A DNA stretch of 64,000 nucleotides, taken from the NCBI GenBank assembly GCA_002269645.1, contig NIVC01000037.1:434001-498000 (forward strand), given 5' to 3'. Shown here piece by piece: positions 1 to 64,000 of this stretch. Below the pieces are notes generated by a model, which did no database searches, was not told the DNA's origin, and worked only from the letters and a program-made list of their open reading frames with translations. A program made the translations under genes and the position numbers. The stretch comes from Macrostomum lignano (lineage: Eukaryota). Position 1 is the stretch's first letter. Each line of letters starts with the position of its first letter.

Positions 1-10
1 TTTAATCGGG

Positions 11-323
11 TCAGGTGGAGTAGTAAGCCTCGATCTTCCTGGCCGTCAGGCTGAAGAATTGCTGCCCAGCGAACTCAAAGTCGCACGTGGACGACAGGCG
101 CTCGTCCAAATCCATGCTGATGTGCACCTCGCGGCCGAAATTGTCCCGCTCGGAGTCGATCTGGCTGGCCAGGTTGGCCCGGCCGGTGTAGATGTTCAGC
201 TTGGCCGGCTGGCCAGGCTGCGACATCCGACGGAGAATCTTCAACTCGAAGAACACCGTATCGTTGAACTGGGCCTGCATTGGGCGGTGATTGCGCGATT
301 GTTCAATGACCGAAAGTACCGGT
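11..323 (-). CDS. Probable last coding exon of an unidentified protein
   Basis: Open frame with GC3-rich codons (FNDTVFFELKILRR...KIEAYYST*), stop TGA at 13-11, candidate acceptor TACAG at 324; no family recognised. Confidence 0.4.
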
Positions 324-1049
324 CTGTATACAAATCAGTCACTTGATTGTTAAACAAAAGACACTTTTTGAATAGACCAAAATAGAGAGATGGAACCAAG
401 CTGGAGTCAATAACGAAGCAACAGAGTTGGCTTGGAAGGGTCAGGCCGTCGCGGCGCTACAGTGTCTCGTTGGTTATCCCGTCGCCGATCTTACGCCAAA
501 ATGTTACTCGGGTAAGTCTGTCAGTGTCCACGGTCTCCAAGTTTATAACTTTTAGCTATTGAGAATTTTTTGCGAGGGATTAGCTACTCTGTTAAATGCA
601 CTCGGCAACATTTTATAGTTTGCGCCTTGAAACAAGTAGCCAATTTTTCTCAGAGCTCAGCCCCAAGTGACGCAATTCACTCTCCATGCCCACGGTTCTC
701 GTCCTGTCTCTCGTGGGTGATGCAATTTGCGATATAAGGCCACAGCTTAGACTGATGAGGAGAAAGCGAAGAGTTACGGCTACGGCTAGAGAAGGACCAT
801 TTAGAACGTGATTTATAGCTATAGCGGAAGAATTTATTTTGACATTGAATTGAATGTTCAGTTTGCGCAGGCTCTGTGATACGAGCCTGCGCTTCAGGCA
901 CTGAGTTAGCCGATCGTCTGGCCAAGGCTGGCTCTATCGGGGTCTTTTACTATTATAAAATTTTAAACTACGATTAAGTATGATTTTAAGTAAGCTGTGG
1001 ATCCAGTGCGCGAAAATCGGCCATGGCTTATCGTGCGTGCTACGAGCTA

Positions 1050-1265
1050 GACTCATGAGTGTACGTGCCTGACGATTAGAAAGTCAGGGCTGCTGTACAC
1101 CCTGTGTGAGCGTGTGTATGAATGCTGTGCCTGCGTACAGAGTCTGCGCGCATGTACGTGTAAGTGCTCAGAAAGTTAGCGGAATGAGCAGAATTGCTGT
1201 CAGCACTGGTTGTGGGACGACGTAGCTGAAGGCGTTGCGTCAGGGTGCCCAAAACCCTCTTGTAA
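1050..1265 (+). mobile_element. SINE family A copy (body and tail)
   Basis: Matches the 23620-23985 copy (gtgtacgtgcctgacga...gtgtgagcgtgtg...gcggaatgagcag...cagggtgcccaaaaccc). Confidence 0.6.
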
Positions 1266-1487
1266 TTGTTTTTGTCATGCACGTCGAAGAAGTGTAAAGT
1301 GGTGGAAGTCCCATTGAAGCTATTAAGCAGAACGGCCACCTGCTACAGCATAGAAAATTCAAGAGTAGCTAATTAGCTCTAAAGGCGAAGAATGTGAGAA
1401 GACTAGGCGCACTAAGCCTTAAAGCTCAATTGGAAGGAGCTGAATTATGTAATAATTGCGAACAAACCAATCGAAAAATAGTTTCAC

Positions 1488-1741
1488 CTGCATCTTGGCC
1501 ACACTCTTGAGGAACTCGCTGATCTTCGGTTCGCAAGTAAATTTGACGGACACGGCGCGCCGATTGTCTAGCCGTTGGATTTGAGTAATGTTGCCGGGTA
1601 TGGGGCCGTAGATGGACAGGCTCGGGTACAGCAGGAGCAGCTCGCGCTGGTAGCCGTGCTTGCACGACGGCGATTCGTCCGATGAATTCTGCGGCGACGA
1701 GTTTCTCGGCATTATCGATCGGTTGAAGCTCCTGCTTGATG
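1488..1741 (-). CDS. Probable internal exon of the same unidentified gene
   Basis: Acceptor AAAATTTAG at 1742, donor CAG|GTGAAA at 1487, GC3-rich codons (KHGYQRELLLLYPSLSIYGP...VAKMQ); phase-0 match to a next acceptor TGTAGCAG|GTG at 1339. Confidence 0.45.
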
Positions 1742-4469
1742 CTAAATTTTAGAAAACCAAAACAACTGCGGCGTGACTATTGAGCAATTCTTAAATGTCC
1801 TTGAACTCAGGGTAGGCATTGTAGCAATAAAATGTTGAACCCCATAGACATTGATTAAGTTCTAGCTTAAATTTATCGATTATATGCTAGTTGTGTGGTT
1901 TGTCGCTATAAATAAAAGCAAGCAACTTTTTCATAAACACTCAACAAGACAATGACCCATCGCTTGACTCATTCCCTATGCCCACCCCATTCCCTTGCCA
2001 ACCCACCCCAACATCCAGGCTATGGTTCGAATCACCTCAAGAAAAACGCACCCAGTAAAGCCCCACTTCTGTAAAGTCTTTTTCTCCCGATCACATGGTA
2101 ATCTCCATTTGATCCCTTCCAAAGCTGCGCACACCCACCCAATTTTACAAACCAATCACAGCACAGCTAAGCGACACAGGTCAAGGTCAATTTAAGGCCT
2201 TTTATTCACGCGCGCAATTCGTGATTCGGGTTCTATATAAACAGGCAGGGTTGGCGCTCGCTTCGACCTTTCCTGCCAGAACCATATAACCGATGTCTCC
2301 CCACCTCCACCCCCATTAGGATTTGTGATGTCTCCTATTCACTTGTTTTGGACAAAATATCACCGTGATCTCCCTCTAGAGAATCTGATAATCCCTCTCC
2401 CATCCGATTTCACTGAGAAATCCCCCGAATATCAAACCCCAAACAAAGAAATTGAAGCCTAGCACGATCATAATAAAACGTCAACAGGATCATCGAAGCC
2501 TGTGACAGCGCCCAGCTAGCACAGTGACCCACCTGTCTACCATGCAAAATAAAAGTATTTCGCTGTTATATTATTTTTTGGGCGTTTTACTCAAGTTTTT
2601 GCTCATTTTAAAGTCCAAGCGCACTTTTAATTGTCATAATTTCTAAGTTGCCGGTTTTTTTATATCTCGTTAATAAATGACCAGCCGTTTCTCGTTGTTA
2701 GTCATGCCCGGCTATCCGATCGGCGAGAGTAGAGTGCAGCTCGCACTGCATATTTAGAAGTGAAACTGGTGTTTGATTATTGTAACAACTATTTGAAGCA
2801 TTGCCATTATTACTATTACTATTAATACAACAGGTTGAAGCAATAGTACAGATACTTAAGGCCTAGTCCGAGCATCACGAAGGTCCGGGGATCTATAATT
2901 ATAATCGGAGACATATGCACGCGTGCCCATTTGAGAAGGATAACTTTGTTATCAGCGTCATGTAGCAGCAACAGAGAACCAGCTGGTAGATCATTCAGGA
3001 AGGCCATGCAATTCTGCTAGCCCTAGACGGAAGAATGGCCCCAATGCAAAACATTATTTTAATTTTGTTACCTCGCATATAGTGTCCCAATTATAGAGAC
3101 CGGCCATAGCCAGACTAGAAGTGCCCTTAAAGCCAGGCTAGGATGCCTATCTCATTAGTAGCTTTTTGTCTGGGTGGTACTTTTGCGCAAGTAACTGCAG
3201 TGGTTGGCTGTGCCTTTGGCGTGTAGCCTTCAAACACGTACCCTAGATCCAATATACTACTAAAAATGAGTTGTCTGTATGTATATGGGTATGCGATTGA
3301 TTAAAGAAAAATTGGGTCGATCACTATAGTTTTAAACAGGAATATGAAAACTTGAAGGCCATACCGTCAAAGCATCAACTTAGGTGAATTTCCTAGGGAG
3401 CGAGGCTTGGTGGCCGTACATATCGGCGCCAGCTGAGAGAGAGCACACGGGAGTTTCAACAGAAAAAATCTGGATGTCGACAGACTTTCCCTACCCGGAG
3501 TATTGATTTAATTCTTTCTCAATCTGGTGAGATCTGCCACGACTGCCACCTTAATGAATCACTTCATGTACATTTTAAAACGTACATGCACTCGGTGGCA
3601 GATTTTAGCAGATCTCACCAAAAAGTGAGCGGGTGAAAATTCTTTTGTTTATCTTTAAGTCTGCTAGTGTAATTTTTTGCAAAAAATATGGAGAATTAAT
3701 TTCTAAATAACAGGAGCATCAGTGTCGCAGGATATCGTGAAAATTTTGACATTTAATTTTTATGCTGCCTCGAAAGATTTTTCAAAATTCAAAAAGAAAA
3801 ACCGACGAGCTCGTAATATTATAATTCCATTTCCGATATCACGGACGAATTTGGTTACTGTTAATTTCTAAGAAATTATTCAGCTTTTTAAAAAGTGAAA
3901 TGAATTTTTTTATTGCGTGCTTAATTATCTTGTCGAAGCAAAACAGCCACCAATAAATGTCATTTCTGAAGTGATAGACGCTTGGATACGGCAAGAATTA
4001 ATAAAATAAATTGTTTTGTAAATGCTTCTGAAGTTGAGTTTGGAATTTAGCTTATGAACTTTGTGAAGATAATAAGATTGAAAAAAGAGAAAACACAAAC
4101 ACGCGGACATATTCATTTTTCACTTTCCTGATCAGTGTAGTTTATCTAAATTAGTGTATCTTTTTTGTTTTTTGCAAATTTTAATTCAAAATGCCGCAGC
4201 TAACTTCTAAAGGCTCTGCCAATGGAAACATTTTGCAAAATTTATGTAGCCAAATTGCCATTGGCATTGGCATAGGACTTCAACTTCATAGGGCCTATTA
4301 TGCAATTAATGACAAAATAGTTTGCTGGACTTATTTAAGACTTACTATGCATACAGGTGTCTCAAGGGTTGAAGCATAACATAGTAAATTTTTGTTTAGA
4401 TTATTCTGTATAAAAATCCTTAGGTCATATCTGTAGGATATGTTAATTGAAAGCTTAGGTTAGGACTAG

Positions 4470-4900
4470 GCGGTTCCTAGTCATTTCGTCATCTGCCATT
4501 TCGTCATCTGGGTGTCTGGGGTGCTCACCTCGACTATGGTCACTTCGTCATCTTTATTAACATGCACTACCTGAAGAGAGTCATTTCGTCATCCACCAAT
4601 CATATTAGTGAATTATTGTGGCAATTAAATATATTTACTTGGAATCCTAATGATCCTAGTCATTTTGTCATCTCAATTGATAAAATCTGTCAATCGATCG
4701 GTTCTGCTTGCCGCAGCTTTTAGTTATTAAACAAAAAATAGTGTTAGTTTATACTAACTCGAATCACGCACAGATTGATTGGTTGATGACGAAGTATCCA
4801 GTATAACTAAATATTTGGTCACTTCGTCATATTATTTTTCAAGCTACTTTGCTTCTGGTCACTTCGTCATCCGATATGACGAAATGGAATATGACGATAG
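4470..4900. repeat. Cluster of GTCA(T/C)TTCGTCATC motifs in both orientations, probable DNA transposon end or MITE
   Basis: About 7 forward copies plus inverted GATGACGAA/ATGACGAAAT copies at about 4785 and 4878; GATGACGAA recurs at about 8861. Confidence 0.4.
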
Positions 4901-7900
4901 CAATTAAATTATAATGTAAAATGTTATCATTGTCATTGTCAAAACAAAATCCAGACCATATTATTGCCTTATATATTAAATAAGCCTTTATAATTCAAAT
5001 TTAAAGCAATTCATTCGGCTTTAAGATATTTTCTTGACTAAATGCTTTGTGCTTTAACTTTAAGTAATGCTTATAATAATTATCAATATCCATAAAATAT
5101 TTTGTTCTAGCTAGGTTATTTTTGCAATTAATTTATCAAACCAATTATTTGTTTTATTGAATATATAATTATTATTTCTTTATGTAATAAATTGCTTCTT
5201 TAATATTTTTTATTGATTTTTATAAGTTTTATCACCTGACTGAGAATAATAGCCCTTTAATTAAATGCATCAAATGGCACATAAAAAATGAATTAAAGTG
5301 AATAACAAAGTGACTGTCAAAATGAGACAAAAATAAGCATTATCAACAATTAATAGTTATAGCTTGGCACAAATATAACTATGCTATGCTACTTGGCTCA
5401 AATGACAATTAATTTTTTTTAATTGTGCACTCCTGTGCTATAACTATGCATCAACTGTGCCAGTGCTTATAATTATATACAACTATGCCATAAATGTACC
5501 ATTTGGCCTTTGACAAGTAAATATGCAGTTTGAAGCAGTTATACTAATTGCATAAATTTGCCTTTGGTGCAAATGCAATTGATAAGTAAATGTGCAGTTT
5601 GAAGCAGTTAAACTATGTATATAAATGTTCTATCTAGCATAGATGGCAGATGTAGATGCACTTGACAAATAAATATGATTTTTGAAGCAAATAAAAACTA
5701 GGCACATAAATATGCCATTTGGAGTAAATATACTTTGTGAAAAGTAGATGTGGATAAAATATAGAGTTGCAACTTTTGATTCAACTTTAAAATAATATTA
5801 AGCATAAACATAAACAGATTAAAATAGTTTGGAAAAACTAGTGCTGCATTAACATAAATAACAAACAATATAAAAATAATTTAAAAACAGGAAAAGGATA
5901 AGGCTATGGAATATAGTCAGACACCAAGCTATATTCCTGGTGCTATTCAATTTTACAAGCCTAGAACTAAGTATAATAATGTAGTTAGTTGCTTTATATG
6001 GGAAGGAACATATTTCCAAAGGAAAACCAATTTAGAAACATGGGGAAACAGGCCAATCTATATTGTCCCATATAGGTCAAACAAATTTTGTTATGCTAGA
6101 AGCAATTATAGATATTACTCAGTCCTAACAAGGTGCATCAGACATTGGCAGTCACACCTTGACAACATTTCTTTATAGGCAAACACTTCTTTTTCATGTT
6201 GTGCAGGGCGATCTATATTTTTACAATTTGATGCTTTTAAATTCGTGCCAAAATACTAAGCAAATGATTTGCTATAATGTACGTGTTTTCCAAAATATTT
6301 TCGCAAATTAATTTTTGTTAAAAACTATGGAATAATTTAGTATAAATAGACGCGATCTGGGCCGAGAGAGAGCAACTTGCCTTCGTGCAGTTCCTATGAA
6401 AGGAGTAAGCATATAAAGAAAGGAGTGTTACAAATAAATATAAGAGAAGCCGTTTTCCGAGTCATTCATTTGCAGACATAAGAGCAAAATAGACTGAAGC
6501 GTATACAGTATATACTATTGAGAAGCAGCAGCATTGAGTAGTAAGAGAATACAAAGTAGTTCTTAAGTAATAAGTGTAAGAATAACCGGAGGCTGTGACC
6601 CTCTGATCTCGGTAATGCCCAAGGACTTGCAAAGTACATGAAATACATATACCAGTATAGCCAATAGACCACTCAGGCCAGAATAATAATAAATGCTACT
6701 AGAACAATAGTAAATGCTACCAGAATAACAGGAGAATGATAACAATTGTAAGGGCTAAAGAATATTCTAAGAATGATATACTCAGAATAAATACTCAGCC
6801 TAAATACTAAGATATATACTCAGATCAATTCTAAGAAACATTTCTCGGATTATTCTAAGATTGATAAACTCATAATTTATTAATAGGATAATCCTGGTGG
6901 CAGCTACCAACTTAAAAGATTAGTTTAGCCCTTTGACAACTTTGGTGGCAGCTAGTAAGGCTAAACAAGAAAACAAATAAGAGCCCTGGGACAGCTTTTG
7001 GTAACAACAGTGGGATATTATTAAGAAGGAAGAAACACCCCTGTTACAATGTCAACTGACAGTGATAAAACACTGAATATAAGCCTTTTCAACCACTTTC
7101 ATATTGGTGGCAATGTCAATTCTAGCCAGGTAGTTGACAATGGCCTATAAATGCTAGTGCAGCTGCGCAACAATGTTACCAAGAGCTTGTTGTCACTGAA
7201 ACAACCTTGCACTATCTTGTGAAGAAGTGCACTGAGGTTGGCTAGAGTCATTGCATCTTTATACATCTTTATTTGGGCAATGACCCTGTTATAAGCACTA
7301 ATAATCCCTACTTTATGCCATAGACATTCAATAACCAGTACTGTCATTATAGAGTATGGGTGTTTAGGAAGCCCACAGAATCTGCTTGAAAGAAAACTTT
7401 TTTCTTTGCCTGATAAGACACTAGAGCATTGATTAAGAGTTAGAATTTGGCCCAATCAATGAGTTTTTTGGGTTAAAACTACAAGAAAAAGCTGGCATCA
7501 TTAATGTATAAGCCTCATTTTCAGGACCATTAAAATATTTCTTAGCATTCTGTGACAGTATTAATTAATAGATGACCACTTTCCCAACACTGATAAAGAG
7601 CCTAATAAATGAATTTTCTTAGCATAGGAGTTTAAATAGTCTACATTGGGGTGTAGTATGTCATCTTAATGGCTAACACTGCTAGCACAATGTGACTGCT
7701 CAAAATACCTTTGTGATAACTAGTATCAATGAAGCCAGGTATGCAGTTGCGGAGGCTGCCACCACGAATTGACTTACTTGACTTAGCTGCAAGGCTGTCC
7801 TAGAGGGGAAGGTGCAAATACCCATTTTGCTATTTATACTGCCACTATGCTTTTGAATTGAATAGTCTGCTCAAGCATTAGTCAGAAATTTTCAATGTCT

Positions 7901-9770
7901 CAAGCATGTCAGCCTGCTCAAATGGCAGTTTTGTTGGCTGTTCCTGATTAGCCAGGTACCAAAGTTAACCAAACAGCATGAATTTATTTGCAGTGGATTG
8001 CACTACCAAATCAAAGCCTATTAATCCTTTATCCTCATAATGTACAATTTCTAATGGAGCAAATGTATTCTAGTATTCATATTTATGAATGAACATCAAA
8101 AGTAAAGTCAAAATTCAAACAAATCTACTCAAGCTTTTTTCTACAATAGACAATTGTTTATAATATTTATCTTACTAAGCTTTTATTTTAGTAAGTTGAT
8201 CACTATTTGTGGGTAATATTAAATGACATTAATAATTATATGTCAAGGTCTTTTTAATATCCCTAAAGTATCATTCTACTGATTTTTTAGAGATATATTA
8301 GAGTTTTCATTTATATACTTGTACCATTTAGAAGTAGATTTTACAAGTTTTTATTTCCTAACTAGATACTTCAATTTAAAGTACAAAGTGGAAGTATAAA
8401 TAGCCTATTTAGTAGTAATATAAGCAAATATAAGGTATACAAAAGTTTAGACATCAAATTTAATTTTGATGTCTAAATTTAATTTGGACTCCAAATAACA
8501 AATTGGCACCTACCTTTTTTCAAAGGTGATGCAATATTTATATTTCATATTTTCTATAATTCATATTTCATTTGAAGTATAATTTTTTAAAATATAGATT
8601 CCTAAGATTCCAAGATCTTAGATGTCTATCAATTTTCAAAATTTGAATAATCTGTAAACACAGAGTCTATAAATTTCTGCAACTTCTGTGGGTCAGAGAG
8701 GCCTCATAGTGTAAAGGGCAGATATTTTGGTTCAATTTTGAATTTTTCAGCTAATTCTAGCTAGTATCCTGGCTTTCATTTTGGTAATTCAAGTTTAGAC
8801 CTAGGATGTCAAATGGCACTACAGTTTTGATGCTTAAAAACGCCACAGTCAGGGTCACGTGATGACGAATATGCATACAGGTTTGAAGGGAACAGTTAGG
8901 CTACAACATATAGGAAGGGAGAGAAAGGAGAGTGTGATACATAATGATATCAGTGAGTTAGTCAGTCAGTCATCACCACAGCAGTTGAATAGATGTGATA
9001 AATGTGATTTATTTAACTTTTATAAAACTATTGAATAGATCTAGCAATATTCTCTTCACACTCACTTCTTGCTACTTGTGTTTTGTGAGTAGACAGTCTC
9101 GTAAAATACAGGATATTTTACTGCTTTATTGTACTATATACGGGTCGACCCTTCTTGATCCCCTTCCCCTGACATATTGGCGTCAGCCAGAGTGTTGTCG
9201 CAGCAGTTAACTTCTCACCCTGAGCCGGCCTTGGGTTATGTCCATTTCTTTCTGCTGCACTCTTCTACAGTCCGCCCTGGTTCAGAGAAATCTTATTAAA
9301 TCAAGTCTTATCTATGTTTGCTCGCGCGCAAATATTTTTATGAGAATAGTCTTTCTACGCAATGAACCCTGTGCGTGCTAGCTAAGCGCCAACTGTTTCA
9401 GCTGAAGTGGTTATTGTATAGGAAAAGTTTATTGAACAATGTGTATTTTGTTTTGAAGTAAAAAAATATTGCCTGCAACTGTGCGCGCCAATGCCAAGTT
9501 TGCTTCTGTATATAGGATAGACATTTGTTATTCAGTGAGGAATTTCCTAAAGCCAAGTGCGTAAGTCCGCCTAGTCAACACTTGCCCTATTATCAGCGGC
9601 TACTGTTCTGCCCTGCGACTAGCGATAGCTGAAGGATTGACCTTGAAGCTACACTGAATATATTGGCAAAGCAGGAGAGGAGAAGGCAAAAGAAAGAGAG
9701 CAAAAGCGAGGACTTAGCACAGCAGCTTATAATTATCTAATTGCAGCCAGCCAGCTAGCTTTGAAAGGCG

Positions 9771-9862
9771 ATGGCAGACACAGAGCAGCATCCGCGTCGT
9801 AACGGTGGCGAGTCATTGTCAGTGACGTCAGCTGACTTGTTCAAACGGCAGACAAGTCAGAG
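9771..9862 (+). CDS. NT5C2: Cytosolic purine 5'-nucleotidase, coding exon 1
   Basis: ATG at 9771, donor AG|GTGAGA at 9863; phase 2 joins exon 2 to give R-IFVNRS, as in NT5C2 R-VFVNRS. Confidence 0.8.
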
Positions 9863-9963
9863 GTGAGACATTTTTCCACTAAATCTTCAGAACTATTGTT
9901 TGATTGCGGTTGCAAACTCTTGATAAAATCTGCTTTATCAGACTTTTTGGGCCAAGTTGGTTG

Positions 9964-10391
9964 CCCGTTGAAAAAGATACCGTGACAAGAATTGCTGAAA
10001 AGTCATTGCAAACAACTCACTAGCGACACTGGGGCGACTCTCGTGACTTTTTAACGACTCAAAACGACTATAATACGACGGAGAGGCGACTGTTGCGTCA
10101 CAAGCGTGTCACGTGAGTTGTAGAATCGTAAACGAGTCACAAGAGTCGTCCAAGAATCGTTGTGTTAGCGTTTAACTTTCTGCTAACTCAGTGGGCTAGT
10201 TAGAGCACTTAGACACAATTCAGAGACTCTATAGTGACTCTATAGAAGACCCAGAAACGCTTCAAAGTGATTCTTAAGCGACTCTTTGACGATTTTTTGG
10301 CTACTTGTGTCGTGTATCGTTTTAGAGTCGTCTTGAATCACTTTATTATTACTCTGATACGCTTCTTGGCCTGCGTACCGTTTTCATCGGG
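9964..10391. mobile_element. MITE with CCC-terminal TIRs (CACTA/CMC-like)
   Basis: TIRs cccgttgaaaaagatac / gtaccgttttcatcggg; 3-bp TSD TTG on both sides; homologous to 11623-12162. Confidence 0.75.
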
Positions 10392-10611
10392 TTGAATTCA
10401 AAATATGGAAAGTTCCTTTCAAATTCTAGGGAGTTCGACGGTTGACTTTTAAAAATTGGCCAGATCGGGGGTGGGGTTGCGCGATTCACAGTCATGAGGG
10501 TGCAGCGTGTGTATGAGTGCGTGCCTGTGTCATACAGTATTGGCGCGCCTGTATGTTCTTCGCCCTAATAATGAATGACCAATAAGTTTAATGTCTCCTC
10601 CCTCATGCCAG

Positions 10612-11462
10612 AATATTCGTGAATCGCAGCGTTCAAATGGAGAAGATCAAGTTCTACGGGTTCGACATGGACTACACTCTGGCCCAGTACGTGTCGCCGC
10701 TGTACGAGACCATGTCCTTCAAACTGATGCTGGAGCGGCTAGTGGAGACCGGGTATCCGCCCGACATTCTGCAGTTTAAATACGATCACACAGTGCCCAT
10801 CCGAGGCCTGTGGTTTGACAAGGAGAAGGGCCTGTTATTGAAGGTGGACACGTTTGGCAACATTTTGAGCTGCCTGTTTGGCTTAAGCTTCGTCACGGCT
10901 GCCGAATTGCGCAATCACTACGAGAACAAATTTGTGTTGCTAAGCAACCGTTTCTACGTTTACGACACATTGTTTAACTTGCCGGAGATCTACTGCCTGG
11001 CCTCGGTGATTGAGTTCTTCAAGTCTGTATCCAACTGCACGGTCAGCCGCAGCGGATTCAATTATAACGAAGTGTTCATCTCATTTCGCACCCTGTTTAC
11101 CGATGTCAGAGAGGCTACTAATTATATTCACGACAAGGGCGAGTTGAAGAAGCTCACAGTTGAGCAGGTTGATCGCTACGTGCACAAAGACCCGGACCTG
11201 GCCGACCTGCTGCGCCAGCTGTCCGCAGGCGGCGCTAAGCTGTTTCTGCTCACCAACTCCGGCTACTGGTACACCGAGCACATCATGACCTACCTGCTAG
11301 GCGACTCGTGGCGCGACTACTTCGACTACGCTGTTGTTGACGCCTGCAAGCCGAGATTCTTCGCTGATGGCAGCCTCATGCGGGTTGTCGATCCGGCCAG
11401 CGGCAAACTCAAACTGGGGACTCACACCGGGCCGCTGCAGAAGGGCACCGTGTACTCTGGCG
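10612..11462 (+). CDS. NT5C2: Cytosolic purine 5'-nucleotidase, exon 2
   Basis: HAD motif I GFDMDYTLA, LLLKVDTFGNI, LFLLTNS, ACKPRFF; acceptor CCAG at 10611, donor G|GTGAGT at 11463. Confidence 0.95.
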
Positions 11463-11622
11463 GTGAGTTCTGCTAGGGAAGGCATGATATTGCCTATTGG
11501 TTAGCAGTTAGTTCACAAAGACACCGATAGGTTAAAGCATTTGTACCGAGTTCGCTGACCCCTTAGCAGGCACACACTCACACGGGGTGTACGGTACAGC
11601 GGACCTGTCTTTCGCGCCGTCA

Positions 11623-12162
11623 CCCGTTGAAAACATTACCGTAACAAGAATCACTAAATAATCAGCGAATCTAGGGCAATTCTTGTGACTTTTTTTAACG
11701 CGACGAAGAGACGAATGTCGAGTCACGAGCGCAGCACGTGAGTTGCAGAATCGTGAAAAAGTCGTCCTAAACTCGTTGTGTTGGCGCCTAACTTCCTACT
11801 AACTCAAGCAGTCTAAATATAGTTGTTAGAGATGCGAAATGCGATTCTAATTCATGAAGTGATGCAGATGCGCTTTGAATGCAACTCCATGAGTCTACAG
11901 CGACTCTGGCACGCCTCAGACACGACTCTACGATTCGTTATGGAAACGCCCCACTGTCACTTGCGTTGCCCCTATCAGAGTCGCAGACAATAAAAACGCC
12001 TCAAATTGACTCTTAGGAGATTCTTTGACGACTTTTTGGCGAATTGTGCCGTGATATTTTGTCGTTTTAGAGTCGTCTAGAGTCTTATATTTCCTGTTTT
12101 ACCTGTTGTCACCTGCAACAACTCTGAAACACTTCTTGGTCTAGGATACTGTTTCAATCGGG
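11623..12162. mobile_element. MITE, same family, nested in a SINE A copy
   Basis: TIRs cccgttgaaaac / gtttcaatcggg; 3-bp TSD TCA on both sides; flanks rejoin to the SINE motif cgtcaggcatgtacac. Confidence 0.75.
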
Positions 12163-12371
12163 TCAGGCATGTACACTAGCTCAAGCCTCTTGGCCACTTT
12201 TTTGTCAACGAGACGCGATGTCGAATCCACGGGGAATCTGGCACGAGAGTCGAGACGTGTTTACCGCTAAGCACTCTGCCTCCCCCAGCGGGAATTTCTT
12301 CCTCTAACTAAGCATAGACTCCGATAGATTCTCGTTCGTGATCAACGACTCCATGGGCTCACTGTTTAAGG

Positions 12372-12517
12372 CAGGGGTTCGGCAAATTGAGAGATAAAAG
12401 GAGAGGAGGGCTGAGAAGAGACACAAACCTTGAGCAGGCCAGATTGCTATTGTGAAGTTTCAAAGGACCCGAGGGCCGGATAGAGAGGCTTGGCGGGTCT
12501 GAGTTTGCGGACCCCTG
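12372..12517. mobile_element. hAT-type MITE
   Basis: TIRs caggggttcggcaaa / tttgcggacccctg; perfect 8-bp TSD GTTTAAGG at 12364-12371 and 12518-12525. Confidence 0.85.
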
Positions 12518-13264
12518 GTTTAAGGACACGGGCTAAAATTTCAGGAGGCAACTGCAGAGATGGCAATTGGCAGCTGAATTTTGATCTTCAGGTGCCAGCT
12601 AGTAAAATGATTTCTCAGGAATAAAAAACCCCAGCATCTTTTGTTGCGAACCTTTACTATTCAAAGAGGGGCGTCACGACCACAGATACTAAAATAACTA
12701 GATGGGCCACTCAGGCATATATACATGTACTTAATAAAACAGCTTTTTACTTCAGTTAAGTAGCAAAGAAGAATACGTAAGCTATTTAATAAGAATAAAG
12801 GCAGCTGAAACGACTTTGATAAGTTTAGAAGCCCAAGCTTGCAGACGTAAACAGCTTGCTAATTGGTTCAGCCATAATGTACATTAGCCAGTCCACTGGA
12901 ATGTACATGGCAGCTTTATGGTGGAAGTCCGAGAGAAAGGCAATAAAAATTTGGGCGGGGCCGGGGGTAGTGTGGAAAGGCTCGGTTGGAGGGTTTAAGC
13001 TGGGGCCGGGTAAAAGCCAATAAATGAGCCTTGGCTTTAAAAATACATTAAAATGCTTTTGTTTAACTTACTACTGAACTGAAAGTAGCTTACACGCAAA
13101 TGTGCTGAGTGGCCCATCTAGTAATTCTAGTATCTGTGGTCACGACCCCTGTGGTTCGATTCCGTGCGCAAACGCATTCATTTGGGGCTTTTGTGCGCGA
13201 AAATTGGCCAGTAAAGGTTGTCTTGCGGTTTACAGGCATGAGGGCCAACCGACAAGTCACAAAG

Positions 13265-13355
13265 GATGTACATGCTACGGCAGCTGTACATCCTGTGCGA
13301 GCGTGTGTATGAGTGCGTATTGGCGCGCTTGTATTGTGCTCAGCAGTCAGCGGAA
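13265..13355 (+). mobile_element. SINE family A fragment just upstream of NT5C2 exon 3
   Basis: gctgtacatcctgtgcgagcgtgtgtatgagtgcg...gcgcgcttgtat...gcggaat matches the family; another fragment lies at about 10495-10560. Confidence 0.55.
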
Positions 13356-13387
13356 TTACCTTGGTGTTTTTTACACCCTCTGTGCAG

Positions 13388-13995
13388 GCTCGTGCGCCGA
13401 TTTCTCTCGCCTGATTGGCTGCCGCGGCAAGGACGTGCTGTACATCGGTGACCACATATTCGGCGACATTGTGAAGAGCAAGAAGGTTGGCTGGCGCACC
13501 CTGCTGATAGTGCCCGAGCTGGCTAACGAGCTGTTCGTCTGGAAGAAAGAGGAGGCGCTGTTTGTCCGCCTGCAGGAGCTGGACGCGGAGATGAGCCGGG
13601 CCTATCAGGGCTGCACCATCGTGTCTAAGAGCGGCCCAAGCCAGGCGCTGGAAGCTCAATCGGTTGACAAGATGAAGCGATCGATACGGGAGACCGTGCA
13701 AGCGATGGACGCCTCTTACGGCTTCATGGGCTCGCTATTCCGGTCAGGGGGACGGCTCACCAGCTTTGCCTCCCAGCTGGAGCGCTACGCTGACCTGTAC
13801 GCCCAGAGCGTGACGAACCTGCTGTACTATCCCAACTACTACATGTTCCGCGGTCCGATGGCGCTCATGACACACGAGTCCACCGTGTCGCATAAGTCGG
13901 ACGATTCGCCGCCAGAAAAGATAACCGCCGAGTCGAAATTTGCTCTGAGAGCTTCTTCGGCTAGCGTTGCGTCTAGTGAGTCAATTATTGATTGA
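13388..13995 (+). CDS. NT5C2: Cytosolic purine 5'-nucleotidase, exon 3
   Basis: Acceptor TGCAG at 13387 (phase 1), [39 protein letters not shown]; stop 13993-13995; spliced product 516 aa. Confidence 0.95.
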
Positions 13996-14271
13996 TTTTT
14001 GCGCTACTGCCCCCTAGCTGTCGCTCACCAGCGGTCACTGTAGACTGGCCTAGGAAAAACATTTACGCTTTTACTTAGTAGAACAGTCCTCTGTACTTTC
14101 AATGGAATTCTTCTTCAACCTACAAAGTAAATAATCGCACACTAAGTTCCATAGAAACCCCCTTTAAGCCCTGAAACTCTGTATTCCGTGAAACCATAAA
14201 ACTTCCATAAAATCTTTTTTTTGGGGTTTAAGAATCCCATTTAACATTTCTATAGAGTTTCATTTAATTAA

Positions 14272-14522
14272 TATCTATAGAATTCCATTCAATATCTATA
14301 GAATTCCATTCAATATCTATAGAATTCCATTCAATATCTATAGAATTCCATTTAACATCTATAGAATTCCATTCAATATCTATAGAATTCCATTCAATAT
14401 CTATAGAATTCCATTCAATATCTATAGAATTCCATTCAATATCTATAGAATTCCATTCAATATCTATAGAATTCCATTTAATATCTATAGAATTCCATTC
14501 AATATCTATAGAATTCCATTCA
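14272..14522. repeat. 21-bp tandem repeat
   Basis: aatatctatagaattccattc repeated about 12 times. Confidence 0.95.
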
Positions 14523-14715
14523 ATCCGCAGTAGCTGCCTGTACATTAAGAATGCAGTTGAATTCAGCGCATCCAACATTCCCCTTCGCTCTGCAGGAAGA
14601 GGCAGCGCTCCGAATGCCGCCGACATTCAACAGGTGGCTCGATCGCACGATGATCAATCGGGTGAGGCTTTGCATTGCCGGTTACTCCAAGTTGTCCGCG
14701 CTTGCAACTGCAACT

Positions 14716-15085
14716 GGTGTGGGATTTGGGGTATTTTAGTTACAAGGTATGGGATTTGGGATATTTTAGTTACAAGGTATGGGATTTGGGATGTTTTAGT
14801 TGCAAGGTGTGGGATTTGGGGTATTTGAGTTACAAGGTGTGGGATTTGGGATGTTTAGCTGCAAGGTGTGGGATTTAGGATATTTTAGTTGTAAGGTGTG
14901 GGATTTGGGATATTTTAGTTGTAAGGTGTGGGATTTGGGATATTTTAGTTGTAAGGTGTGGGATTTGGGATATTTTAGTTGTAAGGTGTGGGATTTGGGA
15001 TATTTTAGTTGTAAGGTGTGGGATTTGGGATATTTTAGTTGTAAGGTGTGGGATTTGGGATGTTTTTGTTATGGGGTGTGGGGTA
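14716..15085. repeat. 30-bp tandem repeat
   Basis: gtgggatttgggatattttagttgtaaggt repeated about 12 times. Confidence 0.95.
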
Positions 15086-15417
15086 TGAGATTTTTTGTCT
15101 CGTGGTGAGAGATTTGAGAAATCTTAGTTTCCCGGTGTGTGAGATTCAGGGTAAGTTAGTGTCTTGTTTCGGCACACATGTGTAAATACGGGATTTTAAT
15201 CCCATGGCACTGCGCCGTCAAATTCCAGCCGACAGCACTGCCTCCGTTTCGTCCGAGCTGAAACCGCCCTGCGCCGTGACCTCGGCGGCATTCGAAGAGG
15301 AGGACAGCGCGGCGGATCTGACCGCGGCGGCCAGGCCAGAGAGTCCCGCCGTTGTTGACGCCTACGATTGATGGAGATTGATGCGATTGACTGACTTTAC
15401 TGGAGTTGCGGATTTTG

Positions 15418-16500
15418 GATTGATTGGCTGATTGATTGGCTGATTGATTGATTGGTTGGTTGATTGGCTGATTGATTGATTAGCTGATTGATTGATTGGC
15501 TGATTGGTTGATTGGCTGATTGGTTGATTGGCTGATTGGTTGATTGGTTGATTGGCTGATTGATTGATTGGCTGATTGATTGATTGGCTGATTGGTTGAT
15601 TGGCTGATTGATTGATTGGCTGATTGGTTGATTGGCTGGTTGGTTGATTGGCTGATTGGTTGATTGGCTGATTGATTGATTGGCTGATTGGTTGATTGGC
15701 TGATTGGTTGATTGGCTGATTGGTTGATTGGCTGATTGATTAATTGGCTGATTGATTGATTGGCTGATTGATTGATTGGCTGATTGGTTGATTGGCTGAT
15801 TGGTTGATTGGCTGATTGATTGATTGGCTGATTGATTGATTGGCTGATTGATTGATTGGCTGATTGGTTGATTGGCTGATTGGTTGATTGGCTGATTGAT
15901 TGATTGGCTCATTGGTTGATTGGTTAATTGGCTGATTGATTGATTAATTAATCGGCTTATTGATTTATTGATCCTCTGATTGATTGATCGGCTGATTGAT
16001 TGATTGGCTGATTGGTTGATTGGCTGATTGATTGATTGGCTGATTGATTGATTGGCTGATTGGTTGATTGGCTGATTGGTTGATTGGCTGATTGATTGAT
16101 TGGCTCATTGGTTGATTGGTTAATTGGCTGATTGATTGATTAATTAATCGGCTTATTGATTTATTGATCCTCTGATTGATTGATCGGCTGATTGATTGAT
16201 TGGCTGATTGGTTGATTGGCTGATTGATTGATTGGCTGATTGATTGATTGGCTGATTGGTTGATTGGCTGATTGGTTGATTGGCTGATTGATTGATTGGC
16301 TGATTGGTTGATTGGCTGATTGATTGATTGGCTGATTGATTGATTGGCTGATTGGTTGATTGGCTGATTGGTTGATTGGCTGATTGATTGATTGGCTCAT
16401 TGGTTGATTGGTTAATTGGCTGATTGATTGATTAATTAATCGGCTTATTGATTTATTGATCCTCTGATTGATTGATCGGCTGATTGATTGATTAGCTGGA
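15418..16500. repeat. GATT/GGTT/GGCT compound microsatellite
   Basis: ttgattggctga-type units, with internally duplicated blocks. Confidence 0.95.
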
Positions 16501-17399
16501 TAATTGATTGATTTATTAGCTACTCTAATCAATTGCTTGCTTGAGAACATTTCTTTAATATTATATTTCTCTTTTTGCAATAGTTGCACTCTATAAGGTG
16601 AAGGTTCTGCTTTATTAATGACACAACCAACCCTCGACCATCTTATCTAGCGAAAACTGGCATCGAGTCATTCCTGTGTGGTTTTTGTCTTCTTTTCAGT
16701 GTGTTTTTTCAGAACCTTTTTTGTTTTCTCGACAAGTAAAATCTATACTGACTATAATAATTTTTTATAATTGTTTAGCTGTCGCTGCAAGTAGTAACCT
16801 GAGCGAGTAATGCTTCCATTTTTAATGATTACTCGATGTAGTACATGGTATCTGTGCAAAAGCATGCAATAGGGGTTCTGTGGAATTCTGTCGCCTGGTA
16901 GCCAATTTTCATGACAGCGCGTTTTCCTTTGTTTTCCTAGATTAATCTGTTTGTGACAGACAGTGCGACTGAAGTGTTCGCTGCGATCTTTCAGTTCAGC
17001 TGCAGTGCTTCAACTTTTTCCTCTGTGTTTTACTCTTAATATACAATTTAGCGTCCTTGTCATTGTAGCTATTTGTTGCAATTAAGACGTATTTATTATT
17101 TTGTTAATTTTCCCGTGGACAATAACAAGCTGCGTTGAGGCTTAAATTTGCTGTGCCAGATTGATATGACTAACATGTTATCCTGTGTTATCATTTCTCT
17201 TTAGTGTTCATAATTCAAGTGTGTAAATTTTGCTTTACTAATGCTGCTGACCTCCTTTAGACTCTGGTTTGTTGTGATCAAATAGAATGCAGGTATTAAC
17301 TCATTTATGAGCATATTTTTTACTGTTGCCAATTCATTTTGATTGAAGGAAAAGGTAAATGGTATCTTAACCATAGATTATCCATAAATTCACCACGAC

Positions 17400-17720
17400 T
17401 GATTCCCCACCCGTCTCTCTAATTCCCCATTCTATCTCTATAAATTCCCTGTCATCATAAATTCCTCATCTATCATAATAAATTATCCATCTATCATAAT
17501 AAATTCCCCATTTACCTCAATAAATTTCCCATCTGTTTCCATGAATTCCCCATTTATCATCATAAATTCCTCATCTGTCTCCAAAAATTCCCCATCTACC
17601 TTCATAAATTCCCCCATCTGTCTTCATAAATTCCCATCTATCATAATAAATTCCCATCTATCTCCATCAATTCCCCATCCATCTTCATAAATTCCCCATC
17701 CACCTCTATAAATTCCCCAT
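17400..17720. repeat. Degenerate tandem repeat
   Basis: ataaattccccatct-like units. Confidence 0.7.
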
Positions 17721-18433
17721 TGATTCCCTTACCCAGCAGATAATCTTCATACAGTAAATGCAAGTGGTTTTCACGTCTCATTCGTTGGTGCGCCCGCGAT
17801 AAATCAACAGACCGGCTATCCGTTGACATTTACTCATTCTACATTGTTTTCCTGTATCCCAGCTCCTTCAAGGTGGCAAGGTCACGCCGTCTTAGTGCTG
17901 TAGTGCTGCGTGCCGTTTTGATACTCAAACTTTAACTTTGAGCCTCTATCTGAGCAGGCTGCTAGATCTACAAGTGTTTTTCTACTGACTCTCCAATCCC
18001 GCACAGGTTTTTTAATTTTCACAAATATTTGTATCTGTCTCTATTTGTCTTGCTTCTTTTTTGCCATCCAAAGCCGTTTGTACTAGTTGATTTACTGTCG
18101 GCTGCTACTTTTTGTTTTTTTTCGTATTATTATTACTCATAATAATAATATTATTATTCGACATTAACGCAACAGATTGCGCGTGCAGTCGAAAAATTGG
18201 TTTCATTGTTAGTCTATTTCTGCAAATAAGATGGCTACTTATTAGTACTTATTAGTAGCATATGAGGATATTATAGTGAGCCTGCTCTAGCCGGAGGGAT
18301 GGTTGCAGACAATTCTTAGAAAGTTATCATTAGAAAATCAATTTTCATGCATGCGGCAGCAGTTTGCCCTGTTGGAATATTTTTATCCAGGCACAGGAGC
18401 CGAGACAGGCAGACGCTGTCCTCCTCCACAGAG

Positions 18434-19125
18434 ATGCTCACCCGCGGCAGGAAGGAGCTCGGCGGCATGAGCAGCGGCGTCACCGGCAAGTACGTCAGGA
18501 AGGATCCGGCCCCGTTGGCAATGCAGCAGCACCAGCAGCAGCAGCAGGCGGCTGCCTTCGCTGTGCGCGCCTCGCCGACTCCGCCGCCGGTGCCGGAGCG
18601 TCAGCGACAGCCGCAGCTGCTACGACAGTCGCCAACAGCCTCGCCGTCCGCAGCCATGCTGCAGCAGCTGGACAGGCACCAGACTATCACTAGGAAATTC
18701 TCCTCGTCTGGCAACATCAGCAGCAGCGCCGGCGGTGGCGGGCAGCAGCTGCAGTTTCAGCAGGCAGCCCAGCGGCAACAGCCTGCTGTTCAGCAGCAAC
18801 AGCAACAGCAGAAGCAGTATTACAGTAATCCGATTCAGCCGCAGCAGCACAGGCGGCCTTTATCAACGCACTATCCGTCCACTGGTCAGGAGTTCACCGC
18901 TAGTCCTGTTCGTCAGCGGCCGCCGCCTCCGCCTCCTCCGCCAACTCCGCCCGAGGAGTTCCCGCTGCCGCCCGGCTGGTCAGTGGACTGGACCGTGCGC
19001 GGCCGCAAGTACTACATCGACCATGTGAATCGGGCCACCTCGTGGAGTCACCCGTTGGCTAAGGAGTCTCTGCCAAGCGGTTGGGAGCGGATTGAAAGTC
19101 AAGACAAGGGTATATATTATGTCAA
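18434..19125 (+). CDS. SAV1: Salvador homolog, coding exon 1 (N-terminal motif, WW1, start of WW2)
   Basis: MLTRGRK...GKYVRKD matches SAV1 MLSRKK...GKYVKKE; [20 protein letters not shown]...WSHP; [10 protein letters not shown]; donor AA|GTGAGT at 19126. Confidence 0.9.
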
Positions 19126-19194
19126 GTGAGTTGCTTTGAACTTATTGACTGTACATTTGTCTGACTGAGCTATGTGCGTCTATAGTGCAACTGA

Positions 19195-19792
19195 TGCATC
19201 TATCCTGACTAGTGTACACCCACAGTGCATTTATCCTGACTAGTGTACACCCACAGTACATCTATCCTGACTAGTGTACACCCACAGTGCATCTATCCTG
19301 ACTAGTGTACACCCACAGTGCATCTATCCTGACTAGTGTACACCCACAGTGCATCTATCCTGACTAGTGTACACCCACAGTGCATCTATCCTGACTAGTG
19401 TACACCCACAGTGCATTTATCCTGACTAGTGTACACCCACAGTACATCTATCCTGACTAGTGTACACCCACAGTGCATCTATCCTGACTAGTGTACACCC
19501 ACAGTGCATCTATCCTGACTAGTGTACACCCACAGTGCATCTATCCTGACTAGTGTACACCCACAGTGCATTTATCCTGACTAGTGTACACCCACAGTAC
19601 ATCTATCCTGACTAGTGTACACCCACAGTGCATCTATCCTGACTAGTGTACACCCACAGTGCATCTATCCTGACTAGTGTACACCCACAGTGCATCTATC
19701 CTGACTAGTGTACACCCACAGTGCATCTATCCTGACTAGTGTACACCCACAGTGCATCTATCCTGACTAGTGTACACCCACAGTGCATCTAT
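19195..19792. repeat. 31-bp tandem repeat filling SAV1 intron 1
   Basis: gcatctatcctgactagtgtacacccacagt repeated about 19 times. Confidence 0.95.
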
Positions 19793-19839
19793 CCCATCCG
19801 TTAATGAATCCGCATTGTCCGTCCCTATCCTACCCGCAG

Positions 19840-20183
19840 TCGCATCAGCAAGGTGATGCAGCTGCATCATCCGGGCCTGCCATTCAACGGCGAGTCCACC
19901 CAGCAGCCGCTGCCATTCGGCCTGTTCACCAGGCAGCAGCGGCCTCTGCCGCGGCGTCCCGCTTTGCCGTTGTCGTCGACTCCGGAAGCCTCTACAGAGC
20001 TTCACAGATACTACCAGCAGCAGCAACATCAGCAGCAACAGCTACGTCAGCAGCCGCAGCCGCTTCCGCAACACCCTGCTGCTGCTGTTGCTGCTGGTGG
20101 TGGCGCTGTCAGTTTAACTGATCAGCAGCAGAAGCAACAGCAGCAGCAGCAGCAAGTGAACAGACAAAGATCTGCTGCTACTG
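19840..20183 (+). CDS. SAV1: Salvador homolog, exon 2 (end of WW2, Q-rich region)
   Basis: Acceptor CCGCAG at 19839; phase 2 completes [15 protein letters not shown]; donor G|GTGAGT at 20184. Confidence 0.8.
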
Positions 20184-20239
20184 GTGAGTCTGGCCTACTG
20201 CCTAAATTCTTTATTAACTGTTGCTATGCTTATCGTGAT

Positions 20240-20326
20240 GTTCGTCTGTCTGTCTGTCTGCTTGTCTGTCTGTCTGTCTGCCTGTCTGTCCGTCTGTCTG
20301 TGTGTCTGTCTGTCTGTCTGTCTGTG

Positions 20327-20393
<67 letters not shown>

Positions 20394-20426
20394 CTGTCTG
20401 TATGTCTGTCTGTCTGTCTGTCTGTG

Positions 20427-20457
<31 letters not shown>

Positions 20458-20510
20458 CTGTCTGTATGTCTGTCTGTCTTTCCGCCCAGTTCTCTGTCTG
20501 TTTGTCCTTT
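20240..20510. repeat. (CTGT)n microsatellite
   Basis: Direct reading. Confidence 0.95.
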
Positions 20511-21070
20511 TTGAGTCTTGATGCGGTCATTTGTTTCCCTTCCGCCCCTGTAAGTCGCCAGAAGCAGACGTAGCAAATAATTTATGGAACAGAAAATCTT
20601 CCGCATGCTACTTATAATAGCAGTATACCAAAGGCCATTTTTAAAGCTATCATTTTAAAACCTTAATTTTTACTAAGTAACTATTCGAATTTCAAACAGA
20701 AACCGTATTGGCAAGGAAATCTCAATCGAAAAATAACGTATATAACTTTGATCGAATTCAAATGATTTCCTTTTAACAGAATATAAATAGCAGTCAGACA
20801 AATTCATTTTATTAATGCAAGGCAAAATCGGAAAAAATATCTCGCTGAAAAATCACTGTGCGATAACAATAGAAGGTTTTTTTATTAAAGCATTTCATTG
20901 TTTTTGCATTATAACAATGGGCTTTCCCGAAATTAAGCAGGCAAATTTTAACTGTATTGCAAGCTCCATTGTTTTGCTGTCGTACTTTGACAGTGTCTGT
21001 AATTGACTGTTGCTTGTATTGCAGACGGTATTGTGCATTTCTGAGCCAGGCATCATCGTTTGCCTCAGAG

Positions 21071-21836
21071 AACTTTGACTTACTTTTTTGACTCAGCTGC
21101 AGGGTGGTCCGTAGACACAGCGGGGAGGCGAGGGTCGCCCATTCCGCTAGCCCCTGAAGGCCCGCAGACAGGCAGAGGCGTGGGGCCGGTCAGGGTGGTC
21201 CGCCGGTCCGTCCTGCAGCGTGATCTTCCGTGGGGAAGAAAGTGGCTCGTCTTGTTGCCCGAAGGGACTGGATGAGCCGTGGGATGCTGTCGGGCTGGCA
21301 GACCTCGTCAATGGACGGGTTCGGCCCGAGGTAGCGTAGCCGGTCTCTGTTAAAGAAAGGGCAGTGACAGACAAAGTGCTGAGCATCTTCATTGTCTTAC
21401 TCGCAAAAAGGGCAAAGTTCACTTTCGAGGTCGCCTCGGAGGAAGCAGTGCCTGGCGAGGTTGCCATGGCCGGTGAGGGTCATGACAAGGGCTCGGATAT
21501 CCTTCCGATTTTGCTTTAGAAGGACATTTCTGAGCCTACGAGAGGGGCACGGAACCGCGGCACGAGATTGTCGGCAGTTTTGGGTGCCCGCCCATCTGTC
21601 CCTGTGAAGGGAGTCAGCCCAGTCATCGATCAGACGATTGATGACTGTCGAAGGCATAGGGACCAAGGGGGCAGGGCCAAAGACGGAGCCAGAGCCGCCC
21701 CTCCTGGCGAGGGTGTCTGCCAGCTCGTTCCCCGGAAACCCTGCGTGCCCTGGGATCCACTTCAGCCTGACAGTATTGCCACTGGCCATGAGGTTGAGCT
21801 GCCGGACGCAGTCGGCGACTGTCCGGGAGTCCGGGA
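21071..21836 (-). mobile_element. 5'-truncated non-LTR retrotransposon (RNase H C-terminal part plus CCHC finger)
   Basis: VRLKWIPGHAGFPGNELADTLA (RNase H), LTGHGNL, CPFCE*DNEDAQHFVCHC with an in-frame stop; A-rich tail; candidate TSD GCCTCAGAG at 21062-21070 and 21837-21845. Confidence 0.85.
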
Positions 21837-21909
21837 GCCTCAGAGGACACTTTCCATGCTTCAATTCGTTATAACTGCAAGATCTGCTGCTGCGTTAGGA
21901 TACCGCTTA

Positions 21910-22350
21910 TTCATTTTGGCGCCCTTTGCATCCATTTGGCGCCTATTTCATCCATTTTGGCGCCTCTTTTATCCATTTTGGCGCTAACTTCATCTGTATT
22001 GGCGCCTCTTGCATCCATTTTGGCGCTAACTTCATCTGTTTTGGCGCCTCTTTCATCCATTTTGGCGCTAACTTCATCTGTATTGGCGCCTATTTCATCC
22101 ATTTTGGCGCCTCTTTCATCCATTTTGGCGCCTCTTTCATCCATTTTGGCGCCTCTCATCCATTTTGGCGCTAACTTCATCTGTATTGGCGCCTATTTCA
22201 TCCATTTTGGCGCCTCTTTCATCCATTTTGGCGCTAACTTCATCCATTTTGGCGCCTCTTTCATCCATTTTGGCGCTAACTTCATCCATTTTGGCGCCTA
22301 TTTCACCCTTTTTGGCGCCACTTGTCATCCATTTTGGCGCCCCTTCTGTC
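21910..22350. repeat. About 21-bp tandem repeat
   Basis: ttcatccattttggcgcctct variants. Confidence 0.9.
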
Positions 22351-22534
22351 CATTTTTGCGTGCTCTGCATCTGTGTTCCCTCCTATATCTGTTTTGACGG
22401 CCCTCTATCTAAATTTTTGCACCCTTCCATCCCACCGACTCTGTTCCCTGCTTTGCATTGATGCCGGCTTCTTTTCATTACTGGTCAGGAAGCTGAGGGT
22501 TGTAACAATTAGATACTGAACTTCAACTCCGCAG

Positions 22535-22845
22535 ATCTGGAGTCCTTCCTGGCGGTTTACTTCAAAGCTCCGCCAGAATACGACGCCAAAATTCAATGGC
22601 AACTATTCTCGCAGGGCGAGCTGGAGCGCTCAGCCGAGCTGCTTACCAGATTAGCCAAGGAAGAGACTGAGGCCATTGTGTCCGCCTACGAGCGCTACAG
22701 GGTGGCTCTGGTCACGCAGATGCTTTGGCGGAACAGTGCGGCTACGGCCGCTGCATCGCCGTCAACTTCTGGCGTGTCAGCCGCCGCTGCTTCAAGGCGG
22801 CTTGAACTTCACGCAGATCCGCATCGCTACTCGTCCGTGCTCTGA
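22535..22845 (+). CDS. SAV1: Salvador homolog, exon 3 (SARAH domain)
   Basis: Acceptor CCGCAG at 22534 (phase 1); FLAVYFKAPPEYDAKIQWQLF...EETEAIVSAYERYRVAL matches SAV1 WLQVYARAPVKYDHILKWELF...ELEQIVKMYEAYRQAL; TGA at 22843-22845; spliced product 448 aa. Confidence 0.9.
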
Positions 22846-23094
22846 CACTGTCTCAATCGCGCCTGCTTCCTAAATTCATTCGCTTCCTGAATTTGTTTTG
22901 GTTTTCGTTTTGTTTGTTTTTTATCTGCTAGTCCGAGTATGGTAGCTTAATAGCAGAGCCGCACATCAAGAGGGTTATTAATATTGCTCCAGTTGAGAGG
23001 TCACGTGATTTTGTTATTATTTACGTAGTTTCCGGTTGCGTGGATTTGTCGCTTAAATTTCATGTCACATTATTCAATCGCCCACGAGTTTTCA

Positions 23095-23600
23095 GGTTAC
23101 GTGATTTATAACCACTATAGTTCAATGTCACGTGATTCGTAGCCGCTATAGTTCAATGTCACGTGATTAATAGCCGCTATAGTTCAATGTCACGTGATTT
23201 ATAGCCGCTATAGTTCAATGTCACGTGATTTATAGCCGCTATAGTTCAATGTCACGTGATTTATAACTACTAGAATTCTATGATCACGTGAGTTTCAATT
23301 ACTATAGTTTCAAAGTCACGTGATTTGTGACCACTGTCGACTGTCGTTTCAAGGTCACGTGATTTTTAATCACTATAGTTCAGGTCACGCGAGTTATAGC
23401 CACTATAGTTATAGGTCACGTGATTTTTACCCACTTAGTGGTCAGGTCACGTGATTTTTAATCCCTATAGTTTCAGGTCACGTGACTTATAACTACTAGA
23501 GTTAAGGTCACGTGAGTTTCAATCATTATAGTTTCAAATTCACGTGATTTGTGACCACTATAGTTTCGAGGTCACGGTATTTATAACCGCTGTCACGGGG
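23095..23600. repeat. About 31-bp degenerate tandem repeat with a TCACGTGA core
   Basis: ctatagttcaatgtcacgtgatttatagccg-like units. Confidence 0.85.
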
Positions 23601-23619
23601 TTTGTAGTCACTATCTATA

Positions 23620-23985
23620 TTTTTATTTTTATTATTAGAGGCAGGGGGTTGTGTGCACCCTGGCGCACTTTAGGCGACATAGGCACACAACCGGTGAGAA
23701 GCATTACTGCCCATTCCGCCGACTCCCCTGAGCAGGCATACAAGCGCGCGGATACGTACGCAGGCACACACTCACACAGGAGTGCACAGCGGCCCTAACT
23801 TTATATTATCGTTAGGCATGTACACTTCACTGCGCCTTGGGGGGTTGGCTCTCAAGGCCGTTAATTGCACAAGCGAGCCAAGCCGAGATTCCAATTCAGC
23901 CCCAAATTAATGCGACTGCACTTGGAATCGAGCCTGGGTCGCTGGCACACCAGAGCAGCTGCGCTACCGCAGGCTACGGCCCCCG
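23620..23985 (-). mobile_element. tRNA-derived SINE family A, near full length
   Basis: Minus strand: A-box-like TAGCCTGCGGTAGCGC (23976-23961), B box GGCTCGATTCC (23934-23924), A-rich tail TAATAATAAAAATAAAAAT; several dispersed copies in the window. Confidence 0.7.
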
Positions 23986-25779
23986 TCACTATCTATAAGA
24001 TTAAATGTGAATCCAGCAAAAACCATGCCAGCTACCTTTTTGCCATTTTTTATAATTTTCTTAATCCAACAAGGCAGACAGAAAAATATTCAGGGCAGAT
24101 GCTTTAGATGAAATATCACTCGTGCTTCAGCCGCCTACAATCTGTGTTGCAGATAAGAGAAAAATATTTTTTCTGCATCAGGAACAGTAATATTGCCTGC
24201 CTGATGTTTAGTTATTGCCGCTTTGGCAACTCGTTTTGCTCACATATTTTGTTGCCTTGTTTATAAAATAATCATTATAAAAGTCTATCTTTATAAGTTT
24301 TTTTGTAACTAATTGCTTGGCTTCCAACTTACTTTTTCTGTAAGTAAGAGTTGATAGGAGTTGATAAATTTGCTTTCAAGTCTGCGGTATTGCTTACTAC
24401 ATTGGGATCATTATTTTTGTTAACTAACAGTTGGACTCTACAGCGAAACGATTTTTTCGAAGCAAGATTTTTGAGCTTCTGGGTTGAAATTTTAAGGCAA
24501 AATATGCGCAAAACGTTTTTTTGCTTCCATTTTTTTTGTTATCGAGTTAATGATCTATTTGTAGATGAAAAACAGCATTATCTTGTGATGTATTTGAGTA
24601 AGTAGTATAAAATTACTAATTAGTAGTAAAAAAGCAAATCAAATATCAAAATTTATATTCAAATAAATTTCACCTTTAAATCTGTGATACCGAGTTTAAA
24701 AAGGCGCCACGCGACGTGAGGCAATTAACGGAAATTAGCGCAGTATAATGAACTGAGTTCAGGGCCCAATTATGTTCATATTACAACACTATGTCGCTGA
24801 AGGTCCTCTGGTCCTCTCTTGATTTGATCCTCTGGTGCCGTCCCCGTTTCAAATTATTGAACTGCTTCAAGTGTTTTAGATAAAGGAAAAAACTAATCAT
24901 TGATTTCTGCGCTGTTTTGCTTCTGAAGACTTGTTTTTATTCTTCATTTTATGGTTTGCGGACCGAACGAAACTATTTACTATTATTAATGGATTTTGTA
25001 CTTTCTCGCCTTATATGTGTACATGTTTAATACATACAGTGCAGCCGTGATTTTATAGATTAGCGAGCTGCTATTGCTCGGCAGGCCTTGACAACATTGA
25101 ATTCATGATTTCTTTGCTAATAATATTTAGTTTCATGCTACCAGATGCCGGGATCGCTTTCTCGTTTGATACAGAATTCATCGAGAGAGCTTTTAGAACA
25201 ATTTTTACGACTTGATTTATACTCATCCTTACCATCTTAATGGCAATTTTTGTTGGCAGATTTTAGGCATTCAGATAGGCTTTTAAGCAACAGATATATG
25301 GGTTGTAAATTCGGATTATCAGAATTTGCGTGTTTGGCGTATGGCTGGCTTACTAGCTGTGCCGTGATGCAGTGTTAATATGGTTCATCTGGCTGAATGT
25401 GTAGCAATTCCAGTTAGCCCCCCCCTGCGGTTTGTCTGCAATCGTTATTCATATTCTTTAGAACAAGCTTGTTACATCCGGTTTAGCTGCACAATGCATT
25501 GGCGAGATAGGAAAGCTTTTTTCAGTTTTTTTTTTAGTTGCAGCACTTAATTTTAAATAGTTTTCCAACTTTCCAATTTGGAATGAAGTTTATTTTAAGA
25601 TTTTTCTTAGAAATGCTACCCGAGATCGGCGTCAAGCAAAGTTCCCGCAAAATTTCAGGAGTTCCTGTCTTTTCAGTGCATTTTGCCATTTATCGTTTTG
25701 CAAGTCAGTTTAAGGGAAGGCAACTCTCTTTGAGTTGTCAGTTTTAAGACAAACTTAGTCACAATACCTAAATTTCTTA

Positions 25780-26230
25780 AATTGCACGAGACCTAAACTT
25801 CTTAAGACCTAAACTTCACATGACCTTAAACTTCATGAGACCTAAACTTCTCAAAACCTAAACTTTGCAAAACCTAAACTTCTCAAGATCTAAACTTCAC
25901 AAAATCTAAACTTTACGAAACCTAAACATCTTGAGACCTAAACTTGACAAAACCTAAACTTTAGAAGACCTAAACTTCATATGACCTTAAACTTCATGAG
26001 ACCTTAAATTTCATGAGACCTAAACTTTGCAAAACCTAAACTTCTCAAGATCTAAACTTCACAAAATCTAAACTTTACGAGACCTAAACTTTGCAAAACC
26101 TAATTCAAACTTCTCAAGATCTAAACTTCACAAGACCTAAACTTCATGAGACCTAAACTTGACAGAACCTAAACTTCACAAGACCTAAACTTCACAGAAC
26201 CTAAATTTCACAAGACCTAAACTTCACAAG
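25780..26230. repeat. Degenerate ~16-bp tandem repeat
   Basis: gacctaaacttcacaa-like units. Confidence 0.8.
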
Positions 26231-26619
26231 GAAAAAATTTATACGACCAAAATTTCGCATCGCCTAGAAGTTTCAAGCATCCAAATTGTGAATTTTCGGT
26301 CTTGTAAAGGTTTGACGTTATTAAATTGGATGCTTGAAAGTTTTAGGTGATGCAAAATTTAGATCTTGTGATGAATCCCAACCCTTCATCTAGCGACAAA
26401 TCTTCTGCTTCTGTTTAAATGCTACAGTGACCTGTGGAAACGCTTCGATTGACGCTTCGATATTTTAGGCGGAAGTTTACGAGTTTATAGAGTGTAAATG
26501 ACCTCTTGGTGATGCAGCTACGCGTCATCAGGTTCTTAAAAAAGTTGTAAGATTTCCCTGGCTTGGTTACGGCGATCTAATAAATGTACCTACATTATAC
26601 TGAAGTAGAGTCAGGGTGA

Positions 26620-26709
26620 GATAGATAGATAAGATAGATACGATAGATAGATAAGATAGATAGAAGATGGATGGATCGATAGATAGATAGATAGATAGAT
26701 AGATGGATC

Positions 26710-26772
<63 letters not shown>

Positions 26773-26807
26773 GGGTCGATAGATAGATAGATAGATAAGA
26801 TATAAAA

Positions 26808-26839
<32 letters not shown>

Positions 26840-26870
26840 GTAGGTAGATAGATAGATAGATAGATGATGA
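26620..26870. repeat. (GATA)n microsatellite
   Basis: Direct reading; further GATA/ATCT/CTGT tracts at 30678-30840, 31375-31445 and 31460-31640. Confidence 0.95.
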
Positions 26871-27272
26871 TAGATTACGATTTGAGTGTTTGCGTTCTCT
26901 CTGTGTGCGAGACTGCCCGTGCTTGTAGATGACTAAGAATGGGTATTCCTCTTCCATTTTTTGAGCAGACATATCAGCCCCTTAGACGTGACCTGTCTGG
27001 GCATCTTTTGGTTCAGGATATACCGGTAAACAGAATTGATAGACGTAAGATATGTGGCTCAGTTCTCTTGAGCAACTCAATCGGAGTCTGTATGAGTGAC
27101 TAAAATTGAGCTGTAGTGACTCATTTTGAGGCTATATAGTGACCTGACCTATTCCAGACTATAGAGTGACTCAGATCAGGAAGAAGCGTACATATATTCA
27201 GGTATTCAAACTACCCGATATGCATCGTAGATTGCGTAACTCACCGAGCTCCCCTTCATCATCGATCTACAG

Positions 27273-27750
27273 GCTGAAGTCCCCGGCTTAACCGAGGCCC
27301 AGCGCCGTCTAGATAAGTCGGGATTCGAGTGCCGCCCCTTCCTAGTCGGCTGGTACAACAGCCTTGTGGAGCCCGTGTTCCGCCTGACCGCCGCCGACGG
27401 CTCCGACCTGCCCGACAACGCCGTAGCTTTGTGCGTCCTGAGCCGGCCCGACATGTTTGAGCTGTGCCTCCTGCCGCGCCTGGCTCAGCAGGTCGGCGAA
27501 TCTGGCGACGAAATCGACCACCGAGACCCCATCGACACCGCCTGCTCGCTGGCCATCCGATCGGCGCTCGACTGCCTGTCCGAGGCCGACGCCAGGTGCC
27601 GGCAGCGGCTGCTCATCTTCGACTACGATATCCAGCCGGGCAGTCGGGCGCCTCGCGTCCTCGTGCAGACGGCCGGTCACGTGAGCGGCTGCGCGCACTT
27701 TTATCCGTCCCGGCGGGACACTGAGGGCGACACAGATCGGCTGCTGTATG
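27273..27750 (+). CDS. MMACHC: Cobalamin-processing enzyme cblC, first identifiable coding exon
   Basis: GFECRPFLVGWYN...LCVLSRPDMFE, DPIDTA, YDIQPGSRAPRVLVQTAGHVSG match MMACHC; acceptor CTACAG at 27272, donor G|GTACGG at 27751. Confidence 0.9.
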
Positions 27751-27774
27751 GTACGGTAGGAAATGGGATGCCTC

Positions 27775-28615
27775 ATCCTCCCCCTCAGCTATTATCCGCC
27801 CCGCCCAATTCTCACCCTCCCCTCAGCTATTATCCACCCCTCAGCTATTATCCGCCCCCTCAGCTATTATCCACCCCCTCAGCTATTATCCGCCCCCTCA
27901 GCTATTATCCGCCCCGCTCAATTCTCACCCTCCCCTCAGCTATTATCCGCCCCACTCAATTATCATCCGCCCCCCTCAGCTATTATCCGCCCCCTCAGCT
28001 ATTATCCGCCCCGCCCAATTCTCACCCTCCCCTCAGCTACTATCCACCCCCTCAGCTACTATCCACCCCCTCAGCTACTATCCACTCCCTCAGCTATTAT
28101 CCGCCCCCTCAGCTATTATCCGCCCCCTTAGCTATTATCCGCCCCACTCAATTATCATCCGCCCCCCTCAGCTATTATCCGCCCCGCCCAATTCTCACCC
28201 TCCCCTCAGCTACTATCCACCCCCTCAGCTACTATCCACCCCCTCAGCTACTATCCACCCCCTCAGCTATTATCCGCCCCCTCAGCTATTATCCGCCCCC
28301 TTAGCTATTATCCGCCCCGCTCAATTCTCACCCTCCCCTCAGCTATTATCCGCCCCCTCAGCTATTATCCGCCCCGCTCAATTCTCACCCTCCCCTCAGC
28401 TATTATCCGCCCCGCTCAATTCTCATCCGCCCCTTAACTTTAAGCGGGCCTACTCAATTCTCATTCGTCCCTCAACTCTGATCCGGCCTCCCTCAATGCT
28501 CATCCGCCCCCCTCAATGCTCATCCGCCCCCTCAATTCTCATCCGCCCCCTCAATTTTCATCCGCCCCCTCAATTCTCATCCGCCCCCTCAACTCTGATC
28601 CGCCATTTCAATGCT
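27775..28615. repeat. C-rich ~20-bp tandem repeat filling the MMACHC intron
   Basis: cagctattatccgcccccct variants. Confidence 0.9.
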
Positions 28616-28664
28616 CGCGTAAGTACCCAGATTGCTGATTCCATCTCTCTCTCTCTCTCCGCAG

Positions 28665-29014
28665 GCGCCTCGCTGCATCCCGTGCACGGCGGCTGGTTCG
28701 GCTTCCGCGCCGTGGCCGTCCTGCCTGATCTCCGCTTGCCCGACCTGCCCCGGCCGTCGGGCACCGCAGATCCGCTATGCGGGCGGCCGGACCTCGAGTT
28801 GGACTTTCTGCGCAAATTCAACGGCAATTGGCGCGACAATCTCTGGCGAGACTGCCTGCCCGCCGGCCGGCCAGCCCGCATCTACGCTCCGGAGTTTGTC
28901 GAGTACCTTAACACCCGGCCTTCGCAGCGGTCGGCTCTTGTGCAACAGTGGCGCTCTGAGGGGCGACTGATTAAGGCTGGGCTGGGTGTGCCTCCTGATG
29001 GGGTGTCCAAGTAG
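28665..29014 (+). CDS. MMACHC: cblC, last exon
   Basis: Acceptor (CT)n-CCGCAG at 28664 (phase 1); GASLHPVHGGWFGFRAV, FNGNWRD..WRD; TAG at 29012-29014. Confidence 0.9.
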
Positions 29015-29029
29015 ACATTGGTTCGCCTT

Positions 29030-29600
29030 GGAGCAGCGAGGGAATCCCTTGAGTAGCAGAAAGGAAAAGAAATTCCTCTCAGAACGAGGGAATTCCTTGC
29101 ATATAAATAAGCGGAAATCCCTCCCCCAATGGGGAATCCCTATCAGAATGAAGACCCCTCAGGTATAAATAAGCGGAAATCCCTCTCAGAACGGGGAATC
29201 CCTCTCAGTACGGGAATCCCTCTCTGTACGGGGAATCCCTCTCAGTACAGGGGATCCCTCTCAGTACGGAACTCCCGATCAGAATGGGAGTCTTTGTCAG
29301 AACGGGGGAATCCCTATCAGCATGGGGAATCCCTCTCAGTACGGAGAATCCCTATCAGCACGGGGAATCCCTCTCAGTATGGAGAATCCCTATCAGCACG
29401 TGGAATCCCTCTCAGTACGGAGAATCCCTATCAGCACGGGGAATCCCTATCAGGACGGAGAGTTCCTCTCTGTACGGGGAATCTCTCCCAGAAAGGGGAA
29501 GCCCTTTCAGACAGTTAGAGCGCGAATCCCTCTCAGAACTGAGGAATCCCTTGCAAACAGATTAGCGGGAATCCTTCGCATACGCTCGTATAAACACGCG
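29030..29600. repeat. Degenerate tandem repeat
   Basis: gggaatccctctcagtac-like units. Confidence 0.8.
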
Positions 29601-30043
29601 GGAATCGTCGGAACGAGGGAATCCTTATCAAAATTTTGAGCAGACAATCACGACCAATAGATAGAAAAAAGTGGTTTTCTTTAATATTCAATTAACATTG
29701 CATTCGAATTTTCATATCTATCAGTTGTGTTTTGTCCTCTATATATTAACATAAATATTTATTGTAGTTTAAATTTGCAATTCTTCTTAGATATAATTAT
29801 ACAGACTTTCAGTATTGCTGGTTGTGTTGAAATATTGCTTATTTGTTAAAGAAAAGAGTACACAGCTCAGGCAACGGGGTACAGGATGGCTTTAATTATC
29901 CAAACTAGGAAACTCCCCTTATATATTTGGACTATATATATATATAAATATTTGGACTTTTAAAGGCAGACTCCGACGTCAGAAATCAAATTATTTATAC
30001 GCAAATCGCTTATTACTAACTGGCTCTGGCGGCTAACAGTTTT

Positions 30044-30095
<52 letters not shown>

Positions 30096-30184
30096 TCTCT
30101 GAGGCACCGGACATCTCATCACTGATGAGTTAATTGCTTGTGAATGGGCTTAAATCTCACTTGAAGAATTTTCTCTGGACGTGT

Positions 30185-30620
30185 GATTTATTTTCACTCT
30201 CTTACTCTCATCTCCATTTTCACTCTCTTACTCTCATCTCCATTTTCACTCTCTTACTTTCATCTCCATTTTCACTCTCTTACTTTCATCTCCATTTTCA
30301 CTCTCTTACTCTCATCTCCATTTTCACTCTTACTCTCATCTCCATTTTCACTCTCTTACTCTCATCTCCATTTTCACTCTCTTACTCTCATCTCCATTTT
30401 CACTCTCTTACTCTCATCTCCATTTTAACTCTCTTACTCTCATCTCCATTTTCACTCTCTTACTCTCATCTCCATTTTCACTCTCTTACTCTCATCTCCA
30501 TTTCCACTCTCTTACTCTCATCTCCATTTTCACTCTCCTACTCTCATCTCAATTTTCACTCTTACTCTCATCTCCATTTTCACTCTCTTACTCTCATCTC
30601 CATTTCACTCTTACTCTCAT
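30185..30620. repeat. CT-rich tandem repeat
   Basis: ctctcttactctcatctccattttca units. Confidence 0.9.
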
Positions 30621-30712
30621 TTCCATGTTCGCTCTAGAATTATACCTATTTTCACTCTCATCCAGAACCAGAATGCAGATAGATAGATAGACAGACAGAT
30701 AGATAGATAGAC

Positions 30713-30746
<34 letters not shown>

Positions 30747-30747
30747 G

Positions 30748-30794
<47 letters not shown>

Positions 30795-30795
30795 G

Positions 30796-30827
<32 letters not shown>

Positions 30828-31381
30828 CAGACAGATAGACAGAACGCACTGGGTGCAGCAAACCCGAGCCCAAATCCCAGTGGAGAATGATTAGGGGAAG
30901 CCGTGCAGGAGGGGAAGCCAGACGAGCTGCCCCGAGATGGATGGCCAATAGAAGCAGAAAATTCTGAGCAATGTGCGCGTAAACGGAACGTCGACTAAAG
31001 AAAAAAATGAATTAAAAGAGCTGGAAGAGAGCAGCTGAGAATGGCTGGTCGCGTGCGAGGTTACCACCGGTCTTCGGGCGCGTTTCGGACCGGGCCAGCC
31101 GAAGGGAATCACGTGACTGATCTTTGCGTGTGACCAACAAAAATGCCTAACGAAAGGCAATCGATCCGGCCAGATAAAGACAGCACGACGACAATTCGTT
31201 CAATCACAAAGCAGCTTTTTTGAATGGGAAAGGAAAAAAGAAATTTCTGTAGAAATTGAAAATCATAAATCTTAAGCTGCATATGATATGATATGAGCCT
31301 ATAGGGAGGGGACGGGAGAATGGCGGCATTGAGAAATGAAGGTGAGACAATGAGAATTTTGGTGAGTGAGAAATCTATCTG

Positions 31382-31445
<64 letters not shown>

Positions 31446-32227
31446 AAATATCTAGTCCGACTATGTCTGTCTTAGTGTTTGTCTGTCTGCCTGTCCTGTC
31501 GGTCTGTCTGTCCGTCTGTGTGTTTGTCTGCCTGTCTGTCTGCCTGTCCTGTCGGTCTGTCTGTCTGCCTGTCTGTCCTTCTGTCTGTCTGTCCTTCTGT
31601 CTGTCTGTCTATCTGTCTGCCTGCCTATCCATTTGTCCGACAGCCAGCTGAGGCTACATGCAGCGCACAGTCACTGCAAGCCAGACAGCTTATTACACTG
31701 AGGCAGCCGCTTTGCCGTGCACTCTCTCAGCTCGCTGCCAACGGCAGGCCTACATCAGCGCTTCAGCATTCCGGAGCCGCCCGTGCGCGCCGTTGCTGCG
31801 GAGCTGATAAGCCGGCAAGGGGTTATTAGTGCAGCGGCCGCTGCATCAGAGGCCCATCTGAGCGATGAAAAATGGAATACCAGGCGGAGGGGCGCAACCA
31901 GATTGCAAACGGCGGAATATTAGGGCCGTACCAGTGCAGATGCACTGTAACTGGCTGATAAGCAGTACAGTGATATTCTGTCATCTGTCATAAAGCTTTC
32001 TCGCAAGCACTTAGAAGACTTCGTAAAGCATCTGACATTGGCCGGCCATTAACACTGCTTAATTTACGAGCGGCGAGCTGGAATTCTCTTTTTACTTCAA
32101 CTGATTGGTGCCGTGATTGGAAAAACTGGTTGGCACTAATTGGTCTGTCTGTGGCGCTGCAGGCAGGAATGCGCCTTGCCGACTCTATCCCCGATGCACT
32201 GAGACTATCCGGCACTCTAACTGCATT

Positions 32228-33150
32228 GAGAATCGCCCATCAAATCTCAGTGAGAATCGCCCATCAAATCTCATTGATAATCTCTAACCAAATCTCAGTG
32301 AGAATCGCCCATCACATCTCATTGATAATCGCTAACCAAATCTCAGTGAGAATCGCCCATCACATCTCATTGATGATCGCTAGCCAAATCTCAGTGAGAA
32401 TCGCCCATCACATCTCATTGATAATCGCTAGCCAAATCTCAGTGAGAATCGCCCATCACATCTCATTGATAATCGCTAATCAAATCTCAGTGAGAATCGC
32501 CCATCACATCTCATTGATAATCGCTAGCCAAATCTCAGTGAGAATCGCCCATCACATCTCATTGATAATCGCTAACCAAATCTCAGTGAGAATCGCCCAT
32601 CACATCTCATTGATAATCGCTAGCCAAATCTCAGTGAGAATCGCCCATCACATCTCATTGATGATCGCTAGCCAAATCTCAGTGAGAATCGCCCATCACA
32701 TCTCATTGATGATCGCTAGCCAAATCTCAGTGAGAATCGCCCATCACATCTCATTGATAATCTCTAACCAAATCTCATTGTGAATCGCCCATCACATCTC
32801 ATTGATAATCGCTAGCCAAATCTCAGTGAGAATCGCCCATCACATCTCATTGATGATCGCTAGCCAAATCTCAGTGAGAATCGCCCATCACATCTCATTG
32901 ATAATCGCTAATCAAATCTCAGTGAGAATCGCCCATCACATCTCATTGATAATCGCTAGCGAAATCTCAGTGAGAATCGCCCATCACATCTCATTGATAA
33001 TCGCTAGCCAAATCTCAGTGAGAATCGCCCATCACATCTCATTGATGATCGCTAGCCAAATCTCAGTGAGAATCGCCCATCACATCTCATTGATGATCGC
33101 TAGCCAAATCTCAGTGAGAATCGCCCATCACATCTCATTGATAATCGCTA
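32228..33150 (+). repeat. 48-bp satellite, forward arm
   Basis: gagaatcgcccatcacatctcattgataatcgctagccaaatctcagt repeated about 19 times. Confidence 0.95.
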
Positions 33151-33267
33151 GCCTATTCCGGTCTCTCCCGGACACTCAGGCAACACTTCAGTGAGTCTCT
33201 CCCGGACACTCAGGCAACACTTCACAGAGTCTCTCCCAGACACTCAGGCAACACTTCACTGAGTCTT

Positions 33268-35187
33268 TCTCACTGAGATTTGGTTAGCGATTATCAATGA
33301 GATGTGATGGGCGATTCTCACTGAGATTTGGTTAGCGATTATCAATGAGATGTGATGGGCGATTCTCACTGAGATTTGGTTAGCGATTATCAATGAGATG
33401 TGATGGGCGATTCTCACTGAGATTTGGCTAGCGATCATCAATGAGATGTGATGGGCGATTCTCACTGAGATTTGGTTAGCGATCATCAATGAGATGTGAT
33501 GGGCGATTCTCACTGAGATTTGGTTAGCGATTATCAATGAGATGTGATGGGCGATTCTCACTGAGATTTGGTTAGCGATTATCAATGAGATGTGATGGGC
33601 GATTCTCACTGAGATTTGGTTAGCGATTATCAATAAGATGTGATGGGCGATTCTCACTGAGATTTGGCTAGCGATTATCAATGAGATGTGATGGGCGATT
33701 CTCACTGAGATTTGGTTAGCGATTATCAATGAGATGTGATGGGCGATTCTCACTGAGATTTGGTTAGCGATTATCAATGAGATGTGATGGGCGATTCTCA
33801 CTGAGATTTGGCTAGCGATCATCAATGAGATGTGATGGGCGATTCTCACTGAGATTTGGTTAGCGATCATCAATGAGATGTGATGGGCGATTCTCACTGA
33901 GATTTGGTTAGCGATTATCAATGAGATGTGATGGGCGATTCTCACTGAGATTTGGTTAGCGATTATCAATGAGATGTGATGGGCGATTCTCACTGAGATT
34001 TGGTTAGCGATTATCAATAAGATGTGATGGGCGATTCTCACTGAGATTTGGCTAGCGATTATCAATGAGATGTGATGGGCGATTCTCACTGAGATTTGGC
34101 TAGCGATTATCAATGAGATGTGATGGGCGATTCTCACTGAGATTTGGTTAGCGATTATCAATGAGATGTGATGGGCGATTCTCACTGAGATTTGGCTAGC
34201 GATCATCAATGAGATGTGATGGGCGATTCTCACTGAGATTTGGTTAGCGATTATCAATGAGATGTGATGGGCGATTCTCACTGAGATTTGGTTAGCGATT
34301 ATCAATGAGATGTGATGGGCGATTCTCACTGAGATTTGGCTAGCGATCATCAATGAGATGTGATGGGCGATTCTCACTGAGATTTGGTTAGCGATCATCA
34401 ATGAGATGTGATGGGCGATTCTCACTGAGATTTGGTTAGCGATTATCAATGAGATGTGATGGGCGATTCTCACTGAGATTTGGTTAGCGATTATCAATGA
34501 GATGTGATGGGCGATTCTCACTGAGATTTGGTTAGCGATTATCAATGAGATGTGATGGGCGATTCTCACTGAGATTTGGCTAGCGATCACCAATGAGATG
34601 TGATGGGCGATTCTCACTGAGATTTGGTTAGCGATTATCAATGAGATGTGATGGGCGATTCTCACTGAGATTTGGCTAGCGATCATCAATGAGATGTGAT
34701 GGGCGATTCACAATGAGATTTGGTTAGAGATTATCAATGAGATGTGATGGGCGATTCACAATGAGATTTGGTTAGCGATTATCAATGAGATGTGATGGGC
34801 GATTCTCACTGAGATTTGGCTAGCGATCACCAATGAGATGTGATGGGCGATTCTCACTGAGATTTGGTTAGCGATTATCAATGAGATGTGATGGGCGATT
34901 CTCACTGAGATTTGGCTAGCGATCATCAATGAGATGTGATGGGCGATTCTCACTGAGATTTGGTTAGCGATTATCAATGAGATGTGATGGGCGATTCTCA
35001 CTGAGATTTGGTTAGCGATTATCAATGAGATGTGATGGGCGATTCTCACTGAGATTTGGCTAGCGATTATCAATGAGATGTGATGGGCGATTCTCACTGA
35101 GATTTGGCTAGCGATTATCAATGAGATGTGATGGGCGATTCTCACTGAGATTTGGCTAGCGATTATCAATGAGATGTGATGGGCGAT
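33268..35187 (-). repeat. 48-bp satellite, inverted arm
   Basis: Reverse complement of the same unit, about 40 copies. Confidence 0.95.
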
Positions 35188-35761
35188 TTCGACTGTTGTA
35201 CTCTCTCTCGGACACTCAGGCAAAACTTCACTGAGTCTCTCCCCGGACACTCAGGCAACACTTCAGTGAGTCTCTCCTACACTCAGCCGGCCCCCAAGAT
35301 TTTGTCTCCCAGACGGAGCCACCGACTCCACCACAGGGAAAAGTGCAGTTCCAGTCTGGCCCTGAGTCTAAACGCTACGCATGCAAACTAGCGACCCAGT
35401 TATTTCCTAGAAATGCGCCCCCCTTCCAACACGCTATGAGCCCGTCTGGCAGGCTGACTATGGCGAATTTAATTTCGATTTTCCAGCGCCGGTTTCAGAC
35501 TCTGCACCCTGGAAACTGGACCGAATAACTGTCTCAGTAGTCGGACTTAATAATATTATCCGAACCGGAACAACACAAGTTTGTTTCTCGAGAAACGGTA
35601 TTTATCTATCTTTTTTGGACTCCGCTCCCATTACTTCCGCTTTGCCTCAGTAGATATTATATCTTTTGTCTTAGATTAGAGCATGCGGCAAAAAGACCCG
35701 CAGGGAGATCCGATTTCCTTACCGTAAATAAGCTGGCTTTCTGGCTTCCTCCTAATCACTG

Positions 35762-36220
35762 CAGGCTGCATCCTTTATCTACTCAGGCTGCATCCTTTAT
35801 CTACTAAGGCTGCATCCTATATCTACTCAGGCTGCTTCCTTTATCTACTCAGGCTGCATCCTTTATCTACTAAGGCTGCATCCTATATCTACTCAGGCTG
35901 CTTCCTTTATCTACTCAGGCTGCATCCATATCTACTCAGGCTGCATCCATATCTACTCAGACTGCATCCTTTATCTACTCAGGCTGCATCCTATATCTAC
36001 TCAGACTGCATTCTATATCTACTCAGACTGCATCCTATATCTACTCAGGCTGCATCCTATATCTACTCAGGCTGCATCCTATATCTACTCAGGCTGCATC
36101 CTATATCTACTCAGGCTGCATCCTATATCTACTCAGGCTGCATCCTATATCTACTCTATATATCTACTCAGACTGCATTTTATATCTACTCAGGCTGCAT
36201 CCATATCTACTCAGGCTGCA
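35762..36220. repeat. 22-bp tandem repeat
   Basis: ggctgcatcctatatctactca. Confidence 0.9.
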
Positions 36221-36749
36221 CTTTCCCTTATGTAAATCTAAGGGCCTTGTCCTCTAAGGTCATAAATTATAATCTCACGAACACCCGCGTCACTCAAAGC
36301 TACTCCGAGCTCTACTCTCAATGCATCTTAATGACTGGGCCATTAAACTGGGTACTGGCGGCAGCTGATTCCAGTACAGAAAGTACTGCACAGTAACATA
36401 TAGCTAGCGCAGGCTGTATCAGGATCATTGCGACACTAAATTGCAGCATTTGGTGTCCCATCCACAGGCAGACTGACATAGTTCTCAGCCACTTATTTCT
36501 GAGCACTTTGTTTGGCTTGGCGACATCTGGCTCTAGATTTCAGACTTTGAGTGGCTGTTCTCAAATTTAATTTGATTCCTCCAGCATAGCGTTTTTAACC
36601 TTATTTCATTCCCACGACTGCGCTGTGTCAAATATAATTTCCTAACGATTAGCTTCAATGATTACTCCAACTCAATTCTATCATTTCTGATTAGTATTGT
36701 ATCGCTTCTGCTTGAATTTGACCCGCTTGGAAACATAAAACTCTTCAGG

Positions 36750-37200
36750 CCCGATCTAATCTCTTCAGACCCGATCTAATCTCTTTAGGCCATATCTAAT
36801 CTATTCAGGCCCTATGTAATCTCTTCAGACCCTATCTAATCTCTTCAGATCCTATCTAATCTCTTCAGACCCTATCTTATCTCTTCAGACTCTATTCAAT
36901 ATCTTCAGACTCTATCCAATATCTTCAGGCTCTATCCAATATCTTCAGGCTCTATCCAATATCTTCAGGCTCTATCCAATATCTTCAGGCTCTATCCAAT
37001 ATCTTCAGGCTCTATCCAATATCTTCAGGCTCTATCCAATATCTTCAGGCTCTATCCAATATCTTCAGGCTCTATCCAATATCTTCAGGCTCTATCCAAT
37101 ATCTTCAGACTCTATCCAATATCTTCAGGCTCTATCCAATATCTTCAGACTCTATCCAATATCTTCAGGCTCTATCCAATATCTTCAGGTTTCATTCAAT
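36750..37200. repeat. 20-bp tandem repeat
   Basis: tctatccaatatcttcaggc. Confidence 0.9.
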
Positions 37201-37984
37201 ACATTCGGGCTCTATCCAAGGAGCTGCAATCAATCTTGGAAGCCACAGCCTATCACGCAGCATCGATTCAGCTTTGTTCTTCTCTGACTTCGTGCTTTCT
37301 CATATATTATTATTTTTGCTTCAGGGAAAAACTATTCAATATATTTCTCCTCGGCATGTATCTGCGTGGCTGTTGCTTCTGCTGTTGCTGGAGAGTTTCG
37401 CATTCATTTTAACACAGAAAATAAGCACTTGTAGAGGCATGGTGGAATGATAATTTATGCAAAGACCTACTAAGGTGGCAATTCGGGAGAGATACCAGAA
37501 ATTGATGAGGGATGCGTTCATTTCGCGCACAGGAAAAAAATGATAAAAGACAATGCACTCTGCTGCTCTGGTACTCTAGCTTCCACAGCCCTCCGTTTCT
37601 GTACTTTTTTCCTCGCCTGAGTAGGAGATGTCTCGCATTGGAGCAACTGGAGTGGGACAAAATCTATCTCGGAGCATTCTCAGGCAGTTGCCGAGTTTCC
37701 AGTTTCATCCATTCAATTCCATGGGAAACGGAGACGCCTGCTGCGGCAAGCTAGGGCGGGATCATTAGCCTGGGAGGAGATTACCGGGCATAAGAGGTCT
37801 GGTGATGAGGCAAGGAGATCTGGAACAAAAATCTGGATTGTCTGTCTTCTATACGTGATGAAACAAGGCAGCCCGCCCGTTGAAAATGTCTATGGCCAAA
37901 AGCCCATTGACTCGCTCGTTTCACGCGCCCGACAAGAGACTGTCTATGGTAAATCCTAACTTAGGGGCTGCGGCATTAGAGGCA

Positions 37985-38205
37985 GAAGGACACACAAGCG
38001 CGCGGATACGTACGCAGTCATACGCACAGGCACACACTCACACAGAAGTGTACAGCGGCTCTAACTTTATTTATCGTTAGGCATGTACACTTCACTGTGC
38101 CTACAGGGGTTGGCCCTCAAATTAATGTGACTGCATTTGAAATCAAGCCTGGACAGCTGGTACATCAGAGCGCCGCGCTAGACTGCTAGGTCACGGGCCC
38201 CTGGC
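37985..38205 (-). mobile_element. SINE family A copy
   Basis: Closely similar to 23735-23985 (cacaagcgcgcggatacgtacgcag...ttatcgttaggcatgtacacttcactg...), with an internal deletion. Confidence 0.75.
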
Positions 38206-38909
38206 ACTGTGGTAACTGCAATATGTAGCTGCTTAAGACTGCTTGCTTAGTTTTATATGATTCGGGCTAAATCAACGGCTTAGCATCCATTTCGCTCAGC
38301 TCGCTCAGTCTTAGAAAACTCGCTTGTCTCTTGAAAATGAAGGTCTGGGGTGAGGATGCTGTTCGCACTCCAGATTCTGCTTCCGAGGTCGCCTTGGCGG
38401 GGGATTACAGTCGATGAATCTCCCTTTGGCCGAGATCTGAACAGAAGCTGGTTTAGGGAGGCTGCTATAACATTCAGGTTTCATGGGGGCGGTCGAGGAA
38501 GCGACCGGCGGGGAGATAATGGCGGCTCATCCGCGAATTCGAGGTCAAATAAAACAGAGAGTGTAAAGCCAGAGGCGGCTAAGGCTAAGGGAAGAGCGAC
38601 TTCGGCCGCTTGTTCGGCAAAAGGGATATATGATAAGAGCTGGGCAGCTAGAAAGGACAAGATAGTTTTATTCAAGATGCGCTGACAAAGGACTGCCAAA
38701 TGAATCGAAAGAACGAAAGATTAGAACAAAAATAAAAGGCAAGTTGAAACGGAGGCATAGAAGGGATGAAGACAAAAAAGATGCTGGGATTATCGCATGC
38801 TCACTGCGGCTTAGACATATGCCATGAAGACAGACGCGGGCACTGTCACAGACAGAGCGGGAACCAGACAAATGGGCCAACAGAAATGCAAGCAGACATT
38901 AAGGAAGAC

Positions 38910-38912
38910 AGT

Positions 38913-39002
<90 letters not shown>

Positions 39003-39027
39003 CACAGACAGACAGGCAGACAGACAC

Positions 39028-39076
<49 letters not shown>

Positions 39077-39131
39077 GAGACAGACAGACACAGGCAGGCA
39101 GACAGACAGACAGACAGACAGACACAGACAC

Positions 39132-39186
<55 letters not shown>

Positions 39187-39187
39187 C

Positions 39188-39256
<69 letters not shown>

Positions 39257-39279
39257 GAGACAGACAGACACAGGCAGGC

Positions 39280-39312
<33 letters not shown>

Positions 39313-39325
39313 CACAGACAGACAC

Positions 39326-39362
<37 letters not shown>

Positions 39363-39380
39363 TAGACAGACAGACAGACC

Positions 39381-39476
<96 letters not shown>

Positions 39477-39477
39477 G
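38910..39477. repeat. (CAGA)n microsatellite
   Basis: Direct reading. Confidence 0.95.
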
Positions 39478-40387
39478 GGCTACACGACAACAGGATGGAG
39501 TAGGAGGCCAGGCGGGGAAGAAGGCGGGCAGCTCAGGCCAGGTGAAGGCAAGCACAGCGGCTGAGGCTAAAATGCAGCCAGGCACAGCCGTGCTGGAACA
39601 AAACGCTTCTAAAAGCAGCAAAGAGCCGGAGGAGAGCAGGCACTTATTGAAGAGCTCAGCGCCCACAGTTTTATTTCTCGTCAATAAAAGCAACAGAGGA
39701 GTCAGAACTGCCTCGCCCCGCCACCCCTCCTGTACTCGAGCACTGCCAATCCTCTCACCGTTATTTTGGCTGAAACTCCCACTAAGCAATGCGCACTTCC
39801 TGTGTGGCTGAGCAAGTGCAATCGGCCCCACTTCGACACGGGGATCGCGGGGATTCTATTGCGCTTGTAAGGGAGAAAGACGGAGTCGGCGGCGGCTGCT
39901 GCTGCGTGACTCGGGGCGGATTTCCCGCCGAACGGAATGCGTGCCTGTGCTTTTGTTGTTGCAAAATTCTGAGCAGTGCTTATAAGTGCGTTTGGAAAAT
40001 TCGTTAGCATCTTAGTGTAAGCACTGCTCCTGATTGGCAGGGCCCACCTGGCTTTGATGTCTCTTTGTCTCTTTCGTATCTGCTTTTCTCCTTTAGCTCT
40101 TCTGTTAGTACCTTTTACGTATGTTGGAATTAAAAAATGTTTCAAAATTTTAGCTTGCATTCTGACATCGGCGGCCCTTTTTTGCTGTGCTACTCGTCTT
40201 CTTCAAAGCAAGATGCCAGCGGTTCGATAATTGCAAATTGCATAGGATCAATCTAGGCCCAGCAGCTCGCTAAGTAGTTACTCAGTGCGTGTCCTACCGT
40301 ACTGCGAGTTTGCTACTTTAGGCAATTAGCAAAACCTATAGTAGCAATTGCAATTGACTCAGATACCTGGGTGTGAGGTATGCCTCG

Positions 40388-40740
40388 GTGCACACCTGTG
40401 ACACCAACCAATGCATCAGTGCACACCTGTGACACCAACCAATGCATCAGTGCACACACCTGTGACACCAACCAATGCATCAGTGCACACCTGTGACACC
40501 AACCAATGCATCAGTGCACACACCTGTGACACCAACCAATGCATCAGTGCACACACCTGTGACACCAACCAATGCATCAGTGCACACCTGTGACACCAAC
40601 CAATACCTCAGTGCACACACCTGTGACACCAACCAATGCATCAGTGCACACCTGTGACACCAACCAATGCCTCAGTGCACACCTGTGACACCAACCAATG
40701 CCTCAGTGCACACCTGTGACACCAACCAATGCCTCAGTGC
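40388..40740. repeat. 31/33-bp tandem repeat
   Basis: gtgcacacctgtgacaccaaccaatgcatca. Confidence 0.9.
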
Positions 40741-41429
40741 AAATTTAGCCAAGTTAACAATGAATTAGTTACATGTAAGTTATTTTGTTTAGACGTGTAA
40801 ATACACCTCTTGTTGAATTTAATGTGTGAATCCTGCCTTGCTCTTGTGTCAATCTCTGTATCTGATAGTTAAAAAGCCTGGCTTGACCCCTGATAACTGA
40901 CACGATTTGCAAGCGCTGCATCACGCTTAGATCAAAAAGCCATATTAGAAGCTTGCCAGTGTGTGGGTGTGTTCGAGCTCGAAAATTAATAAAATACTCG
41001 ATGTCTTGGAAATCGCAGTGCAATTTCTGTTCTCAAGTTCGTGTTTAATCATTCGTTTTGCCAAAACAGATAGCGAGGTTTAGTTCAGACACTGGTTCTT
41101 AGTATGACAATACGATGGAGCAAAACCTATGGTCGTGTCTTTTTATTTTGATTTACTACATAAATTCACGTGCATAAAAGTAATGCCAGTTTCCAAGACT
41201 TGGACACATTCAGACAGGTTTTAAATAGAGCAATTAACATCTTTAAATGAGATGTTGTCATTACGACTAGACAGTTGCAGAGGGGGTTTAAACGATTACA
41301 ACTTTACTGAACAAATTGAAAATTGACTCTATAAGCATTCAAATATTTATTTTAAAGTGTTTGATTTTAGAAATTTTTAGTCCGGTGTTAGAGAAAAGTA
41401 ATATGCAATGATCGATATGTCTTTATCTG

Positions 41430-42260
41430 CTGTGTGTAGGGGTGGCTGACTGAGGCTGGTCCAGTACCCCAGTGATCTCTGTGCACAGTGTAGGGGTGGC
41501 TGGCTGGGGCTGGTCCAGTACCCCAGTGATCTCTGTGCACAGTGTAGGGGTGGCTGGCTGGGGCTGGTCCAGTACCCCAGTGATCTCTGTGCACAGTGTA
41601 GGGGTGGCTGGCTGGGGCTGGTCCAGTACCCCAGTGATCTCTGTGCACAGTGTAGGGGTGGCTGGCTGGGGCTGGTCCAGTACCCCAGTGATCTCTGTGC
41701 ACAGTGTAGGGGTGGCTGGCTGGGGCTGGTCCAGTACCCCAGTGATCTCTGTGCACAGTGTAGGGATGGCTGGCTGGGGCTGTTCCAGTACCCCAGTGAT
41801 CTCTGTGCACAGTGTAGGGGTGGCTGGCTGGGGCTGGTCCAGTACCCCAGTGATCTCTGTGCACAGTGTAGGGGTGGCTGGCTGGGGCTGGTCCAGTACC
41901 CCAGTGATCTCTGTGCACAGTGTAGGGGTGGCTGGCTGGGGCTGGTCCAGTACCCCAGTGATCTCTGTGCACAGTGTAGGGGTGGCTGGCTGGGGCTGTT
42001 CCAGTACCCCAGTGATCTCTGTGCACAGTGTAGGGGTGGCTGACTGAGGCTGGTCCAGTACCCCAGTGATCTCTGTGCACAGTGTAGGGGTGGCTGGCTG
42101 GGGCTGGTCCAGTACCCCAGTGATCTCTGTGCACAGTGTAGGGATGGCTGGCTGGGGCTGTTCCAGTACCCCAGTGATCTCTGTGCACAGTGTAGGGGTG
42201 GCTGGCTGGGGCTGGTCCAGTACCCCAGTGATTTCTGTGCACAGTGTAGGGGTGGCTAGC
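41430..42260. repeat. 54-bp tandem repeat just 3' of the GPCR stop
   Basis: cagtgatctctgtgcacagtgtaggggtggctggctggggctggtccagtaccc repeated about 15 times. Confidence 0.95.
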
Positions 42261-42335
42261 AGTATCAGTGATTTCTGTACAGTTCGTCTCTGCGACCACC
42301 CCCTGCGCCTCGTAGTTATCCCAGTCGTGATCAGC

Positions 42336-43034
42336 TCAGCGCCTGTTGTGCCCCCGCTGCGACATGAACATTTCCTCGCGCTTCGCCACAGACTTTCCGC
42401 ACAGCCTCCCGATGAAGCGCTTTGCGCCCTTCTTAAACGGCTTATAGGTGCCGCCATAGATAGCAACATTGATGCTGGTGTAGTTCATGGTGAACCAGAT
42501 GATGCAGAACTGGCCGGTCTCCGTGTCGCCGCCGCCCGGCCCGATCGCGATGGCGATCTTGTAGATGAAGAATGGCAGCCAGCACACCAGGAAGCCAAGA
42601 ATGACGCAGGCGTTGGTAATCCAGCCACGCAGGCCGCTCCTGCGACTCTCGTATTTGCTGCTCCTGCCGTTGCCGCCGCCGCCGCTGCCGCTGTCCCTGT
42701 CGATGCCGTCAACGTCGGCCGCTTGCGGTCGGAGCGGCGCAGCGGCCGCGCATTCCTGCATTCGCTGCATGTTGCGCAGATGGCGGCGGGAGATGACCAA
42801 CAGGCTGCCGTAGCCGCCGACTAGCATGACCACCATGAACAGGATCAGGCCGATGCGGGTGACCACCAGGGTCACGTCCACTTTGCTGTGCGCGTTGGCT
42901 CCGCAGGTTTTGGTGTTGAACATGAGCGAACTGCTCGTGAACTCGTAGTAATAGCCGCTGATTGGCACGATTCGAGTTGGCAGAAGGCTCAGAATGCCGA
43001 TGACCAGCCAGATGCTGGAAGCTATTGCGATCAC
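42336..43034 (-). CDS. Orphan class A GPCR, exon 2 (TM4-TM7)
   Basis: Acceptor CCACAG at 43035; TM4 IWLVIG, TM6 FLVCWLPFF, TM7 NVAIY, helix 8 FKKG. Confidence 0.85.
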   Translation of the reverse strand: MIAIASSIWLVIGILSLLPTRIVPISGYYYEFTSSSLMFNTKTCGANAHSKVDVTLVVTRIGLILFMVVMLVGGYGSLLVISRRHLRNMQRMQECAAAAPLRPQAADVDGIDRDSGSGGGGNGRSSKYESRRSGLRGWITNACVILGFLVCWLPFFIYKIAIAIGPGGGDTETGQFCIIWFTMNYTSINVAIYGGTYKPFKKGAKRFIGRLCGKSVAKREEMFMSQRGHNRR

Positions 43035-43107
43035 CTGTGGCGGGTGGGTTTGACAGCTGGCTTGCCTAAATATGAATCGAAACTCCCAAGTTACCACCGT
43101 CTCGCAC

Positions 43108-43545
43108 CTTTCTCCTGGTCATGACCCGATCGTAGCTGTAAGGCCACTTGATCTGGTGCAGCTTGTCCATGCCGATGGCCAGGGTGAAGCAGAGCGCAGT
43201 GGTGATGGTGAGGTAGTACACCCAGGCCCCGATGTCCAGCTCCTCGGGTGACTGCGGCCCGTAGCCGGTGACGGCGTAGCGAAAGCAGAACGCCAGAAAC
43301 CACAGGCCAGTGCCGAGGTCGCTGAGCGCCAGGCACAGCATGTAGATGCCCTGGTTGTTCCGCAGGGCGGGCGTCTGGTAGACAATCACAATGACCAGCA
43401 GGTTGGCGGGCACGGCCAGCAGAGACACCACGAACACCACGACGGCGCGCCACCAGGAAGAGTCGACGGCGCGCATTTGGCCGCAGCCGGAGCAGTCGAA
43501 CCATTCGAGGCTGGCGTTCTTGAAGCAGAGTTGCTGCTCCTGCAT
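43108..43545 (-). CDS. Orphan class A GPCR, exon 1 (TM1-TM3)
   Basis: ATG at 43545; TM1 ANLLVI, TM2 LALSDL, TM3 GMDKL; donor AAG|GTGCGA, 73-nt phase-0 intron 43107-43035. Confidence 0.85.
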
Positions 43546-44294
43546 GAAGTTGCTACTGAAAAATGAGGAAGGTTTCAACTGAGGATCTGGAATGCTGGTT
43601 CAGCAACTGAGGATCTGGGAGGCTGGCCCATCAACCGAGGATCTGGGAGGCTGGCCCAGCAACTGAGGATCTGGGAGGGTAGCCGCACAATCTGAGGATC
43701 TGGGAGGGTAGCCGCACAATCTGAGGATCTGGGAAGGTGGGGGATGGCCCATGCCCAGTGTCCCTCTGCTACTTACCTATTATTCATACTTGAAGCAGAC
43801 AATACGGCAGTGTCTATGGATAATTACAGCAGCAAAACAATAATTAAGAAGCACAAAATGAGCTCAGAGCTGCAATGCGAATTGGGTAGGCAGCGAAGCA
43901 GGCAGGCGGCTCGCCCCCATCGGTAGCTGATATATAGTGCCATTCAAGGCCTGCGCCATTGGACGACTGAGGCTTGAGTGTAGAATTTATTCCCAACCCT
44001 CCATCCTCTCGACCGCTCTTCCCTCGCTCCCAATTCACTAGGAGATTTCCCTAATTCTGGCTTGCAGCTTCCATAAGCCGTGCGGGAGTTCCGTTCTGTC
44101 GTTTTCTGCCTGCTAAATTTGGGTAGCTCGTATAGCGGGCTTATTTTACTACTTTTACAAGAGTAGGCTGTTGGGAATTTGTCTTTCATATCAACTTTAA
44201 TAAGCAAAAAAAGTCTCGAAACATTGCAACCTCAGAACTATAATCCCGGATCTTGTTGGAAAGTTGATTTAGGATCTGAGAAGGTTAGGGCCCT

Positions 44295-45690
44295 GCAACT
44301 GAGGATCCGTAAATCTGGCACAGCAACACTGAGGATCCGTGATCTGGCACAGCAACTGAGGATCCGTGAATCTGGCACAGCAACTGAGGATCCCTGAATC
44401 TGGCACAGCAACTGAGGATCCGTGAATCTGGCACAGCAACTGAGGATCCGTGAATCTGGCACAGCAACTGAGGATCCGTGAATCTGGCACAGCAACTGAG
44501 GATCCCTGAATCTGGCACAGCAACTGAGGATCCGTGAATCTGGCACAGCAACTGAGGATCCCTGAATCTGGCACAGCAACTGAGGATCCCTGAATCTGGC
44601 ACAGCAACTGAGGATCCGTGAATCTGGCACAGCAACTGAGGATCCGTGAATCTGGCACAGCAACTGAGGATCCCTGAATCTGGCACAGCAACTGAGGATC
44701 CGTGAATCTGGCACAGCAACACTGAGGATCCGTGAATCTGGCACAGCAACACTGAGGATCCGTGAATCTGGCACAGCAACTGAGGATCCGTAAATCTGGC
44801 ACAGCAACACTGAGGATCCGTGAATCTGGCACAGCAACTGAGGATCTGTGAATCTGGCACAGCAACTGAGGATCCGTGAATCTGGCACAGCAACTGAGGA
44901 TCCGTGAATCTGGCACAGCAACTGAGGATCTGTGAATCTGGCACAGCAACTGAGGATCTGTGAATCTGGCACAGGAACTGAGGATCTGTGAATCTGGCAC
45001 AGCAACTGAGGATCCGTGAATCTGGCACAGCAACACTGAGGATCCGTGAATCTGGCACAGCAACACTGAGGATCCGTGAATCTGGCACAGCAACTGAGGA
45101 TCTGTGAATCTGGCACAGCAACACTGAGGATCCGTGAATCTGGCACAGCAACACTGAGGATCCGTGAATCTGGCACAGCAACTGAGGATCTGTGAATCTG
45201 GCACAGCAACACTGAGGATCCGTGAATCTGGCACAGCAACTGAGGATCTGTGAATCTGGCACAGCAACTGAGGATCTGTGAATCTGGCACAGGAACTGAG
45301 GATTTGTGAATCTGGCACAGCAACACTGAGGATCCGTGAATCTGGCACAGCAACACTGAGGATCCGTGAATCTGGCACAGCAACACTGAGGATCCGTGAA
45401 TCTGGCACAGCAACTGAGGATCTGTGAATCTGGCACAGCAACACTGAGGATCCGTGAATCTGGCACAGCAACACTGAGGATCCGTGAATCTGGCACAGCA
45501 ACTGAGGATCTGTGAATCTGGCACAGCAACACTGAGGATCCGTGAATCTGGCACAGCAACTGAGGATCTGTGAATCTGGCACAGCAACACTGAGGATCCG
45601 TGAATCTGGCACAGCAACACTGAGGATCCGTGAATCTGGCACAGCAACACTGAGGATCCGTGAATCTGGCACAGCAACTGAGGATCTGGG
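44295..45690. repeat. 28/30-bp tandem repeat
   Basis: gcacagcaac(ac)tgaggatccgtgaatctg; related ctgaggatctgggagg units at 43575-43740. Confidence 0.95.
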
Positions 45691-47088
45691 AGGGTAACAG
45701 TTCAGCAACTGAGGAGCCTAGGCGATGGTGATTCAAACTGAAGACCTGAAAAGAAGTTCGCTAATGCATGAATAAATCAATTACCGGTAGACAATAAAAT
45801 AATGAAGATATACACCTGCGTTTTTACAGCGCATTTGGTCGTGATTTTAGCTGTTTTTGCAAAAATTAGTTGAGAAATCGTTCCTCATTTCGCAGAGGTG
45901 GCCCGCTAGCGCAAATCTCGTTCGTTTGCGGCAACCCCGGCCTTGTACCTTTCTTCCTGCCCTGGGTGTGAGTCACTCTTTCTCACACTCGGCACTCAGT
46001 CGGCGCTCGGCCTCTCCTCTCAATCTCATTATTATCAGCTTTTTTCGGCTGGGGAGAAAAACTAATCGAGAAACGGCCCGAAGGCAGGCGCTGCATGGGG
46101 CAATCCCCTGCGATGGGGGGGGCGGAGATAAAAGATGCGTTCGGTTCGGAATGCCGATCGGGCGCCGCGCCTGCGTCGTGAGTCACTGCGTCGGGTTGAC
46201 CAGAGCAGAATCAGGATGGGCCGGCTATGCATTACAGCTGCTGTAGCTCAGGGTGTTATAAGTTAACTCCCGCTGTATGCAGCTATAGTGACACATTCCG
46301 CGGATGACGTAACAGCCGGAGCCTGCAGTCCACTTCAATCACTCACTTTCTCCTCTTCCTTCTTGAGTTAGCCCCCTCTCAATTCCGTTCTGTTTTTCTT
46401 TCTTTCCCGACTTTTCTGTCCCAACCCCCCCTTCTCTAGAAGAGTGTGAGGAAGTCAATTTCTGCTTTGACATCGGATCTACTACACTGCCAGATAAATT
46501 GGGTGGAAGAAGCTGACCGCCTGACTGACTAAAGTTGAGTATAAGCTTTTACGGGCGCCGACTCAACTCCGCTACAGATTCTAAGAAACAGATTCAGGAA
46601 TTTCTAAAATATTTTTTTGGCGTCATTCAGTACAGCTTTTTTACTAGCTCATATATACCTAGGAAGTAAGATACCCTTATTGAAAATAAGATTGGATATG
46701 GAACGAACCTTGGTTGGCATTAATTAAGGTCTGAGTAATATACATGTCATATTGTTGTTGTTGCTGTTGTTTTTGTTGTTGTTTTCGCCATTTTGCCGGG
46801 ATATACTTGTTGGTACGAAACAATGATTAAATTAGCCAGTTAATCGATTTCTCGCCTATATGTATTGGTCGAAGGCGAGGTCATTTGGTATTCACGCTTG
46901 TGCACTTGGTCTATGGCAATATCGTTTGCAACGGGCGAAAGAGAATTAAGAGACAAAAGGGCGCGAACGCGCAGTATCGATTAAATGCATACATTAAATC
47001 GTCTATGGTCAAATAATAGTGCAATAACATGATACCTATATACTAGCAATGAGTTGGATTGGCAGCATTTAAAATCGAGTGCATTATA

Positions 47089-47353
47089 CTCAGCAACATT
47101 GAAATGCCGCCACTCTATGCGCCAGTGAGCAATTTCTCTTGGACTAGTCTAAAATAAAAGATACGAGAAAACTGATCGGCTTTAATCCGTCCAACCCTCG
47201 CACACCGCCCCCCCACTCCATTCCTCAACTCAAGTCTGCCGTGGCGTAGCGAAATTGCGTCACTGGCAAAGACTGAGAGACTTTACCTGCACTCTCAAAA
47301 GTGGCTTCCACAGACAGAATCTTCTGTGATGGCCAATTTTCAATGTTGCTGAG
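47089..47353. mobile_element. Possible MITE
   Basis: Perfect 16-bp inverted repeat ctcagcaacattgaaa / tttcaatgttgctgag about 265 bp apart; no clear TSD. Confidence 0.35.
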
Positions 47354-47885
47354 AATGAAATCTTGAATGAAAAGAAAAGCGGAGACGTGACAATCTAGCT
47401 CGTATAGATAACGTGTACAAGGTAACAAAACAGGTATGAACAGATGTGTATTTACACACGAGCGTAACACCTAATGAGGCAATAACGGCGCAGCCCGATT
47501 AATTATGTACTATATAGATAGACCCACGCATACGAGTGCAACACAGCATTTAATAAACACAACTGTTTTTGCATCCATCGTGCGATTTGATACTGTCTTT
47601 ATCAAATCGACAACGGGGCTGCGCGCAAAACAGGCAAATATGAAACAAAAGTTTTTTCTCTAAACGGACAAACACAATAGACGTTACGAGTTACGAGTAG
47701 TACTTTCGTCACAATGAACTATACTAGCTGTTATGAAACAGAAAAAAATACACGCAATGCAACAACCATTGCAGTAGATATGCGACAATCGAGAAGCCAG
47801 CGTACTTGTGGGTCCTGTGTACATCGCGATACGGAATCAAAGCGTTGACGCACCATTTGACAGTCAGTCAGTAATTAAAAACAGA

Positions 47886-48593
47886 CTAGAGACGAGGTGG
47901 ATCTCCGTATGAATCGCGAAGAGGTACACATGTCTCGTCGCAATCGTATGTTCCATCCAACGGATGTCCAACATAGATTACTGTGACGAGCCGATCCCTC
48001 AGCATACTGCCGTTCTTCAGTCGGCACTGTACGCCGGGCGAATATGACGCGACAGGATCATGTCCCGCGAACACAAGTAGCCGATTTCGCCACGTCTCGC
48101 TCCTTACAGACTGGTATTTGGCATTCACAGTGAAGGTGTTGCCGTTGATCAGTCGAAGTAGCGAGAGCTACGGGTGCGATTTTTTACGGGTGCGATGATA
48201 ATAATAAATAAGTGTTGCTTATAAACTCATACGCGTATAATCGGAATTCCATGTCAATGATTTTAACTCACCCTGACATCGGAATTGTCGTCGAACAAGT
48301 CGGGACGCAGATAGTCGATAAACATGACGCTGTGTATAGTCACGTCCAACTGATTGAATAAAAATGTATTGGCTGCAGTGCGAGACGGGGGGGGTGATGT
48401 TAATAACCCGACGATCGCCACAATGCTCAAATACGGTGTGCGTTTTACCAACACCGGAAGGGCCGTACAAGTAGACGACACCCTTCTCCTGTCGCAATGG
48501 CTTCGCATACGGCACGAATCGTTGGACAGACTGTGCGTATTGTTGTAAGTCGATTGACTCCTGTCGTGGCGATATTTTCTGTGGCTGTGGTGG
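47886..48593 (-). mobile_element. Spliced superfamily-3 helicase coding region (parvovirus NS1/CRESS Rep-like endogenous element), one frameshift
   Basis: Walker A VVYLYGPSGVGKT (GPSGVGKT at 48464-48441); after removing one C from the C8 run (48394-48387), Walker B-like VMFIDY; intron GTGAGT 48271-48168 TAG; then motif B'-like LLRLINGNTFTVNAKYQ and motif C-like LLVFAG; stop at 47886. Confidence 0.7.
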
Positions 48594-48881
48594 CTGTCAA
48601 ACTGGCATTAACAGTGGCAGCAGAAGGAGTAGCGGACTCGGCAGCAGCATCATTATCGCTGCGTACTGCGTCGGCAGGATTAGTCTGTTGACTAGTGTCA
48701 GTACCGACTTGGTATGCGCCGCCCAGCATATCATTAAGCGTGCGATAGTTTGATGCACGTTGCTCATTTATGAACGATGCACAGTTAATACACACGTCAA
48801 GTCGTTCTGTACACAACCGACGGCACATCTGTACGCGTCTGAATAGACGGACTAGCTCTTGCCGACGATTGCCACGGCCAA

Positions 48882-48913
<32 letters not shown>

Positions 48914-49098
48914 TCCTGTTGCAGATTTCCTGATTGCAAAGTCCGCCGTTGCTGTTGCTGCTGCAGAAAAAGCCGAGGACGCGGTTGCGGTCGAGACAGT
49001 TGCTGCTGTTGCTGCTGTTGCTACTGCAGAGACCGAGGACGCGGTTGCGGTCGCAACGGTTGTTGAAATTGCTGATGCAAATTGCGGATACAAATTGT

Positions 49099-49172
49099 TC
49101 CGAGTGGATCGAGAATCGAACCCCCGACCTTCAAGTCGTGAGTCCGACGCTCCAACCACAACGACGCTACAA
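49099..49172 (-). mobile_element. tRNA-derived SINE family B head
   Basis: gtagcg...gtggttggagcgtcggactcacgacttgaaggtcgggggttcgattctcgatccactcgg; matches the head at 56171. Confidence 0.7.
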
Positions 49173-49355
49173 ACTAGTGGCTAAGGCGTACCTAACGCGT
49201 ACCTAAAAGAATACTTACGCGTGTTGATGAATCCAGACCTCAGTAGGTAGTGCATACAGTTTCCGACGCCCGACAGACAATTCCTGCCATGTCTCCGAAC
49301 GCGAACGCGAACCCGAACTCACATTGAAAACCAAACCTTAACTTTAACCTTAACC

Positions 49356-49392
49356 CAGGGACTACTCAAACACGGTGTCGGAGTAGTCCCTG
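49356..49392. other. Perfect 12-bp stem-loop
   Basis: cagggactactc + 13-nt loop aaacacggtgtcg + gagtagtccctg, flanked by degenerate cctaac repeats. Confidence 0.85.
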
Positions 49393-49903
49393 CCATAAAC
49401 CTAAACTTACGAGCTGTAACCCTAAGCCTAACCATAAGCCTAACCTAAGTGTAACCGTATACATGAGCCTAACCTAAATCTAGTCCAAGGTGTTACAAGC
49501 CGATCAATCGTTTTAGTTTATTGATCCATGGATTATTGATTTAATCGTCAAGTGCTATTAACCAGTCAAATTTATCCATCAGATCTCTCCACCTTAACTC
49601 ATACCGTATCAGCACAATCCATCAAGAACCTGCAGATCGATTTAATACATTAATCCATGTACGAGTATGATTGATACATTACGGAATTATAAACCGTTTT
49701 CAATGTATTGCGTATCCATAGGTCGTTTGAGTGTGATAATGCAATGCTGATTGTTTATTCCATTTTAATGCATTACAGAATTATGGGTTGAGTTAATGTA
49801 TTGTAGTACGCATTGATAGGTAGTTTGAATGCAGTTAATGAAATGATGATCGTTTTAATTATCAAATCCTTTATAAACCGTTCACTTATCGGAGCATTTT
49901 TAC

Positions 49904-50030
49904 CCGGACAGAGGTCTCCGGACAGAGGTCTCCGGACAGAGGTCTCCGTACATTGGCCTCCGGACATAGATTTGAGGGCATTGGCATCCGGACAGAGGCC
50001 TCCGGACATAGGTCTCCGGACATAGGTTTC
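49904..50030. repeat. 14-bp direct repeat array
   Basis: ccggacagaggtct x3 near perfect, followed by degenerate copies. Confidence 0.85.
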
Positions 50031-50744
50031 CGATATGCGATTGGCTGTCTACAGGTGTACAATCTAGTAGGAGAATCTGTCACGCTACCCAGTCGTGATC
50101 AACATGCATATATTCTATGGTTAAAGTAGTAGGGAAATCCGAAATTCGCCACGAGAATCCCGAGGAAGAACCACGAGAATCCCGAGGAAGAACCACGAGA
50201 ATCAACTTGGAGACCTATGTTTATAGCTGGAGGCTTTTGTCTTGATGTTTTTATTGTTGTTGCTTTTGTTGTTTTATTGCATTGATACTGTTGTTTATTA
50301 CAGTGATTTGATTCGAAACGATACAAATAATCCTCTTTGATTTATGGGTATAATAATAGTTCTATTTCGGGGTCAAACAGGTTAATGAGTTTATTTACAC
50401 ATCAAAGGGGACTTGCTATTTGGTTATAAAATACGCAAAGCTGTTGTTGCTAATGCTATTGCTTCAAATCTGCATATTCAGCAGTAAATATTGAAACATG
50501 GCTAACAACATTGAAATATTAAGATGATAAGAAATAGAACTGATCAAAAATTAAGGGCTCCTGTGTGTGTTTTGCTGTTATGTACAGTGCAGCATAAGTG
50601 TCAATTTTTTACCACGAAAACAGGCAAAGTATGTCTTTAAGCATCTGTTCATTTGCTGAGAAAAATTGAGACAGAAAAATCATAGCGATTGAAATTTGTT
50701 TGACTAATCAGAGTCAAGCAGTACTTTTATGACTCCGCCTCTTC

Positions 50745-51240
50745 TAGTCACTCCTGGTCTCTTCTAGTCACACCTGGTTACTCCTGGTCTCTTCTAGTCA
50801 CACCTGGTTACTCCTGGTCTCTTTTAGTCACACCTGGTTACTCCTGGTCCCTTCTAGTCACACCTGGTTACTCCTGGTCTCTTTTAGTCACACCTGGTTA
50901 CTCCTGGTCTCTTCTAGTCACTCCTGGTTACTCCTGGTCTCTTCTAGTCACTCCTGGTTACTTCTGGTCTCTTCTAGTCACTCCTGGTTACTCTCGGTCT
51001 CTTCTAGTCACACCTGGTTACTCTCGGTCTCTTCTAGTCACACCTGGTTACTCTCGGTCTCTTCTAGTCACACCTGGTTACTCTCGGTCTCTTCTAGTCA
51101 CACCTGGTTACTCTCGGTCTCTTCTAGTCACACCTGGTTACTCTCGGTCTCTTCTAGTCACACCTAGTTACTCTCGGTCTCTTCTAGTCACACCTGGTTA
51201 CTCCCGGTCTCTTCTAGTCACTCACAGTCTCTTATAGTCA
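50745..51240. repeat. 30-bp tandem repeat 3' of the TRIM9-like stop
   Basis: cttctagtcacacctggttactctcggtct. Confidence 0.9.
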
Positions 51241-51323
51241 CTTTTTATCCCTTCTAGGCACTCTCAGTCTTTGAGACTTTTTCTCACTTTTAGTCACTTC
51301 TTGTCACTCTCAGTCACTTCTGG

Positions 51324-51631
51324 TCACTCCTCGGAGCTCTCCTCCGACTCCGAGGGCACGTCCAGGCCGGGCCGCAGGGTCAGCTGCACATTTCGGCTCA
51401 AATTCACTGCCGGATGCAGGGGGCCGAGGCCGCAGAGGCCAGAAAACGCCACAGGCCCGTGCGGCTCGTCATTGACGTAGTAGGACAAGCTGCCCTTGTC
51501 GCAGTCCAGCCTGACGCCGATGACCGCACCTTTGGCAATGCCGCCGTCGCATCTGTCAGAGTGCTCTCCGGCGTGTAGAAACCAGCTGCGCTTGAAGTCG
51601 ATGTACATTGACCAGGACTGGGCGTCGCGAC
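51324..51631 (-). CDS. TRIM9: TRIM9/67-like, last exon (end of SPRY)
   Basis: Acceptor CGCAG at 51632; GRDAQSWSMYIDFKRSWF...GGIAKGAVIGV...PAVNLSRNVQLTL matches the TRIM9 C-terminus. Confidence 0.9.
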
Positions 51632-51664
51632 CTGCGAGGGTTGAAGAAAGACATCCAGCTCATA

Positions 51665-51958
51665 TTGGTGCTATTGTGTGTTCAACCGGTGTCTCATGGT
51701 GCTATTGTGTGTTCAACCGGTGTCTCATGGTGCTATTGTGTGTTCAACCGGTGTCTCATGGTGCAATGGTCTGTTCAACCGGTGTCTCATGGTGCTATTG
51801 TGTGTTCAACCGGTGTCTCATGGTGCAATGGTCTGTTCAACCGGTGCCTCATGGTGCTATTGTGTGTTCAACCGGTGTCTCATGGTGCTATTGTGTGTTC
51901 AACCGGTGTCTCATGGTGCTATGGTCTGTTCAACCGGTGCCTCATGGTGCTATTGTCT
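51665..51958. repeat. 31-bp tandem repeat
   Basis: ggtgtctcatggtgctattgtgtgttcaacc. Confidence 0.9.
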
Positions 51959-53434
51959 AAGATTTTCAGTCTTGTTTCATGGTGATTAAAGCCAATGGCG
52001 ATCGATCATGCTCTTGCACTAATGCTGACATATTGGAAGCTGCGGCTGGGACACTCTGTGCCCTGCCAAGCTTGTAGCAGCAACAACAACAGAAGCATCT
52101 TTCTGGACTTTCTCTTCCCCTTTCTCCCCTCTAGGCTACTCTGTGCGTCTGCTTTCTGGCCAGGGGGGGGGGGGAGGGCACACGATTGCTTAGCGTGCAA
52201 TCAATATTCACAACCCCGCCACTTCACAGCAAGCTATGGGATGAAGAAGTGCTTCTAAAAAAATTGTGCTTCAATGTCTTTTCCCCGGGAGCAAATCCTC
52301 CTCTCGCGCACTCTTCAGAGCTTTCTCTTGCATAGTTAGTTGACTTTGAGATGGCATTGAAGCTTGTAATTAGTCCTAATTCTATCAATCCCATTTGCGA
52401 TATATTATATTATTCTCCTTGACTCCCATTGCTTAATGATGCATGATTGACAGGAGCATTGCTGGCTTAATTTGGTGAGCACCTTTAAAGCGACTGCTTG
52501 ATGAGCGAACGCCCACGAGACCCCAGTCTACAGGTGCTGCAGAAGAACTCTCTTCAGCATTCTAAAGTTTATTTTGCATGCATAGAATGCCTGTCTGAAG
52601 GACTATTGCATTTAAGCCATGTCTTGTGTGAGCAGAGCATTCTGAGCAAACAGTGCTCATGGATAGCCAACACCTACGCAGCTGCATTTGTACTTTTGGC
52701 AAGGAAATTTCAACTCTCTCAATTATAATGCGCGACAGCTTTTCTCTTGCACTGCTGTCCGCTTAGCTTTATCTACAGCATTTAGTCCTCGGCTCTATGA
52801 GAAAGTCACTTTGCGGGCAAATATGTCGCGTCAAAAGGCTGAGCCCGTCCCCTCACGGCCTCTTGGCTCGCTTGTTTGCCAGTCTATTAAGTAGGACAGA
52901 ATACCAAGTCGCTAGCGGACCAAACTATAGTGGAATCGAAGGCAAAATCTTTTTTGACAATCGGATATTTGAGATTATTGCTTTGCCTACTCCTTGGCTT
53001 GGAGTCTCTCTGAGCAGTTCGCCTGCCTGCTCCACCGGATGTCGAATGGGCGGGGCCTTGGAGCCCTGCCGTCCTGCCTCTGGGAGTTAAATATGGGATC
53101 AGAACTGGGGCACCGGAGAGGCGGTTCGTGTGTGTGTGTGTTTTCTATCATGCACCGAACTAGAGGATCTGCGGAGCCCCCCACTCAATCTTAGTCTTCC
53201 TGTCCTGACTGCGCAGTGCACGCGGGGCAGCTCGCATAGCGGCTTGACCGAAAGCAGAGCGCGGTTCATTAATTCGCCGCAGGAGCAGGAAGCGGCTCGG
53301 TTTTAGTGAGGCAAGCAAGTGGGCTTGAGAAATATCCCCTCCCCCTGATTTGCTTCCCAACTTCCTGGGATGCGGGATTTGGAACATTTTTTTGCGCTGG
53401 AAAGTGACTGCTAGCTAAGTATTGAGTAGCTAGA

Positions 53435-53625
53435 AGAGGGAGACAGAAGAGAGGGAGACGAGAGAGGGAGACAGAAGAGAGGGAGACAGAAGAGAGGGAG
53501 ACAGAAGAGAGGGAGACGAGAGAGGGAGACAGAAGAGAGGGAGACAGAAGAGAGGGAGACAGAAGATAGGGAGACAGAAGAGAGAGAGACAGAAGAGAGG
53601 GAAACAGGAGAGAGGGAAACCTGAG
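53435..53625. repeat. 15-bp purine-rich repeat
   Basis: gaagagagggagaca. Confidence 0.85.
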
Positions 53626-54724
53626 AGAAAGATAAAAGGGAAGGAGACGGAGAAGAAAATAAGCAAGCAAGAGAAGATGGAGACACATGTTACGATGAGG
53701 GATGGAGGCTTGCTGGGACGGCAGGGGTCAGGTAGAAAGGCAGGAGAAACAGAAGACGCGCGGAGCGCACTTACCCCCCCCCCCCTATTATTGGCGACAG
53801 CGAGACGGTTCGGTCAATCTCAAAGGATTTTTTATTGAGAACAAGCCGCCTCTGAGGCAGGGGGAATGGCTCAGGGTGAGGCGTGGGCTACGCCGGGCTA
53901 CCCCCCCCCCTCACTGTTGCCAATAGGTCATAAAAACGTCTCCTTTTCTCCTCGCTGCCAGCCAATCTGCCCATATATTTCTAACAAAATACAATGCGCA
54001 CAAAAAAACATGCATGCAGGGCCACGCGCTTGAGTCTGAGAGAGAGAGAGAGAGAGAGAGATCGGAGGCGGCCGTGAGTCATGCGAGGTCAACTAAAACA
54101 CAACACTGTGCAGGACACGACCACTCTGCCAGCTTATTACATTCACTGGCGCGCACACACTGGAGAGACTCGCGAACAAACACTGGGAGAGAGCAGGACC
54201 GTCATCGTTCGACCGCGGCGGGGGGGGGGGGGCACAAGGGCGAGGACTGGGGTCAGCCGCCAACGAGACAGAAATATGCAAAGGAAGTGCCGCCAATGCC
54301 TTGGGAAGATTATGGCTGCCATCCTATTCCCAGCTAACTCCTTTTGTTGCTTTATGGCTAAGCCCGCAGATGGGAACTCCGAATAGAGAAATGAAAAACT
54401 CTTTCATTCTAAATTTACAAAATGACAGTCTCTCATTGCAAAAAACTCAATTAGATTCCTGTTCAAATTGTAGCACATTCAAATCGACATATTTTAATAA
54501 ATTATACTAACTACGAAGCCGGGGGTGCTAAATACAAAAGCGAGTACAAACGAGGTAGTAAACTTTTCTAAGAATCCAGTGCAGATCGATGTACATAGGC
54601 AATGTACACCAGTCAACGACGCCTCCCCTCCTCCTTCCACTTATCTCTCTCACCCTAGCTGATCGCTGATTGGCTGGCAGTTCGCCACTGTGTCCCTCCA
54701 CCACCCCGCACAGCGTGAACTCAC

Positions 54725-55088
54725 CCAGTTTCTCATCTTTCCGGCAATCGAGCCGGGCCACGCCGAAGCCCGGATCGCCTTTGTCGTCGTAGCGGTCAAC
54801 CACGAACTCCCAATAGTGCACGCCATGCGAGAATCCCACTGTACAGACGGCTACGCGCTCCTCCAACGAGGTTGACGTCACGGACATGCCCTGGTTGGTG
54901 AACACCAGATCCGGGTGCGAGTCCTCCGGCGAGAACTGGAAGAACGCTCGACCAGCGGTGCGCAATTTGACGAAGTCGCTGCTGTCGGACTCGCCCGCCG
55001 AGTTGTGCGCCCTCACCCGGGCCTGATAGACTGTGTCGAACTGCAGGCCTTGCACGCAGCACACCGTCTCCTGACCGCGGTAGCAGCG
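54725..55088 (-). CDS. TRIM9: TRIM9/67-like exon (end of FN3, start of SPRY)
   Basis: [28 protein letters not shown]...[17 protein letters not shown]...DPGFGVAR; splice sites CATCAG and G|GTGAGT. Confidence 0.9.
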
Positions 55089-55127
55089 CTGATGGCATTG
55101 CAATGGGTGAGGGAGTGAGCAATGAGA

Positions 55128-55400
55128 CGGTTACAGCAGTGTCCTTAACTGAACCGGTTACAGCAGTGTCCTTAACTGAACCGGTTACAGCAGTGTCCTT
55201 AACTGAACCGGTTACAGCAGTGTCCTTAACAACACCGGTTACAGCAGTGTCCTTAACTACACCGGTTACAGCAGTGTCCTTAACTACACCGGTTACAGCA
55301 GTGTCCTTAACAACACCGGTTACAGCAGTGTCCTTAACTACACCGGTTACAGCAGTGTCCTTGACCGAACCGGCTACAGCAGTATCTCCAACAGAACCAT
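55128..55400. repeat. 27-bp tandem repeat
   Basis: ggttacagcagtgtccttaactacacc. Confidence 0.9.
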
Positions 55401-56170
55401 TGTCCCTATCTTGCGACTCGAACAGCCAACTACTAAAACCTAGTGCATTGAATATTTTATTCAGCAACCAATTTAAAATAAAATGAGCTTCAAAAGTGAA
55501 ATGTACTTTTGCATAGGCAGACACGCGAGCTGACTATCGATTAGTGCCGCTCTCTCTCTGCGACAATAAGCGAGAAACGTGAGAAAAGGCTGCTTCTGAA
55601 AAAAAAGAAGAATTCAGGGGAACTATCCAGGTCAATAGGGTGAGTCCCTGCGTCCCCCTCTGTCACGCGAGCTTCAAGGGGTTGGGATTGCTTTTCTCAC
55701 AACGCTACGAGCAGTGCCCTGCTGCATCTGGGGTGCCGCTGTCAATCGTCTCAACAGTTCCTGCTCATCAGGAGCGCTTGAGCTTCGACCCGTGACCAGT
55801 TCATGATTTTCTCCTCCTTCTCTGTCTCAGTTTCTTTCCATCAATTTTCTTCCCGCGAACCAGCGTTGGCACTACAGAAACTGTCTTAGAAATTGATTTT
55901 TCTGCACTTTGCTTTTTATCTCATTTCCCAGTCTGCCCGATCGGCCCAAGCATTGTCGGGAGGTGTAATTTCATCCCAATGGATAGAGGCTTGGTTTTCT
56001 GGCAATTGAAGTGAGTAGGCCGGATTAGTTTTGACAATTATTCTCAAAGGGCTGTAGCCTAGTGACAGGGGCTGTAGATTAGTGACAGCGTCTGTAGCCT
56101 AGTGACAGGGGCTGTAGCCTAGTGACAGGGGCTGTAGACTAGTGACAGCGTCTGTAGACTAGTGACAGCG

Positions 56171-56400
56171 TCTGTAGCCTAGTGGTTAGAGCGTCGAACT
56201 CACGACTGAAAGGTCGGGGTTCGATTCTCGACCTACTCGGAGTTCTTGAGCACTTGACACTTAACTCTGCATTGCTTCAGTTCACCCAGCTGTAAAATGG
56301 GTGCCAGCATTAGCTGGGGTAATTGAAGGCGTGTGTGGCGACTCCCCACCCCCAAGTTCTTGAACTGAACAGCCGTACGCAGCCTTCAGATGCGCCGCGC
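56171..56400 (+). mobile_element. tRNA-derived SINE family B
   Basis: A box TAGCCTAGTGG, B box GGTTCGATTCT, followed by gacacttaactctgcattgcttcagttcacccagctgtaaaatggg (conserved-core-like); preceded by 20-bp tandem copies of its A-box region at about 56050-56170. Confidence 0.75.
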
Positions 56401-57305
56401 AATAGCTGCGACTGAGCTGTCGGTTGCACATCTGGCCATTGCCCATTATTTGATACTTTTATTTTTATGCTCGATGGTTAATACAGCATTATCTGCCAGT
56501 CAGCAAGTCTGAAGCCAAAAAAGGCGTGTAGATTACAGAAAGTTCATAGCTCGGGTAGAACTCCACTTGAAAGAGAAAGTGAGCTGGCAGGAGCGACTGC
56601 TGCTGTTTTTAGAATGCTCTGGCTTAAGTGGAGATTTTTTTGTGGAGCAACTTGGTTGCTATGGGGAAAGCAACCCCAGCTGTTTAGTGAGTGGCTGTTG
56701 AGCTCCTTTTTTCTGTGCTAAGAGGCCAACTGTCAGTTAAAAAGCGTTCAAGTTCCGACTGACACAAATAGCTTGTCTGCGCTGACTGTTTTACTTGTTT
56801 CTTCAGTAACTTTGTTGCAATCTTCAAACTGCTGATTGACTGCCAGCAAAATTCAGAGTTTGCGTGACGACTATTTACTTAATCCTGTGTCCTGAATAAT
56901 GAAGCTTAGCAAATCGATCAATCAGTGGCCGGATTTTGTGTTAGTTTCATAATAAATTTGAATTTACTTACTGAAGATGCATAGTTTCATATTTATATCG
57001 GTAATCTCTTAATTAATGAGGTCGGACACGGGTAGACAATAGCGGCCACCTCGTGGGCATTCTAGAACTTTGAAATTTTCTGCCTCCCATGTATTCTAAA
57101 TCAAAACAGACGCATCAGCAACCCCGCCCCCTCCACATGAAAACACGCTTAAGGGATAGAAAGTATGGAAACCAGTTCAATCGATTTTTCTAAAAATGCG
57201 CATGGCTCCCGAGTATTGATCGCTTTCCCTCTTCTCTCTGTGGAGGCCATCTAATCTATTTTTAGAATTAGTAGTGTACAATTGATCAGTAGAAATCTTT
57301 TTTTA

Positions 57306-57722
<417 letters not shown>

Positions 57723-58154
57723 CTATAAGTCGCGCTGAGGAGTGATGCTTTAAACTAAAATCATCTTCAAGTGAAGGCAAAAGAACTTTGTAGAAGGTAA
57801 CTCAAAATAGATTGAATTAAACACTGGGAAAGCTTTCATAAATAATGGAGCTGAAAAAAAATCCGTGAAAACTGACACAGCTGCGTACCAGTGCGCTAAG
57901 AAAAGAAATAGGCAATTATTGTAATAAAAAATGAACTAAATGTACAACGATACGCGTCGTAGTGTACATTTACTAGCGAAATCTGGCTTAATCTCGTGCA
58001 ATTGTACAAACCTTGACCGTTCCGTTCGTCAGGCTCTGTTTTTGTGCTCGATTCTTGATCTGGCATTTCGTTACGGTGATGTTTCGGCAAAACTTTTTGA
58101 CGAATATAAGCAAGGAAGTCAGGGGATAAAAGTCATCCATGATGTCTCAGGGGT

Positions 58155-58500
58155 GTGGAGTGAGTTGGCTGTGGAGTGAGGTGGGTGTGGAGTGAGATGG
58201 TTGTGGAGTGAGGTGGGTGTGGAGTGAGGTGGGTGTGGAGTGAGGTGGGTGTGGAGTGAGATGGTTGCGGAGTGAGGTGGGTGTGGAGTGAGGTGGGTAT
58301 GGAGTGAGTTGGCTGTGGAGTGAGGTGGGTGTGGAGTGAGGTGGGTGTGGAGTGAGGTGGGTATGGAGTGAGGTGGGTGTGGAGTGAGGTGGGTATGGAG
58401 TGAGGTGGGTGGGGAGTGAGGTGGGTGTGGAGTGAGGTGGGTGGGGAGTGAGGTGGGTGGGGAGTTAGGTGGGTATGGAGTGAGGTGGGTGTGGAGTCAC
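58155..58500. repeat. 16-bp G-rich repeat
   Basis: ggagtgaggtgggtgt. Confidence 0.9.
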
Positions 58501-58604
58501 GGGGTCTGGACTGATGAGGCTCTTCTTTAAATATGTGATTATTCGGTGTTTGTCAGCGAATCTCAAGCACATTTTAAAATTATTTATCAACAAGTATTGT
58601 ACTA

Positions 58605-58808
<204 letters not shown>

Positions 58809-58914
58809 TTAAAAAAATCACGTGCGGTTGAAAGTCGCAATGCTAGTGCTACAGAACCACATTGTTCTGCGGAAATTGCAGGGTACTTAGGCTACACCCA
58901 CTCCAGAAATTTCC

Positions 58915-59410
58915 AAGGTCACAGCTAATACCAAGTATCTGCAAGGAAATTTTCAATGTCACAGCCAATTTTCACAAGGAAATCTCCAAGGTCACAGCTA
59001 ATGTTGCAAGGAAATTTCCAAGGTCACAGCTAATGTTGCAAGGAAATTTCCAAGGTCACAGCTAATGCTGCAAGGAAATTTCCAAGGTCACAGCTAATGT
59101 TGCAAGGGAATTTCCAAGGTCACAGCTAATACTGCAAGGAAATTTCCAAGGTCACAGCTAATGTTGCAAGGAAATTTCCAAGGTCACAGATAATGTCCGT
59201 AAGAAAATCTTCAAGGTCACAGCTAATGCTGCAAGGAAATTTCCAAGGTCACAGCTAATGTTGCAAGGGAATTTCCAAGGTCACAGCTAATACTGCAAGG
59301 AAATTTCCAAGGTCACAGCTAATGTTGCAAGGAAATTTCCAAGGTCACAGATAATGTCCGTAAGAAAATCTTCAAGGTCACAGCTAATGTTGCAAGGAAA
59401 CTTCCAAGGT
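58915..59410. repeat. 32-bp tandem repeat
   Basis: caaggtcacagctaatgttgcaaggaaatttc. Confidence 0.9.
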
Positions 59411-59433
59411 CATAACTTAAACAAACGACCAAC

Positions 59434-59667
59434 CAAAAGGAAGGCGCCTGGATCAGTCTCCTTGAGCATCTCGACGCAGAACTGCAGCAGGCTGGTCGTC
59501 CTGGCCAGCACAGTGGCGCAACGGGTCGCTTGGTCGCGCGTCACGCGGAGCTTGTGCTCCCGCTCCGACTGCAGCTGGGCCAGCATCAGCTGCTTCTTGG
59601 CCAGCAGTGCCTCAACTAGACTGTCAAATTGCTCGCTGATGCTGGTGGACAGAGCCTCGCAGCTGGT
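59434..59667 (-). CDS. TRIM9: TRIM9/67-like exon (coiled coil)
   Basis: EREHKLRVTRDQ...TTSLLQFCVEMLKETDPGAFL matches TRIM9 EHEHKLKVVRDQ...[21 protein letters not shown]. Confidence 0.9.
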
Positions 59668-60351
59668 CTGAAAGTGATGTGAAGGTTGGATCTTTCTAGT
59701 CATAATAATATTTTTTTTCAAAATTGTCAAAGTTAAACTGGGGGAGGTGGGGTGTTATTTTAGCTTCCAGTCCACCGGCGCTAAATGTCTAGAGGTCCCT
59801 GGCGGAGGTAGAACACGGCCAGCCAGCCAGGCTGCTCTCTCTCTCTCTCTCCCTCTTTCTCTCTCTCTATTTTTCTGTCCTTCTCCAGCTCAAGAGGACC
59901 CCGACGGATGCAGGACCCCAGCCAGCTCCCGGTCCAGCCTCCGCTCTCCTACTTGGCCCCGGCAACTGCGCTTCATCGTGCAACTGACACGCCAGCTGAG
60001 TAAGAAGGAGAGTTCTCCACTATTCATTCTCCACTTCTTATTTTGAGCTGCAGCTAGCTAGCAGAAAAAACCGCTTTTGAAGAGAAAAACCTGCCTGCAC
60101 TGCGCTGGGCGAGAGAGGCAGCTGAGCTGGGCGAGAAGGAGGCTGGGAGGGCGATGGGGAACGACAAGAATTGCCGGAGCGTTGCGGAGTTTCTAAGGTG
60201 AAAGAGGTAGCCAAGCTGCTTGGTTGGTAAGGAATTTAAGCTGCAGTGTGGACTTCTACGTTTGAGCTGAATAAACTGTCTGGGGATGTTTCAGCTGAGG
60301 AGTAGCTGCAGTGGCAATCAATAATGTTGATTTGCTGTTTAAAACCGTTTT

Positions 60352-60915
<564 letters not shown>

Positions 60916-60926
60916 GCTATCAATTA

Positions 60927-60961
<35 letters not shown>

Positions 60962-60986
60962 TGCCGGCAGCCAGCCGCTGACTCAC

Positions 60987-61082
60987 CCGTATTTTGTCCG
61001 GACTGTTCTTCAACTGGTGATGAAACTCGGATCCTGATTTCGCCTTCTCCGACAGCGCCTGCAGCACCATGGACAGCTCGGT
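60987..61082 (-). CDS. TRIM9: TRIM9/67-like exon (start of coiled coil); upstream exons not found in the window
   Basis: TELSMVLQALSEKAKSGSEFHHQLKN resembles [26 protein letters not shown]; splice sites CCACAG and CGG|GTGAGT; 96 nt. Confidence 0.85.
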
Positions 61083-61879
61083 CTGTGGGAAAAGTCGAGT
61101 TGCGATAAACAGATTCGGCACCAATCGCAGGTGTATCAGCTGCCACAAATACGCAGAAATAATCAGAAGCAAGAGAAAAAATAGTGCGATTGCATAGCGC
61201 AGAAGTTGACAGCAGCCAGCAATGGAGTGAAAAATTCCAACAATTCCAAACTTAGGTGGAAACAAAGACCAGTATTAGAGAAAGTGACAAATACAGAGCA
61301 CTCAAATTGCGACACAAAGACCTACTTATTGTTTTTCTATCGGAAATGGCGCAAAACTCCAGTGCCATGTGCAGGGAACAATGCTATCTCCTCTATTTGT
61401 GAGATGCCCCAGGGGCGCACTTGAAGCAGTTTGAGATGGCGGTTTGAAGTGAAGAATTTTTGCTGATCAAAGCAATGAGGAGGACCCGTGGGCCCGACTA
61501 CAAAGACCCGCCACCTGATCCGCTCCATCTCCTCACTTCATTGCATTCTCTCGCATTGCTCAGCAGTTCTGAGCCCAGGGCCTTTCCAACTGGTTTTTTT
61601 ATTTCATTGTTTTCTGTCAAGCGCTTTGCCAAAAAAGCAATTATATACAGGCCGAATTTTTTTTTTCATTTTGGCACCCACTTTTTTGGTCCCCAGTTCT
61701 CCCGTCCTTCTGGGTTTTTATTTAAACCCAGTGTCGCTCTGGCAAAGCTCTGCGGTTTTCCGGCTTTTTTATTCGGATGACAATGAGTCCGGCTTTGGTA
61801 TGGGGAGCAGCTGGCTTTTAAACTGATAGTTTCCCAGGATATTCTTCCCGTCTCATTCTTTGACAGCTATTGACAGTAT

Positions 61880-62405
61880 ATTGATAATCCCGAAATTTGA
61901 TAGTCTCAAATATTGATAATCCCGAAATTTGATAGTCTCAAATATTGATAATCCCGAAATTTGATAGTCTCAAATATTGATAATCCCGAAATTTGATAGT
62001 CTCAAATATTGATAATCCCGAAATTTGATAGTCTCAAATATTGATAATCCCGAAATTTGATAATCCCGAAATTTGATAGTCTCAAATATTGATAATCCCG
62101 AAATTTGATAGTCTCAAATATTAATAATCCCGAAACTTGATAATCCCGAAACTTGATAACACCAAATAATGATAATCCCGAAGTTTGATAATCCCGAAAC
62201 TTGAGAATCCCGAAACTTGATAGTCCTGAAACTTGATAGTTCTGAAACTTGAGAATCCCGAAACTTGAGAATCCCGAAACTTGATAGTTCTGAAACTTGA
62301 GAATCCCGAAACTTGATAGTCCTGAAACTTGATAATCCCGAAACTTGATAGTCCTGAAACTTGATAATCTCAAAACTTGATAATCTCAAAACTTGATAAT
62401 CTCGA
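61880..62405. repeat. 16/32-bp tandem repeat
   Basis: gataatcccgaaatttgatagtctcaaatatt, then tgataatcccgaaact-type units. Confidence 0.9.
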
Positions 62406-62871
62406 AACTGGAGTACCAGAAGGTAGCAGAGTAAGCTAAGTAATAACATGGTCAATATTTAATCGAAAACAACTTCTTTGGGAGTCTGAAAACTTAGAAA
62501 AGTTGATTCTGAACTTCTGCCTTTGCATGTTGCAGATTAGCAATTATAAATAGGCAAAGACTGACCAATGGTAAAGGGTAGCAATTAAGGAAATTTTCCC
62601 CGCAAGATTGAGAGGCATCCCAAAATGAAAGCGTAGTCGGAGTGTGATCTTCTTCCTCATCTTTTGTCAGCTCAAAGAAAGCTCAGACTCTTTTTCAAGA
62701 GAGATTCTGCTTCTGCAACTGTGTGCAGTAATTGCAGGTCAGTCAGTAAAAATGCCTGGCCTCTGTGCTAGAGCGAACGGTAAGCACAGTTTCTGAACAA
62801 AGACTCACTTTACTTTACTTTGTTGCATTCGAACTGATTTGGTTGCAAAATATAGAAACAATTGGATAGCT

Positions 62872-63790
62872 TTCACAAGCTATAAACTCCACAAGCTATA
62901 AACTCCACAAGCTATAAACTCCACAAGCTATAAACTCCACAAGCTATAAACTTCACAGGCTATAAACTCCACAAGCTATAAACTCCACAAGCTATAAACT
63001 GCACAAGCTATAAACTCCACAAGCTATAAACTCCACAAGCTATAAACTGCACAAGCTATAAACTCCACAAGCTATAAACTCCACAAGCTATAAACTCCAC
63101 AAGCTATAAACTTCACAGGCTATAAACTCCACAAGCTATAAACTCCACAAGCTATAAACTGCACAAGCTATAAACTCCACAAGCTATAAACTCCACAAGC
63201 TATAAACTTCACAAGCTATAAACTCCACAAGCTATAAACTCCACAAGCTATAAACTGCACAAGCTATAAACTGCACAGGCTATAAACTCCACAAGCTATA
63301 AACTCCACAAGCTATAAACTGCACAAGCTATAAACTCCACAAGCTATAAACTCCACAAGCTATAAACTTCACAAGCTATAAACTCCACAAGCTATAAACT
63401 TCACAAGCTATAAACTCCACAAGCTATAAACTTCACAAGCTATAAACTCCACAAGCTATAAACTCCACAAGCTATAAACTGCACAAGCTATAATCTTCAC
63501 AAGCTATAATCTTCACAAGCTATAAACTCCACAAGCTATAAACTGCACAAGCTATAATCTTCACAAGCTATAAACTTCACAAGCTATAAACTCCACAAGC
63601 TATAAACTCCACAAGCTATAAACTTCACAAGCTATAAACTTCACAAGCTATAAACTCCACAAGCTATAAACTCCACAAGCTTGAAACTGCACAAGCTATA
63701 AACTCCACAAGCTATAAACTTCACAGGCTTGAAACTGCACAAGCTATAAACTCCACAAGCTATAAACTTCACAGGCTATTAACTTCATAA
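62872..63790. repeat. 16-bp tandem repeat
   Basis: cacaagctataaactc. Confidence 0.95.
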
Positions 63791-64000
63791 ACTCGAAACT
63801 TCACAAGCCCGAAGCATCACAAGCCCGAAGCTTCACTTCACAAGCTTGGTAATTTACAATTTCGAAATATGAAGCTCTCCCCCTCCCCAAAACCCCTCCC
63901 CTCTGCAGAGAAAAAGGATTTGAGCAGCCGCTCAGAAATCGGGAAAACCGCATGGCATGAGTTCAATATGGATATGGAACCTCAGCCGAGATTTCAACGC

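Follow-up and report, generated by a model that had tools for sequence, protein, structure and literature searches.

Cryptons, as far as the available text of PMC3212892 goes, carry a recombinase-like gene, lack long inverted repeats, have short terminal direct repeats and are proposed to move through a circle. The elements of the flatworm Macrostomum lignano described below resemble them in these respects and differ in being 8–24 kb long, in harbouring a Rep-SF3 gene, and in having a predicted recombinase outside any Pfam family. The word 'helicase' is absent from the available text on Cryptons, which describes animal Cryptons as having no terminal repeats (PMC3212892). In papillomavirus E1 and polyomavirus large T, an HUH-derived domain devoid of its catalytic motifs stands beside an SF3 helicase (PMC6668415, available part), a state shared by our elements; E1 was also the best solved match of a related Rep profile. 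Unlike these viruses, the elements had no capsid gene among the frames scanned, are integrated in the chromosome, carry a recombinase-like gene and stem from a different Rep lineage, so that inactivation of the HUH domain is likely to have occurred independently. CRESS Reps and the pCRESS replicons also unite an HUH fold, an oligomerisation helix and an SF3 helicase in one protein, and the borders of integrative pCRESS plasmids are described as set by attachment-site repeats (PMC6668415, available part); our elements differ from them in a dead nuclease, introns, an animal host and no capsid found.

Other systems are related by single traits. Tn916-type elements recombine across non-matching coupling sequences at AT-rich sites, which may be compared to the exchanged cores reported here, but they are bacterial and conjugative, and a nicking relaxase serves replication, as shown for ICEBs1 (PMC5812530, available part). 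Polinton-like viruses and virophages combine a recombinase and an SF3 helicase in an integrating element without target duplication; in the passages on them, however, the S3H is fused to TVpol or to an AEP primase and capsids are encoded (PMC12220804), neither of which was found among the frames scanned here. The helicase of our elements is instead fused to an HUH-derived domain. SF3-helicase elements occur in flatworms and other invertebrates as PEVE and PIVE of planarians and DENSOV_HM of Hydra; these are drawn as parvovirus-like with terminal inverted repeats, a description that sets them apart, and the word 'recombinase' is absent from the available text (PMC3198968). Replitrons, finally, are transposons of eukaryotes that belong to the CRESS-Rep side and end in short direct repeats, but they are presented, in the available text, with an active HUH, no fused helicase and no recombinase (PMC10288648). 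In literature listings, opening parts of abstracts and selected passages, we found no capsid-less element of eukaryotes in which a tyrosine recombinase accompanies a Rep-SF3 protein that is dead as a nickase.

Here, we analyse a gene in a stretch of 64,000 nucleotides of the M. lignano genome (contig NIVC01000037.1; hereafter the window). The window copy is a dead, frameshifted and truncated fossil of a Rep-type SF3 helicase gene. Its better preserved relatives lie in elements with sharp ends, and many of these have a recombinase-like neighbour.

The window gene

A sequence-only reading of the window had pointed out an intron-containing SF3 helicase gene on the minus strand. Its landmarks are present where it placed them, including Walker A (GPSGVGKT), the Walker B-like VMFIDY, LLRLINGNTFTVNAKYQ after the intron, a run of eight C at 48394–48387, the TAG at 49023–49021 and the CxxC segment; the exon containing LLRLINGNTF was confirmed. 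In the direction of transcription the gene and the repeat at its 5' end are composed as follows.

49086–49159, minus strand: fragment of a very high-copy repeat, abutting the truncated 5' end of the gene
48862–49085, minus strand: Gln/Ala low-complexity tract with the TAG at 49023–49021, not homologous to the HUH-derived domain found at this place in the paralogs
48498–48861, minus strand: oligomerisation-type helix, CxxC, linker and CPxxxxVC of the Rep-helicase, 35% to A-type residues 497–634
48272–48497, minus strand: SF3 helicase from Walker A to Walker B, with the C-run frameshift at 48394–48387 and no Walker B glutamate
48168–48271, minus strand: GT-AG intron, 104 nt, phase 0
47886–48167, minus strand: last exon with motif B', motif-C strand (AGH), degenerate arginine finger, C-terminal Cys pair and stop

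The 104-nt phase-0 GTGAGT..TAG intron (48271–48168) is real and has three lines of support. A GTGAGT..AG intron of 107–119 nt occupies the same codon in 11 of 12 A-type paralogs (lineages are defined below), while 4/6 B-type and 3/3 C-type paralogs read through that codon without an intron. A contig of run X13, from an organism B that is about 95% alike and with the kind of run guessed as DNA, skips exactly 48168–48271 and thus joins 48272 to 48167; a spliced transcript and an intron-less DNA copy both fit this contig.

The remainder of the earlier gene model fared less well. A second intron of 73 nt had been proposed to join an upstream frame to the helicase frame. Its GT..AG ends exist, but it is not needed, since in the paralogs a single frame runs from the CxxC region into the helicase, and no joint of 48667 to 48593 occurred in any run examined; the gene model built on this intron is wrong. 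The upstream frame of the window is homologous to the paralogs as far as CPTIRAVCEA, after which a frameshift follows near 48497. The extra C in the C run had been put down to a possible sequencing error. Contigs of three of four runs (X1, X3 and X4) had no length difference there, and the contig of the fourth, X11, differed in length at the run. The window helicase locus occurs three times in the assembly (G000) at about 100% identity with flanks in common, which we interpret as a single locus represented threefold in the assembly. Two of the three are frameshifted at the C run, and the copy on C2043 reads through. The shift is therefore no simple read error, with the proviso that contigs can hide rare alleles. 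Nor is it the only break in the helicase core, as had been stated: the Walker B glutamate is gone (IDY for IDE) and the arginine-finger position reads QCRL, as compared to QRRL or LRRM in the paralogs. With these changes and the two frameshifts, the catalytic residues of SF3 helicases are not intact in the window copy.

Two further claims held in part. From the proposed four-cysteine motif, the last CxxC is common to the paralogs and the rest is not; a second conserved Cys pair lies downstream of it, in CPxxxxVC. The absence of an HUH nuclease is correct for the catalytic residues, but a degenerate HUH domain, lost from the window copy, persists in the paralogs. Homology of the window copy to the paralogs ends upstream of 48862, at the low-complexity tract, leaving it without the N-terminal two-thirds of the protein.

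A family of Rep-type helicases

Searching the genome with the last exon returned 24 matches among 29 candidates, falling into four lineages: three of window type, 12 of A type (62–67% to the window's last exon), six of B type (45–49%) and three of the more distant C type. These and the other genome copy numbers given here are lower bounds. The window lineage was sister to A with an SH-aLRT of 98 in a quick tree of 66 helicase domains with long branches, in which the A and window rows occupy only half of the columns. On C1267, a second, diverged and broken helicase of this family (L048) is situated outside the C element, some 5.6 kb upstream of the C-type helicase, and possibly represents a fifth lineage.

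Walker A, Walker B, B', C and arginine finger follow one another in this order over about 120 residues in the A, B and C paralogs. Asn is the usual residue of motif C and is found there in the Reps compared; the family reads AGH, which is non-canonical. The window pieces alone gave only weak P-loop matches in Pfam, whereas the intronless B protein matched DUF5906 over positions 1–106 of 114 (E 0.002–0.004, below the curated cut-off). At 0.92–0.94, where recognition is just below threshold, the B protein has CRESS and plasmid Reps among its Atlas neighbours. In a profile search of 1.84 billion representatives, 90 proteins were hit. Fourteen full-length ones were chosen and aligned, and among them DUF5906 (13), RNA_helicase (10), PPV_E1_C (9), Gemini_AL1 (4) and also Parvo_NS1 were matched; the alignment of these 14 Reps had E1, NS1, AAV Rep and geminivirus Rep as its best solved matches. 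Taken together, the DUF5906 match, Atlas neighbours, profile search and solved matches support the earlier assignment to SF3 helicases, here of CRESS-Rep type.

Other approaches were less informative. The helicase had no significant sequence match in the PDB, its structural model (pLDDT 52) resolved an AAA+ domain only, with Rep, E1 and large T tying with other AAA+ proteins, and PHROGs gave nothing useful. Word-indexed homolog searches returned only M. lignano proteins, a metagenome scan gave three loci that look like chance matches and have neither helicase nor recombinase, and a scan of viral contigs found four distant Reps (22–30%). One viral contig, L187, carries two tandem sets of Rep and capsid-like genes, its Reps being about 23% like the related family. 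Among the public proteins, P0009, P0011, P0013, P0014, P0018, P0029, P0040, P0041, P0054, P0079, P0081 and P0088 make up a mostly unnamed family of Rep-SF3 proteins with an intact HUH, encoded on short contigs and having weak Pfam matches only.

An inactivated HUH domain

The N-terminal domain of the A, B and C proteins, aligned together with eight library fragments, matched the 14 Reps in hhalign with a probability of 98% (E 1.9e-13, 117 columns). H-x-H and the motif III Tyr were present in all eight of the chosen Reps and in none of the representatives of the three lineages, of which C has kept one histidine. The HUH residues and the motif III Tyr are described as needed for nicking, and loss of the catalytic motifs from an HUH-derived domain beside an SF3 helicase is the state of papillomavirus E1 and polyomavirus large T (PMC6668415, available part).

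Fragments of the dead-HUH family also occur in other public assemblies (P0003–P0007, P0010, P0016, P0017 and P0022), and the class of elements may for this reason be widespread. In five dead-HUH fragments from other assemblies (P0017, P0022, P0036, P0053 and P0060), homology is lost at one and the same residue, in F-[RK]-V-S. This common breakpoint suggests an intron donor, and hence a putative intron-bearing family in other eukaryotes.

Elements with sharp ends

The relatives of the window helicase are located in elements of 8–24 kb with sharp ends. The B and C units are about 8 kb long with differing flanks, while A elements reach 20–24 kb; on C2367 a stretch of 24 kb between one left and one right end contains both genes. 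All eight A left ends start with ACAAAATT, and six of nine A right-end motifs finish with GGAACAAAA. In all three lineages the elements end in a short direct repeat or core, and neither long inverted repeats nor a true duplication of the target is present; the element genes harbour spliceosomal introns. On C267, two 20-kb A units are arranged head to tail and share one core, which hints at a circular intermediate.

Empty sites, that is, other copies of the repeats hit by the elements, were found for the B element on C150 (4/4 loci) and for the C element on C957 (7/7 loci). In both, the right junction bears the core of the target and the left junction a variant brought by the element, so that a core of 6–8 bp has been exchanged. 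No clean empty site was found for an A element (0/5 loci), nor any for the window locus.

On C1811, an A-type helicase copy is followed, at a distance of a few kb, by two genes encoding zinc-finger and SET domains (L070:7357–8148 and L072:6080–7552, both on the minus strand; Pfam SET E 8e-16 and 2e-14), which may be cargo of a related element. The region C157 495000–582000 (L031, L034 and L161) holds two A-type units and two recombinase-like genes, inverted and rearranged, and one of the units is broken by a LINE-like insert.

The recombinase-like partner

A recombinase-like ORF was found near 6/6 B, 2/3 C and 3/12 A helicase copies, the flanks fetched being of uneven length. In B it has 885 residues and is convergent with the helicase, in C it has 670 residues and lies downstream; the two align at E 3e-7, and a third version is present in A units. 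A genome search with this ORF yielded 23 matches, distributed over 19 places, out of 40 scored. Pairing is loose in the A lineage, as nine of its 12 helicase copies had no recombinase in the fetched flanks and eight of ten recombinase-like loci in one set had no helicase.

The order R..HK..R..Y is kept in the ORF, with a non-canonical HxxR and with the first Arg or the Tyr missing in some copies. In the Atlas it lies at 0.94–0.96 to clusters of Phage_integrase (17% of members) and of the ResT/TelK telomere resolvases, with few features in common. There was no sequence match in Pfam, PHROG or the PDB (the last queried with an alignment), and a word-indexed search gave no homolog. The structural model was poor (pLDDT 37) and its Foldseek matches were non-significant, with Cre and XerD at ranks 1, 3, 4 and 5 of 156. 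In view of these database, model and Foldseek results we call the ORF a predicted tyrosine recombinase, on the basis of motifs, embeddings and junctions.

The window copy as a probable remnant

Since the window has no recombinase-like ORF, we assign its copy to the element family by the tree, the motif at its left and a right end that is weak. From left to right of the element, the non-genic features are these.

50200–50270, minus strand: likely left end, with ACAAAA at 50269 and 50240, exact base unfixed
50040–50160, minus strand: A-type left subterminal motif, matching at 73% along 123 nt three places that precede recombinase-like genes
49880–50032, minus strand: 14-nt tandem repeats inside the left end, where A-type ends have other short repeats
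49339–49409, no strand assigned: imperfect 35-nt hairpin
47085–47356, no strand assigned: high-copy MITE-like insert bounded by 19-nt inverted ends, 1280 candidates in the search
46770–47050, minus strand: possible, weak right end, with GTATATCC at 46806 and ACAAAA at 46776

The left motif is in the expected orientation and its local alignment score was 102, as compared to at most 33 in 60 shuffles; positions 50264–50203 are common to a helicase-less relative on C2858. At the candidate right end the spacing is 30, as compared to 29 in A-type ends, and the score 45.5, as compared to at most 38 in 60 shuffles. The ends of B and C elements had no match to the window above shuffles. Relatives of the left end on C2858, C212, C93, C3767 and C2622 had neither helicase nor recombinase in the stretches fetched. 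The window likely contains an internally deleted element of about 3.5 kb, with ends only partly fixed.

Between the window and the X13 contig, 26 of 43 differences were usable, the others being not displayed, in the 3' flank or beside a break. They touch 24 codons, 4 of them silent and 20 replacement. By comparison, dN/dS was 0.16–0.29 in five A and B pairs, one of them with few changes. Together with the two frameshifts, these figures identify the window copy, which has no open frame under purifying selection, as a pseudogene; other members of its family are under selection.

Proposed mechanism and alternatives

The pairing of a predicted tyrosine recombinase with a Rep helicase that is dead for nicking makes it likely that the elements excise as circles, copy themselves and re-insert. 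We consider it probable that the window holds the remnant of such a Crypton-like element, whose excised circle would replicate with the help of a non-nicking initiator-helicase before re-insertion. The partner ORF would be an active tyrosine recombinase that joins both ends into a circle across a mismatch-tolerant overlap of 6–8 bp, like the integrase of Tn916. The dead HUH domain would bind the short subterminal repeats as an origin, by analogy to papillomavirus E1 and polyomavirus large T, and the hexameric helicase might then unwind this origin for host polymerases, much as E1 and large T do. The circle, or a concatemer of two units, would integrate at a new site, the sites being short and C-AAAY-TT-like. 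The window copy would have lost its recombinase and HUH-derived domain, gained a SINE fragment and a MITE, and presumably been drifting since before the split from organism B.

More tentatively, the elements could form a class, so far undescribed, of self-replicating elements that integrate in animal genomes, in which a capsid-less circle is excised by the recombinase and a nickase-less Rep fires a double-stranded origin with host polymerases; we regard this as possible, somewhat short of probable. If this holds, a recombinase transposon equipped with a replication initiator of its own exists in animals, placed between Cryptons and small DNA viruses, and a nicking Rep has for a second time, and independently, turned into a non-nicking initiator-helicase, the switch that gave rise to papilloma- and polyomaviruses. 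The long-proposed circle of recombinase transposons in eukaryotes would also become testable, now that a laboratory flatworm offers exactly mapped junctions together with empty sites.

The main rival is plain Crypton-like cut-and-paste by the recombinase alone, with the helicase as cargo or accessory and no replication of the circle. The recombinase-only loci (8/10 in one set) and the other cargo ORFs of A elements would be expected from it, and Cryptons are proposed to move via a circle without a helicase (PMC3212892, available text). We nevertheless find it unlikely: both genes are kept in three deeply split lineages with three different layouts, the B and C elements hold little besides these two genes, the helicase is under purifying selection, and there are helicase-only copies with intact ends (the C267 pair and C2240).

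The sequence-only reading had left three options, namely an endogenous ssDNA virus, a new rolling-circle or virus-like mobile element, and a domesticated helicase; a new virus-like mobile element proved the right one. For an endogenous DNA virus whose HUH has been inactivated, the capsid would have to be too divergent or too spliced to be recognised, and integration would be the work of the virus's own recombinase. CRESS-type Reps are indeed the closest intact relatives, a distant Rep on L187 adjoins what we read as capsid-like ORFs, and A elements reach 20–24 kb with unassigned ORFs. Such a virus is improbable, however, as no capsid family was found in the 33 of 71 listed ORFs that were scanned (as unspliced frames), there is little space for one in B and C elements of 8 kb, spliceosomal introns interrupt the genes, and the ends of the elements are defined, with empty sites. 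The same ORFs contained no primase- or polymerase-fused helicase, packaging ATPase or double jelly-roll capsid.

Domestication of the window copy, as a catalytically dead helicase serving the host, would agree with its being one locus whose three assembly copies have flanks in common, and with an organism B copy that has the intron removed and is possibly a transcript. It is largely refuted, and very improbable, given the two frameshifts, the 4 silent against 20 replacement codons, the varying length of the C run and a repeat fragment in place of the 5' part. An active rolling-circle element of Helitron, Replitron or CRESS type, to which the Rep-like domain order and the short terminal direct repeats known in Replitrons (PMC10288648, available text) would lend themselves, is hardly credible when the HUH and the motif III Tyr, both required for nicking (PMC6668415, available part), are absent in 3/3 lineages and a predicted tyrosine recombinase and recombinase-type junctions are found instead.

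Repeats and surroundings

The repeat fragment at 49086–49159 had extreme depth and loose ends in 4/4 runs. From its tRNA-like look it is likely the head of a tRNA-derived SINE; ARAGORN and Rfam returned no tRNA and nothing meaningful on it. Copies of the MITE-like repeat at 47085–47356 have variable middles. A public gene model, P0002, fuses the window pseudogene to GPCR-like sequence and is named as a GPCR, which is likely a mis-annotation. Upstream of the helicase is the last exon of a SPRY-domain gene (51324–51659, minus strand; Pfam E 2.6e-10). Contigs of two runs, the kind of run guessed as RNA, cover 50407–50779, and the 3' UTR of the SPRY gene may therefore approach the left end of the element. 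Elsewhere in the window, a 48-nt tandem array at 32241–35188 is present in both orientations, flanking a short spacer with 34–35-nt repeats.
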